A stretch of DNA of 64,000 bases from Bryobacterales bacterium (GTDB taxonomy: Bacteria > Acidobacteriota > Terriglobia > Bryobacterales > UBA6623), in assembly GCA_963422375.2 (NCBI GenBank), contig OY729427.2, positions 928,001-992,000 of the forward strand, written 5' to 3'. Both the position numbers and the translations under genes were made by a program. Each line of letters opens with the position of its first letter. Position 1 is the stretch's first letter. This document shows, piece by piece, positions 1 to 64,000 of this stretch. Below the pieces are notes generated by a model, which had not been told where the DNA came from, did no database searches, and saw nothing but the letters and a program-made list of their open reading frames with translations.

Positions 1-463
1 CCGGGGTGATCACTGCCATGCCTGCACGCACGCCGTCACCCTGGCCCCGGTTCAAGAAGACCTCTCGCGAGGACCGGCTCGGGCCCTGGGCGATCACGCG
101 GGCCGGAAGCGTCACCGCCGCCAGTCCCTTGCGGAAGGCGTCGAGCTCCTCCTCGCTCCTGTAGCGCCGCAGTTCCTGCTGCAGGAAGTGGTTCTCCAGC
201 CGCAGGCGGGCCGCCTCGGCGCCCAGCTGCCTGTTCTCGGCCTCCGCTCCGACGAGCCAGAAGTAGCGGTGCCAAGCGCCGCCGACGAATCCGACGGTCC
301 CCTGCGCGACCTGCTGCAGGGGCAGCAGGACCGCCGCGGTCCAGTAGCGCAGCCGCGTCTCGCCCGGGCCGGAGCTAACTTGGTGGCCGATCATCAGGAT
401 CTGGCCGAAGACCAAGGCACCCAGCACGATGCCGTTGGCGCGTCGACTGATCAGCGACCACAC
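1..463 (-). CDS. mreC: Rod shape-determining protein MreC (partial, runs off window start)
   Basis: Manual translation from GTG 463: N-terminal TM segment, coiled coil (ENRQLGAEAARLRLEN), then ARVIAQGPSRSSREVFLNRGQGDGVRAGMAVITP; directly downstream of mreB. Confidence 0.9.
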   Translation of the reverse strand, partial: MWSLISRRANGIVLGALVFGQILMIGHQVSSGPGETRLRYWTAAVLLPLQQVAQGTVGFVGGAWHRYFWLVGAEAENRQLGAEAARLRLENHFLQQELRRYRSEEELDAFRKGLAAVTLPARVIAQGPSRSSREVFLNRGQGDGVRAGMAVITP

Positions 464-491
464 TGCGCTACCCCTTCGGACGCCCCCCGCG

Positions 492-1517
492 CTAGTTGAC
501 CGAGATGCGCTGGAGCAAGTTGAAGTCCTTGAGCACCTTGCCTGTCCCGAGCACGACGCACTGCAGCGGGTTCTCGGCCATCGTGACCGGGACGCCCGCC
601 TCGTCCCGGATGCGCTTGTCGAGGTTGCGCAGGTACGCGCCCCCCCCGGTGAGCACGATGCCGCGGTCGCATATGTCGCCGCTCAGCTCGGGCGGAGTGT
701 TCTCGAGCGCCTCGCGGATCGTGATCATGATCCGGTCGATCCCGTCGGAGATGGCCTCGCGCACCTCCGCATCCGAAATCGTCAGGGCGCCGGGAATGCC
801 TTGCGCCAAGTTGCGCCCCTTCACCTCCAAGGCCAGCGGGGCGTCCAGCTCGGTCGCGGACCCGAGCTGGATCTTGATCTTCTCGGCAGTGTGTTCGCCG
901 ACCAAGAAGTTGTACTTCCGCTTCAGGTGCTGCATGATCGACTCGTCCAGCGCGTTACCGCCGATGTTCACCGAGCGCGAGAACACGATGCCGGACAGGG
1001 AAATCACGGCGATGTCGGTAGTGCCGCCGCCGATGTCGACCACCATGTTCCCGGCGGGCTCGGTCACGGGCAGGCCGGCGCCGATGGCCGCCATCATCGC
1101 CTGCTCCACCAAATGCACCTCGCTCGCGCTGGCCCGCATTGCCGAGTCGACCACCGCCCTGCGCTCGACCAGCGTGATCTGGCTGGGCACGCCGATGATG
1201 ATCCGCGGATGGACCAGCATCTTGCGATTGTGCGCCTTGCTGATGAAGTAAGTCAGCATCCGCTCGGCAATCTTGAAGTCGGCGATCACCCCGTCCTTCA
1301 TGGGGCGAATCGCGGTGATCGTGCCCGGCGTGCGGCCGAGCATGCGCTTCGCATCGGAACCGATGGCCTCCACCTGGCCCGTGACGTTGTTGATCGCGAC
1401 GATCGACGGCTCGTTGATGACTACGCCATCTTCTCCGACGTAGACCAACGTATTGGCGGTGCCAAGATCAATCGCTAAGTCGTGCGAGAAGAGCGAAAGC
1501 ATGGAGCGAAACGTCAT
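492..1517 (-). CDS. mreB: Rod shape-determining protein MreB
   Basis: DLAIDLGTANT, IRPMKDGVIADF, VDIGGGTT, IVLTGGGA actin-like motifs. Confidence 0.98.
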   Translation of the reverse strand: MTFRSMLSLFSHDLAIDLGTANTLVYVGEDGVVINEPSIVAINNVTGQVEAIGSDAKRMLGRTPGTITAIRPMKDGVIADFKIAERMLTYFISKAHNRKMLVHPRIIIGVPSQITLVERRAVVDSAMRASASEVHLVEQAMMAAIGAGLPVTEPAGNMVVDIGGGTTDIAVISLSGIVFSRSVNIGGNALDESIMQHLKRKYNFLVGEHTAEKIKIQLGSATELDAPLALEVKGRNLAQGIPGALTISDAEVREAISDGIDRIMITIREALENTPPELSGDICDRGIVLTGGGAYLRNLDKRIRDEAGVPVTMAENPLQCVVLGTGKVLKDFNLLQRISVN

Positions 1518-2210
1518 TGTTCTCTATAGGCCCCGAATCTAACGGCACACGAGCCGCGACATGAAAGAGATGCAGAATGCGGCAGCGAACGCGGAGGACG
1601 CACCTCGTGCCGCGCTAGGTCGGTTCGGGCCTAGCTCGACTACAGGAGGGCGAGTGCTTGCAGACACCATAAAGCAGTCTAGCGCAGTTTTGGACCGATC
1701 TCCGCCCTAGGGCGCGAATTCGTACAAGATGGCTCGGAAATGTATTGGTCGGCCAGCAGCCGGAGCTGGCCCGCATCGCGAATGGCGGCCAGTCGCCGCA
1801 GGAGGCGGGCCGTCGCCCGGAGTCCGGTGTTCGCTGCGAATGCCGACCTACACCCGGGCTGCGCGCGGGCGGCAGTGCGGGCCGAGGCCCGAAACCCCCC
1901 ACGCAGAGTCGCGCCCGGCAAGCTCTACCTTACTCCATCTGCCCGAGCGGAGCGAGCCCTCCGGCCCGGACGGCTCGCGCTTTCAAGGGGCTTCCGCCAG
2001 CCGCGCCCGAATCCCGGCATTCGCGGGACGTCGGGCCGAGCTTGCCGAGCGACTGGGGTCACCGCCCGGGCGTCGCGAGGCGGAGGAGCGGGTCGGCCTT
2101 CGCGAGGCCCGTCGGCACAGCCGGCAGAACCGCCAAGCGCCGGCGGACCCGAGACGATCCTCGCATCCGGCGAGGCCAGGGCGTCGCTAGGGGCCTTGGT
2201 CCGGAGCCGC

Positions 2211-2239
2211 TTGAATTGGCGCCGTTCCATGCGTACACT
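2211..2239 (+). promoter_or_regulatory. Putative sigma70 promoter
   Basis: TTGAAT-N17-TACACT upstream of the AGGAGG RBS (2281) and ATG 2296. Confidence 0.55.
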
Positions 2240-2295
2240 CGGATGCTTGCGCCCGGCGCGCCGAATCGCGCGCCGCGCAGAGGAGGGTGCCAATC

Positions 2296-3441
2296 ATGGA
2301 AAAGCTGCGCGTCGCGGTCATCGGGACGGGATTCGTGGGTAGGGTGCATGTCGAGAACGTGCGCCGCCAGACGGACGCCGAGATCGTTGCGATCGCCGAC
2401 CAGACGGACGACCTAGCGCGTCGCTTCGGCGCGCAGCTCGGCATTCCCAGGACCGTCGGTAACTACCGCGAACTGCTGGACGACCCGGCGATCGACGCCG
2501 TGCATGTCTGCACGCCGAATCACACCCATTTCCCCATCGCCAAGGACGCGATCTCCGCAGGCAAGAACGTGATCTGCGAGAAGCCCCTGGCGATGACAGC
2601 CGCGGAGGCGACCTCGCTGGTCGAACTGGCAGAAGCCAAGGGCGTGATCCATGCCACCAGCTACAACCTGAGGTTCTACCCCAACGTAGCGCAAATGCGA
2701 CGCATGGTCGCGACCCGCCAGGTCGGGGATGTGCTGGCGGTGCAGGGAAGCTACGTGCAGGACTGGCTATTCTACGACACCGACTACAACTGGCGCTTGG
2801 AGCCCGGAGTCGGTGGCTCTTCGCGAGCCATGGCGGATATCGGCTCGCATTGGTGCGACTTGGTCGAGCACGTGACGGGCCGCCGCATCCGCGCGGTATG
2901 CGCCGAGCTGGCAACCTTCCATCCGGTCCGGAAGAAGCCGAAACGCCCGATCGAGACCTACGCCGGCAAGATGCTCGCGCCCGAGGACTACGAGGACCGT
3001 TCCATCTCGACCGAGGACTTCGGCGCGATCCTGCTCCGCTTCGACGGCCGCGCCAAGGGCGTGCTGTCGGTCAACCAGGTCGCTGCCGGGCGCAAGAACC
3101 GCCTGCAGGTCGAGATTTACGGCACTCGCCGGGGCCTCGCCTGGGACGGCGAGCGGCCGAACGAGCTCTGGATCGGCCGACGCGACGGCAACAACGAGCT
3201 GCTGGTGAAGGACCCGTCGCTGCTGGAGCGCGAGGCACAGTCGTTCGCCGACCTGCCCGGCGGGCATGCCGAGGGCTACGCCGACACGTTCAAGCAGTTC
3301 TTCCGCCGGTTCTACGCGGCCTGCCGCGACCGGTCGCTGGCGGGTGCGCTGCCCGGCTTCGACGCCGGCCTGCGGCAGCTGCGCCTAGTGGAGGCGACGC
3401 TCCGCAGCAACGCCGAGGGCGGCTGGGTCGAGATCGACTGA
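2296..3441 (+). CDS. Gfo/Idh/MocA family oxidoreductase
   Basis: VAVIGTGFVG Rossmann motif, CTPNHTH, ICEKP, DIGSHW; AGGAGG RBS. Confidence 0.93.
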   Translation: MEKLRVAVIGTGFVGRVHVENVRRQTDAEIVAIADQTDDLARRFGAQLGIPRTVGNYRELLDDPAIDAVHVCTPNHTHFPIAKDAISAGKNVICEKPLAMTAAEATSLVELAEAKGVIHATSYNLRFYPNVAQMRRMVATRQVGDVLAVQGSYVQDWLFYDTDYNWRLEPGVGGSSRAMADIGSHWCDLVEHVTGRRIRAVCAELATFHPVRKKPKRPIETYAGKMLAPEDYEDRSISTEDFGAILLRFDGRAKGVLSVNQVAAGRKNRLQVEIYGTRRGLAWDGERPNELWIGRRDGNNELLVKDPSLLEREAQSFADLPGGHAEGYADTFKQFFRRFYAACRDRSLAGALPGFDAGLRQLRLVEATLRSNAEGGWVEID

Positions 3442-3501
3442 AGGGGCCGCCGCTGGCAGAACCACCGGCGCCGGCGGGACGGCGGCATTACAATGAGGGC
3501 G

Positions 3502-4356
3502 ATGACGGATCTGGAGCCGCTGCAGGTCGGGCTCATGTTCTGGACCGGCGGGGATCTAGGGGTGGACGCGCCCCCGCACGAGATTGTGGAGTCCGTCAGC
3601 AGCCTGGGCGTCCGCTGCGGCCAGCTGGGCGTCCACGGGGACGCCAGCCTGGACGCCGCCAGCGCGGAGGCATGGAGGTCCGCGCTGGACCGGCGCGATT
3701 TCCGCGTCGTCACCGCCTTCACGGGGTTCCGCGGCGAGAGCTACGCGTCGATCCCGATCTGCGCCGAGACCGTGGGCTTCGTGCCCGCGGCGACCCGGCA
3801 GGAGCGCGAGGCGCGCGCCGTGGATGTGTCCGACTTTGCCGGCGCTCTGGGCATTCCGGGCCTGGCCACGCACCTGGGCTGCCTGCCGGAAGACACCGAG
3901 CATCCCGACTACGCGGCAGTAGTCGGACTCGTGCGCAGACTGTGCGAGCGCTGCGAGCGCAACGGGCAGACGTTCGCCCTCGAGACGGGCCAAGAGCCCG
4001 CGGGCGCGCTGCTCGAGTTCCTCCGCTCCGTGGACCGGCCCAACATCGGCATCAACTTCGATCCGGCCAACATGATCCTGTACGGCTCGGGCGAGCCGCT
4101 GGCGGCGCTCGAGGCCCTCAGCGACCATCTGATCACGGTTCACTGCAAGGACGGAACCTGGCCCGAGACGCACGGAGAATGGGGCCGCGAAACGCCGCTG
4201 GGCGAGGGAGACGTGGGCATGGGCAGGTACGTGGCCGCGCTCCGGGCCGCAGGGTACTCCGGGCCGCTGACGATCGAGCGCGAGATCGTGGGCGAGGAAC
4301 AGCGGGCCGACATCCGCAAGGCCATCGCGCTGCTGGAAGGCCTGCGCGCGGGCTAG
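3502..4356 (+). CDS. Sugar phosphate isomerase/epimerase (xylose isomerase-like TIM barrel)
   Basis: ALETGQE, NFDPAN, VHCKD, PLGEGDV, LTIERE motifs. Confidence 0.9.
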   Translation: MTDLEPLQVGLMFWTGGDLGVDAPPHEIVESVSSLGVRCGQLGVHGDASLDAASAEAWRSALDRRDFRVVTAFTGFRGESYASIPICAETVGFVPAATRQEREARAVDVSDFAGALGIPGLATHLGCLPEDTEHPDYAAVVGLVRRLCERCERNGQTFALETGQEPAGALLEFLRSVDRPNIGINFDPANMILYGSGEPLAALEALSDHLITVHCKDGTWPETHGEWGRETPLGEGDVGMGRYVAALRAAGYSGPLTIEREIVGEEQRADIRKAIALLEGLRAG

Positions 4357-4399
4357 CCGCGACGCGCCGGCGCGGAGCGCGGGCGGACGGAGGGCATCG

Positions 4400-5656
4400 G
4401 TGCTACACTGCCTGCCGAGCGTGCGCCGGTTCCTCGGAGTCGCCCTCTTCCTGTGTGCCCCCGGCACCTTGGGCGCGGACGCGTTGCGCCTAGCGGCGGA
4501 AGCGCTCGAGCGCGACGATTTCGCGACGGCGATTCCCCACCTCGAGCGGGCGCTCGGAGACGAGCCGGAAAACGTCAGCGCCCGCTTCAATCTCGCCTAC
4601 GCCTATCAGTCCGCGGGCGACGAGGCCGGGGCGATCCGCCAGTACGGCCTGATCGCGCGGCAGCAGCCGAACCTGCTCGCGGCGAGGCGGAACCTAGCCG
4701 CCCTACTCGTCCGGGCGGGCCGATTCGGGGAGGCCGCGGCCGAGTACGAGGCCGTCGCGGCGGCGCTCCCGGACGACCTGTCCGTCCTCGGCTTGCTGGC
4801 AGCGGCGCACCGGGGATCCGGTGACGCCGCGTCCGCCGCCGAGGCCTACCGCAGGCTGCTGGAGCAGGACGGCGGATCCCCCGACACTCTGCTGGGTCTC
4901 GCCCAGGCGCTGGAGGAAGCGGGCCGGCTGGGCGAGGCCGTTCCCTACTACCTGCGGGCGGTCGAGACCGACCCCGGGCTCGCAGGCCTGCTGCCTGGAA
5001 TCGCCATCCGGCTCGACGAAGTCGGCGCCGAGGAAGACGCCTTGGCGCTGTTGCGCAGGTACGCTCGCGACCGGCCGGACGATGCCGCGGCTCAGGAGGA
5101 GATCGGAATCCGGCTGCTGGAGGCCGACCGGGTTGCGCCTGCGGTGGACGCGCTGCAACGCGCCGTAGCCGCGAGGCCGAGTTCGGAGCGCCACGCGGCC
5201 CTCGCGGAGGCCTACCGGCGCGCCGGCGAGGCGGAGGGCGCGTTCGAGCAGCTCCGGCTCGCTGCGCGAGCGGCTCCGGGCAGCGCCGGAACGCGGGTGC
5301 GCTACGCCAGCGCGCTGCTGCAGCGCCGGGAGTACGATGCGGCGGCGCGGGAATACCTGGCGGCTTGCGAGGCGGACGCGGGCCACCGCGACGCGTGGAG
5401 CGGACTGGCGTTCGCCATGTTCCAGCTCGGGGACTTCGCGGCGTCCCTGCGGGCGATCCGAGAAGCCGAGAGGCTGGGCCCGCCGGTGCCCGCGAGCGTC
5501 TATCTGAAGGCGCTGGGCCTCGACAGGCTCGGGCTCTACGAGCCCGCCCAGGCCGCCTACCAGGAGTTCCTCTCGCTGCGGCCGGAGATGCCGGACGAGG
5601 CCTGGAAGGCGGAGCAGCGGCTGAAGGCGATCGCGAAGGTCCTGGCCAAGCGATGA
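4400..5656 (+). CDS. Secreted tetratricopeptide repeat protein
   Basis: Signal-like N-terminus; repeated TPR units (ARFNLAYAY, ARRNLAALL, AWSGLAFAMF). Confidence 0.85.
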   Translation: MLHCLPSVRRFLGVALFLCAPGTLGADALRLAAEALERDDFATAIPHLERALGDEPENVSARFNLAYAYQSAGDEAGAIRQYGLIARQQPNLLAARRNLAALLVRAGRFGEAAAEYEAVAAALPDDLSVLGLLAAAHRGSGDAASAAEAYRRLLEQDGGSPDTLLGLAQALEEAGRLGEAVPYYLRAVETDPGLAGLLPGIAIRLDEVGAEEDALALLRRYARDRPDDAAAQEEIGIRLLEADRVAPAVDALQRAVAARPSSERHAALAEAYRRAGEAEGAFEQLRLAARAAPGSAGTRVRYASALLQRREYDAAAREYLAACEADAGHRDAWSGLAFAMFQLGDFAASLRAIREAERLGPPVPASVYLKALGLDRLGLYEPAQAAYQEFLSLRPEMPDEAWKAEQRLKAIAKVLAKR

Positions 5657-6093
5657 CACGCCGCGCCCTTGCCGCCGCGCTCGCATGGGCCGTCGCTGCC
5701 CCGGCGCAGACGAGCGGACTGGACCGCATCCGGCGAAGCCCGGATCCCGAGCGGCGTTCGCGCCAAGCGCTGGAGTTCGCGCAGGTTCAGCTGGACGCGG
5801 CGATCGACGCGTATCGGGAGAATGACACCGGGGGCGGCGAGGCCGCGCTGGACCTGATCGGCGACGCCGTCGAGCTCGTGGCGGAATCCCTGCGGTCGAC
5901 GGGCAAGCACCCGAGGAGGCACCCGCGTCACTTCAAGCACGCGGAGATCCGCACGCGGCAGCTGCTCGAGCAGCTGCGGGACGCGCGCCGCGACGCGCAT
6001 CTCCAGGACCAAGGCGACTTCGACGATCCGATCGAGCGAGTCGAGAGGGCGAACGCGGAACTCCTGCTTGGCATCATGAGCCCGAGGAAGTAG
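5653..6093 (+). CDS. Hypothetical secreted helical protein
   Basis: ATG overlaps upstream stop (ATGA); MTRRALAAALAWAVAAPAQ signal peptide; coding-like codon usage. Confidence 0.75.
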   Translation: MTRRALAAALAWAVAAPAQTSGLDRIRRSPDPERRSRQALEFAQVQLDAAIDAYRENDTGGGEAALDLIGDAVELVAESLRSTGKHPRRHPRHFKHAEIRTRQLLEQLRDARRDAHLQDQGDFDDPIERVERANAELLLGIMSPRK

Positions 6094-6108
6094 AGTGAGA
6101 TCGGAGCC

Positions 6109-6765
6109 ATGACCGCCCGCGCCGTCGCCCTCGGCCTCCTGCTTTGCGCTCCGTCGCCCGCCCAGGAATTCGTTGGCGGGGGGGACTTCCTGACCGACAA
6201 CGAAGTCGACGTGCTGCGCGCGAAGCAGGGCTTCCAGGAACGAATCCAGGCATATATCAAGTTCGCGACGCTGCGCCTGGAACTGGTCGACCAGCTGCTC
6301 GCCAAGGACGAAGCCGGGCGGGGCGCGAAAGTGCATCGCACGCTGCAGGAGTACGGATCGGTCATCGAGGCGATCGACGACGTCATCGACGACGCGCTGC
6401 TCCGCAACCGCAAGACAGAGGGCGGGCTGGCCGGGCTGCTCGAGGCCGAGCGCGGCTTCCTAGCGCGGCTGGCAGGCGTTGCGGCCCGGCCCGAGGAGGA
6501 CGCGTGGCGGTTCCAGTTCGTCCTGGAGGACGCGATGGCGATCACGCAGGACAGCATCGAGCTGCTGGCCGAGGACCTAGGCGACCGCAAGCGCGCGGCG
6601 GTCCAGCAGGAAGAGGCCGAGAAGCGCCGCCTGGACGAGACCATGGCCCCGGAGCGCAGGCGCGAGGCCGAGCGGGAGCGGCAGGCCGAGGCGGCCGAGA
6701 CGAGCAAGCGGGAGCGCAAGCGGCCCTCGCTGCTCCGGCCCGGCGAGAGGGTGGGCGACAAGTAG
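6109..6765 (+). CDS. Hypothetical secreted helical protein
   Basis: GGAG RBS, signal peptide, charged coiled-coil C-terminus ending KRPSLLRPGE. Confidence 0.75.
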   Translation: MTARAVALGLLLCAPSPAQEFVGGGDFLTDNEVDVLRAKQGFQERIQAYIKFATLRLELVDQLLAKDEAGRGAKVHRTLQEYGSVIEAIDDVIDDALLRNRKTEGGLAGLLEAERGFLARLAGVAARPEEDAWRFQFVLEDAMAITQDSIELLAEDLGDRKRAAVQQEEAEKRRLDETMAPERRREAERERQAEAAETSKRERKRPSLLRPGERVGDK

Positions 6766-6768
6766 CCC

Positions 6769-9700
6769 CTACCGCACGGCGATCTTCGCGGCGTTGCTGG
6801 TCGCGCCGTGGATCTCCAGTTGGAGATCCAAGTCGCCCGGCGGCGCGTTCGGCGGGACAGTGAACCGCACCTGGCCGAGGCCCACGGCACCCGGAAGGGT
6901 GCCGCTGAACGCAACGCGGGCGGCCAGCCCGCCGACTCTCACCGTCGGAGCATGGCGGGTCGGGTTGGGCTCCGAGCCCGAGACGCCCGTCAGCGCGCGG
7001 CGGACGAGGGGGCCGAGCCCGGTCACGTGCGCCGTCACCTCTCCGCCAGGGCGGGCGGGGCGCGCGCGGTCCACCGGGGAGCCGTCCGGATGCCACAGGG
7101 CGGCGAGGCCCTGCCCGGGGACATCGCGCAGATAGATGCCCGGCGCGGCATCCGCGAGATCGATCGAGACGGGCTCGGAGGCGAACTCGAATCCGAGCCG
7201 GTCGCGAACGCGGACTTTCAGCACGGCGAAGTTCAGCCCGGCGAACTCCCACGGAACCTGCACGCGCACCTCTCGCTCGCCGACGGCCACGACCGGGGCG
7301 GCCACGCTCAGACCCTCGTCGGGGTAGTCGAAGCTCGCGCTCACCGCCTTGAGCGCGAGCGGCGCCGGGGAATGCGGCGACTCGCCCGGAAAGGCGGCCA
7401 GCCCGGCGCCGAGGACAGCGATGATGGAACCCGGAGCGACCGGGAGCCCGAATTCGCGCCCGGCATCGTTCGTGACCCCCGCGATGTGCGGCCGCGGCCG
7501 GGCCGCCTCGAACCGGAACGGGATCTCGAGGCCCCCGCCCGCGGCGACGACCTCCTGCAACCCGGGCGCGCCCCCGAATTCCACGACGGCGCTAGCCACG
7601 CCGAACTCGTCCGTCGCAACGGACCCGGACTGGATGCGCGCGGCCCCTTGGCGGACGGAGAACCGCACCGGAAGGCTCGGCACCGGGGCGCCGAACCTGT
7701 CGACGAACTTACCCGCCAGCTCCCGCACGGCGACCTCGCCCGCCAAGCCGCGCTCGAAGCCGTCGGAGAGCGCGAAGGAGTTGTGCGGCACCCCGTCCCC
7801 GACGACGTAGAGATACGGGACGCGGAGATCGCCGCCGCCGGCCTCGCGCGAAACTCTCAGATGCCCCTCGTACGATCCCGGCGCAGGGAGGCGGCCGTTC
7901 AGAGTGACTCTCAGCCTCGCGAACTGGCCGGGCTCCAGCCGGAAATCGACTTCCCTGTAGCCGTCCACCGTCACCGCCGCTCGCTCCTCGACGTCCCTCG
8001 CCTCGACAGCGACGCGATACGCGTGGGTCGCGCTGCCGCGATTCGTGACCAGCACCTCCTGCCACGCCGGAAATCGAGCGCCGTCCAAGACGCCGAACCC
8101 GACCACGGGAGGCTCGACCGTCGCGATCGGCCCCGACGCCTTGGCCAGGTCGAGCAGGCCGGCTCCGACGGAGGCCGCGCGAGCGATCTCCCCGTCTTCC
8201 ATCACGGCCCGGCTGGCGGTGTTGATCAGGGCCGACGACACCTCCCGGGCGGTGAGATCGGGCAGAGCCTCCCACACGAGCGCGGCGGCGCCCGCCACCA
8301 CGGGCGCCGCCATGCTGGTCCCGCTGGCGCCGCGGAAACCGGTCGGGCTGAACGATCCGCCTCCCCCGTTACGCCTCTCGGAGGCGGCGGTGTAGACATG
8401 GTCTCCGGGCGCCGCGATATCCGGCTTGAGGTTCAGGCCCGGCGACGGCCCCCTCGCGCTGTACGGGGCGACCCGTCTCCAGTCCTGCTGTCGGCTCGAG
8501 AGCGCGGCGTCCAAGGTGACGCTAGCGGGCCGACCGGACGGCGAACTGCGGGCCAGTGAAAGAAGCGAGGCCCCGTCCCTCGCTCCGACGAAGTAGGCCG
8601 GGATGTCGGTGTCCGCGATCAGCGCCATGACCTGCAACTCGTCCGAGGCGTAGCTGTCGTAGACGACCGCACCGACAGCCCCGGCGGCGTCGACGTGCTC
8701 GACCTTGTCGAGGAAGTCGCAGCTCCCCCGCTGAATCAGCACGATTCGGTCATCCAGCGGGCTTCCGTGGAACGGTCGGCATGCGAGCGGGTCGCCGGCG
8801 TCGGCCGCGACGGCCAGCGGAGCGGTCAGCTGGCCGTCCACCTGCGGGCCCGAGCCGCTGAGGGCCGGCGCATCCAGCGGCCCCGAGCGGACGCGCTGCA
8901 CGAACCGCTTCGAGTTGGCGGTGGCGGCGACGGCGATCACGTCCGGAGCGACCGCCGGGGAGGCAATGGTGTTCCTAGCCGGATTCGACTGCAACCCGTT
9001 CCAGCCCGCGTTCCCCGCGGCGGCGACCACCACCCGCCCGAAATCGACCACCGCGCTCTGCGCCGCCACGGCCAGCGGATCGCAGTCCAAGGAATCCGCG
9101 AAGAGGCCGCAGGCGCCGCCGTAGGCATTCCATGCCAAGCGGGCAGGAGCTCCCAAGCTCAGATTCAGGATGTCCATGCCGTCGGTGATAGCGTCGTCGA
9201 TGGCGGCGATCACCGCCGCCGACGTGGGTTCGGAGTTGACTCCCTCGGTGCCAATGACCTTGTAGACGCCGAGGTAGGCCTTGGGCGCGATGCCCTCCAA
9301 GGACCCGGCGGGCGATTCAACGCGGGCACCGGCCGCGATCATCGCGACGGCGGTGCCGTGCCCGCGGGTGTCGCGCGGCGAACGGTCGTCCGGCGTAGAC
9401 GTACGGGGATCCCCGGAGTTGCGCAGGTGCATGTACGACCGCACCGCGATGACCTTGCGACTGGCGAACCGCAGGTCGGCGGGCCTGCCCCGGGGATACC
9501 CGGGAACTGCCGGCAGGGACTCGTCCCTAAATGCCGGATGGTCGAAGTCGAGGCCCGAATCGATGATCGCTATCCTCACGCCCGCGCCGGTGCCTCGCCC
9601 GCTCGCCCGGGCAGCAGCGAGACCCACGACCTGCGCGACCCCGTCAAGCTGGAACCGGAGCCGGCGGCTTCGCGCGACGACGCGCACTCCCGGAACTTCC

Positions 9701-10065
9701 GCGACGGCCTCCGCTTGCGACTGCGCGGCGCGGATAAACACCGCGTTGAGGACGTTTCTCACGGAGCCGACCACCTCGACGCCCCTGGCCTCCAGGACTG
9801 CGATGACAGGGTCCTGGCTGCGGGCCACCGCCCGGGCCAAGGTGGCGAAGCTGGACGCTGCGACGCGCGCCGGCACGCGGCTCGCGCCCTTGGCTCGCGA
9901 CATCGAGATGCGCCGTCCCGCCGAGGGTGCTTCCAGGACAACCGTGTACAGGGACCGGTCCGCCGCCGCGTCCGCGAGCGACGCGCCGAGCAAGAGGGCG
10001 CCGATCGCGGCGACGAGAAGCCTGGGGGCGGCGTCGGGGATCGGTCGGGCCACGGGCAAGCGCAT
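6769..10065 (-). CDS. S8 subtilisin-family serine peptidase with PA domain and acidobacterial C-terminal (TIGR03437-like) domain
   Basis: Catalytic motifs IAIIDSG, GHGTAVA, SGTSMAAP; PA domain LIQRGSCDF; C-terminal VAPGSII...VQVPWE...GLGQVRFTVP. Confidence 0.92.
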   Translation of the reverse strand: MRLPVARPIPDAAPRLLVAAIGALLLGASLADAAADRSLYTVVLEAPSAGRRISMSRAKGASRVPARVAASSFATLARAVARSQDPVIAVLEARGVEVVGSVRNVLNAVFIRAAQSQAEAVAEVPGVRVVARSRRLRFQLDGVAQVVGLAAARASGRGTGAGVRIAIIDSGLDFDHPAFRDESLPAVPGYPRGRPADLRFASRKVIAVRSYMHLRNSGDPRTSTPDDRSPRDTRGHGTAVAMIAAGARVESPAGSLEGIAPKAYLGVYKVIGTEGVNSEPTSAAVIAAIDDAITDGMDILNLSLGAPARLAWNAYGGACGLFADSLDCDPLAVAAQSAVVDFGRVVVAAAGNAGWNGLQSNPARNTIASPAVAPDVIAVAATANSKRFVQRVRSGPLDAPALSGSGPQVDGQLTAPLAVAADAGDPLACRPFHGSPLDDRIVLIQRGSCDFLDKVEHVDAAGAVGAVVYDSYASDELQVMALIADTDIPAYFVGARDGASLLSLARSSPSGRPASVTLDAALSSRQQDWRRVAPYSARGPSPGLNLKPDIAAPGDHVYTAASERRNGGGGSFSPTGFRGASGTSMAAPVVAGAAALVWEALPDLTAREVSSALINTASRAVMEDGEIARAASVGAGLLDLAKASGPIATVEPPVVGFGVLDGARFPAWQEVLVTNRGSATHAYRVAVEARDVEERAAVTVDGYREVDFRLEPGQFARLRVTLNGRLPAPGSYEGHLRVSREAGGGDLRVPYLYVVGDGVPHNSFALSDGFERGLAGEVAVRELAGKFVDRFGAPVPSLPVRFSVRQGAARIQSGSVATDEFGVASAVVEFGGAPGLQEVVAAGGGLEIPFRFEAARPRPHIAGVTNDAGREFGLPVAPGSIIAVLGAGLAAFPGESPHSPAPLALKAVSASFDYPDEGLSVAAPVVAVGEREVRVQVPWEFAGLNFAVLKVRVRDRLGFEFASEPVSIDLADAAPGIYLRDVPGQGLAALWHPDGSPVDRARPARPGGEVTAHVTGLGPLVRRALTGVSGSEPNPTRHAPTVRVGGLAARVAFSGTLPGAVGLGQVRFTVPPNAPPGDLDLQLEIHGATSNAAKIAVR

Positions 10066-10138
10066 CTCGGAGTTGGACTCGCTTCGAAGCGCGCGGGTTT
10101 CGCAGGCCGGCTGACGGCGTCCGTACAATGGGACTCCG

Positions 10139-11599
10139 ATGCTCGGTATACGAGCTGCGGCCTTGGGGCTCGGGCTGCTGGCCTGCGTCGAGCTGCTGCC
10201 CGCCCAAGCCGACTACCGAGTCTACCGGGATCACCCCAGGCTGTTCCTCGACGCCGGGAGGCTGGCAAGGCTGCGCAAGGACGTCAGTCGCCGGACGCAG
10301 CGCTGGCTGTCACTCCGCGCGTTGGCGGATGCGGGGACGCGATTCCCGGAGCGGCCCCTTGTCCACGCCCTGCTGTTCCAAGCCAGCGGATCCGAGGAGT
10401 CCGGCCGCGCCGCGGTCGAATGGAGCCTGGCGCTGGCGGGACGCGGCATAAGGGACGCCAGCGACCTGCGCCTGGCGGCACTCGCCTACGACTGGTGCCA
10501 CGGCCTGCTCGACGAGGGATCGCGCGATGCATTGGGGTCGGCGATGGCCGGAGCCGTCAGCGCCATCCTGCCCCGAGCGGGCCTCGACGTGGGTCTCGTC
10601 AGGGCGGGCGTCCTCGCGTCGATCACCCTGGCGGGGGACTGGGAGGGGGCTGAGCCCGCGCTCGCCGCGCTGATCGGCACGCACTGGGACGGGGACATCC
10701 GCCCCGCCCTGGCAGCGGGAGGGTTGACCGACAGCGGGGCGGACCTAGTCGCCGTGCTTGAAACCAGCCTCGCCGTCCGCCACAACTTGGAGACGGACCT
10801 GCTGCTCCCGGCCACCGAGGCCCTCGCCTCGCTGGTCCGCACCAGGCTGCTGAGCTACTACCCTGTCGACATCGAAACGCCCGAGGGCGTCGCGCGCCGC
10901 CCGTCGCGGTTCGGCGCCGACGATGCCCGGGCCCGCCTGCAAGCGCCGCTGTACCGCCTGGCGGACCTCCTGCTGGTCGCGTACGAAGCGAACCTGCGGG
11001 AGTTCCAGTTCGTGCAGGGCTGGCTGCGCGACGACAGCTATCTGCTGCGATCCCCCATGGCAGCGCCGTACGAGTTCCTGTGGGGCAATCCCTACCTTCC
11101 GGGCCTGACACCCCAGTCGGCCCCGACCCTCGCGCATGACCCCGTCCGGGGGCGCCTGTACGCCAGGGCGGACTGGCAGCGGCCGACGACCTGGATCGGG
11201 TACGCCGACGGGCGGCTGGAGATCCTGTCCGGCGGGCGGGTCGCGGCGAGCGACAGCCTGGAGGGCCTGGCGCCCCTCTACTTTCCCGACGCCGTGGTGG
11301 TGCCGGTCAGGCCCCCGGCAAGGGTCACCCTGTCCTGGCTGCCCGCCGGCGAGCCAGCGCCGGAACAGGCCAAGATCTACATCATCGGCCTGCGAGCGGG
11401 AGAGACCTACGGGCTCAAGGTCGGCCGGCGCCCGCCGCGGCTCGTCGACGCAGGGCCCGGCGGGATTCTCGTCCTGCGCAGCGACCCGAACGCCCCCAAG
11501 CGGAACCGAATCGACCTGCGCCGGAAGGTCCGGCTCGAGTTGCAGCCGACGCTCAAGCCGACCGATCCGACGCGGCCCCGCCCCACGCTCGGCCGTTGA
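10139..11599 (+). CDS. Hypothetical secreted protein
   Basis: 486-aa ORF, signal peptide, DHPRLFL N-terminal motif; divergent from the S8 gene. Confidence 0.75.
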   Translation: MLGIRAAALGLGLLACVELLPAQADYRVYRDHPRLFLDAGRLARLRKDVSRRTQRWLSLRALADAGTRFPERPLVHALLFQASGSEESGRAAVEWSLALAGRGIRDASDLRLAALAYDWCHGLLDEGSRDALGSAMAGAVSAILPRAGLDVGLVRAGVLASITLAGDWEGAEPALAALIGTHWDGDIRPALAAGGLTDSGADLVAVLETSLAVRHNLETDLLLPATEALASLVRTRLLSYYPVDIETPEGVARRPSRFGADDARARLQAPLYRLADLLLVAYEANLREFQFVQGWLRDDSYLLRSPMAAPYEFLWGNPYLPGLTPQSAPTLAHDPVRGRLYARADWQRPTTWIGYADGRLEILSGGRVAASDSLEGLAPLYFPDAVVVPVRPPARVTLSWLPAGEPAPEQAKIYIIGLRAGETYGLKVGRRPPRLVDAGPGGILVLRSDPNAPKRNRIDLRRKVRLELQPTLKPTDPTRPRPTLGR

Positions 11600-11615
11600 A
11601 TCAGGCGCGCCCCGC

Positions 11616-12296
11616 TCAGGCCGCCCGGCGGGCGGAAGGGCAGAGAGCATTCAGACCGCACTCCTCGCAGCTAGGCTTGCGCGCGCGGCAGACCCTGCGA
11701 CCGTGGTGGATGACCTGGTGCGAGAAAGGCACCCAGCGCGTCCGCGGCAGCAATTCCATCAGGACCTTCTCGATCTTCTTCGGATCCTCGTGCTTCGCCA
11801 GCCCCAGGCGGCGCGAGATCCGCCGCACGTGCGTGTCGACGACCACGCCCGTCGCCTTGCCGAACCACGTGCCTGTCACCACATTGGCGGTCTTCCGCGC
11901 GACTCCGGGCAGGGTCAGCAGCTGCTCCATCCTGGAAGGCACCCGGCCGTGGAACTCCGTCACGATCCGCTGGGCCGAGCCTTTCAGCGACTTCGCCTTG
12001 TTGCGAAAGAACCCGGTGCTGCGAACCAGCTCCTCGATCCTCTCGATCGGAGCCGCGGCCATCGCGGCGACGGTCGGATAAGCCGCGAAGAGGCCGGGCG
12101 TGACTTGGTTGACGCGGTCGTCGGTGCATTGGGCCGAGAGGATCGTCGCCACGAGGAGCTCCCACGCGCTGCCGTGCCGCAAGGCGCACTCGGCTCGCGG
12201 ATAGTCCCTGTCCAGCTGCCGGACAATCTTCCGCGCACGGCGCTTCCGGGCCTCGTCGGATTCGGCCGGCGCGTCCGAGGCGTGCATCGAGGCCAT
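11616..12296 (-). CDS. nth: Endonuclease III
   Basis: LLVATILSAQCTD, LPGVARKTANVV HhH motif, VVDTHV, C-x6-C-x2-C-x5-C Fe-S motif. Confidence 0.96.
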   Translation of the reverse strand: MASMHASDAPAESDEARKRRARKIVRQLDRDYPRAECALRHGSAWELLVATILSAQCTDDRVNQVTPGLFAAYPTVAAMAAAPIERIEELVRSTGFFRNKAKSLKGSAQRIVTEFHGRVPSRMEQLLTLPGVARKTANVVTGTWFGKATGVVVDTHVRRISRRLGLAKHEDPKKIEKVLMELLPRTRWVPFSHQVIHHGRRVCRARKPSCEECGLNALCPSARRAA

Positions 12297-12318
12297 GGTA
12301 GACGACCGCCCGCCGGGA

Positions 12319-13860
12319 CTAGCCCCGGCGGAGCGTTGCCCGCAGCTCCGTCTCGTACGCGGAAAGCTCCGCATCCTCGCGCGCCGCGCTCCAGCCCAGG
12401 GCCGACCGGCAGATCGCGGCGGCGGCTTCCGCCCAGCGCGGCTCGTAGTCCGGATCGTGAGCGAGCCCCGTGCGCCGCAGCAGGATGTCGCCAAGCGTGC
12501 GCGCCTTCTCCCTCTGCACGGCGAAGAGCACCTCGCCGCGCGTGACTTCGCACCCGCGGGCAAGCGGCCGCGCCAGCTCCGGGGCCGACTCCAGGAAGCG
12601 CAGCAGCGCGGGAGCGCGCGGGCCGTACATCGACGCGACCCGCGGCGGCACGCCGTCCAGTCGAGGAATCGCGGAGATGGCGCCGGCGCGCGACGCCGGC
12701 AGGCGCAATTTGCGCCGGGCCTGGCGCAGGGTCCGGGCAGCGAGCGACGGGGCGGTGGTGAGCTTCCCGCCGGCCATGGTAATCAGACCCAGGATGCGGT
12801 CGTCCCGCTCGTGGTCGACAACGGCGTAGCCGCGCGTCGCCCGGTTCAGGTCGCCCGCGGGCGCCCGCAAGAGGGGCCGCGAGCCGGAATACGAGTAGAG
12901 GATCGACTGGGGCCCTACCGCGGCACCGGGACACAGGTCGTTGGTCTCGGCGAGGAGGTAGAGAATTTCCTCGGCCAAGGGAATCGCGCTGTCGGGACTG
13001 CCCGCGAATCTCGTCTCCGTCGTCCCAATAAGGTAGAGCCCCCGCCACGGCACGATGAAGAACGGACGGCCGTCCGAACGCGCCTCGCGGTACACGGCGT
13101 GCCGTGGCGCACCGGGAAAGGCCCTGATGACAATGTGCGCTCCGTTCACGAGCGCCAGCAGCGGACGCGCCCGGAACGGGTCCAAGAGTCCGAGCACGCG
13201 GTCGACCCACGCCCCCGCGGCGTTCACGACGAGCCCTGCGGAGAGCTCTCCCGCGGCCCCCTCACGCTCGAACCGCACTCCCAGGACGCGCGGGCCGTCC
13301 ATCAGGAAACCCGTGACGCGGGCGTGATTGCAGACCTCGGCACCGTTCTCCTCGGCCTGGAGCGCCATCTCGAGGGCGAGCCGCTCCGGGTAGGCGGCTT
13401 GGCAGTCGTAATACGCAAAGCCCCCCCGCAGGCCGCGCGGATTCAGGCCGGGCGCGATCACGAGCGCCTCGCGGGCGCTCACCAAGCGGTGATGGGGCAA
13501 GCGTCCGCCGGCGGAAAGGCCCTCGTATACGGCCATCCCCAATGCGAGGTACCACGGCGGCCGGGAATCGCCCGCATACACCGGGAGCAGGAAGGCCTGC
13601 GGCGCGACCTGGCCCGGGAACTCGCGCAGCAGGACCTCGCGGTCGCGCAGCGACTCGCGCACCAGCGAGAACTGGAAGCGCTCCAAATAGCGCAGCCCGC
13701 CGTGGATCAGGCGCGTGGAGCGGCTGGTGGTCCCGGATCCGAAATCGCGCTTCTCAAGCAGGACCGTCCGAAAGCCGCTCCGCGCAGCCGCGCGAGCCAG
13801 CGCGCAGCCGTTGATGCCGCCGCCGACTATAGCCAAGTCATAATGGCCCGTTGCGACCAT
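12319..13860 (-). CDS. glpD: FAD-dependent glycerol-3-phosphate dehydrogenase
   Basis: IVGGGING, GTTSRSTRLIHGGLRYL, VVNAAGAW, GGKLTT. Confidence 0.92.
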   Translation of the reverse strand: MVATGHYDLAIVGGGINGCALARAAARSGFRTVLLEKRDFGSGTTSRSTRLIHGGLRYLERFQFSLVRESLRDREVLLREFPGQVAPQAFLLPVYAGDSRPPWYLALGMAVYEGLSAGGRLPHHRLVSAREALVIAPGLNPRGLRGGFAYYDCQAAYPERLALEMALQAEENGAEVCNHARVTGFLMDGPRVLGVRFEREGAAGELSAGLVVNAAGAWVDRVLGLLDPFRARPLLALVNGAHIVIRAFPGAPRHAVYREARSDGRPFFIVPWRGLYLIGTTETRFAGSPDSAIPLAEEILYLLAETNDLCPGAAVGPQSILYSYSGSRPLLRAPAGDLNRATRGYAVVDHERDDRILGLITMAGGKLTTAPSLAARTLRQARRKLRLPASRAGAISAIPRLDGVPPRVASMYGPRAPALLRFLESAPELARPLARGCEVTRGEVLFAVQREKARTLGDILLRRTGLAHDPDYEPRWAEAAAAICRSALGWSAAREDAELSAYETELRATLRRG

Positions 13861-13933
13861 TTTTCAACATAGCAGCGGCCCGCAAGGGATCCGCGGCCCG
13901 TGCAGGCGCTCGGCCGTGAGATCGGAATGATTC

Positions 13934-14863
13934 GTGGCCGAGCTGCGCACGGACCTTTGCGGCATCGGACTGCGGAATCCCGTCATCGCCGCCAGCGGAA
14001 CATTCGGCTACGGCCTGGAGTTCGAGACGCAGGCGGACCCGGGGCGCCTAGGGGCGATCGCGGTCAAGGGCATCTCGCGCGAGCCGCTCGAAGGAAACCC
14101 GGCCCCGCGCCTGGCCGAGACCGCCTCGGGCATGCTGAATTCGGTCGGGTTGCAGAACGTCGGGGTCCGGGCGTTCGCGCGGGACAAGCTGCCACGGCTC
14201 GCCCGGCTCGGCGTCCCGGTCATCGCCAACGTATTCGGGTTCCGCATCGAGGATTACGTCGAAGTCCTGCGGGTTCTCGAGGACCAAGACGGCCTGGCGG
14301 CCTACGAGCTCAACGTCTCCTGCCCCAACACGCATCGCGGCGGACTCGAGTTCGGGTCCAGCGCCGCGGCATTGCACGAAGCCGTCGCGGCGGCGAGGTC
14401 GGCCGTCCGGCGGCGGCCGCTGCTGGTCAAGCTCTCTCCGAACGTCGCGGACATCGCGGACATGGCCAGAGCAGCGGTCGCGGCGGGCGCGGACGGGCTC
14501 AGCCTGATCAACACCCTGCGCGGCCTCGCCGTCGACGCCCGGTCGGGGCGGCCCCTGCTCGGCACCGGCTACGGCGGCCTGTCGGGCCCGGCGATCAAGC
14601 CCGTCGCGCTGTACATGGTGCATAGGGTCGCGCAAGCCGTCGACGTGCCGGTCGTGGGCATGGGCGGGGCGGCAACGGCGGACGACGTTGCGGAGTTCAT
14701 CCTGTGCGGAGCCGCAGCGGTACAAGTCGGCACCGCCAGCTTCTGGGATCCGGGTCGGACAGCGGCGCTGGCCGGGGAACTCGGTGCGTTCCTCGACGGC
14801 GCGGGCTGGACGAGCGTCGACGAGATGCGCGGGGCGCTCGAGTTCCCGCGCCGCGATGCCTAG
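13934..14863 (+). CDS. pyrD: Dihydroorotate dehydrogenase (family 1)
   Basis: ASGTFG, GMLNSVGLQN, ELNVSCPN, KLSPN, GGLSGPAIKP. Confidence 0.96.
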   Translation: MAELRTDLCGIGLRNPVIAASGTFGYGLEFETQADPGRLGAIAVKGISREPLEGNPAPRLAETASGMLNSVGLQNVGVRAFARDKLPRLARLGVPVIANVFGFRIEDYVEVLRVLEDQDGLAAYELNVSCPNTHRGGLEFGSSAAALHEAVAAARSAVRRRPLLVKLSPNVADIADMARAAVAAGADGLSLINTLRGLAVDARSGRPLLGTGYGGLSGPAIKPVALYMVHRVAQAVDVPVVGMGGAATADDVAEFILCGAAAVQVGTASFWDPGRTAALAGELGAFLDGAGWTSVDEMRGALEFPRRDA

Positions 14864-16697
14864 CGCCGGCAGGTCGCGCTTCTCGCCGCCGTTGCGCCCC
14901 GCCTGGCAACCTGCTACGGTCTCTCTAGAGCTCGACGTCACCTACAGCCTCTCGCGTCGCACGGCGGTCGCGAGTAACGGGGTTGGATATGGCCTGCAGG
15001 CTCATGGCTCTTTGCCTCTTGGCAGCGCTCGGTGTCTGTCAAGCCCAGCTGGCCGAAGCGGGCGACAGCGCTTCGCTGCGAGGTCCGGCGGCGGAGCAGC
15101 CCGGTCCAGCAAGTGCTGGCGCGGGGCGACGCAGGGGCGGCCGGCTCGCTCTCCGAGCTCCAGGCCGGCGAGATCGAGAAGCTCCTGGAGCAGCTCGCCG
15201 AAGGACTCGTCTCCGGCACTCCGATCTCGCGCGACAGCGTCGCCCCGGACTTTCGCGGCACGCCGCTCGGCCCGGCAGCTGAGGAGCTAGCCCGTTCGCA
15301 GGACGGGCTGGAGACGTTCCGCGGCACGCCGCCTACCGATCCGTCGATCACGCCAAGTTCAAGATCGTGAGCATCGAGCCGCGGGGCGAGAACGCCGCGC
15401 GCACGACCTTGCGTTTCCAGCTGTCGGGCGCGACGAACGGGGGGCATCGCGAGCAGCTCGACGCCGAGTGGCGCTGCGACTGGCGGAAATCGCCCTTGGG
15501 CCAACGGCAGCTGGCGGGACTGGCGGCCGGCCCGAGCGAGCGAAGCCGCGCAACGGTCGCGGTATTCAACGATGTCTCGGAGTCGGCCTTCGGACATAAC
15601 GCTTCCTACCAGCGGCAGCTGAAATTCGGCACGCAAGTCTGGCGGACCAGAATGGACGCCGCCTCGGGCATGGACGTCTACGGCCAGCGGGGACTGGCGG
15701 TCGGGGACTTCAACGGGGACGGGCTCGAGGACTTCTACCTCACGCAGCCGGGGGGACTACCGAACCGGCTGTTCCGCAACCTAGGCCACGGAAGCTTCGC
15801 CGACTTCAGCGCCGAGGCCGGCGTCGACGCCCTGGACGGCTCCTCGGCCGCGTTCTTCGCGGACATCGACAACAACGGGACGCAAGACCTGATCGTCATC
15901 CTTTCCGTCGGCCATCCGATCCTGTTCCTGAACGACGGACGCGGCACGTTCCGGCTGTCGCCGGACGGATTTCCCCCGGGCGTCAAGCCGGGGGCGGTCG
16001 GCGGCTGCATCGGAGACTACGATCGCGACGGATTCCTGGATCTGTACGTGACCGCGTATCTGTGGCCGAACGCGGCCTCGCAGCTCCCGCGCCCCTACTA
16101 CGACGCCACGAACGGCCCCCCGAACGTTCTCTACCGCAATCCGGGGACCGGCGCGTTCGAGAACGCGACGGCCGACGCGGGGCTGGAGGAGAACAACGAC
16201 CGGTTCAGCCACGCATGCGCCTGGGGCGATTACGACCAGGACGGATGGCCCGATCTCTTCGTGGCCAACGACTTCGGCCGCAAGAACGTCTATCGCAACC
16301 GAGGCGACGGAGGCTTCCGGGACATCGCCGCGGAGGCAGGCATCGAGGATCCCGGAGCCGGCATGAGCGTCGCGCTGGGCGACTACGACGGCGACGGGAG
16401 GGAGGACGTCTATTTCGGCAACATGTGGTCGTCGGCGGGGCGCCGGGTCACGGCGCAGCGGGACTTCAAGAGCGCCAGCCCCGGGGCCCCACGCACATTT
16501 ACCGCCGGCATGCGCGCGGCAACTCCCTGTACCGGAACGAGCTCCGCCGCTTCGCCGACGTAACTCTCGAGTCCGGCGTGGAACTGGGCCGCTGGGCGTG
16601 GTGCTCGGACTTCGTGGACTTCGACAACGACGGCCGTCTCGACATCTACGTCGTCAACGGCTTCGTCACCGGGACCGAGGGACAGGCCCCCGATCTT

Positions 16698-16729
16698 TGA
16701 AGCTTCTTCTGGCGGCAGGTCGTGTCGTC
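16698..16729 (+). promoter_or_regulatory. In-frame UGA plus putative bacterial SECIS hairpin
   Basis: TGA 16698-16700; stem GGCGGCA (16711-16717) / TGTCGTC (16723-16729); loop GGTCG starting 17 nt after UGA. Confidence 0.6.
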
Positions 16730-17714
16730 CTCCCCCGAGGATCGCGCCCGCTCCTCGCGATACGAGCGCAGCTGGGCGCTGCTCTACAGGCTGATCCGCC
16801 TCAGCGGGCACGAGCGGAACGTGCTGTACTGGAATCGCGGCGACGGCACCTTCGCGGACCTGTCGGCGGTCGCCGGCCTGGACTTCCCCGAGGACGGCCG
16901 CGCGTTCGTCACGTTCGATTTCGACCGCGACGGAGATCTCGACATCCTCCTGAACAATCGGAACTCCCCGCAGTTGCGGCTGCTGCGCAACGACTTCGCG
17001 ACATCCCATTCCTCCGTGGCCGTCCGGCTCGAGGGCACCGAGAGCAACCGGGACGGCATCGGCGCGAGGCCGGTGCTCGAGACCGCCTCCGGGCGGCGCC
17101 TCGCGAGATCCGTGCGCAGCGGCTCGGGCTTCCGGTCGCAGCCCTCCCGGACGGCGCATTTCGGCCTGGGCAGCGAAGAAGAGGTCGGCGAGCTCACGAT
17201 TCACTGGCCGTCGGGGCGGCGGGACCGCCACCGGGGGGTCCCGGCCGGACACCTCGTGTCCCTGAAGGAAGGGAGGCGCGACGTAGCCGCGGTTCCGTTC
17301 GAGGCCCCGACCGCGACCGCGCCGCCCGCCCGCCGGAGCCCGCACGACCGCCGAGCCGAACGGGCGTCTGGCTGACGGAGGCCACCCCGGCCCCGCAGCT
17401 GCGCGGACGGACGCTGGACGGCGAGCGGATTCGCCCGGAAGCTTACCGCGGCCGGCGGCTGCTGCTCAATTTCTGGGCGACCTGGTGCGCGCCGTGCAAC
17501 ACCGAGCTGGCGGACTTCGCCCAGCACCGCGCCGATTTCGAACGCGCCTCGCTGCTGCCGTTGCTAGTGTCGGTCGACGAGCCGGGCGAGGTCGAGACCG
17601 TGGGCCGCTACGCGCGAGAGAAGCAGCTGCCGTTCCCGGTCCTGCTTCCCGACAAGGGCACCGTGACCGCGTTCGACCTGCTGGTCCGCCATGTTCTCGA
17701 CCAGTCGGCCGAGC

Positions 17715-17752
17715 TGGCGGTCCCCAGCACGTTTGGCGATCCCCAGCACGTT
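17715..17752 (+). repeat. 19-bp tandem duplication causing a frameshift
   Basis: TGGCGGTCCCCAGCACGTT followed by TGGCGATCCCCAGCACGTT (1 mismatch). Confidence 0.9.
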
Positions 17753-19186
17753 TCTCTTCGACGAGAGGGGCAGGATCGTGTGGCTCTACCTCGGCCTGAC
17801 GCCCGCGCAGCGGATTCTGGCCGACGCGGAGAGCTGGCCGGCCGGCGGCTCCGGGTTGCTCGAGCGGGACCTGCCCTTTCCCGGACGGGCCTACGTAACC
17901 CGATTCGAGCGGAACTGGGTCCAGCTCGCGGACGCGTACGCCGCGGCCGGCCTGCGGGACGAGGCGGTGGCGACCCTCGAGCACGCCGTCGAAGCCCACC
18001 CTCAGCACGCGGCCAGCCTCGACCGGCTCGGGAGCCTGTACGCCGAGCAGGGCCGCTGGCAGGAAGCGCGGGAGAGGCACAGGGCGGCGGTCGAACTGGG
18101 GTTGCCGGGCGGCGCAGCGCAGATTCACCTCGCCACCGCGCTGGCGGAGCTGGGAAGGCTGTCCGAGGCTCGGGCAGCCGCCACGGAGGCGCTCGCACAG
18201 TTTCCGGAGGACGCGGACACGCTGCGCGTCTGGGGCGCGGTCGCCTCGCGCCAAGGGACTTCGAGAGCGCCTTGCCCGCACTGGTCGCCGCGCGCCGGAT
18301 CGATCCCGACAACGCCGCGGTCCACTACAACCTCGGCTGGCTGCATGTGCAGGCGGGACGGACCCGCGAGGCGACCGCATCCCTGCTGAAGGCGGTCGAG
18401 CTGGAGCCCGGGCATGCCAACGCCCTGCACGATCTCGGCATCCTGCACGCCCGAGCCGGGGCGTGGGAGGAGGCCGCGCAATCGCTCCGCGAGGCCATCG
18501 CGTCGGAGCCGGGCCTCGCGGAAGCGCACTACAGCCTTGGCATGGTCCATGCGCGGCAGGGAGACTTCAAGCGAGCCGAGGAGGCCCTGCGGGAGACCTT
18601 GAAGATCCGCGGTGAATACGCCCAAGCCCTCACCGACCTAGGGGCCGTCTACATCGCGACGCGCCGGTACCGCGAGTCCCTAGCCCTGCTGGAGCGAGCC
18701 CGCCGGGCCCAGCCCCAACTCGGCCAGTCCTACTTGAACGCCGCCAAGGCCCATCTAGCCTTGGGAGACGTAACGGGCGCGGTCGCCAGCTTGGACGCCC
18801 TCCTCAGCGTGCATCCCGGCGATCCGAGCGCGCTCGCCCTCAAGGAGCGCTTGCAGGCGCCATGACCGCGCGCGCAGGCGGCGTCCCCGGTCCGAACGCG
18901 GGGCGCTCTAGGTCCCATCGAGGATCCGGTCACCGCAATCCAGGCGAACGCGGGCTCCTCTTCAGCCAACCGTTTCGGCCCGCTCGGAGGGTCCCTCGAC
19001 GAGAGTCCGCAAGACGTCATCCGGCACCGCGCATGCAGCGCGAACGCCGCGTCTCGCATCCTCCTCAACGGTTGGGAAGCGCGTTGGCCTACCGCCGGTC
19101 TCCTTGCGACCGCTCCTTGAATGACCCGCGGATCGGGCTGCGGTAAGCCGTCGCGACGGAACGTTCCCGCGGGTATACTTCGAACG

Positions 19187-20781
19187 ATGCCAGAGGGGCG
19201 CCGCGCACTGTTCGCGCTGTGGCTGCTCGCGTCTGCCCACGGGTCCCCGCGCGATCCGACCGTCCTCCCTCCGCCGCCGTCCGCGCACGCCGCTCCGGGC
19301 GTCGCGTTCGAAGATGTCACTTCGTCCGCCGGCCTGGGCTCGTTCGAACACCGCGCCGGATCTCCCGACAAGCCATACCTGCCCGAAACCATCGGCTCGG
19401 GCGTAGCGCTTTTCGACTACGACAACGACGGCTGGCTGGACGCGTACCTGCTCAGCTCCCTGTCCGAAGAGGCGCGCCGGGGAATCGCCCGGCCTAACCC
19501 GTCCGTGCTCTTTCGCAACAATCGCGACGGCACGTTCACGGACGTCACCGCGCAGGCCGGCGTCGCGAACGAGCGCTGGGGGGTCGGCACCTGCGCCGGG
19601 GACGTCAACAACGATGGCTGGACGGATCTCTTCGTCACCAATTTCGGCAAGAGCCGGCTCTATCTGAACGGCGGCGACGGAACTTTCGAGGACACCGCGG
19701 CGGAAGCCGGGGTTCAGGTCGACGCCTGGTCGACGGGATGCGCCTTCGGCGATTACGACGCGGACGGCCTGCTTGACCTCTACGTGGCTAGCTACGTCGA
19801 CTTCCGCTGGGATGATCCCCCGCCCCCGGGGGCTCCGCCGGGCAGCTGCCAGCGGAGGGTCGCGCGGCAGCGCATCCGACCGGCGGCGAGCCTGCGACCG
19901 GCGCCGCCTACAGCCCCGGCATGCCGGTCTGCGTGTACTTCGGGGTGCCCGTCGCGTGCGGTCCCAAGGGCCTGCCCCCGCAAGCCGACACGCTTTTTCG
20001 CAACGAAGGCGACGGCCGATTCCGCGACGTCACCCGGAAATCGCGCCTGAGTGAGGCACGCCCCAGTTACGGACTGGCAGTCGCGTGGGTCGATCCCGAC
20101 GACGACGGCCATCCCGACATCGTCGTGGCCAACGACTCGATGCCGAACTTCCTGCACCGCAACCTAGGAGACGGCACCTTCGAGGAGATCGGCGTGCTCA
20201 GCGGCCTAGGCACGAACGGGGACGGCCACGACCAAGCCTACATGGGCGTCGCCGTCGGGGACTACTCCCGCGACGGCCGCAGCGACTTCTTCTTCACCAC
20301 CTTCTCCGGTGACAACTACACGCTGCATCGCAACAACGGCGACCTAGACTTCAGCGACGTCACGCTGCAATCCGGGCTGCTGGCGGCGACGCTTCCGTTC
20401 CTCGGCTGGGGCACCACGTTCCTCGACTACGACAACGACGGCTGGCTCGACATCCTCGCGGCCAACGGCCATATCTTCCCCCAGGCGGACCCCGCGACGT
20501 GGGGGACGTCGTACGGGCAGAGGACCCTGCTGTTCCGCAACCTGCGCGACGGCAGGTTCGCTGACGTCTCGGGAAGCGTCGGGGCCGGCTTCGCGCGGCC
20601 CAGGAATTCCAGGGGAGCCGCGGTCGGGGATCTGTTCAACGACGGCAGCGTCGACGTGGTCATAAACAACCTGGACGGCCGCCCCACCGTGCTCCTGGCC
20701 AGGATCTACCTCGACGGGCGCAGCCTGGAGCTTGCGGAGGCCACGGTGCAGCGCGCGATCGAAGTCCAACCGCATAGCTAG
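19187..20781 (+). pseudogene. CRTAC1/FG-GAP family protein, frameshifted and C-terminally truncated
   Basis: YLPETIGSGVALFDYDNDG, GDVNNDG, VACGPKGL, LDYDNDGWLD; frame change between about 19840 and 19915; ASPIC domain missing after NNLDGRPTVLL. Confidence 0.85.
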
Positions 20782-22637
20782 TGCTTGTGACAGAACGCGC
20801 AAGCCCTTAGTTTCCGGGCGGTTGCAGCAGGTCCGTGGGACGAAGATCGGGGCGATCCGGGCCGGCTTGCGCGCTTCCGGCGGTCAAGCGACAATCTTCG
20901 TTGAGGAACCGCCCGTGAGGACCGTTCAGGAGATCCAGCTCACCCTTGGCCGGACTGCAATCGAGGATATCGATCTCGACGTCCGTTCCCGCGACGATAT
21001 CCCGGCCATCTTGCTAGGAATACAATTCATCTATCGCACCGAGGAGTTGCGGGACAGGGTTTTCGGACTGCTCGAGAGCCGTATCCTCGGCCTCGGCGAG
21101 AGTAGCGGGAACGGCGGGAACGGCGAGAACGGAAGCGATCCTTCCGCAGGCGAGTCCGGCAGGATCAACCCTGCCGTCGGTCGTCCCGGCATGCAGCTGT
21201 GGAACATTCTCGTCCCGGGCCTGCTCAAGCAGGGATTGAATTGCGACTGCGACCGCGTGACGGAGCTGGCGAACAAGCACGCGGACGTCCGGCGCTTCCT
21301 CGGTCTGAACGCGACGCTCGACGAGCAGGTGTTCAGCTACCGGACAGTCAACCGGAATCCGAAGCTTCTCACGCCCGACCTCCTCGCGGAAATCAATCGG
21401 CTGGCCGTGCGGGAAGGGCACGCGCTGGCGGGGTGCGAGGAAGGCGATCCGCTGAAGGCGCGGCGCGACTCGTTCGCGGTGGAAACGAACGTGCATTGCC
21501 CGACGGACGTGAGTCTCCTATGGGACGCCTTGCGCTGCCTGATTCGCTCTATTGCGCCGCTGTGCAAGGGGCGCGGTATCGCGGTCTGGCGGCAGAGCGC
21601 GCGGCTGCCGAAGACGCTGAAGCAGGAATTCAACCGGGTGCGGCAGGCGAAGAGGAGGCAAGGCAACCCGGAGAGGGTGCGGTCGTACCTGGAGGCGGCC
21701 CTGGAGATAGCGCGGCGGGCGGAGGGTGCGCTGGCGGCCCTGGCGCGGGCCGGGGAAGACGAGGGAACCTTGGGAGCGGCAAGGAGTGACCTCGGGTACG
21801 TGCAGCTCCTGGCGGACCCGGTGGAGCGGCGCGTGCTGCGGGGGGAGAAGATCCCGCACGAGGGGAAAGTGTTCTCGATCTTCGAGGAACACACGCGCTG
21901 GTGCGTGAAAGGAAAAGCGGGGGTTCCGGTGGAGCCGGGCGTGCCGGTATGCATCGTGGAAAGCGAGCACCGATTCGTGATGAATCACGAAGTGACGTGG
22001 AAGGGGAGCGACGCGGACGTGGCGGTGGGAATCGTCGAGGGGGCGCAGGGGCTGTACGCGGGGCTGTCGAGCTGCAGCTTCGACCAGGGCTTTCACAGCC
22101 CGGCGAACCGGACGCGCTTGGCGGAACTGCTATCGTGCCACGCGATGCCGCGGAAGGGGAGGCTGTCGAAGGCGGCGAAGGAGACGGAAGGCGCGCCCGA
22201 ATTCGCGGCAGCGAGGCAGGCGCACCCGGCCGTGGAGTCCGCGATCAACAATCTCGAGTGCCGCGGTCCGGACAGGGTGACGGACCGGGGAGCGGAGGGA
22301 TTCGAGCGGATGATCGGGCTGGCGGTCCTGGCGGCGAACGTGCATCGAGTGGGCCGGATCGTGCGCGACAGAGAGAGGGAGCGTCTCAAGACGGAACCCT
22401 TGCCGCTGGCTGCATAGGCAGTCGGCAGCGATCTGAATTGCCCTGAATTGAAACCTTGAAGAGACGAGGTTCAGGAAAAGTTTACAACTAGAACAGAACT
22501 AACTGTATCCTCACAATGAAAATGGAATATGAGGCAATGAGTTCGGGTAATTGGCGCAGCCTGTTTCTTCCATAGCTATCATTTGGTGGGGATCTATTAG
22601 CTAGAATCCCCAAAATATCAGGGTTTTGTCACAAGCA
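20782..22637 (+). mobile_element. Complete insertion sequence (IS5-like/ISNCY DDE type), about 1856 bp
   Basis: Terminal inverted repeats TGCTTGTGACAGAAC (20782-20796) and GTTTTGTCACAAGCA (22623-22637), 14/15 match; CTAG on both flanks (20778-20781, 22638-22641). Confidence 0.9.
20915..22417 (+). CDS. Transposase
   Basis: SRDDIPAILLG, GRPGM, DSFAVETNVH.PTD, KVFSIFEEHT.W..KGKAG, SFDQGFHS, HPAVESAINNLE. Confidence 0.9.
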   Translation: MRTVQEIQLTLGRTAIEDIDLDVRSRDDIPAILLGIQFIYRTEELRDRVFGLLESRILGLGESSGNGGNGENGSDPSAGESGRINPAVGRPGMQLWNILVPGLLKQGLNCDCDRVTELANKHADVRRFLGLNATLDEQVFSYRTVNRNPKLLTPDLLAEINRLAVREGHALAGCEEGDPLKARRDSFAVETNVHCPTDVSLLWDALRCLIRSIAPLCKGRGIAVWRQSARLPKTLKQEFNRVRQAKRRQGNPERVRSYLEAALEIARRAEGALAALARAGEDEGTLGAARSDLGYVQLLADPVERRVLRGEKIPHEGKVFSIFEEHTRWCVKGKAGVPVEPGVPVCIVESEHRFVMNHEVTWKGSDADVAVGIVEGAQGLYAGLSSCSFDQGFHSPANRTRLAELLSCHAMPRKGRLSKAAKETEGAPEFAAARQAHPAVESAINNLECRGPDRVTDRGAEGFERMIGLAVLAANVHRVGRIVRDRERERLKTEPLPLAA

Positions 22638-23003
22638 CTAGTTTGCAACACCATCGGGCCGATTGCAAGATCGGCATGTGCCCCTGGAACCGGCAGGCAC
22701 GACATCTTGCGATGTTACGGTGTGGCCCCATATTCCCGTCGCGCTGGCCGCGCCAAGCAAGGGGCTCTCTGGCCGGCGAGCCTACCCTCGACAGCTCCGC
22801 GGCCCACACCGGCCGGCCCTCGTCACGGCGGCGATCCAATCGGGCAGCACCGTCCGCGCGGGAGGCTGGGTCGGCCTGCTCGCGCATCCGGCACATCGGG
22901 TGCCCGACGCGATGTCCGCGACCGGCGACGGTCCGCAGGGAGCCGGCAAGCCGTTCCGCAACTGCGGCGCCTCGGCGCCGAGGCGCCAGCCGCGGGGAGC
23001 GCA

Positions 23004-24128
23004 TCACGGAGCGGCAACGCCGGAGGCGCGAGACTCTGGCCTGGGTGCCATGCAATCGGAGTCCCGGTTGGAATGCAGGCCGACCGCCGACCGGTCGAAC
23101 GCGAACCTGAACCCGTTGGCGACGATTCCCGCAATCTCGGCCCACCCGAAGCCGAGGGACGCCAGGCACGCCAGCTCCTCCGCTAGCGACACGCCGAAGA
23201 AGGTCGGGTCGTCCGTGCTGATCGCCAGCGGCACGCCTGCCTCGTAGAGACTTCGCGCCGGGTGTCGCTCGAGCGACGGGTACACGCCCGTGCGCACGTT
23301 GCTTGTCGGGCAGACTTCCAGCGGAATCCCCCGCTCCGCGAGGCAGCGGACCAGGGCCGGATCCTCGATCGCCCGGACGCCGTGCCCGATTCGCTCCACT
23401 TCAAGAATCCTCAGGGCGTCCCATACGCTCTGCGGCCCGAGGGCCTCCCCGGCGTGGACCGTGGTGCGCAAGCCCCCCTCGCGGGCGATCTGGTAGGCCC
23501 GCCGAAAGGGACCGGGCGGGCTCAGGTGCTCGGCACCGCCCAGCGTCAAGCCCACGACCGACCGCGGGCGAGACTTCAGCACCCGGACCAGCAGTTTCTC
23601 GGCGGCGTCCGGCCCGAGGGTGCGGACCGGATCGACGATCCAGCGCAGCCGGGGCGGCTCGGGCCGCGGCTCGCCGAGCGCGGCAAGCAGATCCTCCAAC
23701 GCGATTCCCTGCTGCAAGTATTCGGGCAGCGACACCGTGACTTCGGCATAGAGCACCCTCTGGCGCCGCAGGCCGCTGCGAACCGCGTCGATCAGGTCCC
23801 GGAAATCGACGATGTGCCGGACGAAGTGGCCGGTGAAGACGTACGCGGCGAGGAAATCCTCGAGCGAGGCGTATTGGAAGAGCACGCCGGCCTCGGCCGC
23901 AGGATCCGGCGACTCCACGATTCGGCGGATGCCGGGATGCCGCAGCATCCATGCCAGCGTCCGCGGTCGCGCACCCTCTATCGCGCGGGCCGGCGGGTAC
24001 TTCCGGAAACGCTCCCGCAGGAAGGGAAGCGGGATGGCACCTCTCAGGTGAAGGTGCAGCTCGGCCTTCGGTAGCCTCTGCAGGTCCTCGAGCGATCGGG
24101 GCTCGGAGGAATCGCGCAGGGAGGGCAT
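23004..24128 (-). CDS. add: Adenosine/adenine deaminase
   Basis: LPKAELHLHL, VHAGE, RIGHG, LEVCPTSN, STDDP. Confidence 0.92.
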   Translation of the reverse strand: MPSLRDSSEPRSLEDLQRLPKAELHLHLRGAIPLPFLRERFRKYPPARAIEGARPRTLAWMLRHPGIRRIVESPDPAAEAGVLFQYASLEDFLAAYVFTGHFVRHIVDFRDLIDAVRSGLRRQRVLYAEVTVSLPEYLQQGIALEDLLAALGEPRPEPPRLRWIVDPVRTLGPDAAEKLLVRVLKSRPRSVVGLTLGGAEHLSPPGPFRRAYQIAREGGLRTTVHAGEALGPQSVWDALRILEVERIGHGVRAIEDPALVRCLAERGIPLEVCPTSNVRTGVYPSLERHPARSLYEAGVPLAISTDDPTFFGVSLAEELACLASLGFGWAEIAGIVANGFRFAFDRSAVGLHSNRDSDCMAPRPESRASGVAAP

Positions 24129-24183
24129 CTCCCTCGGGTGCGTCGGACGCGCGAGCGAGGCCGCGAGGCCCCCGCGCCCGCGC

Positions 24184-25689
24184 TCAGCCGCGCTCCCCGT
24201 ACTGCGCCCGCAGCGCGGCAAGGTCGGCCCGCAGTTCCTCCGCCAGCTGGGCGTGGCCCGGCTCGCCGTAGAGATTCCGCAGCTCGTGCGGGTCCTCGCG
24301 GAGATCGAAGAGTTCCCAGTAGTCGCCCTCGCCGTAGTACTCGATCAGCTTGTACCGGTCGGTTCGAACGCCCCGATGCGGTCCCACTCGGTGGGGCGTC
24401 CAGAATCGGAAGGTCGGATCTGTCATCTGGTCGCGAGCCATGTCGCGGAAGGCCCAGGAGTTCTCGTAATAGCTGTAGAGGATCGCCTGCCGCCAGTCCG
24501 AGGGGAGGTCGCCCTCCAAGATCCGGCGCAGGCTGCGCCCCTGCATCGCTTCGGGCACTCGCACACCCGCGAAGTCGAGGATCGTGGGGGCGATGTCCAC
24601 GTTCAGGGCTGCCCGCTCGGGAACCTGCCCGGATCCGACCAGCCTGGGATAGCGCACGAGCAGCGGGATCCGCAGCGCCGGCTCGTACATGAACCGCTTG
24701 TCGTACCACCCGTGCTCGCCGAGGAAAAAGCCGTTGTCGGTGGTGTAGACGATCAGGGTGTCCTCGGCCAGCCCCGCGTGGTCGAGATAGTCGAGCACGC
24801 CCCCTAGGTTTTCGTCGACACCGTAAACGGCGCGGTGGTGGTCCTTGACGAAGCGCTGGAAGATCCATTCCCGCCGGGCGTCCGGCCCCAGGCCCACCGG
24901 AAGGTCGGGGTAGTCCCCGGCCAAGCTGGCCTCGAAGCGCATGTCCTCGGCTTCGGCAGCCACCCGCCGCGTGGAGTAGTCGTCGTCGTACGAGGGCGGC
25001 TTCGGCCAGTCCGTGCCGTCGAACAACCGCGCATGGCGGGGCGCGGGCGTGAACGGGCGGTGCGGCGCCTTGTGCTGGTAGAGAAGGCAGAACGGCGCGT
25101 CCCCGCCCCGTCGCAGGAAGTCGAGCGCGAAGTCCGTCGTGACGTCGGTGGCATACCCGGACTCCTCGGAGACCCGGCCTCCGGCGATGAAGTCCGGGTC
25201 GAAGTAGACGCCCTGGCCGGGCAGGATCTTCCACTCGTCAAAGCCTCGGGGCTCCTCGCGGAGGTGCCACTTGCCCACCAGCCCCGTCCGGTAGCCGGCC
25301 TCCCGAAGGAGCTGCGGGAACGTGGGCAGTGACGGGTCCAGACTTTCTACGGCGTCGGACTTCTCGGAATTCCCGCGGATTCCGTGGATATGCGAATAGC
25401 ATCCAGTGAGCACGCTCGCGCGCGAGGGGGCGCACAGGGAGTTGGTGCAGTAGGCGTTGGCGAACCGCGCACCCTCGGCCGCCAGCCGGTCCATGTTCGG
25501 CGTTCGCAGCAGGGGGTGACCGGCGCAGCTCATCTGGCCGTGTTGCTGGTCGTCCGTCATGACGAAGAGAATGTTCGGACGGGGAACGCCGGAGCCTCCG
25601 CAGCGGGTGAGCAGGGCCGCGGCCCCGCCCGCCATGGCCCGCACGGCCGCCCGGCGGGTGGGATTCCCGGTCTCTCCTACTGGCCGCAC
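24184..25689 (-). CDS. Formylglycine-dependent sulfatase, likely exported
   Basis: PNILFVMTDD, LCAPSRASVLTG (CxPxR), GKWHL, GEHGWYDKR; TRRAA twin-arginine-like N-terminus; start uncertain. Confidence 0.92.
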   Translation of the reverse strand: MRPVGETGNPTRRAAVRAMAGGAAALLTRCGGSGVPRPNILFVMTDDQQHGQMSCAGHPLLRTPNMDRLAAEGARFANAYCTNSLCAPSRASVLTGCYSHIHGIRGNSEKSDAVESLDPSLPTFPQLLREAGYRTGLVGKWHLREEPRGFDEWKILPGQGVYFDPDFIAGGRVSEESGYATDVTTDFALDFLRRGGDAPFCLLYQHKAPHRPFTPAPRHARLFDGTDWPKPPSYDDDYSTRRVAAEAEDMRFEASLAGDYPDLPVGLGPDARREWIFQRFVKDHHRAVYGVDENLGGVLDYLDHAGLAEDTLIVYTTDNGFFLGEHGWYDKRFMYEPALRIPLLVRYPRLVGSGQVPERAALNVDIAPTILDFAGVRVPEAMQGRSLRRILEGDLPSDWRQAILYSYYENSWAFRDMARDQMTDPTFRFWTPHRVGPHRGVRTDRYKLIEYYGEGDYWELFDLREDPHELRNLYGEPGHAQLAEELRADLAALRAQYGERG

Positions 25690-26492
25690 GCTTCCGGGCC
25701 TCCTCCGGCGGCCGCCCACGGCGGCCGCTCCTTGCTCAGGAACGCCTGGACGCCGGCCCGCCCCTCCGCGGACGAGCGGCGCACCGCCAGCGCCTCGGCC
25801 GTGCGCTCTCGCATCTGCGCGTCGAGCGGCCGGCCGGCGATCTCCCGGACGAGCTGCTTGCATTCGAGCTGCGCTCCGGGCGCCCCCTTGACGAGATTCC
25901 GCGCCATCGCGTCGGTCGCATCGCCGAGCCGGTCGTGAGCGACCACCTCGTCAACCAGCCCCCACTCGGCCGCCCGCGCCGCCGGGACGCGCTCGCCCGT
26001 CAGCATCAGCCGTCTCGCGACGCGAGGCCCCAGCGCCTCCACGAGATACGGGCCGACCATCGCCGGGATCAGCCCCAGGCGGACCTCGCTCAGGCGGAAG
26101 AACGCACGCTCCGAAGCCACGGCGAGATCGCAGCATGCGACGAGGCCTACGCCCCCGCCCACCGCGGCGCCCTGCACGCGGGCGACCGTCGGCTGCGACA
26201 GCGAGCTCAGGACACGGAGCATCTCGACAAAACGGCGTGTGTCGGCGAGGTTCTCCTCCGGGCCGGCCGAGCCCATGCGCCCCATCGCACGCAGGTCCGC
26301 GCCCGCGCTGAAGCAGGTGCCCGCACCCGCCAGCACGACAGCGCGGACGGAGGGGTCGCTTCCGACGTCCTTCAGTCCGCGCACGAGATCCCCTACGGTG
26401 GCCGCGTCAAGGGCGTTGCGCGCCTCGGGCCGGTTCAGGACGAGCGTCGCGACGCAGCCCGCCCGCTCCAGAAGCACGCGACACGAAGCCAT
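25677..26492 (-). CDS. Enoyl-CoA hydratase family (methylglutaconyl-CoA hydratase-like)
   Basis: LNRPEARNAL, FSAGADL, GGGVGLVACCD, LSEVRLGLIPA. Confidence 0.9.
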   Translation of the reverse strand: MASCRVLLERAGCVATLVLNRPEARNALDAATVGDLVRGLKDVGSDPSVRAVVLAGAGTCFSAGADLRAMGRMGSAGPEENLADTRRFVEMLRVLSSLSQPTVARVQGAAVGGGVGLVACCDLAVASERAFFRLSEVRLGLIPAMVGPYLVEALGPRVARRLMLTGERVPAARAAEWGLVDEVVAHDRLGDATDAMARNLVKGAPGAQLECKQLVREIAGRPLDAQMRERTAEALAVRRSSAEGRAGVQAFLSKERPPWAAAGGGPEACGQ

Positions 26493-26571
26493 CGCCCTAG
26501 GGATCATAGCCCACCGGGCCCGCCGGGCCACGGACGGCTCCTCCCGCACGCGATTCCGGGGCGCGGCGGCG

Positions 26572-27075
26572 CTAGAGAAGTTCCGCGATCTCGGCCTCGT
26601 AGGTCCCCTTGGGAACCAAGCCCGTGTGGCGGCGGACGACGTTGCCCGAGCGGTCCACGATCAGCGTTGTGGGCAAGGCGTGGATCCCACCGAAGTCATC
26701 GGCCAGCGGGTCGTCTCCAAGGACGACCGGGAAGTTCAGCTGCAGCTCGTTCGCGAAAGCTCGCACCGGCTCGGGCCCGTTCACGTCGAGCGAGATCGCG
26801 AGCACGGTGAAGCCTTGGTCCTTGTACTTGCGCTGAAAGTCGACGAACCACGGCATCTCGATCTTGCAGGGCCCGCACCAGGTCGCCCAGAAGTTGACTA
26901 GGGCCACGTTGCCGCCCAGATCCTCGTTGGTGACGAGATTGCCGTCCAAGTCCTGGACGCTGAACTCCGGAAGCGGCGTGGGCTCCGCCGCCCAATAGGC
27001 TGGCGGGGCGGAGGAGCAGGCTGCGGCGGCGAGGGTCAGCGCGAGCAGGATCGGGTGGACGGCTTTGCGGGTCAT
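26572..27075 (-). CDS. TlpA-family thiol-disulfide oxidoreductase lipoprotein
   Basis: LAAAAC lipobox, NFWATWCGPC, LPTTLIVD. Confidence 0.92.
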   Translation of the reverse strand: MTRKAVHPILLALTLAAAACSSAPPAYWAAEPTPLPEFSVQDLDGNLVTNEDLGGNVALVNFWATWCGPCKIEMPWFVDFQRKYKDQGFTVLAISLDVNGPEPVRAFANELQLNFPVVLGDDPLADDFGGIHALPTTLIVDRSGNVVRRHTGLVPKGTYEAEIAELL

Positions 27076-27110
27076 CTTGGGATACGGCGCGCTGGTTCGG
27101 CCTACGTCGA

Positions 27111-28643
27111 TTATAGGGAGTCAACCGCCGAGGGGGCACGGATCCCGCCCTTCGGGGCGCGGTTCTCGACCCGCACGCCCAGTCTTCCGCGATGCAGCCT
27201 TACGGAGAGCGCCTCGCCCAAGCTGACTTGGCCGCTGTCGCGAACGGCCTCGCCCGAGCCGGAATGCAGGATCGAATAGCCGCGCTCTAGGATCGCGAGC
27301 GGGCTCAGGGCGTGCAGCCGACCCAGTGCCGAGCCGAATCGCGACGTCCTGCGATCCAATGCCGCCCGAACTGACCGAGGCAGGCGCGCCGCCGGCCCGG
27401 CAAGGCGTTCGGCTTCCCGGGCGAGCCGCCCGCGCAGGATTCCTGAGGTTGCGGGCACCGCCGCCAGCCGCGACCCGCGGTCGTCCAGCGCTCTGCGCAT
27501 TGCGGGCACCAAGCGCGCTGCCAGGGATCGCAGCCGCTCGGACTGCCGGGCGAGCCGGATCCGCAGGTCCAAGGCGGCGAGATTCCGCTCGGCGCGCTCG
27601 AAACGAATTCGAGCCGCCCGGACCCGAGCGGCCTGTGTCGCGCGCAGGGCCAGTTCCGCATCGTCCAGGCGCTGGCCCGCATCGCCCACCCGACGCCCCA
27701 CCGTCAGCGCCGCGCGGTCCATGCCATTGCGCAGGACGACATTGCGGAGGCGGGCGAACAAGAAAGTCGTCGCCTTCGCGACTCGCGCCTCCGTCCCTTC
27801 CAACGCCTGGCGGATGCCCGCCGCCTCGGGCACCGCCCGCTCGGCCGCTACCGACGGCGTGGCGGCCCGCACGTCGGCCACAAAGTCGGCGATCGTGACG
27901 TCGGTCTCGTGCCCGACGGCGGACACGACCGGCATCGCCGCGGCGGCGATGGCCCGCGCCACCCGCTCGTCGTTGAACGCCCAGAGGTCCTCCAAGGATC
28001 CCCCGCCCCGCCCGACGATGACGACGTCGGCCCAGTCCCGCGTGCCGAAGTAACGAACACCGGCGGCGATCTCCTCGGCGGCCCCCTCTCCCTGGACGCG
28101 AACGGGATACAGGCGGATGTGCAGGCCGGGAAAGCGGCTCTCGATGACGCGCAGCATGTCCGCGATAACCGCCCCGGTAGGCGATGTGACAATGCCGATC
28201 CGGCTCGGAATCGGCGGCAGCCGGCGCTTGCGGTCGGCGTCGAACAGCCCATCGGCGCCGAGCCGAGCCTTAAGGCGCTCGAACTGCACCTGAAGGGCAC
28301 CCCGGCCCTGGAGCTCCAGCGCCTCGACGTACAGCTGGTAGCGCCCCTGTTGGGGATAGACGCTCACGCGGCCGCGAGCGATCACTTCCAAGCCGCCAGC
28401 CGGCTTGACGCGCAGGAAGCGGGCGCGGCCGCGGAAGCAAACGCAAGAGATCTGCGCGCTTTCGTCCTTAAGCGTGAAGTACCAGTGACCGCTCCGATGC
28501 ATCTTGGCGTTCGAGATCTCGCCGGAGACCCGCACGCTAGGGAAGTTCCCCTCGATGAGGCCCCTGAGCTCGGCCGTCAGATCCGCGACGGAGTAGACGC
28601 TCCTCCCGGATCCGAAGCTGAGCAGTTCTGCCCGGGCGCTCAC
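27111..28643 (-). CDS. xseA: Exodeoxyribonuclease VII large subunit
   Basis: VSGEISN..SGHWYFTLKD, GRGGGSLEDLWAFN, SAVGHETD, ATPS, LSPLAILERGYS. Confidence 0.96.
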   Translation of the reverse strand: MSARAELLSFGSGRSVYSVADLTAELRGLIEGNFPSVRVSGEISNAKMHRSGHWYFTLKDESAQISCVCFRGRARFLRVKPAGGLEVIARGRVSVYPQQGRYQLYVEALELQGRGALQVQFERLKARLGADGLFDADRKRRLPPIPSRIGIVTSPTGAVIADMLRVIESRFPGLHIRLYPVRVQGEGAAEEIAAGVRYFGTRDWADVVIVGRGGGSLEDLWAFNDERVARAIAAAAMPVVSAVGHETDVTIADFVADVRAATPSVAAERAVPEAAGIRQALEGTEARVAKATTFLFARLRNVVLRNGMDRAALTVGRRVGDAGQRLDDAELALRATQAARVRAARIRFERAERNLAALDLRIRLARQSERLRSLAARLVPAMRRALDDRGSRLAAVPATSGILRGRLAREAERLAGPAARLPRSVRAALDRRTSRFGSALGRLHALSPLAILERGYSILHSGSGEAVRDSGQVSLGEALSVRLHRGRLGVRVENRAPKGGIRAPSAVDSL

Positions 28644-30196
28644 GGCTGGCGAGCCTCCCGACGGCCGCGGAAGGCGCCAACGGCGCCCAGAACCAAGGCG
28701 CCTAGGACCGCGCCGACGATGGCCAGCAGATCCAGGCAGGCCCGGAATGCCGGATCGATCTCGATCATCCAGCCCTGCATGCGGAGTCCGTGGGCGTAAT
28801 AGGTGGCGACGACGGAAAGGGCGAGCAAGCTGGTGACGAGAGCGGCCAGCCGCGTTCCGTGATCCCCGCCTCCGGGAGAGGCGCGACGGGCCCACGCCGT
28901 CGCCGCGGGGGTCGCCAGCGCCGCCGCGGCGATGTCGCGGCCGAAGAACGAATAGAGGAATTCCTGCCGCACCACGGAGCTGATGGAGTATCCCAGCTGG
29001 AAGAGATAGAAGAGGCCGTAGTATGCGGCGGCGAACGCGGCCACGCCCCCCGCGAACGCCGCGAGCGGCTGCCGGTGGACCGCCCACGCCGCCACCGCCA
29101 GGAACCATGCGCAGGCCGCCAGCGATAGCGGGACGCGGCGTCTCCTCGCGGCCTCGGCCGCCTCCGCCGTGTCGGGCAGGTGGCGCAGAAGGGCGTCCCG
29201 CTGCACGCGCTCGAGCTCCCGCAGGCCGGGCGCCAGGTCCGCCGGGACATCCAAGGCGTCCCACAGGACCCTTCCCTGGCTGTTGGCAGGGATCGGCAGG
29301 CCCAAGAGCATGCTCGCGGTCGGCGCGACATCGAGGATGCGCGCCTCGGACGGACGGGAGACCCGGATTCCAGGCCCTGCCATCGCGAACGGGGCCGACA
29401 GGACCTCCGGCTCGGTCCCGCCGTGCCCGCCCTTGCCCCAGCGGTGGATATGACCGTGGTCGGACAACGCCAGCACGGCCGTGCCGGGACCGGCCGCTGC
29501 GACCAGGCGGCCCAGGCAATCGTCCGCGGCGGAGGTCACTTGGCGATACCCGTGCGACCGGCCGCCCCAGTAGTGGCCGGCCTCGTCACCTGCCACCAAG
29601 CCGACCACCTGCAGCGCCGCAGGGGCCTCGCGAATCGAGGCGAGGGCCTCCTCGCAGGCGCTCGCCTGCCACCCGGCCAGGTCGGCAGGGCCGCCAACCG
29701 GCGGCTTGCCGGGCAGCGGGCGGAACGCGGAGATGTGCGCACGGAACGCGCGCGGCCAGAACCGCGTTCCGAGCACGAACGTTTCCATGCCTGCGCGCCG
29801 GGCCATGCCGAGCAGGGACTGGACCGGGGGCGCGTCGAACCGCCCGTTGTTGGTGACGCCGCTGACCTCGGGCGAAGCTCCCGTGACGAGCGCCGCACGC
29901 GCCGGGTTGGAGAGCGAGGGCGCCGTGACCCGCATTTCCCCGGAGGCCCCGCGCTCCGCCAGCGAGCCGAAGCTGGGCAGGTCCGCGGCGCGGTCGCTGC
30001 GCAAGCCGTCCAGAATGACGATCAGCAAGCCGTCGGCCAGCGCCGGTCCGGCGTCGAAATGCCGATCCAGGGCGTACTCGCTGCGATAGCCCTGCACCGA
30101 CGCCCACAGGCTGGCGGCGACCGCCGCGCTGGCGCAGGCCAGCACGACGAGGTACAGCAGCGGGAACGCGGATCCGAGCGAGCGCACCGCATCCAT
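28640..30196 (-). CDS. Membrane-anchored alkaline phosphatase superfamily protein
   Basis: VILDGLR, PSLSNP, DEAGH, LSDHGH..GGHGG; N- and C-terminal TM helices; stop overlaps xseA start. Confidence 0.8.
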   Translation of the reverse strand: MDAVRSLGSAFPLLYLVVLACASAAVAASLWASVQGYRSEYALDRHFDAGPALADGLLIVILDGLRSDRAADLPSFGSLAERGASGEMRVTAPSLSNPARAALVTGASPEVSGVTNNGRFDAPPVQSLLGMARRAGMETFVLGTRFWPRAFRAHISAFRPLPGKPPVGGPADLAGWQASACEEALASIREAPAALQVVGLVAGDEAGHYWGGRSHGYRQVTSAADDCLGRLVAAAGPGTAVLALSDHGHIHRWGKGGHGGTEPEVLSAPFAMAGPGIRVSRPSEARILDVAPTASMLLGLPIPANSQGRVLWDALDVPADLAPGLRELERVQRDALLRHLPDTAEAAEAARRRRVPLSLAACAWFLAVAAWAVHRQPLAAFAGGVAAFAAAYYGLFYLFQLGYSISSVVRQEFLYSFFGRDIAAAALATPAATAWARRASPGGGDHGTRLAALVTSLLALSVVATYYAHGLRMQGWMIEIDPAFRACLDLLAIVGAVLGALVLGAVGAFRGRREARQP

Positions 30197-30252
30197 TATC
30201 GCGATTGGCCGACCCGGGCGGGCGGCGGCGTCCCCTAGAATGGTAGGCACCG

Positions 30253-30501
30253 ATGGCTCCTGTCTCGAACTTCAAGGATCTCGTCGGCCAGGCTCCCGAC
30301 CGCCTCGACCTCGCTACCCGCGAGGCGACCGTGGGCAAGGTCATCGCGATGCGCATCTACTCGCCGCAGAACCTAGCACTTCAGCGGATCGAGGCGATCG
30401 GCGACTCCGTTCGCGAATGCGTCGAGAACCTGCGGGAGCGCGGGCTCGATCCCCTCGACCACGAGTTCACCCGCCTAAATCCGCCCTTCCTGGCTCGCTG
30501 A
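30253..30501 (+). CDS. Small hypothetical protein
   Basis: 82-aa ORF with genome-typical codon usage filling an intergenic gap; TAGAAT upstream. Confidence 0.55.
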   Translation: MAPVSNFKDLVGQAPDRLDLATREATVGKVIAMRIYSPQNLALQRIEAIGDSVRECVENLRERGLDPLDHEFTRLNPPFLAR

Positions 30502-30699
30502 ACAGGAGCGGGCATCGCGCCGTTCGGCGAGGCACGCCGGGCGCGCAGGTAGAAGTCCGGGCACGCGGTCTCAGGCTGACCGGGCCGTCGGCACCGTCTC
30601 GCCCGCCAATTCCCGCGAGGCTGCGCTCGGAATCCGCGAGATCCGGGAAGGCTTAGCGGCGCATCCGCCCCTGGATCGAGAATTTCTTACTGACGGCGC

Positions 30700-30750
30700 T
30701 TGACAGTCGCGCCACTGACATGTATCATTCCGTTATATCGATCAGATATA
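30700..30750 (+). promoter_or_regulatory. Sigma70 promoter with downstream palindromic operator
   Basis: TTGACA (30700-30705)-N17-TATCAT (30723-30728); inverted repeat TATATC-N5-GATATA (30734-30750) just before the PadR start. Confidence 0.75.
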
Positions 30751-30762
30751 TCTACCAGAGCG

Positions 30763-31398
30763 ATGAAGTCCAGCCCCGAGAGCAGAACAGCCTACGCCTT
30801 GCTCGGTTTCCTAGCATGGCGCCCGATGTCCGGATACGACCTGAAGCAGGTCATCGCGCGCAGCGTCGGCAGCTTCTGGGCCGAGGGCTACGCGCAGATC
30901 TACCCGGTGCTCCGCCGTATGAGCGAGGCCGGCTGGATCGCCAAGCGAAGCGAATGCGGGACGGGCCAGCGGACCCGCCACGTCTACGAGATCACGCCGT
31001 CCGGCCGCGACAGGCTGCGGGCGTGGCTGGACGAGCCCGTCGCCGAGACCCCGCCCAGGATCGAGCTTCTGCTCAAGGTCTTCTTCGGGAGCGAGGTGCC
31101 CGTTGCGGTCAGCGTCGCTCATGTCGAGGCGACGCGCGGCCGCGCGTCGGAAAGACTCGCCGAGTACCTTTCCATTGCCACGGATCTCGAACGGCGCCGG
31201 GAGCACAATCCGGACGCGCTGTTCTGGCGCCTGACGGTGGACTACGGGATCGAAGCGATGCGGGCCCGGCTCCGCTGGTGCGACCGCGCCCTTGCGGAGC
31301 TGCAAGGCCTCGCGGAGCGAGATTCCGCGAACACGGAACCCAGCCGGAACGGGCTCGTCCGTCCGGCAGAACAAGTACGGAAGGAGCATCAACGATGA
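30763..31398 (+). CDS. PadR family transcriptional regulator
   Basis: ALLGFL..PMSGYDL..FW..QIYPVL..YEITPSGR; LLLKVFF C-terminal domain. Confidence 0.93.
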   Translation: MKSSPESRTAYALLGFLAWRPMSGYDLKQVIARSVGSFWAEGYAQIYPVLRRMSEAGWIAKRSECGTGQRTRHVYEITPSGRDRLRAWLDEPVAETPPRIELLLKVFFGSEVPVAVSVAHVEATRGRASERLAEYLSIATDLERRREHNPDALFWRLTVDYGIEAMRARLRWCDRALAELQGLAERDSANTEPSRNGLVRPAEQVRKEHQR

Positions 31399-31853
31399 CA
31401 CACACACGCACACTGCCGCGCACGGCAGCCCTGCTGGCGATGGCGGGGACGCTGGCCCTCGGGGCCCAGATCGAAGTCTCCGTGAGCGAGATCCGGAGCG
31501 ACTCCGGCAATATCATGGTGGCCCTCCACTCCGAGGACTACCCGGGCCCGTTCCCGGACGAGCGCGGCGCCGTGAGCAAGCAGATGGCGAAGGCCGCCCC
31601 GGGCACGGCGCGCTTCGTATTCGGGGACTTGCGTCCGGGCAAGTTCGCGGTTGCCGTCTACCACGACGAGAACGGCAACGGCGAGCTCGACACGGGCTTC
31701 CTAGGAATCCCCAAGGAAGGCTACGGCTTCACCCGCAACGCGAAGGCCACCTTCGGCCCGCCGAGCTTCAGCGCCGCCGAAATCGAACTCGCCTCGGAAG
31801 AGGAACGGTTCGACGCGCCGATCAAGATGAAGTACCGGGACGGAAAGCTATGA
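31395..31853 (+). CDS. DUF2141 domain secreted protein
   Basis: PGKFAVAVYHDENGNGELD..GIPKEGYGF..FGPPSF; ATGA overlap with padR. Confidence 0.88.
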   Translation: MTHTRTLPRTAALLAMAGTLALGAQIEVSVSEIRSDSGNIMVALHSEDYPGPFPDERGAVSKQMAKAAPGTARFVFGDLRPGKFAVAVYHDENGNGELDTGFLGIPKEGYGFTRNAKATFGPPSFSAAEIELASEEERFDAPIKMKYRDGKL

Positions 31854-33367
31854 CGACCCGGCGCGACTTCCTAGCGGGCACGGCCCTCCTCGGCCTCGGC
31901 GGCGCGTCGGCCCGGGCGGCGCGGGCGGAAGATCCCTGGGGGCGGAAGTTCGAGGCAGCGCTGGCCTCGGACCCGGCCCTGCTGGGCTGGGCCAGCGCCG
32001 CGCGCGAGCGGCTGGACTGCCCCGACTTGGCGATCGAGGGACGCTGGCCCGCCGGGCTCGAGGGGACCTTCTACCGGAACGGGCCGGGCTGCCACGAAAC
32101 GGGCGGCCGGCGCTTGCACCACTGGTTCGACGGGGACGGGATGGTCCAGGCGTTCGCGATGTCGGGCGGGCGCGTGCGCCATTCCGGCCGGTTCGTCGAG
32201 ACTCGCAAGCGCGTCGCGGAGAAGGAGGCCGGCCGCATGCTCTGGCCGGCCTTCGGCACGGCGGTCGCCGATCCCGCGCCCCTGACAGGCCCGGACACGG
32301 TGAACGCGGCGAACATCAGCCTGCTGCATCACGCGGGCGAGCTGCTCGCCCTCTGGGAGGCCGGATCCGCCCACCTCATGGCGCCCGACACGCTCGAGAC
32401 CTTGGGGCCGAAGGCCTGGTCGTCCGAGCTGGCGGGCGCCCCCTTCTCGGCGCATCCGAAGGTCGAGCCCGACGGAACGCTCTGGTCGTTCGGATACGCC
32501 CTCCACCAAGGCCTGCTCGCCCTGTACCGGATCGACCCCGCGGGCCGGGTGACGACCGTCGGCACGATCGGCGTGAAGGATCTCGGGATGGTCCACGATT
32601 TCGCGGTCACCGCCCGGCACGTGGTCTTCGTGCTGCCACCGCTCGTGTTCGAGCGCGAGCGCGCCGAGGAGCGCGGCACCTTCCTCGACGGACACGTCTG
32701 GCGGCCGGAACTCGGCGTGCGCGTGCTGGCCGTGCGCAAGGAGGATTTCAGCCAGCGCCGCTGGTGGCAGCTGCCGGCCGGCTTCATGTTCCACTTCGGG
32801 AACGCGTGGGAGGACGGCGGCGCGATCCATCTGGACTACTGCCTGGCCCCGGACGCGAGCGGGCTGACGAAGACGTTCCGCGAGATCATGCGCGGCGTCT
32901 GGAGCCCGCCCACCGGACCGACGCGCTTCGCCCAGGTGACCCTCGGCCAAGGCGACGCCGTCGAGCAGCGCGTCGCGAGCCTGGCGGCCGAGTTCCCGCG
33001 AGTTGCGCCGGACGTTGTCGGGCGGCGGCATCGCCACGTCTACAGCCTGGCCGGCGATCCGGCGATCCGGCCGGGGGAGCGGTCGCTCGGCCTCGACCGC
33101 GCCGTGCGCTGGGATACCGAGACAGGGGACACGCAGGAGTTCTCCTACGGCAGCGGATTCCTTCCCGAGGAGCATGTCTTCGTCCCCCGCGCGGGCTCGC
33201 GCTCGGAGACGGACGGATGGCTGCTAGGGACCGCGCTGGACCTGCGGCGGGAAGCCACGCAACTGGCGGTCTTCGACGCCGCGCGCCTCGGAGACGGCCC
33301 CCTGGCCGTAGCGCGCCTGCCCTACCCCCTGCCGCTCGGGTTCCACGGCATCTACGTGGGCGCCTGA
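31850..33367 (+). CDS. Carotenoid/stilbene cleavage dioxygenase (RPE65 family) with Tat signal
   Basis: TRRDFL Tat motif; YRNGPG, HWFDGDGM; four His ligands in FSAHPK, MVHDF, FHFGNAWE, LGFHG. Confidence 0.93.
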   Translation: MTTRRDFLAGTALLGLGGASARAARAEDPWGRKFEAALASDPALLGWASAARERLDCPDLAIEGRWPAGLEGTFYRNGPGCHETGGRRLHHWFDGDGMVQAFAMSGGRVRHSGRFVETRKRVAEKEAGRMLWPAFGTAVADPAPLTGPDTVNAANISLLHHAGELLALWEAGSAHLMAPDTLETLGPKAWSSELAGAPFSAHPKVEPDGTLWSFGYALHQGLLALYRIDPAGRVTTVGTIGVKDLGMVHDFAVTARHVVFVLPPLVFERERAEERGTFLDGHVWRPELGVRVLAVRKEDFSQRRWWQLPAGFMFHFGNAWEDGGAIHLDYCLAPDASGLTKTFREIMRGVWSPPTGPTRFAQVTLGQGDAVEQRVASLAAEFPRVAPDVVGRRHRHVYSLAGDPAIRPGERSLGLDRAVRWDTETGDTQEFSYGSGFLPEEHVFVPRAGSRSETDGWLLGTALDLRREATQLAVFDAARLGDGPLAVARLPYPLPLGFHGIYVGA

Positions 33368-33401
33368 GAGCCCGCGGCGGGGCGGGAGGTTGGCGGCGAC
33401 A

Positions 33402-33438
33402 GAGGAGGGCCCGCGGCCGAACGCTGCGGGCCCTCTTC
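33402..33438 (+). terminator. Strong hairpin, putative terminator
   Basis: 16-bp stem GAGGAGGGCCCGCGGC / GCTGCGGGCCCTCTTC with 5-nt loop after the operon; weak U-tract. Confidence 0.6.
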
Positions 33439-33478
33439 ACGCGGCTCCGGCCCGGCGGGAGCGGGTACGATCAGAGGG

Positions 33479-34453
33479 GTGGCCGACTACCTAGCAAGCC
33501 TGGTCGAGCGAGCCAGAGCCAAGCGCTGCCGGATCGTCTTCCCGGAAGGGGACGATCCGAGGGTGCGCGAGGCCTGCGCCCGGCTGGCGCGGGACGAGGT
33601 AGTGCAGCCGTTGCTGGTGAGCGCCGACACCCGGTGCGCGCCCGGCGTCGATTGCGCCCATCCCGAGACGTCGGGCATGGCCGCGCGGTACGCCCGGATC
33701 TACCACGAGCGCCGCCGGCACCGCGGGGTCACCTCGGCCGAAGCCGAGCGGGTAGCCCGCAAGCCGCTCTACTACGCCGCGCTGATGCTCGAGAACGGCG
33801 ACGCGCAAGGCCTAGTGGGGGGAGCCAAGAACACCACGGCAACGACGCTGCGGGCGCTGATCGAGTGCGTGGGCGTGCGGCCGGAGTACAGGCTCGTCTC
33901 GAGCTTCATGGTGCAGGTCCATCCGGACCCGCGGTTCGGCAACGGCGGCGTCATGATCTTCTCGGACCCAGCGGTCGTGCCCGACCCGACGGCGAGCCAG
34001 CTCGCGGACATCGCCATCGCCGCCGCCCGGAACAGCCGCCAGCTGCTTGCCGCGGAGCCCTGCGTGGCCCTGCTGTCGTTCTCGACCAAGGGCAGCGCGC
34101 GGCACAAGCTGGTGGACAAGGTGATCGAGGCCCTGCGCATCGTCCGGGCGCGGGAGCCGGAACTGCGCGTCGACGGCGAGCTGCAGGCCGACGCCGCCCT
34201 GCTGGAGAGCGTCGGCGCGTCGAAGGCGCCCGGCTCGCCGGTCGCCGGCAAGGCCAACGTGCTGGTGTTCCCCGACCTCAACGCCGCCAATATCGGCTAC
34301 AAGCTGGCCGAGCGGCTGGGCGACGCCCAGTCCCTCGGGCCGTTCCTGCAGGGTCTCAACAAGCCCGCCAACGATCTATCACGGGGCTGCTCGATCGAGG
34401 ACATCTACTACGTGGCGGCGATCACGGCGCTGCAGGCGGCCGGCGAGGCCTAG
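33479..34453 (+). CDS. pta: Phosphate acetyltransferase
   Basis: [51 protein letters not shown]. Confidence 0.96.
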
Positions 34454-34691
34454 CCCCCCGCCCCTGCGCCTCCTCCCGCATCGCCACCGCCCACGCGAGG
34501 TACGCGGCCAGTCGTCGGCGTTCGCTCCAGGCGAACCGGAGGAACCGGCCCGGGCCGATCGAGTCCGCCTCCATGCCGGAGTAGGTCTCGATGCGCCAGC
34601 GCAGGTAGGGGCTGCGCCAGGGCCGCAGGCGGTAGCCTCTGGCCGCCTGCCAGAGGAAGCGGAGAGCTTCCGGCCAAGCTGGCGGGGTCAT
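34422..34691 (-). CDS. Small conserved hypothetical protein
   Basis: [22 protein letters not shown], a motif I recognise from acidobacterial hypotheticals; follows the VWA genes. Confidence 0.65.
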
Positions 34692-34705
34692 GCGGTCGGA
34701 CGCGC

Positions 34706-35662
34706 TCAGTCGGCGTAGTAGCCCGGACGGTAGCGCACCTTGTTGCTCTTGGCGCTGCCCTTCAGCTCGATGCGGATGCGCCGGTAGCCCGGAGGCTTTC
34801 CCTGCGGTCGCTGGTACTCGAGAATGTACTGGTTCCGGATATCCGCGGCGATGCGCCGCATCAGCGGCTCGACCTCGTCGAACGTGGCCGGGAAGTACGC
34901 CGGCCCCCCGGTCGGCCGGGTCAGGTTCCGGAGATGTCGTTCCGCGCGCCGGGCGGCCGCGCGCTCCTCGTCCGCGAGAATGCCCACGCCGTAGATCGTC
35001 ACGTCCGACGATTGCAGCTTGCGCACGAGAATCTCGAGATCCATGCGGCTGGAGGTGTCCTCGCCGTCGGTGATGACGAGCAGAGCGCGCTTGTTGTAGG
35101 TCTTATTGGCGTGCTCGGACAGGTGATCGAGGGAAATGCTGGTCGCGTCGTACAGAGCCGTGCCTCCGCGGGTGTCGATCCTCTGCAGGGCGTCCTGCAG
35201 TCGGTCCAGATTGCTGGTGAAGTCCTGGTCTAGGTAAGCCTCCTCGTTGAAATTCACGACGAACACCTCGTCCTGGGGATTCGACGCCTTGACGAACTCC
35301 ATCGCCGCGGCGTTCACCTGGCGCCGCCTGGGCCTCATGCTGCCCGAGTTGTCGATCACGAGGCCGATCGACACCGGAACGTCCTCCTGCGCGAAATAGC
35401 TCAGAGCCTGCGTCCTGTCGTCCTCGGCGACTTCGAAGGCCTCGCGCTCCAGATCCGTCACGAAGCGGTCCTGCCGGTCGACCACCGTCACGTGCAGCAC
35501 CACTCTCTCGGTCTCGACGCAGAAAGTGACTCCGGGGTCGCACGGGGCGCCCTCTCCCGACGACTGCGCGGGAGCGGCGGACGGCGCCAAGGCCGCGGCG
35601 AGGCCGGCCGCTACCACCGCCCGGCGGCAGGCCCCCGGAACGGCCCTAGCGGGTCGGCGCAT
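34706..35662 (-). CDS. VWA domain protein (acidobacterial VWFA type)
   Basis: MIDAS DNSGSM, GGTALYDA, LLVITDGED, TGG, IRNQYILEY. Confidence 0.9.
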   Translation of the reverse strand: MRRPARAVPGACRRAVVAAGLAAALAPSAAPAQSSGEGAPCDPGVTFCVETERVVLHVTVVDRQDRFVTDLEREAFEVAEDDRTQALSYFAQEDVPVSIGLVIDNSGSMRPRRRQVNAAAMEFVKASNPQDEVFVVNFNEEAYLDQDFTSNLDRLQDALQRIDTRGGTALYDATSISLDHLSEHANKTYNKRALLVITDGEDTSSRMDLEILVRKLQSSDVTIYGVGILADEERAAARRAERHLRNLTRPTGGPAYFPATFDEVEPLMRRIAADIRNQYILEYQRPQGKPPGYRRIRIELKGSAKSNKVRYRPGYYAD

Positions 35663-36650
35663 AGTAGCCACTTCGATAGTAGGCACGCAGCTCGGGCATA
35701 CCCCGGATCTTGCGGATCTCGACCTTCACGCGGCGCCACTTCCCGTCCTTCTGCGTGTTCTCGGGGATGTATCCCAGGACGTATTGGTTGCGCAGCTCGA
35801 TGCCGATCTTCTCGGCGATGTCGGGAAGCTCGTTGACGTTCTGGACGGCGAACTGCCGCCCTCCCGTAGCTTCCGCGATCTCCGTCAGCAGGCCCGGACC
35901 GGCGGCCTCCTCCGGCGTCCGCCCCCGCGTAGAGTACGGCTCGTAGATCCCGATCGCGTAGATTTGCACGTCGGACTCGCGCACGGTGCGCTTGATCTCG
36001 CGCGGCGTGTAGCGGCTGGAATTGTCCCCGCCGTCGGATATCACAAGCAACGCCTTCTGGCTGTTGCGTGCCTGCTTCATCTGATTCAGCGCGAGGTAGA
36101 TCGCGTCCAGCAGCGCCGTGCGGCCCTTCGACCGCACGAACGTCAGGCGGCTCTGGATCTCCTCGAGACTGCGCGTGAAACCCGTCACCATCTCGGGGCG
36201 GTTGTTGAACTGCACGAGGAAGAACTCGTCCTCGGGATTCACGGTCTTGAAGAACTGCGAGACGGCCTCGCGGGCCTTGCTCATCTTGTAGCCCATGCTG
36301 CCGGACGCGTCAAAGACCACGGCCAGCGACAGCGGCGCCTCCTCGGCGCCGAACTGCTCAATCACCTGCTTCCTGTTGTCTTCCTTCACGAGGAAGTGCG
36401 CCTTGCCGAGGCCGGTCACCATGCGGCCCGTCGGGTCGGTGACGGTGACGTTGATCAGCGCCAAGTCGACGTCGACCTTGATGACGTCGCGGCTTCCGAA
36501 CTCCAGATCCAAGTCGCCGCTAGCGGACTCGGCCGTCGGCACTCGGTCCGCGTCGGCACCCAGCGCGAGGGCGACTGCCAAGGCGGGCAGGCAGGCCAGC
36601 GCAGGCCAGCGCAGGCCGAGGTAACGCCGCTTTCGCTCCGTGGTCCGCAT
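35646..36650 (-). CDS. VWA domain protein (acidobacterial VWFA type)
   Basis: DASGSM, GRTALLDAI, VISDGGDN, TGG, LRNQYVLGY. Confidence 0.9.
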   Translation of the reverse strand: MRTTERKRRYLGLRWPALACLPALAVALALGADADRVPTAESASGDLDLEFGSRDVIKVDVDLALINVTVTDPTGRMVTGLGKAHFLVKEDNRKQVIEQFGAEEAPLSLAVVFDASGSMGYKMSKAREAVSQFFKTVNPEDEFFLVQFNNRPEMVTGFTRSLEEIQSRLTFVRSKGRTALLDAIYLALNQMKQARNSQKALLVISDGGDNSSRYTPREIKRTVRESDVQIYAIGIYEPYSTRGRTPEEAAGPGLLTEIAEATGGRQFAVQNVNELPDIAEKIGIELRNQYVLGYIPENTQKDGKWRRVKVEIRKIRGMPELRAYYRSGYYAPTR

Positions 36651-36865
36651 CGGCGACCGTTCAAGGCGACGGCTTCCGGAACGCCGCCGCGCTCGACAGC
36701 GCTATCAGCATAGCACCGCAACGTCCCGCTCGGCGACAGCTTCCGCGTCCCGGCAGGACGCCGACCGGCCCAAGTGGAGCGTCGGGGTCCCCGCGGTGAC
36801 GGAAGCGCTTCCGTCACCGGCGGGCCTGCCGCGCGAGACCGCCCGGGCGATCGGGCCAAGGGTGA

Positions 36866-38683
<1,818 letters not shown>

Positions 38684-38731
38684 CCCGCGGCGCGAGGGGG
38701 ACGGCAGGCGAGCGCCGGCCGCGGAGGCACC

Positions 38732-39730
38732 ATGCTGAGGATCGGACAGTTCGGAGCGGGCCGGATCGGCCGCATGCACGCGAGGAACCTAGCGGCGCAC
38801 CCGCGCGTGGAACTCGCGGCCATCTACGACGTGGACGCCGGGGCCGCAGCCGCGGCGGCCGCGGAGTGCGGCGCGCGGGCCGCGGCGGCCGCCGGGGAGA
38901 TCCTGGGGGACACCGCGGTCGACGCCGTGCTGATCGCGTCCTCGACCGACACCCACTGCGACCTGCTCGAGCGCGCGGCCCGGACCGGCAAGGCCGTCCT
39001 TTGCGAGAAGCCGATCCATCTCGACATCCGCCGGGTCGACGCCTGCCGGAAAGCCGTCGAGAGCGCCGGCGTGCCGGTGCAGATCGGATTCAACCGGCGC
39101 TTCGACCCCGGCCACGCCGCTCTTCGCGAGGCCGCCCGCGCGGGCGAGCTCGGACGTCTCGAGCAGGCCGTCATCACCAGCCGCGACCCGGCCCCGCCAA
39201 GCCTCGACTACTTGCGGGAGTCCGGCGGCATCTTCCGCGACATGGCGATTCACGACTTCGATCTCGCACGGTTCCTGTTCGACGAGGAGCCCGTCGAGGT
39301 CACTGCCATGGGAGCGGTGCTGACGGACGAACGGATCGGCGAGATCGGAGATTTCGACGCGGCGATGGCCGTGCTGCGGATGGAGTCCGGCGCGCTGTGC
39401 CACATCAACTGCTCGCGACGCTGCACGTACGGCTACGACCAGCGCATCGAGCTGTTCGGCGAGAGGGGCATGATGGTATCGGAAAACCCGACCCCTACCA
39501 GCGTCGCCCGGTTCAGCGCCACGGCGACCGGGGCGCGAGACCGCCTCCACCATTTCTTCATCGAGCGCTACGCGCAGTCCTACCGGAGCGAGATCGACGC
39601 GTTCGTCGCGGCGGTCGACGGCGGCGACCAAGCGTCCCCGTCGTTCGAGGACGGCCGACGTGCATTGGTCCTGGCCAACGCCGCGCTGGAGTCCGCCGGG
39701 ACCGGACGCGCCGTGGCGGTCCGCGAATAG
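38732..39730 (+). CDS. iolG: Inositol 2-dehydrogenase
   Basis: GAGRIG, ASSTDTH, CEKP, GFNRRFDP, ITSRDP, SGGIFRDMAIHDFD, YGYDQRIE. Confidence 0.9.
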   Translation: MLRIGQFGAGRIGRMHARNLAAHPRVELAAIYDVDAGAAAAAAAECGARAAAAAGEILGDTAVDAVLIASSTDTHCDLLERAARTGKAVLCEKPIHLDIRRVDACRKAVESAGVPVQIGFNRRFDPGHAALREAARAGELGRLEQAVITSRDPAPPSLDYLRESGGIFRDMAIHDFDLARFLFDEEPVEVTAMGAVLTDERIGEIGDFDAAMAVLRMESGALCHINCSRRCTYGYDQRIELFGERGMMVSENPTPTSVARFSATATGARDRLHHFFIERYAQSYRSEIDAFVAAVDGGDQASPSFEDGRRALVLANAALESAGTGRAVAVRE

Positions 39731-39791
39731 GCCCGGAACCGCGCTCGGAAATCCCTCCGGGCAGCGCGCCCGGGGATATACTCCGGATGCG

Positions 39792-41132
39792 ATGCGACTG
39801 CTTGTCCCCGTGCTGCTCGCAGCGGCCGCGACCCTCCCCGCCCAGCAAGCCGAATGGAGCGCCGGGCTGGCGACGGTCGACATCACGCCGTCGGAGCCAG
39901 TTCCCATGGCCGGGTACGCTTCCCGGCGGGCCCCGTTCGAGGCGGTCGCCCAGCCCATCTACGCCAAGGCGCTGGCGTTGCGGGACCGCGAAGGCGGGCG
40001 GGCACTGCTGATCACCGCCGACATCCTCGGCTTCACCGCCGAGCGGTCGGCGTCAATCTGCCGGCGGCTCGAGGAGAGCGACGGCCTAGCGAGGGAGCAG
40101 GTCCTGCTCAACGCCTCGCACACGCACTCCGGCCCGCTGGTCGCTGGATCCATGCTCACCTCGGTGCCGGAGGCGGCCCGCGAGAGGATCCGGCGCTACG
40201 TCGGGGTCATGGAGGACAGGATCGTCGCGGCAGCCCGGAAGGCCCTGCAGGACCTACGTCCGGCGCACCTGTCATGGGGCCGCGGCGTGGCATCCTTCGC
40301 TATGAACCGGCGCGAGTTCACCGACCGCGGCGTCATTCTCGGCACGAACGCGAGCGGTCCCGCGGACCGGACGGTACCCGTCCTGCGGGTGGCAGGCGCC
40401 GACGGCAGCCCGCGGGCGGTGGTCTTCGGCGCCGCGTCGCATTGCACCACGCTGACGGGCCGCAACATGCTCCTCGGCGGGGACTACGCCGGGTACGCCC
40501 AGGAGTTCCTCGAAGTGCGCCGACCGGGGGTACAGGCGATGTTCGTGACGGGCTGCGCCGGCGACGCCAACCCCTACCCTCGCGGGACCATCGACCTGGC
40601 CCGGCGCCACGGCAGCGAGCTGGCCGCGGCGGTCGAGCAGGTCCTCGGAGGCGAGCTGCGCCCGCTGCGCGGACCGCTCCGGACGGAATTCCGGCAGGTC
40701 GACCTGCCACTCGCCGAGCACACCAAGGAGCGGATTCTGGAAATGCACGACGGAGCGCCGTCCTACCGGCGCTTCTTCACGCAGGGCGCGCTCGCGAAGC
40801 TGGAGCGAGGCCGGCCCCTGCTGCGGTCCTACTCCGCCCCGTTCGCCCTGTGGCGCTTCGGCTCGGATCTGACGCTCGTGGCCTTCAGCGGCGAAACGGT
40901 GGTGGACTACGTGCGGCTGACGCAGGAGGCGCTCGGGCCCCTCAACCTGTGGGTCAGCGGCTACAGCAACGACGTCTTCGGATACCTGCCTACCTCGAGA
41001 ATCCTGAGAGAGGGCGGCTACGAAACGCGCGGGCTGTACGTGGAGTACGGACTGTTTCGGCCCGGCGTGGAAGACGCGGTGATGGCCGCGGTCAGGGACA
41101 TGGCCCGCAAGGCGGGACGGCTCAAGGACTGA
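39792..41132 (+). CDS. Neutral/alkaline ceramidase-like secreted hydrolase
   Basis: DITP..MAGY, ASHTHSGP, HCTTL..GDYAG, GCAGDANP, EGGYE. Confidence 0.8.
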   Translation: MRLLVPVLLAAAATLPAQQAEWSAGLATVDITPSEPVPMAGYASRRAPFEAVAQPIYAKALALRDREGGRALLITADILGFTAERSASICRRLEESDGLAREQVLLNASHTHSGPLVAGSMLTSVPEAARERIRRYVGVMEDRIVAAARKALQDLRPAHLSWGRGVASFAMNRREFTDRGVILGTNASGPADRTVPVLRVAGADGSPRAVVFGAASHCTTLTGRNMLLGGDYAGYAQEFLEVRRPGVQAMFVTGCAGDANPYPRGTIDLARRHGSELAAAVEQVLGGELRPLRGPLRTEFRQVDLPLAEHTKERILEMHDGAPSYRRFFTQGALAKLERGRPLLRSYSAPFALWRFGSDLTLVAFSGETVVDYVRLTQEALGPLNLWVSGYSNDVFGYLPTSRILREGGYETRGLYVEYGLFRPGVEDAVMAAVRDMARKAGRLKD

Positions 41133-42762
41133 GCGGGGCTCGCGAGGCCTTCGCTCGCGACGTCCTCTCGCGCACGCGCACCAACTGCCTTCGGGCCTCG
41201 GCGTGGCCGGGATGCCATGCGAGAACGGCCGCCAGCGCGGCTTGGGCGGTGGCCAGTTCGCCCGCCTCGAGCGCAAGGCCCGCCAGGATCCGCTGGGCAT
41301 CGGTCTTGCTCGGCGCGAGATCCACGCAAGTGCGCAGCGCCCGGAGCGCCTCCTCCAGCCGCCCGGCGGCCTGCAAGGCGAGGCCCCGCTGGAAATGCGC
41401 TTCCGCCCGCTCGGGGTTGATCCGGAGCGCGGCGTCCAGCGCCTCCAGGACGCGGTCCGAGCCGTGCCCGGCGCGGCGTCGGGCGACCCCGAGGTAGAGG
41501 TGGGCGTCCTCGAAGTCCGGGCTGGCACCGATCGCTTGCCGGAACGCCTCGATCGCCGCGGGCGCGTCACCCTCTTCCAGCCGGCTCCTGCCGTTGCGCA
41601 CGAGCAGGACCGCGCGCCCCATGCCGGCCTGCCGCGCCGCCACTGCGTCGGATCGCTCGCTGGCCGCCCGCGCCTCGTCGTCCCGGCCCGTGCGCCGGTA
41701 CGCCCGAGCGAGATTGCGATGGGCCTTGACCATCAGCGGGGCGCGTCGAATCGCCTCTTCGAAATGCAGGATCGCGGCGTTCGCGTCACCGAGCCGCAGC
41801 AGCACCGCGCCCAAGGTGTTCCGGGCGTCCGAGTCTGCGGGAAACTCCCTCACGGCCCGTTCCAGCTCGCGCGCGGCGGCCGGGACATCCCCGGCCTGCT
41901 GGAGGGCCGCTCCAAGAGCCCGTCTCGCTCCGGGATGCCTCGGGTCCGCCTCCAAGGCGGAGCGGAAACTGTCGGCCGCCGGGCCCAAGTCCCCGGTCTC
42001 CGTGAGGGCCAGCCCCAAGTTGTAGAGCGCTTGCGGATTGCCCGGTTCGAGGCCAACCGCCTTCCGCAGCGCGGCGACCGCGCCCGCGCCGTCGCCCGAT
42101 TCGGCCAGCGCGATCCCCAAGGCCAGCGGGGCGCGCGGGTTGCCCGAATCCGCCGCGCTGGCCGCCCGGAGGTGGGCCACGGCTTCCTCGATCTCCCCTT
42201 CGCGCTGCAGCAGGATCCCGAGGTTGAAGCGGGCTTCCCCGAAACCGGGAGCCCGGCGCACGATTTCGCGAAGCAGCCTCGCGGCCCCGCGGGTGTCGCC
42301 CCGCGCGCTGAGGGCGGCGCTCAGCATGTAGCGCGCAGGCAGGAGATCGGGAGCCGACCGCACGGCGTCGTGATACGCGCCGAGGGCCTCGTCGGCACGG
42401 CCGGCGCGTTCGAGCGCCATGCCCCGGTGGAAATGGCCCTCGGCGTAATCGGGGTCGATCGCGACGGCCCGCTCGAATTGCTCCAGCGCGTCTGCCAGCC
42501 GACCGCTCTCGGCCTGGATGACGCCGATCGCGCGGTGCGACTCCTTGTCGGCCGGATCCGCCTCGATCGCGGCGTGGAAATAGCCGAGGGCGGCTTGCGG
42601 GCTGCCCTCCTCGAGATACCGCAGCCCCTTCTCTCGGTGCGAGGCGGCGACCTCGACGGAAGCAGGCTCCTGGGCCGCCGCGCCGGAGGCGAGAGCCAAG
42701 GCCGCCGCGAGAACGGCGAGCGGGCGCTCGGTCCACCCGCCGAAGCGCCCCCGGCCCGCCAT
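41122..42762 (-). CDS. Secreted TPR protein
   Basis: Many TPR units (ARFNLGILL, ALYNLGLAL, ARNTLGAVL, AHFQRGLAL). Confidence 0.88.
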   Translation of the reverse strand: MAGRGRFGGWTERPLAVLAAALALASGAAAQEPASVEVAASHREKGLRYLEEGSPQAALGYFHAAIEADPADKESHRAIGVIQAESGRLADALEQFERAVAIDPDYAEGHFHRGMALERAGRADEALGAYHDAVRSAPDLLPARYMLSAALSARGDTRGAARLLREIVRRAPGFGEARFNLGILLQREGEIEEAVAHLRAASAADSGNPRAPLALGIALAESGDGAGAVAALRKAVGLEPGNPQALYNLGLALTETGDLGPAADSFRSALEADPRHPGARRALGAALQQAGDVPAAARELERAVREFPADSDARNTLGAVLLRLGDANAAILHFEEAIRRAPLMVKAHRNLARAYRRTGRDDEARAASERSDAVAARQAGMGRAVLLVRNGRSRLEEGDAPAAIEAFRQAIGASPDFEDAHLYLGVARRRAGHGSDRVLEALDAALRINPERAEAHFQRGLALQAAGRLEEALRALRTCVDLAPSKTDAQRILAGLALEAGELATAQAALAAVLAWHPGHAEARRQLVRVRERTSRAKASRAPLSP

Positions 42763-42826
42763 CGAATTCCAGTATGCGGGCCAGCGCGGCCGCGAGCGCC
42801 GACCCAAGTCCGGTCGCCGAAACCGC

Positions 42827-44419
42827 TCAGGGCGAGCCTTGGCGAACGATACGCAGCAGGCCGCCCTGCGCGAATTCATCCCTGTCCTCCGCCTTCCGCT
42901 CGCCGACAAGGGCGAGGAGATCCCTAGCCCGCTCGGCATTGCCCAGCCTGCGATGCACCTGGGCCAGCTGGTAGGTGGCCGAGACCTCGGAGGGATCGAT
43001 CTCACGCGCCCGCTCGAGATGTTCGACCGCGTCCTCCAGCGCGTTTCGTCGCGCCAGCATTTTCCCCAAGAGCAGGCGCGACTGGAACAGGCCCGGGTGC
43101 AAGGTCACCGACCTCTCCAGCGCCCCGACAGCCTCGGCTTCCTCGTCCGTGCCGGGACGGGCACCCGACCGCTGGATGGCTTCCGCTAGGAACCAAAGCA
43201 CCAGGTAGTCGTCCGGCCTCCCGTCGCGCAGGTCGCGCAGCACGCGGGCGGCGTCCGAGAGACGGTCCTGCTGCATTAGGACGAGCCCTAGAGCCGCCCC
43301 GGGCAGGCCCTCGTCGGGAGCGAGCTCCGCCGATCGCCTGAAGGCGTCCTCGGCATCCTCGAACCGACCCTTCATCGCCAAGGCGACGCCGCGCTGGAGA
43401 TGCAGCCGGTGGGCATCGGGCAGGCGCTCGACGGAGATGTCCGAGATCTCGACACCGAGGTCGAAGTTCTCGTGGTCGAGGCACAGAGCAACGAGGTCGA
43501 CGTAATTCGACTCCTCCAATGGTTCCAAATCGGTCGCCTCGCGCAGGGCGTCGTAGGCGCGCTTGGTGTCTCCCGACGACTCGTACGCCTGCGAGAGCAA
43601 ATTCAGCAGCTCGGCAGTGCGGTGGCCCGCATCCAGTAGCGCTTCGCCCTCCCGGACCGCCTTCTCGGGCTGCCCGCTCCTGACGCGGGACAGCACCCGG
43701 TTGAAGCCCAGCTCGTAGGGGTCGGCGTCGGACCCTTCCGCAAGGTCGAACTCGCGCGCCGCCAGCGCGAAGCGCCCGAGGCGTGCCAGCATCAGGCCCG
43801 CCCGGAAGTGCAGCCGCGGGTGGGCCTCTCCCGGAATCCTTTCCAGCGCGAGTGCGGCCTGCTCGGGCCGGCCCGTCTCGAGCAGGGAGGTAGCGAAGTT
43901 GACCAGCAGCTTAGAGTCGCTACCGAGAAGTCCGTGGCTCTGCTCGAAGTGCATGACAGCCTTGGCGTGTCGGCCCGAGGCGAAAGCGACCTCGGCAAGA
44001 CCGAGGTGGGCCATCGGATCGCCCCGCGAGACCTGCAGCAACCGCTCGAAGTAGGTCTCGGCGGCTTGCGGGCGGCCGCGAGACATCTCGTGAAGAGCTA
44101 GGTTCTTCAGGGCGGATGGATAGCCCGGCTCAAGCTCTAGCGCCCGGCGGAACTCCCCGGCAGCAGCGTCGGCGTCGCCGCCGGAGGAGAGCGCGATGCC
44201 CAGCGTGTTGTGGAGACGGGCGTTGCCCGGAACTGCCGCTACGATCTCGCGCAGCAGCGATGCCGCCCCGGCCCATTCGCCTTCCCGCATGAGCGCGACC
44301 GCCCGCTGGTAGCGGTCACGGGGCGACTGCGCAGAAGCGACAAGCGGCGCGAGCGCAAGGGCCGCCATCGCGGCACCCGCCGCCAGTCGAGCCCGCAGGC
44401 ATTCGCCGCCCATCCGCAT
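42827..44419 (-). CDS. Secreted TPR protein
   Basis: Signal peptide; TPR units (LHNTLGIAL, AHLGLAEV, ATYQLAQV). Confidence 0.88.
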   Translation of the reverse strand: MRMGGECLRARLAAGAAMAALALAPLVASAQSPRDRYQRAVALMREGEWAGAASLLREIVAAVPGNARLHNTLGIALSSGGDADAAAGEFRRALELEPGYPSALKNLALHEMSRGRPQAAETYFERLLQVSRGDPMAHLGLAEVAFASGRHAKAVMHFEQSHGLLGSDSKLLVNFATSLLETGRPEQAALALERIPGEAHPRLHFRAGLMLARLGRFALAAREFDLAEGSDADPYELGFNRVLSRVRSGQPEKAVREGEALLDAGHRTAELLNLLSQAYESSGDTKRAYDALREATDLEPLEESNYVDLVALCLDHENFDLGVEISDISVERLPDAHRLHLQRGVALAMKGRFEDAEDAFRRSAELAPDEGLPGAALGLVLMQQDRLSDAARVLRDLRDGRPDDYLVLWFLAEAIQRSGARPGTDEEAEAVGALERSVTLHPGLFQSRLLLGKMLARRNALEDAVEHLERAREIDPSEVSATYQLAQVHRRLGNAERARDLLALVGERKAEDRDEFAQGGLLRIVRQGSP

Positions 44420-44623
44420 CGTCGCTCCCGCCGGTCCCACCGCATCCGCGCCAGTGCGCCGCCCATAGCTTACGCTAGCTTACGCTGCAACCGGTCCGTC
44501 GCAGTCGGTCAGCTTCCAAGGCGGCCTCAATAATGGGAGTAGACTTCGGGCCCGGGTCCGGATGCAAGCCGGTCTAGCCGCGCTTCCGAAGCATCCGAGC
44601 AGCCCCGACAGCGATAGCCTAGA

Positions 44624-45619
44624 ATGCAACTTCATCGCACTTTCACAGCGACAATCCTGGCCGCGACGCTAGCGACATCTGCCGAGTCGGTCGCTAACGG
44701 ACAGTGGTCCACGGTGACCGTGAACCAAGAGCCGACGGCACGGCACGAGACCGCCATGGTGGCGCTCGGCGGCACGGCCTACCTGATAGGGGGCCGGGGT
44801 ATCAAGCCCGTCGAGGCGTTCGACCCAAGCGCGCGGACCTGGCGGGAGCTCGGACCGACCCCGGTGGAAATGCACCACTCCCAGCCTGTTGCCTACGGCG
44901 ACTCGATCTACGTGATGACTGCCATGACTGGCAGGTACCCGAAAGAGACGCCGCTCGAGAACATCTACATCTACAGCCCGGCAGACGACACCTGGCAGAA
45001 GGGCGCGCCGGTTCCGGAGGGCCGTCGTCGCGGCGCCGCCGGAACCGCGGTCCACGAGGGAAAGATCTACGTGGCTTGCGGAATAGTGGACGGCCACACC
45101 AGCGGCACCGTGGCGTGGTTCGACGAATTCGACCCCAAGACTGGCGAATGGCGCCGGCTTCCGGACGCGCCGCGCGTCCGAGACCACTTCTCGGCGGTCG
45201 TGGCAGGAGGGCGCATGTACTTAGTGGGAGGACGCAACACGAGCTATCACGAGCCCGGAAACTTCACGGCGTTCTTCGGGGCCGTGATCCCGGAGGTAGA
45301 CGTTTACGACTTCGAGGCCGGCCGATGGTCTACCCTGCCGGCGAAACTCCAAGTTCCCGCCGCCGCGGGCGGCCTAGCCAGCTTGGACGGCGCGATCTAC
45401 TATTTCGGAGGTGAGACGGCGCAGAGGGCGGCGCATTCTGAAACACACCGGATCGACCTCGAGACGGGCGGGATCACGTTGGCCGCGCCGTTGCAGAGGG
45501 GACGCCACGGGGGCGGTACCGCCGTCCTCGACGGGAGAATCTACTTCGCCACCGGCAGCGGGGGCCGCGGGGGCGGCCCGGAGCTGTCTTCAACGGAAGC
45601 ATTCGACCCGAGCCCGTAA
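44624..45619 (+). CDS. Secreted Kelch-repeat beta-propeller protein
   Basis: Repeating R..H/YLIGG..YDP..W kelch units. Confidence 0.88.
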   Translation: MQLHRTFTATILAATLATSAESVANGQWSTVTVNQEPTARHETAMVALGGTAYLIGGRGIKPVEAFDPSARTWRELGPTPVEMHHSQPVAYGDSIYVMTAMTGRYPKETPLENIYIYSPADDTWQKGAPVPEGRRRGAAGTAVHEGKIYVACGIVDGHTSGTVAWFDEFDPKTGEWRRLPDAPRVRDHFSAVVAGGRMYLVGGRNTSYHEPGNFTAFFGAVIPEVDVYDFEAGRWSTLPAKLQVPAAAGGLASLDGAIYYFGGETAQRAAHSETHRIDLETGGITLAAPLQRGRHGGGTAVLDGRIYFATGSGGRGGGPELSSTEAFDPSP

Positions 45620-45717
45620 TTCGGTTGAGCCTCCGGTATCGCCCGATTGCTGCGCCCCAGTGCCCGCGTCGCTTTGGGCCCCGGTCACGAAAGCGCATGC
45701 GGCGGCGGTTGCGCGAG

Positions 45718-46443
45718 TCACGCCGGAGATGAGGCCGGGCGCGGCATTTCGTCCCAAGTTCGGCTCTCGAGCAAGCGGCCGCATCTCTTCTTGTTCCTGC
45801 CGCCCCACTGCTTGAAGAAGAACGGAACCTCCGCGCGACGGCACTGGTCGCGCAGATCCAGCACCCATTCCTGATGCATGGGCCGGGCCCCCGGGCCGGA
45901 CTCGCCGCCGACGATCACCCAGTCGATTCCGCCGAGGTCAAGCGCATCCACCGGACCGAGTAAGGGTTCCAGGGAGAGGAACTTGATCCGAGCGCCGGTG
46001 CGCTTCAGCCGATCAATGCGCCAGCGGCAGCCGTCGCTCTCGACGCTGACGCCCATCCATACATTCGCCGGCCATACCAACTCAGGGTCCAGACACGCCA
46101 AGCGCTCGGCACGCTTCGTCAGAACTTGGAAGCGGTGCCAGTGCGCCCGGCGCATGATGTCGAAGACTTGGTGGACGTATCCTAGCGGCACCCGCTCGTG
46201 AAACAGGTCGCTCATGGAGTTGACGAAAACGAACTGAGGCTTCTTCCACCGCAGCGGGAGCTCCAACATGTGTGGCTGGAGCGTTAGTTCGAAGCCGTTG
46301 GCGTAATTGGACTGGCCCATGGCTTGGAGTCGATTTGCCATGCGCTCCGCGTAGCAGTGCTTGCAGCCGGAGCTAATCTTCGTGCAGCCCGAGACTGGAT
46401 TCCACGTCGATTCTGTCCATTCGATGCCGGAGGATCTCGCCAT
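45718..46443 (-). CDS. DUF5131 (phage Gp37/Gp68 family) three-Cys protein
   Basis: IEWT..TWNPVSGCTKISSGCKHCYA, FVNSMSDLFH, LSLEPLL, WVIVGGESG, FFKQWGG. Confidence 0.93.
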   Translation of the reverse strand: MARSSGIEWTESTWNPVSGCTKISSGCKHCYAERMANRLQAMGQSNYANGFELTLQPHMLELPLRWKKPQFVFVNSMSDLFHERVPLGYVHQVFDIMRRAHWHRFQVLTKRAERLACLDPELVWPANVWMGVSVESDGCRWRIDRLKRTGARIKFLSLEPLLGPVDALDLGGIDWVIVGGESGPGARPMHQEWVLDLRDQCRRAEVPFFFKQWGGRNKKRCGRLLESRTWDEMPRPASSPA

Positions 46444-47349
46444 CACTGAACCTTCCTCAGCAGGTGATCCGCAACTCGAAGGCCAATCTTCTTTCCCTTG
46501 TTATTTCCTATGGCATAGCACAGTAGGTAGAGCGGAGACCCCTTACTATTGCGCAGCACTCCGGGCGTGTCGGCGACACCGACGAATACAGTCTTGAGCC
46601 GCTTGATGAAGTAGCGCCCTATGACCTCCATCGTGGCCTTGACGACGTCTTCCTCTTCATTCCCGAAGAGGTCTTTCCTAGATTCCCTTTTGTAGAATTT
46701 GCCGTACCAGTCGTCCGTACCCAAGAAAGCGTTGAGCTTTCGCCGCCATGTGAGGGGTACTTTGCCCGAGTTGGGCAGTAGCCGGTTGACCCCGATGCCC
46801 AGTGGAAAAAGCAGCCACAGGTCGATTGCCTGTGATTCCGCAACAGCTTCGACGGTATTCCATTCAACTTCCATCCCGTAGGGATCCAGAAAAAGTACGG
46901 CTCTATCACGTTTGCACAGTTGTGGGAGCAGCTTCCGGACAATCTTGTTCGCATCTCCTTGGCGTATCTGAATGGTGCTTGCCTGATGCGGGAAGTCATC
47001 CTTCAGGCCTTCCAACTTCTCACAGTAGTCTGGCCGAATATCGATGAAGATGTGAGAGTCGAACGGGGGTTGTGTCGCGAGAGCACGCCTCGGGGAACCG
47101 GCGAGCCAGGCTTAGCGGTGCATCCTCCGCGAGATCCGGGAACAAGGCGGGCGCGCTCGAGCGGCCTCCCTGTTTCAGCTCGATGTAGCCATTTCCTGCG
47201 AACGCATCGATGTACTTCGTTCTAAATCTCTGGTTCTTCATCACTTGGGTGTAGGCCCCAAGATAGCCCGACAGCACGTTCAATTTGGCCTCGGTCCAAG
47301 AGCCGCCGAAGCGATCATCTTCAGAGCGTTCTTTGGATCTTCGTGTCAT
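46443..47349 (-). pseudogene. tcmP: Three-Cys-motif partner protein TcmP with a single +1 frameshift near 47106
   Basis: FGGSWTEAKL, YIDAFAG, then shifted GSPRRAL..IFID, GDAN, FLDPYG; TGATG overlap with DUF5131. Confidence 0.85.
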
Positions 47350-47390
47350 CCTACCAGACTGCAGTGTGAACGCAGCGGAAGCTCACCTAG

Positions 47391-47741
47391 TCAATCCTTC
47401 TTGGATATGCGCTTCTCGTCGTCGCAAGTCTTCCGCGCCGCGATCCGACCGGCCGCATACCCTCGTTGCCAGTCCGTGGATTCATGCCAATGCGCCTTCC
47501 GCGTCGCCTTCGCAAGCGCTCGAACCAATTCGGCGGAGGTTCCGGGCGCTTTTCCGAGTCGCCATCCGTGTGTCATTTCGATCCGTCCGAAGCAGCGAGT
47601 CATCGCGATCCGATGAGCAGTGCTGAATCCATGAGCGTGCATGCTCTCGTACTTCACGCCGCCGCACTTGAACACACGCTTGTCCTCGGCGGTTGTCTGC
47701 ACTGCGAATAGCAGCAGAACGGCCATTGCTTTCTTGGTCAT
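47391..47741 (-). CDS. Small hypothetical secreted protein
   Basis: GAGAGGAAG RBS, signal peptide MTKKAMAVLLLFAVQ, 116 aa. Confidence 0.6.
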   Translation of the reverse strand: MTKKAMAVLLLFAVQTTAEDKRVFKCGGVKYESMHAHGFSTAHRIAMTRCFGRIEMTHGWRLGKAPGTSAELVRALAKATRKAHWHESTDWQRGYAAGRIAARKTCDDEKRISKKD

Positions 47742-48171
47742 TCTGTCTTCCTCTCCACGGAGCATGATCGAACAGCATATCCGGGAACGGGCTGGTGCTC
47801 ACGATTGCTTCTGTGACAGTCTTCGCCGTGGTGTTTACCACTGTAGCATAGATAGGAGACGATTGGCATCCGAAAATGGTTATCTACCCTGCCGGGAACT
47901 CATTCTCCGCTCTGTCGGGACTCCGATCAACAAGTCTTCGGTCGCGTACTCGGGTGGCAAACTCCGCCGTGGGTCGGTTGGTGGCAGGCGATCACCGAAC
48001 ACTCGCTCGGCAGATCTTAGAAATCCTACTTCTACACAACCGCTCGTAATCGAGAGACTTGTACCCTTACCCTGAATCGGTTCTGGACCCTGCCGCAACA
48101 AACGTCAATTCGAGCGAAGCAAAGCCACCTAGACGGGTAACCTCGCTTAGCGTGACACGCGCCACGGAGCG

Positions 48172-50028
48172 CTAGCGACCGCCCCGAATTGCTCGAATTC
48201 CTACAGGCCGACGGAGCTCGCCCGAGCCTTCCCTGAGGATCAGGACACCGTTCTCTTCGACGTCTAGAAACCTCTCAAGCCTCCCGCTGGGCCAAGCAAC
48301 TTCGACGCTCTCGACGGCACTGCGTGGACCGAGGCCGAAGTGCAGACGTGGGTCGTGCGCGGCTTGGTAGCTGCCCCCTCCCGTGCGCTCGGCCACTTGG
48401 ACGAATCCCTCGGACGACACCGTAACCCTCGCCCCGACACCGTCTCGGTTGGACTGAACGCCGACGAGTAGCACCTGAAGCCAGTTGTTGCCGTTCCCGC
48501 CATCGTTGCGGAGCAGCTGCGGCGCCTGACCATTGTTGGCGACCGCCACGTCGAAGTCGCCGTCGTTGTCGTAGTCCGCGAACGCCGCGGCCCTGCTGAC
48601 ACGCGGAAGGCCCACAGCGGGCCCCAGAGCGTCGCCCGGGGCCTCGAACAATGCTTCCACGTTTCGCAAGACTAGCTTGGGTTCTTCGTACCGCGTCCCT
48701 TCGTGAAACAGCTCGATGTTGTCCAGAACATGGCCGTTCGCCACGAACAGATCCCGCCAGCCGTCGTTGTCGTAGTCGACGAAACGCGTGCCGAACCCGC
48801 TGAGCTTGAAAGTCTTGTAGCCGATGCCGTCCTGGAACGTCGCGTCGAAGAATGTACCGTCCCCGAGATTGCGGTAGAGGCGGTCGAACTCAAAGTCCAA
48901 GTGAGTCACGTAGAGATCGAGCCAGCCGTCCCCGTTGTAGTCCGCCGCGTCCACGCCCATGCCAGCTTCGGCCTCGCCGTTCTCGCCTAGCGCCACGCCA
49001 GCGACGAATGCCACCTCCTCGAAGGTGCCGTTGCCTAGATTTCGGAACAGGAAGTTTGGCATAGAGTCGTTGGCGATGAAGACGTCCTGCCAGCCGTCCC
49101 CGTCGTAGTCGAAGCAGACGACTCCCAAGCTGTTGCCGGTATAGGCCGCAAGGCCCGAAGGCTCGGACGCATCCTCGAACTGTCCGTTCCCCAAGTTCCG
49201 ATAGAGGGTTGGCGCCTGCCCTCGGTACTTGTTGGGGTGGCAGTAGGAGCGGTACCCGGGCCGTCGCTCGCCGCAATGCAAGTTCCCTTCAGGGGACCAG
49301 TCCAAGTAATTGGCGATCGCGAGGTCGAGCAGTCCGTCAAGGTCGTAATCGAACCACGCTGCGCTCGTCCCCCACTTGCCCTGATTGGATGTACCAGCCC
49401 TCGCTGTGACGTCTCGGAATCTCCCATCCCCTTCGTTCCGGAGTAGGACAGAACGCCCGTAGCCGCTTACGGCCAAGTCCGTGTCCCCGTCGTTGTCGAA
49501 GTCACCGGCGGCTAGGCCCATCGCGAAGAGGTCTTCCAGCCCGACTCCGGTTCCGGGCCGGGCCAACTCGAATCTCCCATCCCCGGTCGCTCGATACAGG
49601 GCGCCGCCTAGCGGGCTGGGCGGATCGAACTTGTTTGTAGCCGCACTGTTGGCCAGATACAGATCAAGGTTGCCGTCCCCGTCATAGTCGAGCCACGCGG
49701 CCCCGCCCCCCATGGTCTCAATCAGGTACTTGTGGGCGGTCGCGGCGTTCTCGTGAACGAAGTCGATCCCTGATTCCCGCGTTACGTCAACGAACTCGAC
49801 TGTCACCCGCGCCAGGGCGTCTTCGCAATTCGCGGGAAGCGTAGCGTGCCATGGGGACGCGCCAGCGAGCAGCAGCCGGACGGCGACCTGCCACCCTCGA
49901 TCAAACAATGGCACCGGGCTCCCCGTCGCGAGCAGGTTCAAGCAGGCGTGCGCTGCACCGTAGGCTCGATGTGCATGTCCGCGCCGAGTCTGGCGTATCG
50001 GTGGGACGGCCGCTGTCTGATTCCGCAT
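48172..50028 (-). CDS. CRTAC1 family protein (FG-GAP repeats + ASPIC/UnbV), intact; true start probably further downstream
   Basis: KYLIETMGGG, DYDGDG/DFDNDG repeats, YCHP, NRDGVGARV, GGSYQA..LHFGLG..WPSG. Confidence 0.92.
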   Translation of the reverse strand: MRNQTAAVPPIRQTRRGHAHRAYGAAHACLNLLATGSPVPLFDRGWQVAVRLLLAGASPWHATLPANCEDALARVTVEFVDVTRESGIDFVHENAATAHKYLIETMGGGAAWLDYDGDGNLDLYLANSAATNKFDPPSPLGGALYRATGDGRFELARPGTGVGLEDLFAMGLAAGDFDNDGDTDLAVSGYGRSVLLRNEGDGRFRDVTARAGTSNQGKWGTSAAWFDYDLDGLLDLAIANYLDWSPEGNLHCGERRPGYRSYCHPNKYRGQAPTLYRNLGNGQFEDASEPSGLAAYTGNSLGVVCFDYDGDGWQDVFIANDSMPNFLFRNLGNGTFEEVAFVAGVALGENGEAEAGMGVDAADYNGDGWLDLYVTHLDFEFDRLYRNLGDGTFFDATFQDGIGYKTFKLSGFGTRFVDYDNDGWRDLFVANGHVLDNIELFHEGTRYEEPKLVLRNVEALFEAPGDALGPAVGLPRVSRAAAFADYDNDGDFDVAVANNGQAPQLLRNDGGNGNNWLQVLLVGVQSNRDGVGARVTVSSEGFVQVAERTGGGSYQAAHDPRLHFGLGPRSAVESVEVAWPSGRLERFLDVEENGVLILREGSGELRRPVGIRAIRGGR

Positions 50029-50575
50029 CTCGAAGTGCCGTAGATGACTGGAATCAGCCCGTCGAACCCATCCAGTCGTTCAGTCTGTCGCGCCTGGCGG
50101 AGTGGCCGCGCCGGACAATACCAGCCGAGGCTCGGGCAGGCCGACAAGGTCGGGAGCAGCCGGGGGGGCTGGTGACGACAAGCAGACCGCGGGTGCCTCT
50201 GCCCGCATTCCTTTCAAGAGTCGGTCCCGATCTCTCGTGTCCGATCGCGTCGGGAATTCCGAGTCTTTGAACGGCTGCAAGGCAAGATCTCACTACAGAA
50301 AGGCCCCACGACAATCGCTGTCGATCAGTACGACGCCTCGCCTACGTCGGATGCCCTCCTCGCGAAGACCTCGAGGCGGTTTGGGGCGATGGCGCACGCT
50401 GAAGGGTGCGTGGTACCAATCGAAGCGTTCATTCTTGGTGGACGTAGTCCGTCCAATCGAGGTTCCGCGGACTGCCTGCAATTCCCACCAGATGCCGCCC
50501 GAGAACCAAGTCGGCTGTCACCGAGGGGCCAGCTAACTAGACCCCCGGCTTAAGCCTAGTGCATGAACAACGGCG

Positions 50576-53500
50576 TCAGAAGATCACCTTGACTCCGAAC
50601 TGAATATTTCGTGCGCCGAAAGTGCTGGTGACTCGCCCGAAGTTGCCGCTCTGCAGGCTGCCGTTCACCGAGCCTAGGTTGACGTGGTTGAAGACGTTGA
50701 AAAACTCCGCACGCAGGTCGATCCGACCACCCTCGCCGAGTAGCGGCACGGGTATCTGCCGCAGCAGGTTGAGGTCCGCGTTGGCGAACCCCGGGTTCGT
50801 GAAGGTGTTGCGTCCCAGCGTGCCCGGACGGACGGTCTGCGGCTTCGGGAAGTCCGCCGCGGTGAACAGGCCATTGATGTAGTCCTGCCTGGAGGCTCCG
50901 TCGATCGAGCTTCCGAAAGCCGGGGTGTCCGGGTAATCGTTGTTGAATCCGTCGGCGTTGAAGTCGCAGCCGTTGTTGCCGACCATGTTGCCGCCGTCGT
51001 CGAAAACCGGATTGAAGGGCAGCCCGCAGTTGACCGTGAACGGTGACCCGCTCTGCAGGATCGAGGTCAGTCCGAACTGCCATCCGCCGAGGACCGCCTT
51101 GCCCGGGCCGTTCCGGAATGGCGACGGAATCTCGAAGATCAGGCTGGTCGCGAACTTCTGCCGCACGTCGAAGCGCGAGCGCCCGCGGTTCAGGCGCATG
51201 TTCGTCAGCTCGACTAGGTGCTCACCCGAGAAGCTGCTGCCGGTGTCGATCGCCTTCCCGAACGTGTAGGCCCCTTGGAATAGCAAGCCCCGCGCGAAGC
51301 GCTTCTTGAGGCTGAGGTTGCCTCCGTGGTAGTACGACTTGCCGTTGTTCTGCCCGTACGTGATGCTGCCGAAACTGGGGTTCAGGCGGTCCAGCCGCCC
51401 GTCCAGCAGATCGCCCGCGAAGCGGTTGACCTCGTAGTTCTGGTACAGTTTCGATCCCTGAGAGCCCACGTAGTTGGCTTCGACCGCCCAGTCGTTGCCC
51501 AAGGCGTACTGGATGCCGAAGAACCAGTTGATGGCGTATTGATTCTTCAGGTCCGGCTCCCAGATCTGGATCGCCGCCGGCACGCCGACCAGCCCGCCGC
51601 GCTCGTCCAAGCCGATCTGAAGATCCGGCGGGCGCGGGAACTGCCACGGCGACTCCAGGGTGCTGCTTAGCCCGTAAACCGGCTGCGCGTCGGTCTGCTT
51701 GCTGACGTCCGCCACCGCGAAGATCGGCAGGCTCGTGCAGCAGTCTCGGTAGAACTGGCCGCCGGGACGGTCGTAGAACATCCCCGCCCCGCTGCGGATG
51801 GACATCTTGCCCCGTCCGGTCGGGTCCCACGCAATGCCGATACGCGGCGCGACGTTGTTGCTGTCGGTCGAGGCAAGAGGCGGCCCCTGCCTCACGCCGA
51901 CGTCGGCGATCCGCTCCGTGAAGTTGCTGCCGCCGCGGAAGTTGGCGCCGACGAAGATAGAGTCCAGGTCGGTCGGAATCGGGAATGCCTCCCAGCGCAG
52001 GCCCCAGCTGACTGTCAGGTTCGGACGGACCTTCCAGTCGTCGTTGAAAAACACGCCGAAGTTCGTGAAGCGCGGGCGGAAGTCGAAGCCGCGAGCGTCG
52101 CCCGTGGCCGGGTCGAATCCGATGTTGCCGTGCGAGAAGGGGTCGTCCATGGCGAAATCCCAGATGTTGTTGAAGCCGTAGTTCGGGCGCTCCCAGACCG
52201 CGGCGAAAAGGGCGCCCGCGCCGGGGCAGCCGCTGTCGCAGTTGAAGTTCCCGCCGAACTTAAAGGAGTGCGACCCCTTGTTCCACGTGCTCACGTTGCG
52301 CCACTGCTGGTTGTTCTGGATGAAGACGGCGTCGGAGAAGCCCTGGCCGTAGGACGCGATCCCGGGCACGTTGATGGCGGGGATCTCTCCGCGCCCGATG
52401 GGCGCGTCGCCTTCGGCGTGCTGCCAGGACCACGAAAGCTCGTTGATCACGTTCGTCGAGATAATCCTCGTCCAGTTGAGGTTCGCGAAGGCCGTCCACT
52501 GCTCCTGCATCTTGGTGAACGCAGGGTAGACCGCCGGGCTGCCGAACAGGACCTGCTGGTTGGTGGTTCGCGCCACGCTGCCGTAGATCCGGTCCTTGCT
52601 CTCGTTGAAGTTGTGATCCACGCGGGTCGTCCATTGGATGCCGTCCCTAGGCAGCGTCTGCGCGAAGGACCCGCGCTCGGTCACAGCGAAGTTGCAGGGC
52701 ATCATGCCGATGGGCGTCTCGATGGGCGAGCTGCCCGCGCAGTCCGATCCCATCAGGGTCCCTGCCGTCTGCGCAACGCTCTTGTTGGTCAGGATATCCG
52801 GGAACTCGTTCATGACCATGCTGCTGATGTTGTCGGGGAAGCGCTCGCGCACCAGCCCGGCAAACTCCCGGCTGACGACGGTGTTGCTGAATCCGGCCCC
52901 GACGCCGGAGCGCAGGATGTCCATCGAAGCGAACGCGAAAGTGCGATTCCTGACGATCGGGGCGCCTAGGCTCCAGTTGGCCTCGTTGCGGCGGAATATC
53001 GGCACCTTCGGCTGGAAGAGGTTGCGCGCCTGCATCTTGTTGTTCGTGTGGTACCAGCCGAGCGTGCCGTGGTACTCGTTCGTGCCCGACTTGGTCACCA
53101 CGTTGACGAGGACCGAAGAATTGCGCCCGTACTCCGCCGAGAAGTTGTTCAGCGAGACGCGGAGTTCCTGGACGGAATCGGCGTTCGGATTGTGGTTGAC
53201 CACGCCGCCGCGCGGGCTGGCGTTGACCGACGCCCCGTCCACGTTGAAGCTGTTGGATTCCGCGCGCTGGCCGTTGCCGCTGAGGTTGACGCCGTACTCG
53301 GCGGAAAAGATGTCCCCAGTGGCTTGCGCGTAGGCCTGCCCGCCGCCGGACGGCAGGCCGACGACGCCCGGGGTCAGGACGACCAGCGTCATGAAGTTGC
53401 GCCCGACCAACGGCAGGTCCGCGACCTCCATCTCCTCGATCTGGCCGGAGACCTGCGCCTCGCCCGTCTCGATGAGCGGCGCTTCGGACGTCACACTCAC

Positions 53501-53890
53501 GGTTTCGGTGGTCTGGCCGACCTCGAGCTGGATGTTCAGTGTCGTGGTCTGGGCGACCTCGAGCGTCACGCGCTCCTGGACGAAGGTCTGGAAGCCCTCC
53601 GCACTCGCCGTGACCCTGTAGGTGCTGGCCGCCAGGGCGGTCCCGCGGTACCGCCCGACACTCGAGGTCTCAAGCGTGCGGGTCGTCCCAGTGGCGACAT
53701 CCTCAATGATGACCTGAACCGCGGGAATCACAGCGTCGGTCGGGTCGCTGATCGTTCCCTCGAGAATGCTGCTGAACTGCGCCTGCAGGCCTAGCGAGCC
53801 GACCAGCAGTAGGACCAGTGCACGGAGCATCCGCCCGGCGCGACGCGTACGGCGAGAAGCAGGACGCCCTGCCCGTGATCGATGATTCAT
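50576..53890 (-). CDS. TonB-dependent receptor with carboxypeptidase regulatory-like N-terminal domain
   Basis: GTISDPTDAVIP, LPLVGRNF, FSAEYGR, TKSGTN, GLRWE, APRIGIAWD, C-terminal RNIQFGVKVIF. Confidence 0.95.
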   Translation of the reverse strand: MNHRSRAGRPASRRTRRAGRMLRALVLLLVGSLGLQAQFSSILEGTISDPTDAVIPAVQVIIEDVATGTTRTLETSSVGRYRGTALAASTYRVTASAEGFQTFVQERVTLEVAQTTTLNIQLEVGQTTETVSVTSEAPLIETGEAQVSGQIEEMEVADLPLVGRNFMTLVVLTPGVVGLPSGGGQAYAQATGDIFSAEYGVNLSGNGQRAESNSFNVDGASVNASPRGGVVNHNPNADSVQELRVSLNNFSAEYGRNSSVLVNVVTKSGTNEYHGTLGWYHTNNKMQARNLFQPKVPIFRRNEANWSLGAPIVRNRTFAFASMDILRSGVGAGFSNTVVSREFAGLVRERFPDNISSMVMNEFPDILTNKSVAQTAGTLMGSDCAGSSPIETPIGMMPCNFAVTERGSFAQTLPRDGIQWTTRVDHNFNESKDRIYGSVARTTNQQVLFGSPAVYPAFTKMQEQWTAFANLNWTRIISTNVINELSWSWQHAEGDAPIGRGEIPAINVPGIASYGQGFSDAVFIQNNQQWRNVSTWNKGSHSFKFGGNFNCDSGCPGAGALFAAVWERPNYGFNNIWDFAMDDPFSHGNIGFDPATGDARGFDFRPRFTNFGVFFNDDWKVRPNLTVSWGLRWEAFPIPTDLDSIFVGANFRGGSNFTERIADVGVRQGPPLASTDSNNVAPRIGIAWDPTGRGKMSIRSGAGMFYDRPGGQFYRDCCTSLPIFAVADVSKQTDAQPVYGLSSTLESPWQFPRPPDLQIGLDERGGLVGVPAAIQIWEPDLKNQYAINWFFGIQYALGNDWAVEANYVGSQGSKLYQNYEVNRFAGDLLDGRLDRLNPSFGSITYGQNNGKSYYHGGNLSLKKRFARGLLFQGAYTFGKAIDTGSSFSGEHLVELTNMRLNRGRSRFDVRQKFATSLIFEIPSPFRNGPGKAVLGGWQFGLTSILQSGSPFTVNCGLPFNPVFDDGGNMVGNNGCDFNADGFNNDYPDTPAFGSSIDGASRQDYINGLFTAADFPKPQTVRPGTLGRNTFTNPGFANADLNLLRQIPVPLLGEGGRIDLRAEFFNVFNHVNLGSVNGSLQSGNFGRVTSTFGARNIQFGVKVIF

Positions 53891-54259
53891 TAGCTCTCTC
53901 CCTCTATCCTGGCGCTGCGGACGGGGCAGCAGTGCAACCCCGGCCGGAGCGCGACGTCGAAGCACCGCCGGCGAATGCCGCCAAGCGGCGGACGGCCAGC
54001 CCTCGAGCCGCCAACATAGTAGAACACTCCGGCTGGCGGATAGCTACTCCGGATGACGCCGAATGGCGAATTCAGGGCTCACCACGAGGCCTGCCATTCA
54101 GTCCGACCGATTTTTCCGTGCCCGCGAGCCAGCTCTTTGAGGGTGGAGCCGCGAGGCACCTGCGGACGGGAGTTGCGGAGGAGGTGCAGCGTGCTTTGAC
54201 CATCTCCGACCGGTGGGTCACGACGTCGGTCGGACCGGAGCATTGCAGCCCGCGACACG

Positions 54260-54545
54260 CCTCCGGCGTGACGCGGTGCAGGAGTGCCGTCAGCTTCTAC
54301 CGCGGCTCCCTGTTCACGGGCTGCCGTATCCGTTCCGCGCCGCTTGGCATCGATCCGCGGATCTGCATTCGGCCCGGGTCGGCTCCTCACGTCTTTACCC
54401 TTAGTCCCGGCCCTTCACTCCGGCGGCTCCGCCGGGACTCGCGCCTCTTGGTTCACCGCCTTCGTTCCTACTACGCCCGGGTCTGGCTACGGCGCCCCGT
54501 GCATCCGCGGCTCGGGCGCACGGCCCTCCCGCGGCGGCCCCGGCG
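54260..54545 (-). mobile_element. Degenerate group II intron fragment (domain II-IV RNA plus RT N-terminus)
   Basis: Minus strand ..ATGCACGGG..GTAGTAGGAACGAAGGCGGTGAAC..GCGGAGCCGCCGGAGTGAAGGGCCGGGACTAAGGG, then ATG 54350 MPSGAERIRQPVNREPR*KLTALLHRVTPE. Confidence 0.75.
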
Positions 54546-55029
54546 CTCGACGTACGTGCGTGCCTTGAGGTCTCGGACACCTCGTGGCCGCCGCCCAGCT
54601 CGAGCGTGCCGAGGGAGTGTTCGAAGGAGTCCCCGAGGATTTCTTCTTCGCGCTCAGTCGCCTCGTTCCCGGACTGCGCGGCCTCGCGAAACTCGACAGT
54701 GACGGAGGGGAGCCGCAGGCCTTCGAGAGCGGCGGTCTGCGCATCGAATAGTGGACCCGTTACGAGATCGAGAACCAATCTGTGACACCCGACACTCTGC
54801 CGCAACAGCAAGACAACACCGCAAATTGGGTCGGACTTTCGTCGTCCTAGGCGGTGGGGCGCCACGAGACAGTCCCCGTCGAGGTAATCGAGAATCCCAA
54901 CCTGCAGAGGGAACTCGCTAAGAGCCCCGCAGCGGCCTAGGTCCCGAGCAGAGTGCCCTGCCAGCCGCCGGCAGTCCCGATGCGACTGCTGGCCCGACGG
55001 GGTGATTGAAGTCGGGACGCCGCTCGGCA

Positions 55030-55674
55030 CCGGCCGTTGGCACGTACAAGCAGGTGGCGTGCCAGTACACGGTCACGGCGGAGGGCGGAGAAAAAGGGCC
55101 GGGCGGCCGAGGTGCGTTGGGAGCGCGACCAGATCCAGGGCACGAGCCTGCTGCGCACCAGCCGAGTCGAGTGAGACAACGCCCGGTTCGTGCCCGAGTA
55201 CTGCCGTCTGGCGGACATCGAGGCGACACTCCGATCCCTCAAGGAGGGAGCTGGGCCGGCGGGTGGCGCGGCATCTGTTCCTGACCGTGCTGGCTTACCA
55301 CTTAGTCCATGCCGTGCGGTACGACCTCCGCGCGCACGGCGTGCGGAGCGGCTGGAGGTCGATCCGAGAGCGTTCGCGGACCTGGGTGCGGCTGACGACG
55401 CCGATACGAACGGCGGACGGCAAGGCGTGGGGCCAGCGCCAGGCCGTGGACCCGAACAACGAGCAGCAGGCTCGCATCGCCGCCTCTGCGGGGGTGAACT
55501 TCCGGCGGCACCGTGGGAGGGTGCCGGTACTCGCCTCGGAACTCCAAGCCGACGGAGGCAGCACGGTGGCCCAAGACAAGAAAATGTAGTGACCGCAAAT
55601 CCGCTTCGCGGAATTCCAACTCAATGAAATCAACGACTTTCAGGTGTGCCCCCCGAAAAACCTCGGAACTTGGG
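55030..55674 (+). mobile_element. IS1634-family transposase remnant (3' part and right end)
   Basis: LLRTS..*..LADIEATLRSLK, frameshift, ELG/RRVARHLFLTVLAYHLVH..W.SIR; ends CCTCGGAACTTGGG. Confidence 0.75.
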
Positions 55675-55824
55675 CGCGGGGCGGAAAGCACCTAGCCGAG
55701 CCCTCATGGGTGGCGCATCGCAATGCCAGTCTGGCTTCTGCAGCCGTGCGGCTTCGGGCGGCCGGACCGACTGAACTGCCGCTTGGCTGTACGATAGCGG
55801 CGTCCCGTACTCGCGGAGCAAACC

Positions 55825-57066
55825 ATGGCAACCACACGGCGAACGTTTCTCGCAACCACGACCGTCGCGGTCCGAGCGGTCCGAGCCGCATCCCGGGCCA
55901 AGATCACCGGCATCGCGCTCTCGACGATCCAAGGCAACTTCCACAAATTCGTCGCGATGAACTCGCAAGACAACGAACCCAAGGGCACGAGCTACACCAA
56001 CACCTTGGTGCGGATATTGACCGACGCCGGAGTAGAAGGCGTCGGGGTGATGGGCTACACCGAGCCGGACGCAACCTTCATGGCGGACGTGCGGGCCCTC
56101 CTCGGGGCGGACCCCGAGTCCGTGTACGAGTTTCGCGACGGACACATCGCCGGGAGAGCCGCGGCCTTCGAGGACCTGCTTGTCAAGTACAAGCACTTGG
56201 ACGGTCCGCTGTGCGACCTCGTCGGCAAGGTGCGCGGCGTTCCGTGCTGGCGGCTGTTCGGCGAGTCGGTCCGCGACCGCGTCGAGGTCTACGACGGCAC
56301 GCTGTACTTCAGTGACCTGTGGTTCTCGGACCGTGGCGCGCAGGCAGTCGTCGACGAAGCGCGCGAGGCTATGGCGAGCGGCTACCGTGGCATCAAGCTG
56401 AAGATCGGCCGCGGCAACAAGTGGATGGCCCGCGACGAAGGCCTGCAGCGCGACATCGAGGTGATTCGCGCCGTCCGGAGCGCCATCGGCATGGAGCCGA
56501 AGCTGCTGGTGGACGCGAACAACGGCTACCTGGGCGACTACGACGCGACCTGGACCCTGCTGGACCAGACCAAGGAACAGAGGCTGGACTGGCTCGAAGA
56601 GGCCTTTCCCGAAGACAAGGCGCTCTACGGCCGGCTGCGCGGCCAAATGCGGCAGGCCGGGATCGAGACACCCATCGCCGACGGCGAAAACATGCGCAGC
56701 GCGGCGGAGTTCCTCGAGTACCTCGAGCCGGAGCGCCTCTTCGACGTCATGCAGCTGGACATCCGCACGGGAGGGATTCTCGATTGCCGCGAGATGTCTG
56801 CGATGGGGGCGCCGCGGGGCGCGAAGGCCGTGCCGCACAACTGGGGCTCCCAAGTCGGCTTGCTGATGAGCCTGCATCTCGCGAAGACGCAGGAGAATAT
56901 CGCCGGGGCCGAGGACGACCGCTCGGCATGCCCGGCCCTAGCCGTCAGGGGGTACGAATTCCAAGACGGCTACTTTGCCGTCTCGAACGAGCCGGGCCTT
57001 GGCGTGGAAGTCAACGAAGCGTTCTACGAGGCACCGGCGTTTCCGGGGCGGACGCTGATCCAATAG
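55825..57066 (+). CDS. Mandelate racemase/muconate lactonizing enzyme family protein with Tat-like signal
   Basis: TRRTFL; KLKIG, VDANN, WLEE, ADGEN, PHNW enolase-superfamily motifs. Confidence 0.88.
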   Translation: MATTRRTFLATTTVAVRAVRAASRAKITGIALSTIQGNFHKFVAMNSQDNEPKGTSYTNTLVRILTDAGVEGVGVMGYTEPDATFMADVRALLGADPESVYEFRDGHIAGRAAAFEDLLVKYKHLDGPLCDLVGKVRGVPCWRLFGESVRDRVEVYDGTLYFSDLWFSDRGAQAVVDEAREAMASGYRGIKLKIGRGNKWMARDEGLQRDIEVIRAVRSAIGMEPKLLVDANNGYLGDYDATWTLLDQTKEQRLDWLEEAFPEDKALYGRLRGQMRQAGIETPIADGENMRSAAEFLEYLEPERLFDVMQLDIRTGGILDCREMSAMGAPRGAKAVPHNWGSQVGLLMSLHLAKTQENIAGAEDDRSACPALAVRGYEFQDGYFAVSNEPGLGVEVNEAFYEAPAFPGRTLIQ

Positions 57067-57097
57067 CCGCGATGCAGCAGCCCCCTGGCGGAACGGC

Positions 57098-58189
57098 TCA
57101 ATCCTCGACAAGGATCTCCGCGATCGCGATGCCGCTCTCGCCCGCCACCGCGTAGAGCAGATAGACGCGACCGTCCTCCTCGAAGATGGCAGGATCCCGC
57201 AGCTGGTTGACCGGGCCGTACGCCACGCTCCGGATCGACGGTGCAATCGGCTCGTTCGCGCCTTCCCAATCGCGCTGGGGTCGCAAGACCTCGATCGGCT
57301 CGCTCTCCTTCCACCGTGCCCACGGCACCGACAGGTCGACCAAGCTCAGCAGGACTCGCTCCGGTGCATGGCCGACCTGCGTCCAGAACACGAAAAGGGT
57401 GTCGCCCCGCTTGAGCAGGGCGCAGTGTCGCATGTCGGGGTTGAACAGCAGCGGCCCTTCCCGGAAGTCAGAAAGTCCGTCGTCGGACCGGTACACCTGC
57501 CCCGGCATGGCAATCCCGAACGTCTTCCCAGCGTGCCGAAAGGCCCGGAGATAGGTTCGCCCGATGATCTCGGGACGCGCCGCGAAGTCGATGCCATCAG
57601 TCGATAGCGCTACGCGGCTGGCTTGCCGGCCGAATCCCTCCAGGCCGTGGAAGTACATGACGATGCGACGGTTCGCATCGTCCACGTGGACATCCGGCGA
57701 GGCGATATGGGGAGCGGTGAACTCCTTGACGATCGAATGCGGCAGGCGGTTCCCGCCGTAGGTCGCCGCACGACGCGCCTTGGCCCGCTCCAGCGATTCG
57801 GGATCGACGGGCGGCGGTTCGCTCGGGAAATGCGACTTGGCGATCTGCAGGCTGCCCGGAGGGTGGACCTTCCAAGGACCTAGCAGGTCGTCAGCATAAG
57901 CCAGCCTGATGTAGCTGCCCTTGTGATCCGCGAAGTACAGGTAGTACTTGCCGAGCCGCTCCCCGACCCACTCGGGCACGCGGATCAGCGACGGACCCTG
58001 GATGTTCCGCCCGATGCTGGGATGCGTGGCCGGAGTGATGATCGGCGCATCGAGCAGGCGCTTGACTTGCACGGTCGGCTCGCTAGCAAGACTCATTCCC
58101 GCTCCGAGAACGAAGCAGACGGCAGCGAGCCCCAACCTGCCGCCGGTTCCGGGCTCGCTGGGCGTTGGGTGCGACCGGTTGGCATTCAT
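57098..58189 (-). CDS. Conserved hypothetical protein, predicted five-bladed beta-propeller glycoside-hydrolase-like
   Basis: GPSLIRVP, YYLYFADHKG, LLGPW, HIASPDV, LRDPAIF; start uncertain. Confidence 0.75.
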   Translation of the reverse strand: MNANRSHPTPSEPGTGGRLGLAAVCFVLGAGMSLASEPTVQVKRLLDAPIITPATHPSIGRNIQGPSLIRVPEWVGERLGKYYLYFADHKGSYIRLAYADDLLGPWKVHPPGSLQIAKSHFPSEPPPVDPESLERAKARRAATYGGNRLPHSIVKEFTAPHIASPDVHVDDANRRIVMYFHGLEGFGRQASRVALSTDGIDFAARPEIIGRTYLRAFRHAGKTFGIAMPGQVYRSDDGLSDFREGPLLFNPDMRHCALLKRGDTLFVFWTQVGHAPERVLLSLVDLSVPWARWKESEPIEVLRPQRDWEGANEPIAPSIRSVAYGPVNQLRDPAIFEEDGRVYLLYAVAGESGIAIAEILVED

Positions 58190-58398
58190 CGGACTTGGCG
58201 GGTGCCTCCGCCTAGCAGGACGCGACGGGAAGCCCGGCAAGCACCATCGCCCAGCGCTCATTAAGCATAGCCGAGCGCCACGGCCTGCAATCAGTCCCGG
58301 GGCCGGCTGGCGGACCGAACGGCAGATACGCGGGCGACCACCGTAGGGCCAGGTGTTGCCCGCGAAGAGTCGGGTGCGTCATCGGATGCCACGGACGC

Positions 58399-58428
58399 TT
58401 GACAGGCTGCAGCAATCCCAGCTACTAT
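58399..58428 (+). promoter_or_regulatory. Putative sigma70 promoter of the TIR cassette
   Basis: TTGACA-N18-TACTAT. Confidence 0.5.
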
Positions 58429-58536
58429 AAGAGGAGTCGAGCGGCAGATACTAGCAACAGTTTGACGAAACCTGAAATCCTGCGCGGCTATCACAACGCA
58501 TGTGCTGTCAGACTGCACTAGACGACCGCCATCGCA

Positions 58537-59016
58537 ATGAAACAACGACTTCAGCGTAAAATGCCCAAGTGTCGGTGCCGTGTGCGGGCAAGCGACAGTC
58601 GTGTAACGTATCACATTTTTATCATCCACTCTTGGAAATATCGGCGTCACTACAATGCAATTGTCAGACTTCTTCGCTCTCACCAGGACTTTGAATTCAA
58701 GGATTACTCGGTTCCAATTTCCAATCCACTTGACAAGAGTATTAGGTCGGATTTGGCTCTTAGAAAGGCACTTAAAAAGCAGATTAGATCAGTAAGTGTC
58801 ATCCTCATATTTGCGGGCATGTATGCGGCCTACAGCAAGTGGATTTCCGAAGAAATCAAGATTGCTTGTCATGGGTTTGCGTGTCCTAAGCCGATCATTG
58901 CAATCAGACCACGAGGTAGTAAGAGGACTTCACAGATGGCAAAGGACGTCGCAAGCAAGGTAGTTGGGTGGAACAAGGCGAGCATCGTCAAGGCAATCAA
59001 GGAGCTAGCATCATGA
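58537..59016 (+). CDS. TIR-like domain protein (MTH538/ThsB type)
   Basis: YHIFIIHSW, FKDYSVP, SVILIFAGMYAAYSKWISEEI (Glu at the TIR catalytic position), KPIIAIRPRG, VGWN..SIVKAI. Confidence 0.88.
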   Translation: MKQRLQRKMPKCRCRVRASDSRVTYHIFIIHSWKYRRHYNAIVRLLRSHQDFEFKDYSVPISNPLDKSIRSDLALRKALKKQIRSVSVILIFAGMYAAYSKWISEEIKIACHGFACPKPIIAIRPRGSKRTSQMAKDVASKVVGWNKASIVKAIKELAS

Positions 59017-59475
59017 ATGATTCCAAGAGACGGAGCGAGCTCATCGAGATTTACAAGCTTCACAGCGAACTAGCCGACAGGGTTAGCCAGAGACGGGAGG
59101 GGCCAATCGGATGTATGTGAGCCTGCTCGTTGGTTTGGCGGTGTTTCTCGCTGCATTGGTCCGGTTGGGGCTTCGCGATGATGCACTCCAAGTGGTCCTG
59201 CCTGTTGCGGGATCTCTAGGAGCCCTCCTGTCAATCTCATGGTTCATTGTAATGTCGGTCCTACCGACAACTTGATTCTGGAAAGTTCAAGGCGTTGCAT
59301 GAGCTAGAGAGCATGTTGGCATACCCGTTCTATTCCCGTGAATTGGGAACTCTTGGGCGAAGGCAAAAAGATCAGAAAATATTGGAAACTGTCCATTGTC
59401 GAGACGTTTCTCCCCTGTATTTTCCTTCTCACTTCCCTCGGTTTGATCGTTTATTCTATATTCGGATCTGACTAG
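59013..59475 (+). pseudogene. Small three-TM membrane protein (putative pore-forming defence effector), 3 frameshifts
   Basis: Reconstructed IEIYKLHSELADRVSQRR/ANRMYVSLL-TM-TM-W/SYRQL.SGKFKALHELE..YPFYSRE/WELLG..YWKLSIVETFLP-TM; shifts near 59100, 59255, 59343; ATGA overlap with the TIR gene. Confidence 0.8.
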
Positions 59476-59526
59476 GGGAGTTGTCGTTCTGTTTTCGACC
59501 CTCCTGTGTTCTACAGCTCAAGACCT

Positions 59527-59551
59527 CCTAGGGCGGTCCGCTTGCCCTAGG
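59527..59551 (+). terminator. Hairpin after the TIR cassette
   Basis: CCTAGGGCGG-TCCGC-TTGCCCTAGG 10-bp stem; no U-tract. Confidence 0.35.
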
Positions 59552-60026
59552 GCCAATCAGCTAAAGCCTTGCGACAAGAGCGGTAGAATGCCTAGCTAGT
59601 TGTGGAAGGCCCTAACCCGCCCGCGGTCGTCTCGCTTTGGATGTCGCCTAGTCGATGGTTCAGGACCACGGCCCGGATCAAGTGACCCTCGAGCGCAGGG
59701 TAGCGGTGCGCGTCTCAGCTGGATTCGATGCTTCGGGAAGCGCTGGGCAGATGCGACGCAGAGTTCTGATCGCGTTGCCAAGCGAATCTCGACTTGGCCG
59801 CGGAGCCACGACCAGCCGTCAGGGCCGCGTGACAGCCGAGCTCACGGGACAAAGCGACCCATTCCACCGGAGAGCGATAAGTACCGGACCCACTTGCGAT
59901 GTAAGCCATTCCTCTGGGCCCCTGCACCCGCCTTGCGCCGTCTCGCTCGCCATGGACGCCATCATGAATTACCGCGTCACGTAATCGCGGTAGCAGTGCG
60001 GGGGGGAAGCATCGCTCATCGAGAGC

Positions 60027-61520
60027 TCAGAAGAACAGCTGCACCATCTGACCGTGAAGTTCGTGCAGTGTCGAGCGGTTGCTTGGCCACATCGGATCCG
60101 CAAGCTGGGCGTTCCACGCCTCGAGTTCCGCTTCCAGTCGCTCGACCACCGCGGAGTGCTCGTCGGCCAGATTCTCGTGCTCCCCTATGTCGGCCGAGAG
60201 ATCGTAGAGCACCGTCATCTGGCCGTTCGGGGAGTCCCCAAGGTAGTCAACCTGAGGGAGCCTACTGCCTCCGAGTGTCAGGTCGTCGAACGCCTTGTCG
60301 CTCTTGTTGACCTTCCACAGCTTCCATTTCCCGGAGCGCACGGCCATGTTCGGCTTCGCCCTCCAGAACAGGAACTCGTGAGGCGGATCGGAGATCTCCC
60401 CGCGAAGGTGCGGGAGCAGGTTCACGCTGTCCTGGGCAGTCTCGCCGGAGCCCGCCGCGGCAGCCAGCGTCGCGAACAGATCCAACGAGATGACCGGATG
60501 CTCCAAGGTCGTTCCCGCCGGCAGCCCTGCGGGCCAGCGGAAGATGAACGGCACTCGAATCCCTCCCTCGAGATGGAATCGCTTCGAACCTCTGAGCGGA
60601 TCGTTGGAACAGATGTCCTGCGATAGGTACTTGATGCAACCGTTGTCGGAGAAGAAGACGATCAGGGTGTTCTCCTCCAAGCCGTGAGCGCGCAGCTCCT
60701 CGACTACGTCGGCGAGGTAGTCGTCCACGGAAGAAACCATGGCGGCGAAGATCTTCCGACCGGCAGGTTCCACGCCGGCGTACCGGTCTGCGTACTCCGC
60801 CGTCGCCTGCAGGGGCGTGTGGGGCGCGTTCGGGGTCAGCATCAGGAAGAAGCGTTCATCCTTGTGCCTGCGGATGAAGTCGACCGCCCGGTCCGCGAAG
60901 ACGTCCGTGAGGTATTCCTCGACCTCGACCTCGTCGAATCCGTCGAAGATCGCGCTAGCGGCGGGGCGGGTGGTCGGCGCATTCCGGGTTGGCCAAGACT
61001 CGACACCCTCCTTGCGGGAGTCGATATAGGTCGAGCCACCCGACAGGTGCCCGAAGTACTCGTCGAAGCCGCGATTGAGCGGGTGGTGCTTCTCCGACTT
61101 GCCCAGATGCCACTTGCCGATCAGCCCGGTCGCGTACCCAGCGCTCTTGAGCATGTCGGCCAAGGTACGCTCTTCCGTAGGCAGGCCGACCACCGTGTCG
61201 CGGCCCGAGGTGTTGAACTCGTAGCCGAAGCGGGACTGGTAGCGGCCTGTGTAGAGTCCCGCACGCGAGGGACTGCAAACGGCCGCGGACACGTAGCCGT
61301 CGGTGAGTCGCACGCCGCCTTGGGCGAGAGCGTCAAGGTGCGGGGTGCGAACCACTTGCGAGCCGAAAACGCCGAGGTCGTTGTACCCGAGATCGTCGGC
61401 GACCATCACGATGATGTTGGGCGGCGGGTCTGCCGCGGGCATCCCGGCGTCGGGCTCACCGCAGGCAGCCGCGAACGCAGCGAACAGGGCAGCAATCACG
61501 TATCGCATGATCGATGACAT
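60027..61520 (-). CDS. Formylglycine-dependent sulfatase lipoprotein
   Basis: FAAAC lipobox, PNIIVMVADDLG, VCSPSRAGLYTG, GKWHLG, FSDNG, EGGIRVP. Confidence 0.94.
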   Translation of the reverse strand: MSSIMRYVIAALFAAFAAACGEPDAGMPAADPPPNIIVMVADDLGYNDLGVFGSQVVRTPHLDALAQGGVRLTDGYVSAAVCSPSRAGLYTGRYQSRFGYEFNTSGRDTVVGLPTEERTLADMLKSAGYATGLIGKWHLGKSEKHHPLNRGFDEYFGHLSGGSTYIDSRKEGVESWPTRNAPTTRPAASAIFDGFDEVEVEEYLTDVFADRAVDFIRRHKDERFFLMLTPNAPHTPLQATAEYADRYAGVEPAGRKIFAAMVSSVDDYLADVVEELRAHGLEENTLIVFFSDNGCIKYLSQDICSNDPLRGSKRFHLEGGIRVPFIFRWPAGLPAGTTLEHPVISLDLFATLAAAAGSGETAQDSVNLLPHLRGEISDPPHEFLFWRAKPNMAVRSGKWKLWKVNKSDKAFDDLTLGGSRLPQVDYLGDSPNGQMTVLYDLSADIGEHENLADEHSAVVERLEAELEAWNAQLADPMWPSNRSTLHELHGQMVQLFF

Positions 61521-61781
61521 TGTAGTACCGTGTCACGGGACGCGGAAACGCGGAGGCGAATCGGACTGGGACCTCTTCGCGGCGGTAGGCCGAATCCGCT
61601 CTGGACCAGCCGACGAGTGGCCCTGGCGACGCGGGCACCGGCGAGCGCAACCCGAACTCGAGGCGAATCCATCATCGGACGACGGGCCCGTCCCGGTACG
61701 CTCGCGCCAGATGGCCCTCCGACAGGCTCTCGGTCCGGCGTCAAGGCACCGTCGCAGACACGCAGCAACACTCGCCCCTTT

Positions 61782-62251
61782 ACTTGATGGCTTACCTGCA
61801 TTTCGGCTCGGCCATGGACGCACTCGATCTATTTCCCCTTTATTTTCAATGAGTTGTGACCGATGCCGTTACTTGACGGTCACTTGATGGATCGCAGCCG
61901 GCGAGCCTGCCAGGCAACCGCCAAAGCGTGCGGGCAGTCCGCACCGACGTAAGACGCACGTCTGCGCCAGGACGGCCGAGACTCGGTCCGGAAGGGGCGG
62001 GCGGGCGGCCTCGCCCAACGCATCCAACGGTCATCCCTGCGTCTACCCACCCCGAGCTCGGTGCGCTCCGCACCGAGGCCAATAGCCTCCTGCGGGGCAC
62101 GGGCGGGTTGCATACGAGGCGAGGGGCGTCAGGCTCGTTCGGCGCCACCACTTGACCGGATTCCGCCCGACTGGCGGCGGGCGATCCGTTGGCCAGCCAC
62201 AACATCATTGTTTTCAATCAGTTGCAAGCTCTTCCCTTACTTGATGGATCG
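61782..62251 (+). repeat. Two copies of a fixed-spacing box module (ACTTGA-N55-TTTTCAATNAGTTG-N12-TTACTTGAYGG)
   Basis: Boxes at 61782/61843/61869 and 62150/62211/62237; offset 368 bp; spacers unrelated. Confidence 0.75.
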
Positions 62252-63482
62252 TAGGCCGTCGGGTGGTCAGAGCGCGTTCCCGCACGGACGGTCCACCCAA
62301 CCTTGAGCGGAGATCCCAAGGGACCGGACCTGTTGCGCCGAACTGTCGGCTCCTCGGAACTCGCGTGCGAGACCGGCCTCGCCTGCCGAATAGCTTCCGC
62401 CTGAATTCAAAGTGCCGTGAATCCAGTCTGTCGGCACCGCGTATCGATGCTCAGCAAAGCCCATCCTAGGAGACGCAGCGAATTCGTGAAATAGGAGTTC
62501 TTTCGTGAACTCCAAGTATAAGGTCCAGCGATACTGAACGGATTATTCGGATATTATACCAATATCTATGTGGCCCATATTTGGAAATAATACCAGCTCA
62601 TTTATGAAAAATATCAACTCGATATTCTGACACTTCAGGACTATAATTCATGCTTCGATTAGGATGAGATAAATATGCGGGCCAACAAATGGGAAATTAG
62701 GCAGAATTTACATCCTCCATCCCGTATCCAACTGTATCGTCATTCAGGGCGATTACGAGTACGCACGGCACTTGCTCCAGCAGGGTAGTGACAACCCAAA
62801 GGGGCCCTCACTGGGGGCGAATCCACCGGTGGCCATCCATACATCAGACTGCAACATGCACTGCGACCACGCTCTTCAGGATCCCGTCGGTAGCTACATT
62901 ACATTCGAGTCTGATATACTAGACTCAGTTTGGTAGTATTTCGGACGCGCGCCCCCGAAGAATCAATGACCGTGCTTGCCGAGAGCCCTGCTCCGGGCCG
63001 AATTGCCGCTTCGGCGGGGGCGGTGGCAGAATGGTTCGTCCACCCTCACGCACGCTGGACAGCCCACTCCTGCGATGTCCTCACATTCCAGGAGGCCACC
63101 GGGAGGGGTCTTGTGGTCCAAACCCTCCATGCAGCGAGCGAACCACCGGCAGTCCGACTGCACCCCAACCCGTCTCGCTGCTCGGTCTACCGCGATGACA
63201 CGCTTGGCGATTCAGCAGCCCCCGCTCCCGCTGAAGAACGGTCACCTGCCGTGTCATTCTTGGAGCCTACCTCCGATGCCCGATCATGGTCCCGTTCGCG
63301 AGAGTGGCAACGGACTCTGTGTTGGCTCACGCATTCCGCTTGTCCGGTCGCTTCCTCCTCGAGTGGATCTCAGGGTTGCCAACCATGGATCTGAAATGGG
63401 AGAGACAGAGAGCGCATCCGACGGTCCGGGGTCAGACAGGAATCGGCAATCGCCTCAGCTCCTCTGCCGCAAGCGCAATTTC

Positions 63483-64000
63483 ATGACAATCCACAAATCC
63501 AGCGAATATCTCGCAAGCCTTGTGAACGAGCTGCAGAGCATACATGGGGAATCGGAGTGGGTCGAGTTCTAGGTGAATCAACACCAGCCAAAGGAAATCG
63601 GCGAATACCTTTCAGCTCTCGCTAACTCTGCGGCACTCGTCGGAAAGGCGTACGCCTATATGGTCTGGGGTATTTCGGACCATAACCGAGAGATCATTGG
63701 AACTAGATTCAATCCAAGCCGAGAGAAAGTTGGTAATGAAAATCTTGAAATCTGGCTACCTTGCCTGATGGAACCGAAGATTCAATTTCACTTTTACGGG
63801 ATTTCAATTGATGACAACCCGGTAGTCTTACTTGAAATTGAGAGAGCATCTCACCGGCCTGTTCGCTTTAGTGGACAAGAATATATTCGCGTTGGTTCCT
63901 ACAAGAAAAATCTAAGATAATTCCCAGAGAAGGAACGATTGTTGTGGCGCATCTTTGATCAGACTCCATTTGAGGAGCGCATTGCGGCCGAGCGGGTCCA
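63483..64000 (+). pseudogene. AlbA_2/Schlafen-like DNA-binding domain protein (partial), two premature stops
   Basis: ESEWVEF*VN..EIGEYLSALANSA..YMVWGISD..YIRVGSYKKNLR*FPEKER; TAG 63570-63572 and TAA 63918-63920 in the same frame. Confidence 0.85.

Follow-up and report, generated by a model that had tools for sequence, protein, structure and literature searches.

In Escherichia coli fdhF, the in-frame UGA that encodes selenocysteine (Sec) is directly followed by a SECIS hairpin (TGA CAC GGC CCA TCG GTT GCA GGT CTG CAC), in which a bulged U plays a role. A cysteine homologue at the position of the UGA, available for nearly all selenoproteins, is a search heuristic and lies outside the definition of these proteins. 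Fusion of an enzyme with a thioredoxin domain is known from the cell envelope, as in Neisseria PilB, an MsrA/B with such a domain, and the integrin/CRTAC1-like β-propeller is, to our knowledge, a fold without a redox catalyst. In the bSECIS model, as set out in section 5 of PMC13188914, the loop counts 3–9 nt and the stem 4–16 bp, a G stands at the first or second position of the loop, the hairpin lies 16–37 nt from the UGA and its energy is −7.5 kcal/mol or lower; section 6 of the same source gives Sec/Cys pairing as the basis of SECIS-independent searches.

Here we describe an in-frame TGA at positions 16698–16700 (+ strand) of a stretch of 64,000 nucleotides (hereafter, the window; G000:C1:928001–992000) from the genome of a Bryobacterales bacterium (G000; 6.0 Mb, 96% complete), which an earlier note made from the sequence alone had proposed as a candidate Sec codon. 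Judging from its conservation in homologues, we consider, with a probability of about 0.9, that this TGA is the Sec codon of a widespread family of predicted exported proteins and that the window copy of the gene is a pseudogene; the stop codon seen in the window is almost certainly an inherited Sec codon, and we infer that Sec itself is inserted in intact members of the family. The frame around the codon reads NGFVTGTEGQAPDL*SFFWRQVVSS (the asterisk marking the UGA) and, past the UGA (NGFVTGTEGQAPDL*SFFWRQVVSSSPEDR), stays open for 224 further codons, up to 17375, so that the uninterrupted passage into SFFWRQVVSS described in the earlier note is borne out. The open reading frame that the note placed at 16062–16700 is the true reading from about 16489 on, whereas before a frameshift near 16488 the protein uses another frame.

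The window copy, all on the + strand, can be followed from end to end as (i) a start codon and probable signal peptide (MACRLMALCLLAALGVCQAQ, 14989–15048), which in translation align to the N-terminus of the intact paralogue P0003, the signal peptide being recognized by eye; (ii) an NTF2/SnoaL-like N-terminal domain (15140–15550; tblastn mapping and AF2 model of the paralogue), broken by a 61-bp deletion near 15327, with a frameshift near 15090 just upstream; (iii) an FG-GAP/CRTAC1-like β-propeller (15556–16998; Pfam FG-GAP_3, AF2 and fold match), with the 1-bp frameshift near 16488 and an additional in-frame deletion of 12 bp at 16797; (iv) within this propeller, the TGA (D-L-U-S-F-F-W-R-Q-V-V), which, from conservation and the model, would specify the first residue of a helix in a propeller insert; (v) an ASPIC/UnbV domain (17055–17255; Pfam PF07593, E = 3.6e-16); (vi) a TlpA/ResA-like thioredoxin domain (17387–17734; PF00578, fold matches to ResA and TlpA) with the motif WATWCAPC (CxxC at 17486–17497), preceded by a linker frameshift at 17330–17350 and interrupted near 17714 by a duplication of 19 bp; and (vii) a TPR array ending in a stop codon (17913–18865; Pfam TPR matches), with a 1-bp frameshift near 18254. 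The frameshifts thus number six, in keeping with the earlier count of about six, and three of them lie upstream of the UGA; the lesions were called by comparing the window with its paralogue on contig C2 (77% identical DNA) and with three orthologues. The closest orthologues of the window gene come from Bryobacterales and Terriglobia.

The lesions are the same in contigs from two runs belonging to two studies. Three overlapping pieces from run X3, which comes from the study whose runs matched best and from which the window sequence may itself derive, cover 15000–18900 with zero differences and zero gaps, and contigs from run X5, of a different study, are identical to the window wherever they cover it; in the raw-read run X11, depth was almost nil. 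Translation from the start at 14989 loses the frame long before the UGA, which makes the window copy a pseudogene: no intact frame leads from its start codon past the UGA, as it would in a functional selenoprotein gene, and since the frameshifts 5' of the UGA are genuine, this copy is unable to yield a selenoprotein. The window gene duplicates the intact C2 paralogue and is dead, the codon and the SECIS being kept in it as relics; the proposal of Sec recoding is supported for the family and fails for the window copy itself. The decayed duplicate is one of a pair, the second member being an ordinary CRTAC1-family gene (19121–20718, +), frameshifted and cut short, that matches residues 18–537 of its 634-residue C2 counterpart. 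A 1.86-kb element (20779–22640) sits at the truncation point of this downstream gene; it is bounded by terminal inverted repeats (CTAGTGCTTGTGACA...TGTCACAAGCACTAG), has about 15 near-full-length copies in the genome (91–97% identity) plus partial ones, and six of its ORFs tested gave no Pfam match. A second duplicated region of the window (50877–53582 and 49135–55674) is repeated on C2 (1769447–1778830) with 83–91% identity.

Four paralogues with the motif D-L-x-SFFWRQVV are found in G000, three with TGA and one with TGC at x. The two other TGA paralogues are intact, with 622 + 676 and 693 + 720 open codons around the site, and extend from stop to stop over G000:C2:3297150–3301091 (−) and G000:C1:578738–582637 (+). 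A metagenome scan in which TGA, TGC or TGT was allowed returned at least 122 loci, 118 of which fit the motif (116 TGA and two TGC among the matches listed); the two TGC rows (L080 and L086) are short frames and not homologues and were dropped, and L044, L078, L091 and L103, which do not match the motif, were excluded. When any codon was allowed at the site, matches came from 62 of the 401 genomes of the host's own phylum: TGA was present in 46 of them, 14 had nothing but sense codons, and two were spurious (Val, dropped). In a Planctomycetota sample, taken from the phylum to which a Planctomycetales record belongs, 17 of 301 genomes matched, with TGA in 35 of 35 matches. We also dropped L155/G344 (a TGA row whose frames span 2 and 31 codons, from a genome lacking selA) and, as doubtful homologues, G035 and L170/G247, G247 being kept among the 14 sense-only genomes. 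Single genomes carry up to five copies. Tabulating the codon in homologues, as the note had advised, gave 127 distinct TGA loci, with TGA conserved in intact copies. The note had also stated that relatives are often annotated as split at DL*, and all of the best 120 short matches, in a search limited to proteins of 209–665 residues, end in DL; they are named VCBS-repeat, FG-GAP or hypothetical proteins and come, where named, from Planctomycetota and Verrucomicrobiota, and one record from Nitrospirota falls in a cluster represented by a protein that likewise ends in DL. As far as sequences tell, the family is characterized by an in-frame UGA with a continuing frame, conserved across organisms.

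The hairpin that the note had placed after the UGA is present as claimed, a 7-bp stem (GGCGGCA/TGTCGTC, 16711–16717/16723–16729) enclosing a GGTCG loop 17 nt past the codon, in which G and U occupy positions 22 and 23 counted from the U of the UGA. We assign it (16711–16729, +) as a bacterial SECIS element on the basis of folding, covariation and the consensus model: with a 5-nt loop that opens with G, a 7-bp stem, a distance of 17 nt and an energy of −8.7 kcal/mol, it conforms to the bSECIS geometry given in section 5 of PMC13188914. The conserved stem comprises the inner 6 bp (16712–16717/16723–16728), the outermost pair being kept in 43 of 123 copies. Considered alone, the window hairpin is not beyond chance (z = −0.84 versus shuffles; z range −0.23 to −0.84), and longer windows around it fold otherwise; that it stands above chance follows from its conservation, its covariation and its rarity, since the stem in the 6-bp register with a GU loop is found at 11 of the 109,897 TGA triplets of the genome, three of which belong to the window gene and its two paralogues. 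Against the assignment, the hairpin overlaps conserved codons. A search of window positions 14800–19200 against Rfam gave no match up to E = 1.

Covariation, for which the note had proposed a test, was indeed found as compensatory change, mainly at pair 18–28, which joins the third base of an Arg codon to the first base of a Ser, Ala, Pro or Thr codon. In the 123 distinct TGA copies this pair is GU (46), AU (42), CG (19), GC (9), UA (2) or UG (1) and is unpaired in four, all four Watson–Crick types being represented. The covariation score is 0.186 versus 0.090 in shuffled alignments (none of 500 shuffles as high), with at most 0.085 in slid registers. At this pair a synonymous site follows an amino-acid change, so protein constraint offers no explanation. 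A tree-based test of the base pair (four supported pairs, none discordant, p ~0.5) had no power. The main 5-bp stem is formed by 114 of 127 TGA copies versus none of 15 sense-codon copies (G247 is absent from this control), and an energy of −7.5 kcal/mol or lower is reached by 120 of 127 versus 4 of 15; several TGA copies that lack the main stem fold a good hairpin in a shifted register, and 7 of the 15 sense copies form some stem of at least 5 bp in another register.

The machinery for Sec insertion is at hand: tRNA-Sec, selA, selB and selD are all present in G000, the three protein genes above cut-off, and at least one Sec gene occurs in each of the 63 TGA-bearing genomes of the two phylum samples, the co-occurrence that the note had asked about. 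selA was found in 58 of these 63 genomes (41 of 46 in the own phylum, 17 of 17 in the Planctomycetota sample); the five without full selA all have selB, four of them have tRNA-Sec, and the fifth has a partial selA. The background is high (296 of 401 and 221 of 301 genomes with selA, respectively, i.e. ~74%; 8 of the 14 sense-only genomes), the own-phylum tally taking in one unpublished genome, G024, and selD being tested in G000 only; because of this background and of the non-independence of related genomes, the co-occurrence fits Sec and does not prove it. Other in-frame TGAs in G000 lie in one FdhA-like and two AhpC/TSA genes and are followed by hairpins of the same kind. The FdhA-like gene (G000:C2:2608538–2609809, −) has its Sec codon in CNRT-U-HAP, with an fdhF-like SECIS, and the AhpC/TSA genes (G000:C1:502546–502917, −, and G000:C2:884289–884684, +), with their hairpins, have TGA in the contexts TGG-U and ADW-U-PFC and are probably known Prx-type selenoproteins. 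Note that selD (locus L011, G000:C1:1372933–1376847) occupies the C-terminal end of a frame of 779 codons, where it is probably fused to an N-terminal domain; its motif, RCRGCASK, contains Cys instead of Sec.

The intact paralogue P0003 counts 1312 residues as translated, with U at 592, and comprises, in order, a likely signal peptide, an NTF2-like domain, the FG-GAP propeller, the ASPIC/UnbV domain, the TlpA/ResA-like domain and TPRs. Members of the family are predicted exported proteins of about 950–1350 residues, often with TPRs; some stop after the thioredoxin domain. The NTF2-like domain of the paralogue was modelled with an AF2 pLDDT of 86, and its best VIA match (Z 13.8, rmsd 2.8, 133 residues aligned) is to NTF2-like folds. 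In a 779-residue AF2 model spanning the UGA (pLDDT 94, pTM 0.94), the halves before and after the codon make up one domain, and the site is placed at the start of helix 381–389, inside the propeller insert. The best fold match is murine CRTAC1 (9etn_A, E = 5e-30, TM 0.71 by target); the FG-GAP propeller followed by PF07593 above cut-off places the protein in the CRTAC1/ASPIC-UnbV superfamily. The WCxxC motif, the cis-Pro loop and the thioredoxin fold are those of a TlpA/ResA-like redoxin, a predicted disulfide reductase. The gene neighbourhood (30 ORFs of seven loci and 22 of the window) revealed no conserved operon beyond another CRTAC1 gene, and neighbouring genes name no substrate. At one locus, the second gene away from the Sec gene encodes a glutaredoxin–thioredoxin reductase fusion (L174:5313–6512), which is absent from the six other loci scanned. 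Scattered over the G000 contigs are over 25 CRTAC1-like genes of the ordinary kind, without the Sec insert.

Relatives with a sense codon at the site seldom have Cys there, which weakens the usual Sec/Cys test: TGA is shared by intact homologues, as the note had expected, whereas the sense forms, mostly Met, Glu, Ser, Asn, Gly, Ala or Asp, provide no clean Sec/Cys pair. The best 120 matches of the Cys paralogue make up a clade whose members mostly carry twin-arginine-like leaders; the site is occupied by Met in 34, Cys in 28, Asn in 17, Gly in 15, Ser in 9, Ala in 8, Glu in 6 and Asp and Thr in one each, one match lacking the motif. Of the 150 representatives listed at 50% identity, roughly half are unrelated repeat-rich proteins; in 50 that belong to the family, the residue is Glu in 15, Ser in 12, Asn and Asp in 5 each, Ala in 4, Met in 3, Gln in 2, and Cys, Gly, Leu and Arg once each; the alignment adds two further Cys forms, i.e. 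three of about 52 representatives. Cys forms, a minority of the sense forms, include besides these 28 matches the Cys paralogue on C2, P0144, P0171 and P0174. The Cys paralogue (L031:7258–10803, G000:C2:1411258–1414803) belongs to the clade with twin-arginine-like leaders, lacks the CxxC and has a broken hairpin, with G-G at pair 18–28; this clade is possibly a non-redox offshoot exported in the folded state.

The presence of Sec goes with that of the downstream CxxC, which is found in 79 of 80 TGA copies versus 5 of 153 sense forms (4 of the 124 without Cys at the site, 1 of the 29 with it), 47 of the 127 TGA copies and 14 sense proteins being left out as too short to include the thioredoxin domain; in TGA copies that are long enough, it sits 236–304 residues after the Sec site. 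A tree was built from 135 propeller regions and rooted at its midpoint; TGA forms make up its deepest rows, and it implies 10 changes in Sec state and 8 in CxxC state. Where a sense form stands alone inside a TGA clade, it often retains the CxxC, whereas of the two large sense clades one has the motif in 1 of 38 members and the other in 1 of 17. With this rooting, the pattern suggests that Sec was lost first and that the CxxC decayed later. An independent-pair test of the Sec/CxxC association (six pairs, on average 3.3 concordant and none discordant, p 0.125–0.5) had no power. Docking of the propeller against the thioredoxin domain in the natural Cys form P0144 gave a score of 0.77, the best control scoring 0.00; the mark was attained by 116 of the 157 solved pairs and by 2 of the 215 mismatched ones, figures that are rough because an own alignment was used. 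At least 85% of contacts were common to the docking runs, and the partner pLDDT was at least 84; the docked domains belong to one chain, and the fold search has them in separate entries only. At the interface lie residues 680 and 682 of the insert together with the loop that precedes the cis-Pro; the P0144 interface list includes neither residue 644, the Cys/Sec site, nor the CxxC (917–920), so that a direct relay between them would need movement.

From these data we tentatively favour, as somewhat short of an even bet, a redox relay in which Sec reacts and the CxxC re-reduces it. Decoding of the TGA by SelB and Sec-tRNA, through the hairpin within the reading frame, belongs to the Sec reading itself, which we regard as very probable; gene callers cut the proteins of the family in two. 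In the relay, outside the cytoplasm, the selenolate would be the reactive centre on the propeller and would be oxidised by some ligand or partner whose disulfide, sulfoxide or peroxide-type group serves as substrate; the fused CxxC domain would then re-reduce Sec, itself being fed by a DsbD/CcdA-type membrane reductant. Lineages without Sec would mostly have shed the CxxC later and would probably be non-redox binders. We place behind this relay, as a less probable reading that nevertheless deserves attention, one in which Sec is inserted and serves to bind a metal or small ligand or to sense redox state, the CxxC being devoted to another exported protein. The missing contacts of residue 644 and of the CxxC in the docked complex would suit it, as would the frequent Met, Glu, Asp and Asn, possible ligating residues, of the sense forms and the CxxC kept in those few non-Cys forms; it is less easily reconciled with a CxxC near-universal with Sec and rare without it, and with the docking of the thioredoxin domain onto the Sec-bearing insert.

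Two readings that accept the UGA and deny Sec are each very improbable. If the UGA were a true stop that naturally splits the product into two polypeptides, with the hairpin aiding translational coupling, the storage of the halves as separate proteins in databases would be explained, and TGA is an ordinary stop in G000, the commonest ending of long open frames (1098 of 2175, counted over six frames; codon usage across the genome did not serve as background, since shadow frames were mixed into it). Yet neither TAA nor TAG was found at the site when any codon was allowed in the 401 own-phylum and 301 Planctomycetota genomes, the stop being only ever TGA; it falls in frame, at the same residue every time, within a single propeller, the hairpin agrees with the bSECIS model as given in PMC13188914, and unsplit sense-codon relatives exist. 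Readthrough of the UGA as another residue, be it Trp, Gly or, with a special tRNA, Cys, for which the many residues tolerated in sense relatives would leave room, we regard as just as hard to sustain, given that TGA is an ordinary stop in this genome, that its sole tRNA with a TCA anticodon is tRNA-Sec, that Trp is absent from the site among the sense forms tabulated and that the hairpin is of the same type as the SECIS of the genome's FdhA. Finally, a nonsense mutation or assembly error confined to the decayed copy, which its six frameshifts might have suggested, is refuted by the TGA of the intact paralogues and of the 127 distinct loci and by independent-run contigs identical to the window letter for letter.

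The earlier note took CRTAC1/ASPIC not to be a classical selenoprotein family, and the sources agree: Table 1 of PMC13188914, part of a 2026 catalogue of 119 families, has no FG-GAP, VCBS, ASPIC or CRTAC1 entry, and the accessible parts of BSepDB (PMC13326102), of deep-Sep (PMC12013277, text and four supplements) and of the Haft and Gwadz preprint (10.1101/2022.07.06.499078) contain no match to the family. The Sec region is covered by no family in NCBIfam 20.0, none of whose selenoprotein models scores above cut-off with the intact paralogue. Full-text literature searches retrieved no paper on the family and no Sec form of CRTAC1/ASPIC-UnbV; the unvalidated candidates or supplements of Deng et al. 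2026 could include it. The rarity of Cys in relatives is perhaps why catalogue methods missed the family. The recoding mechanism is known; what is new, as far as could be checked, is the family, the location of Sec in a propeller insert, the lack of a counterpart with Cys and the connection with a CxxC far from the Sec. Recognition of the family, which databases carry as two truncated proteins, adds a large group to the bacterial selenoproteome (46 of 401 own-phylum and 17 of 301 Planctomycetota genomes) with an unusual pattern, Sec lying in a β-propeller insert instead of a thioredoxin motif, and the combination of Sec with a distant CxxC offers a directly testable function for a CRTAC1-like protein. 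It is conceivable, if rather doubtful, that these proteins represent a new class of exported, self-recycling selenoenzymes built on an integrin/CRTAC1-like propeller, in which Sec is ancestral and not usefully replaced by Cys, and from which Sec-less lineages drop the CxxC to become non-catalytic binders. Through such a class the large bacterial CRTAC1/ASPIC family could for the first time be approached biochemically, and searches based on Sec/Cys pairs would turn out to overlook a whole category of selenoproteins.

Compared with the closest known systems, the family shares with fdhF an in-frame UGA with a hairpin directly 3' of it, the core GCAGGUC and a GU loop. The match of the core noticed earlier is real, and in fdhF it lies one base farther from the UGA, with GU at +23/+24 instead of +22/+23; in addition, the stem described here has no bulged U, and the family protein is unrelated to the fdhF product and predicted exported, with relatives that seldom have Cys at the site. 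With CRTAC1/ASPIC-UnbV proteins, represented by the murine structure (PDB 9etn), it has in common the FG-GAP propeller and the ASPIC/UnbV domain, to which it adds the NTF2-like domain, the helical Sec insert, the fused CxxC domain and TPRs; the ordinary CRTAC1 paralogues in G000 do not have the DL-x-SFFWRQ insert. The proposed recycling of a catalytic chalcogen residue by a fused TlpA-like domain would recall PilB, from which the family differs in having no Msr domain. Lastly, like NF041054 (ResA-like, WAxxUGC) and a UGC-containing TlpA family, it pairs Sec with a TlpA fold; the NF041054 model is weakly similar to the thioredoxin domain of the intact paralogue and to the stretch that follows, at 40.5 bits, far below its cut-off of 300. 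In NF041054, Sec belongs to the thioredoxin motif itself, whereas in the family described here this motif is a plain CxxC (WATWCAPC) and Sec lies 236–304 residues upstream, in the propeller.
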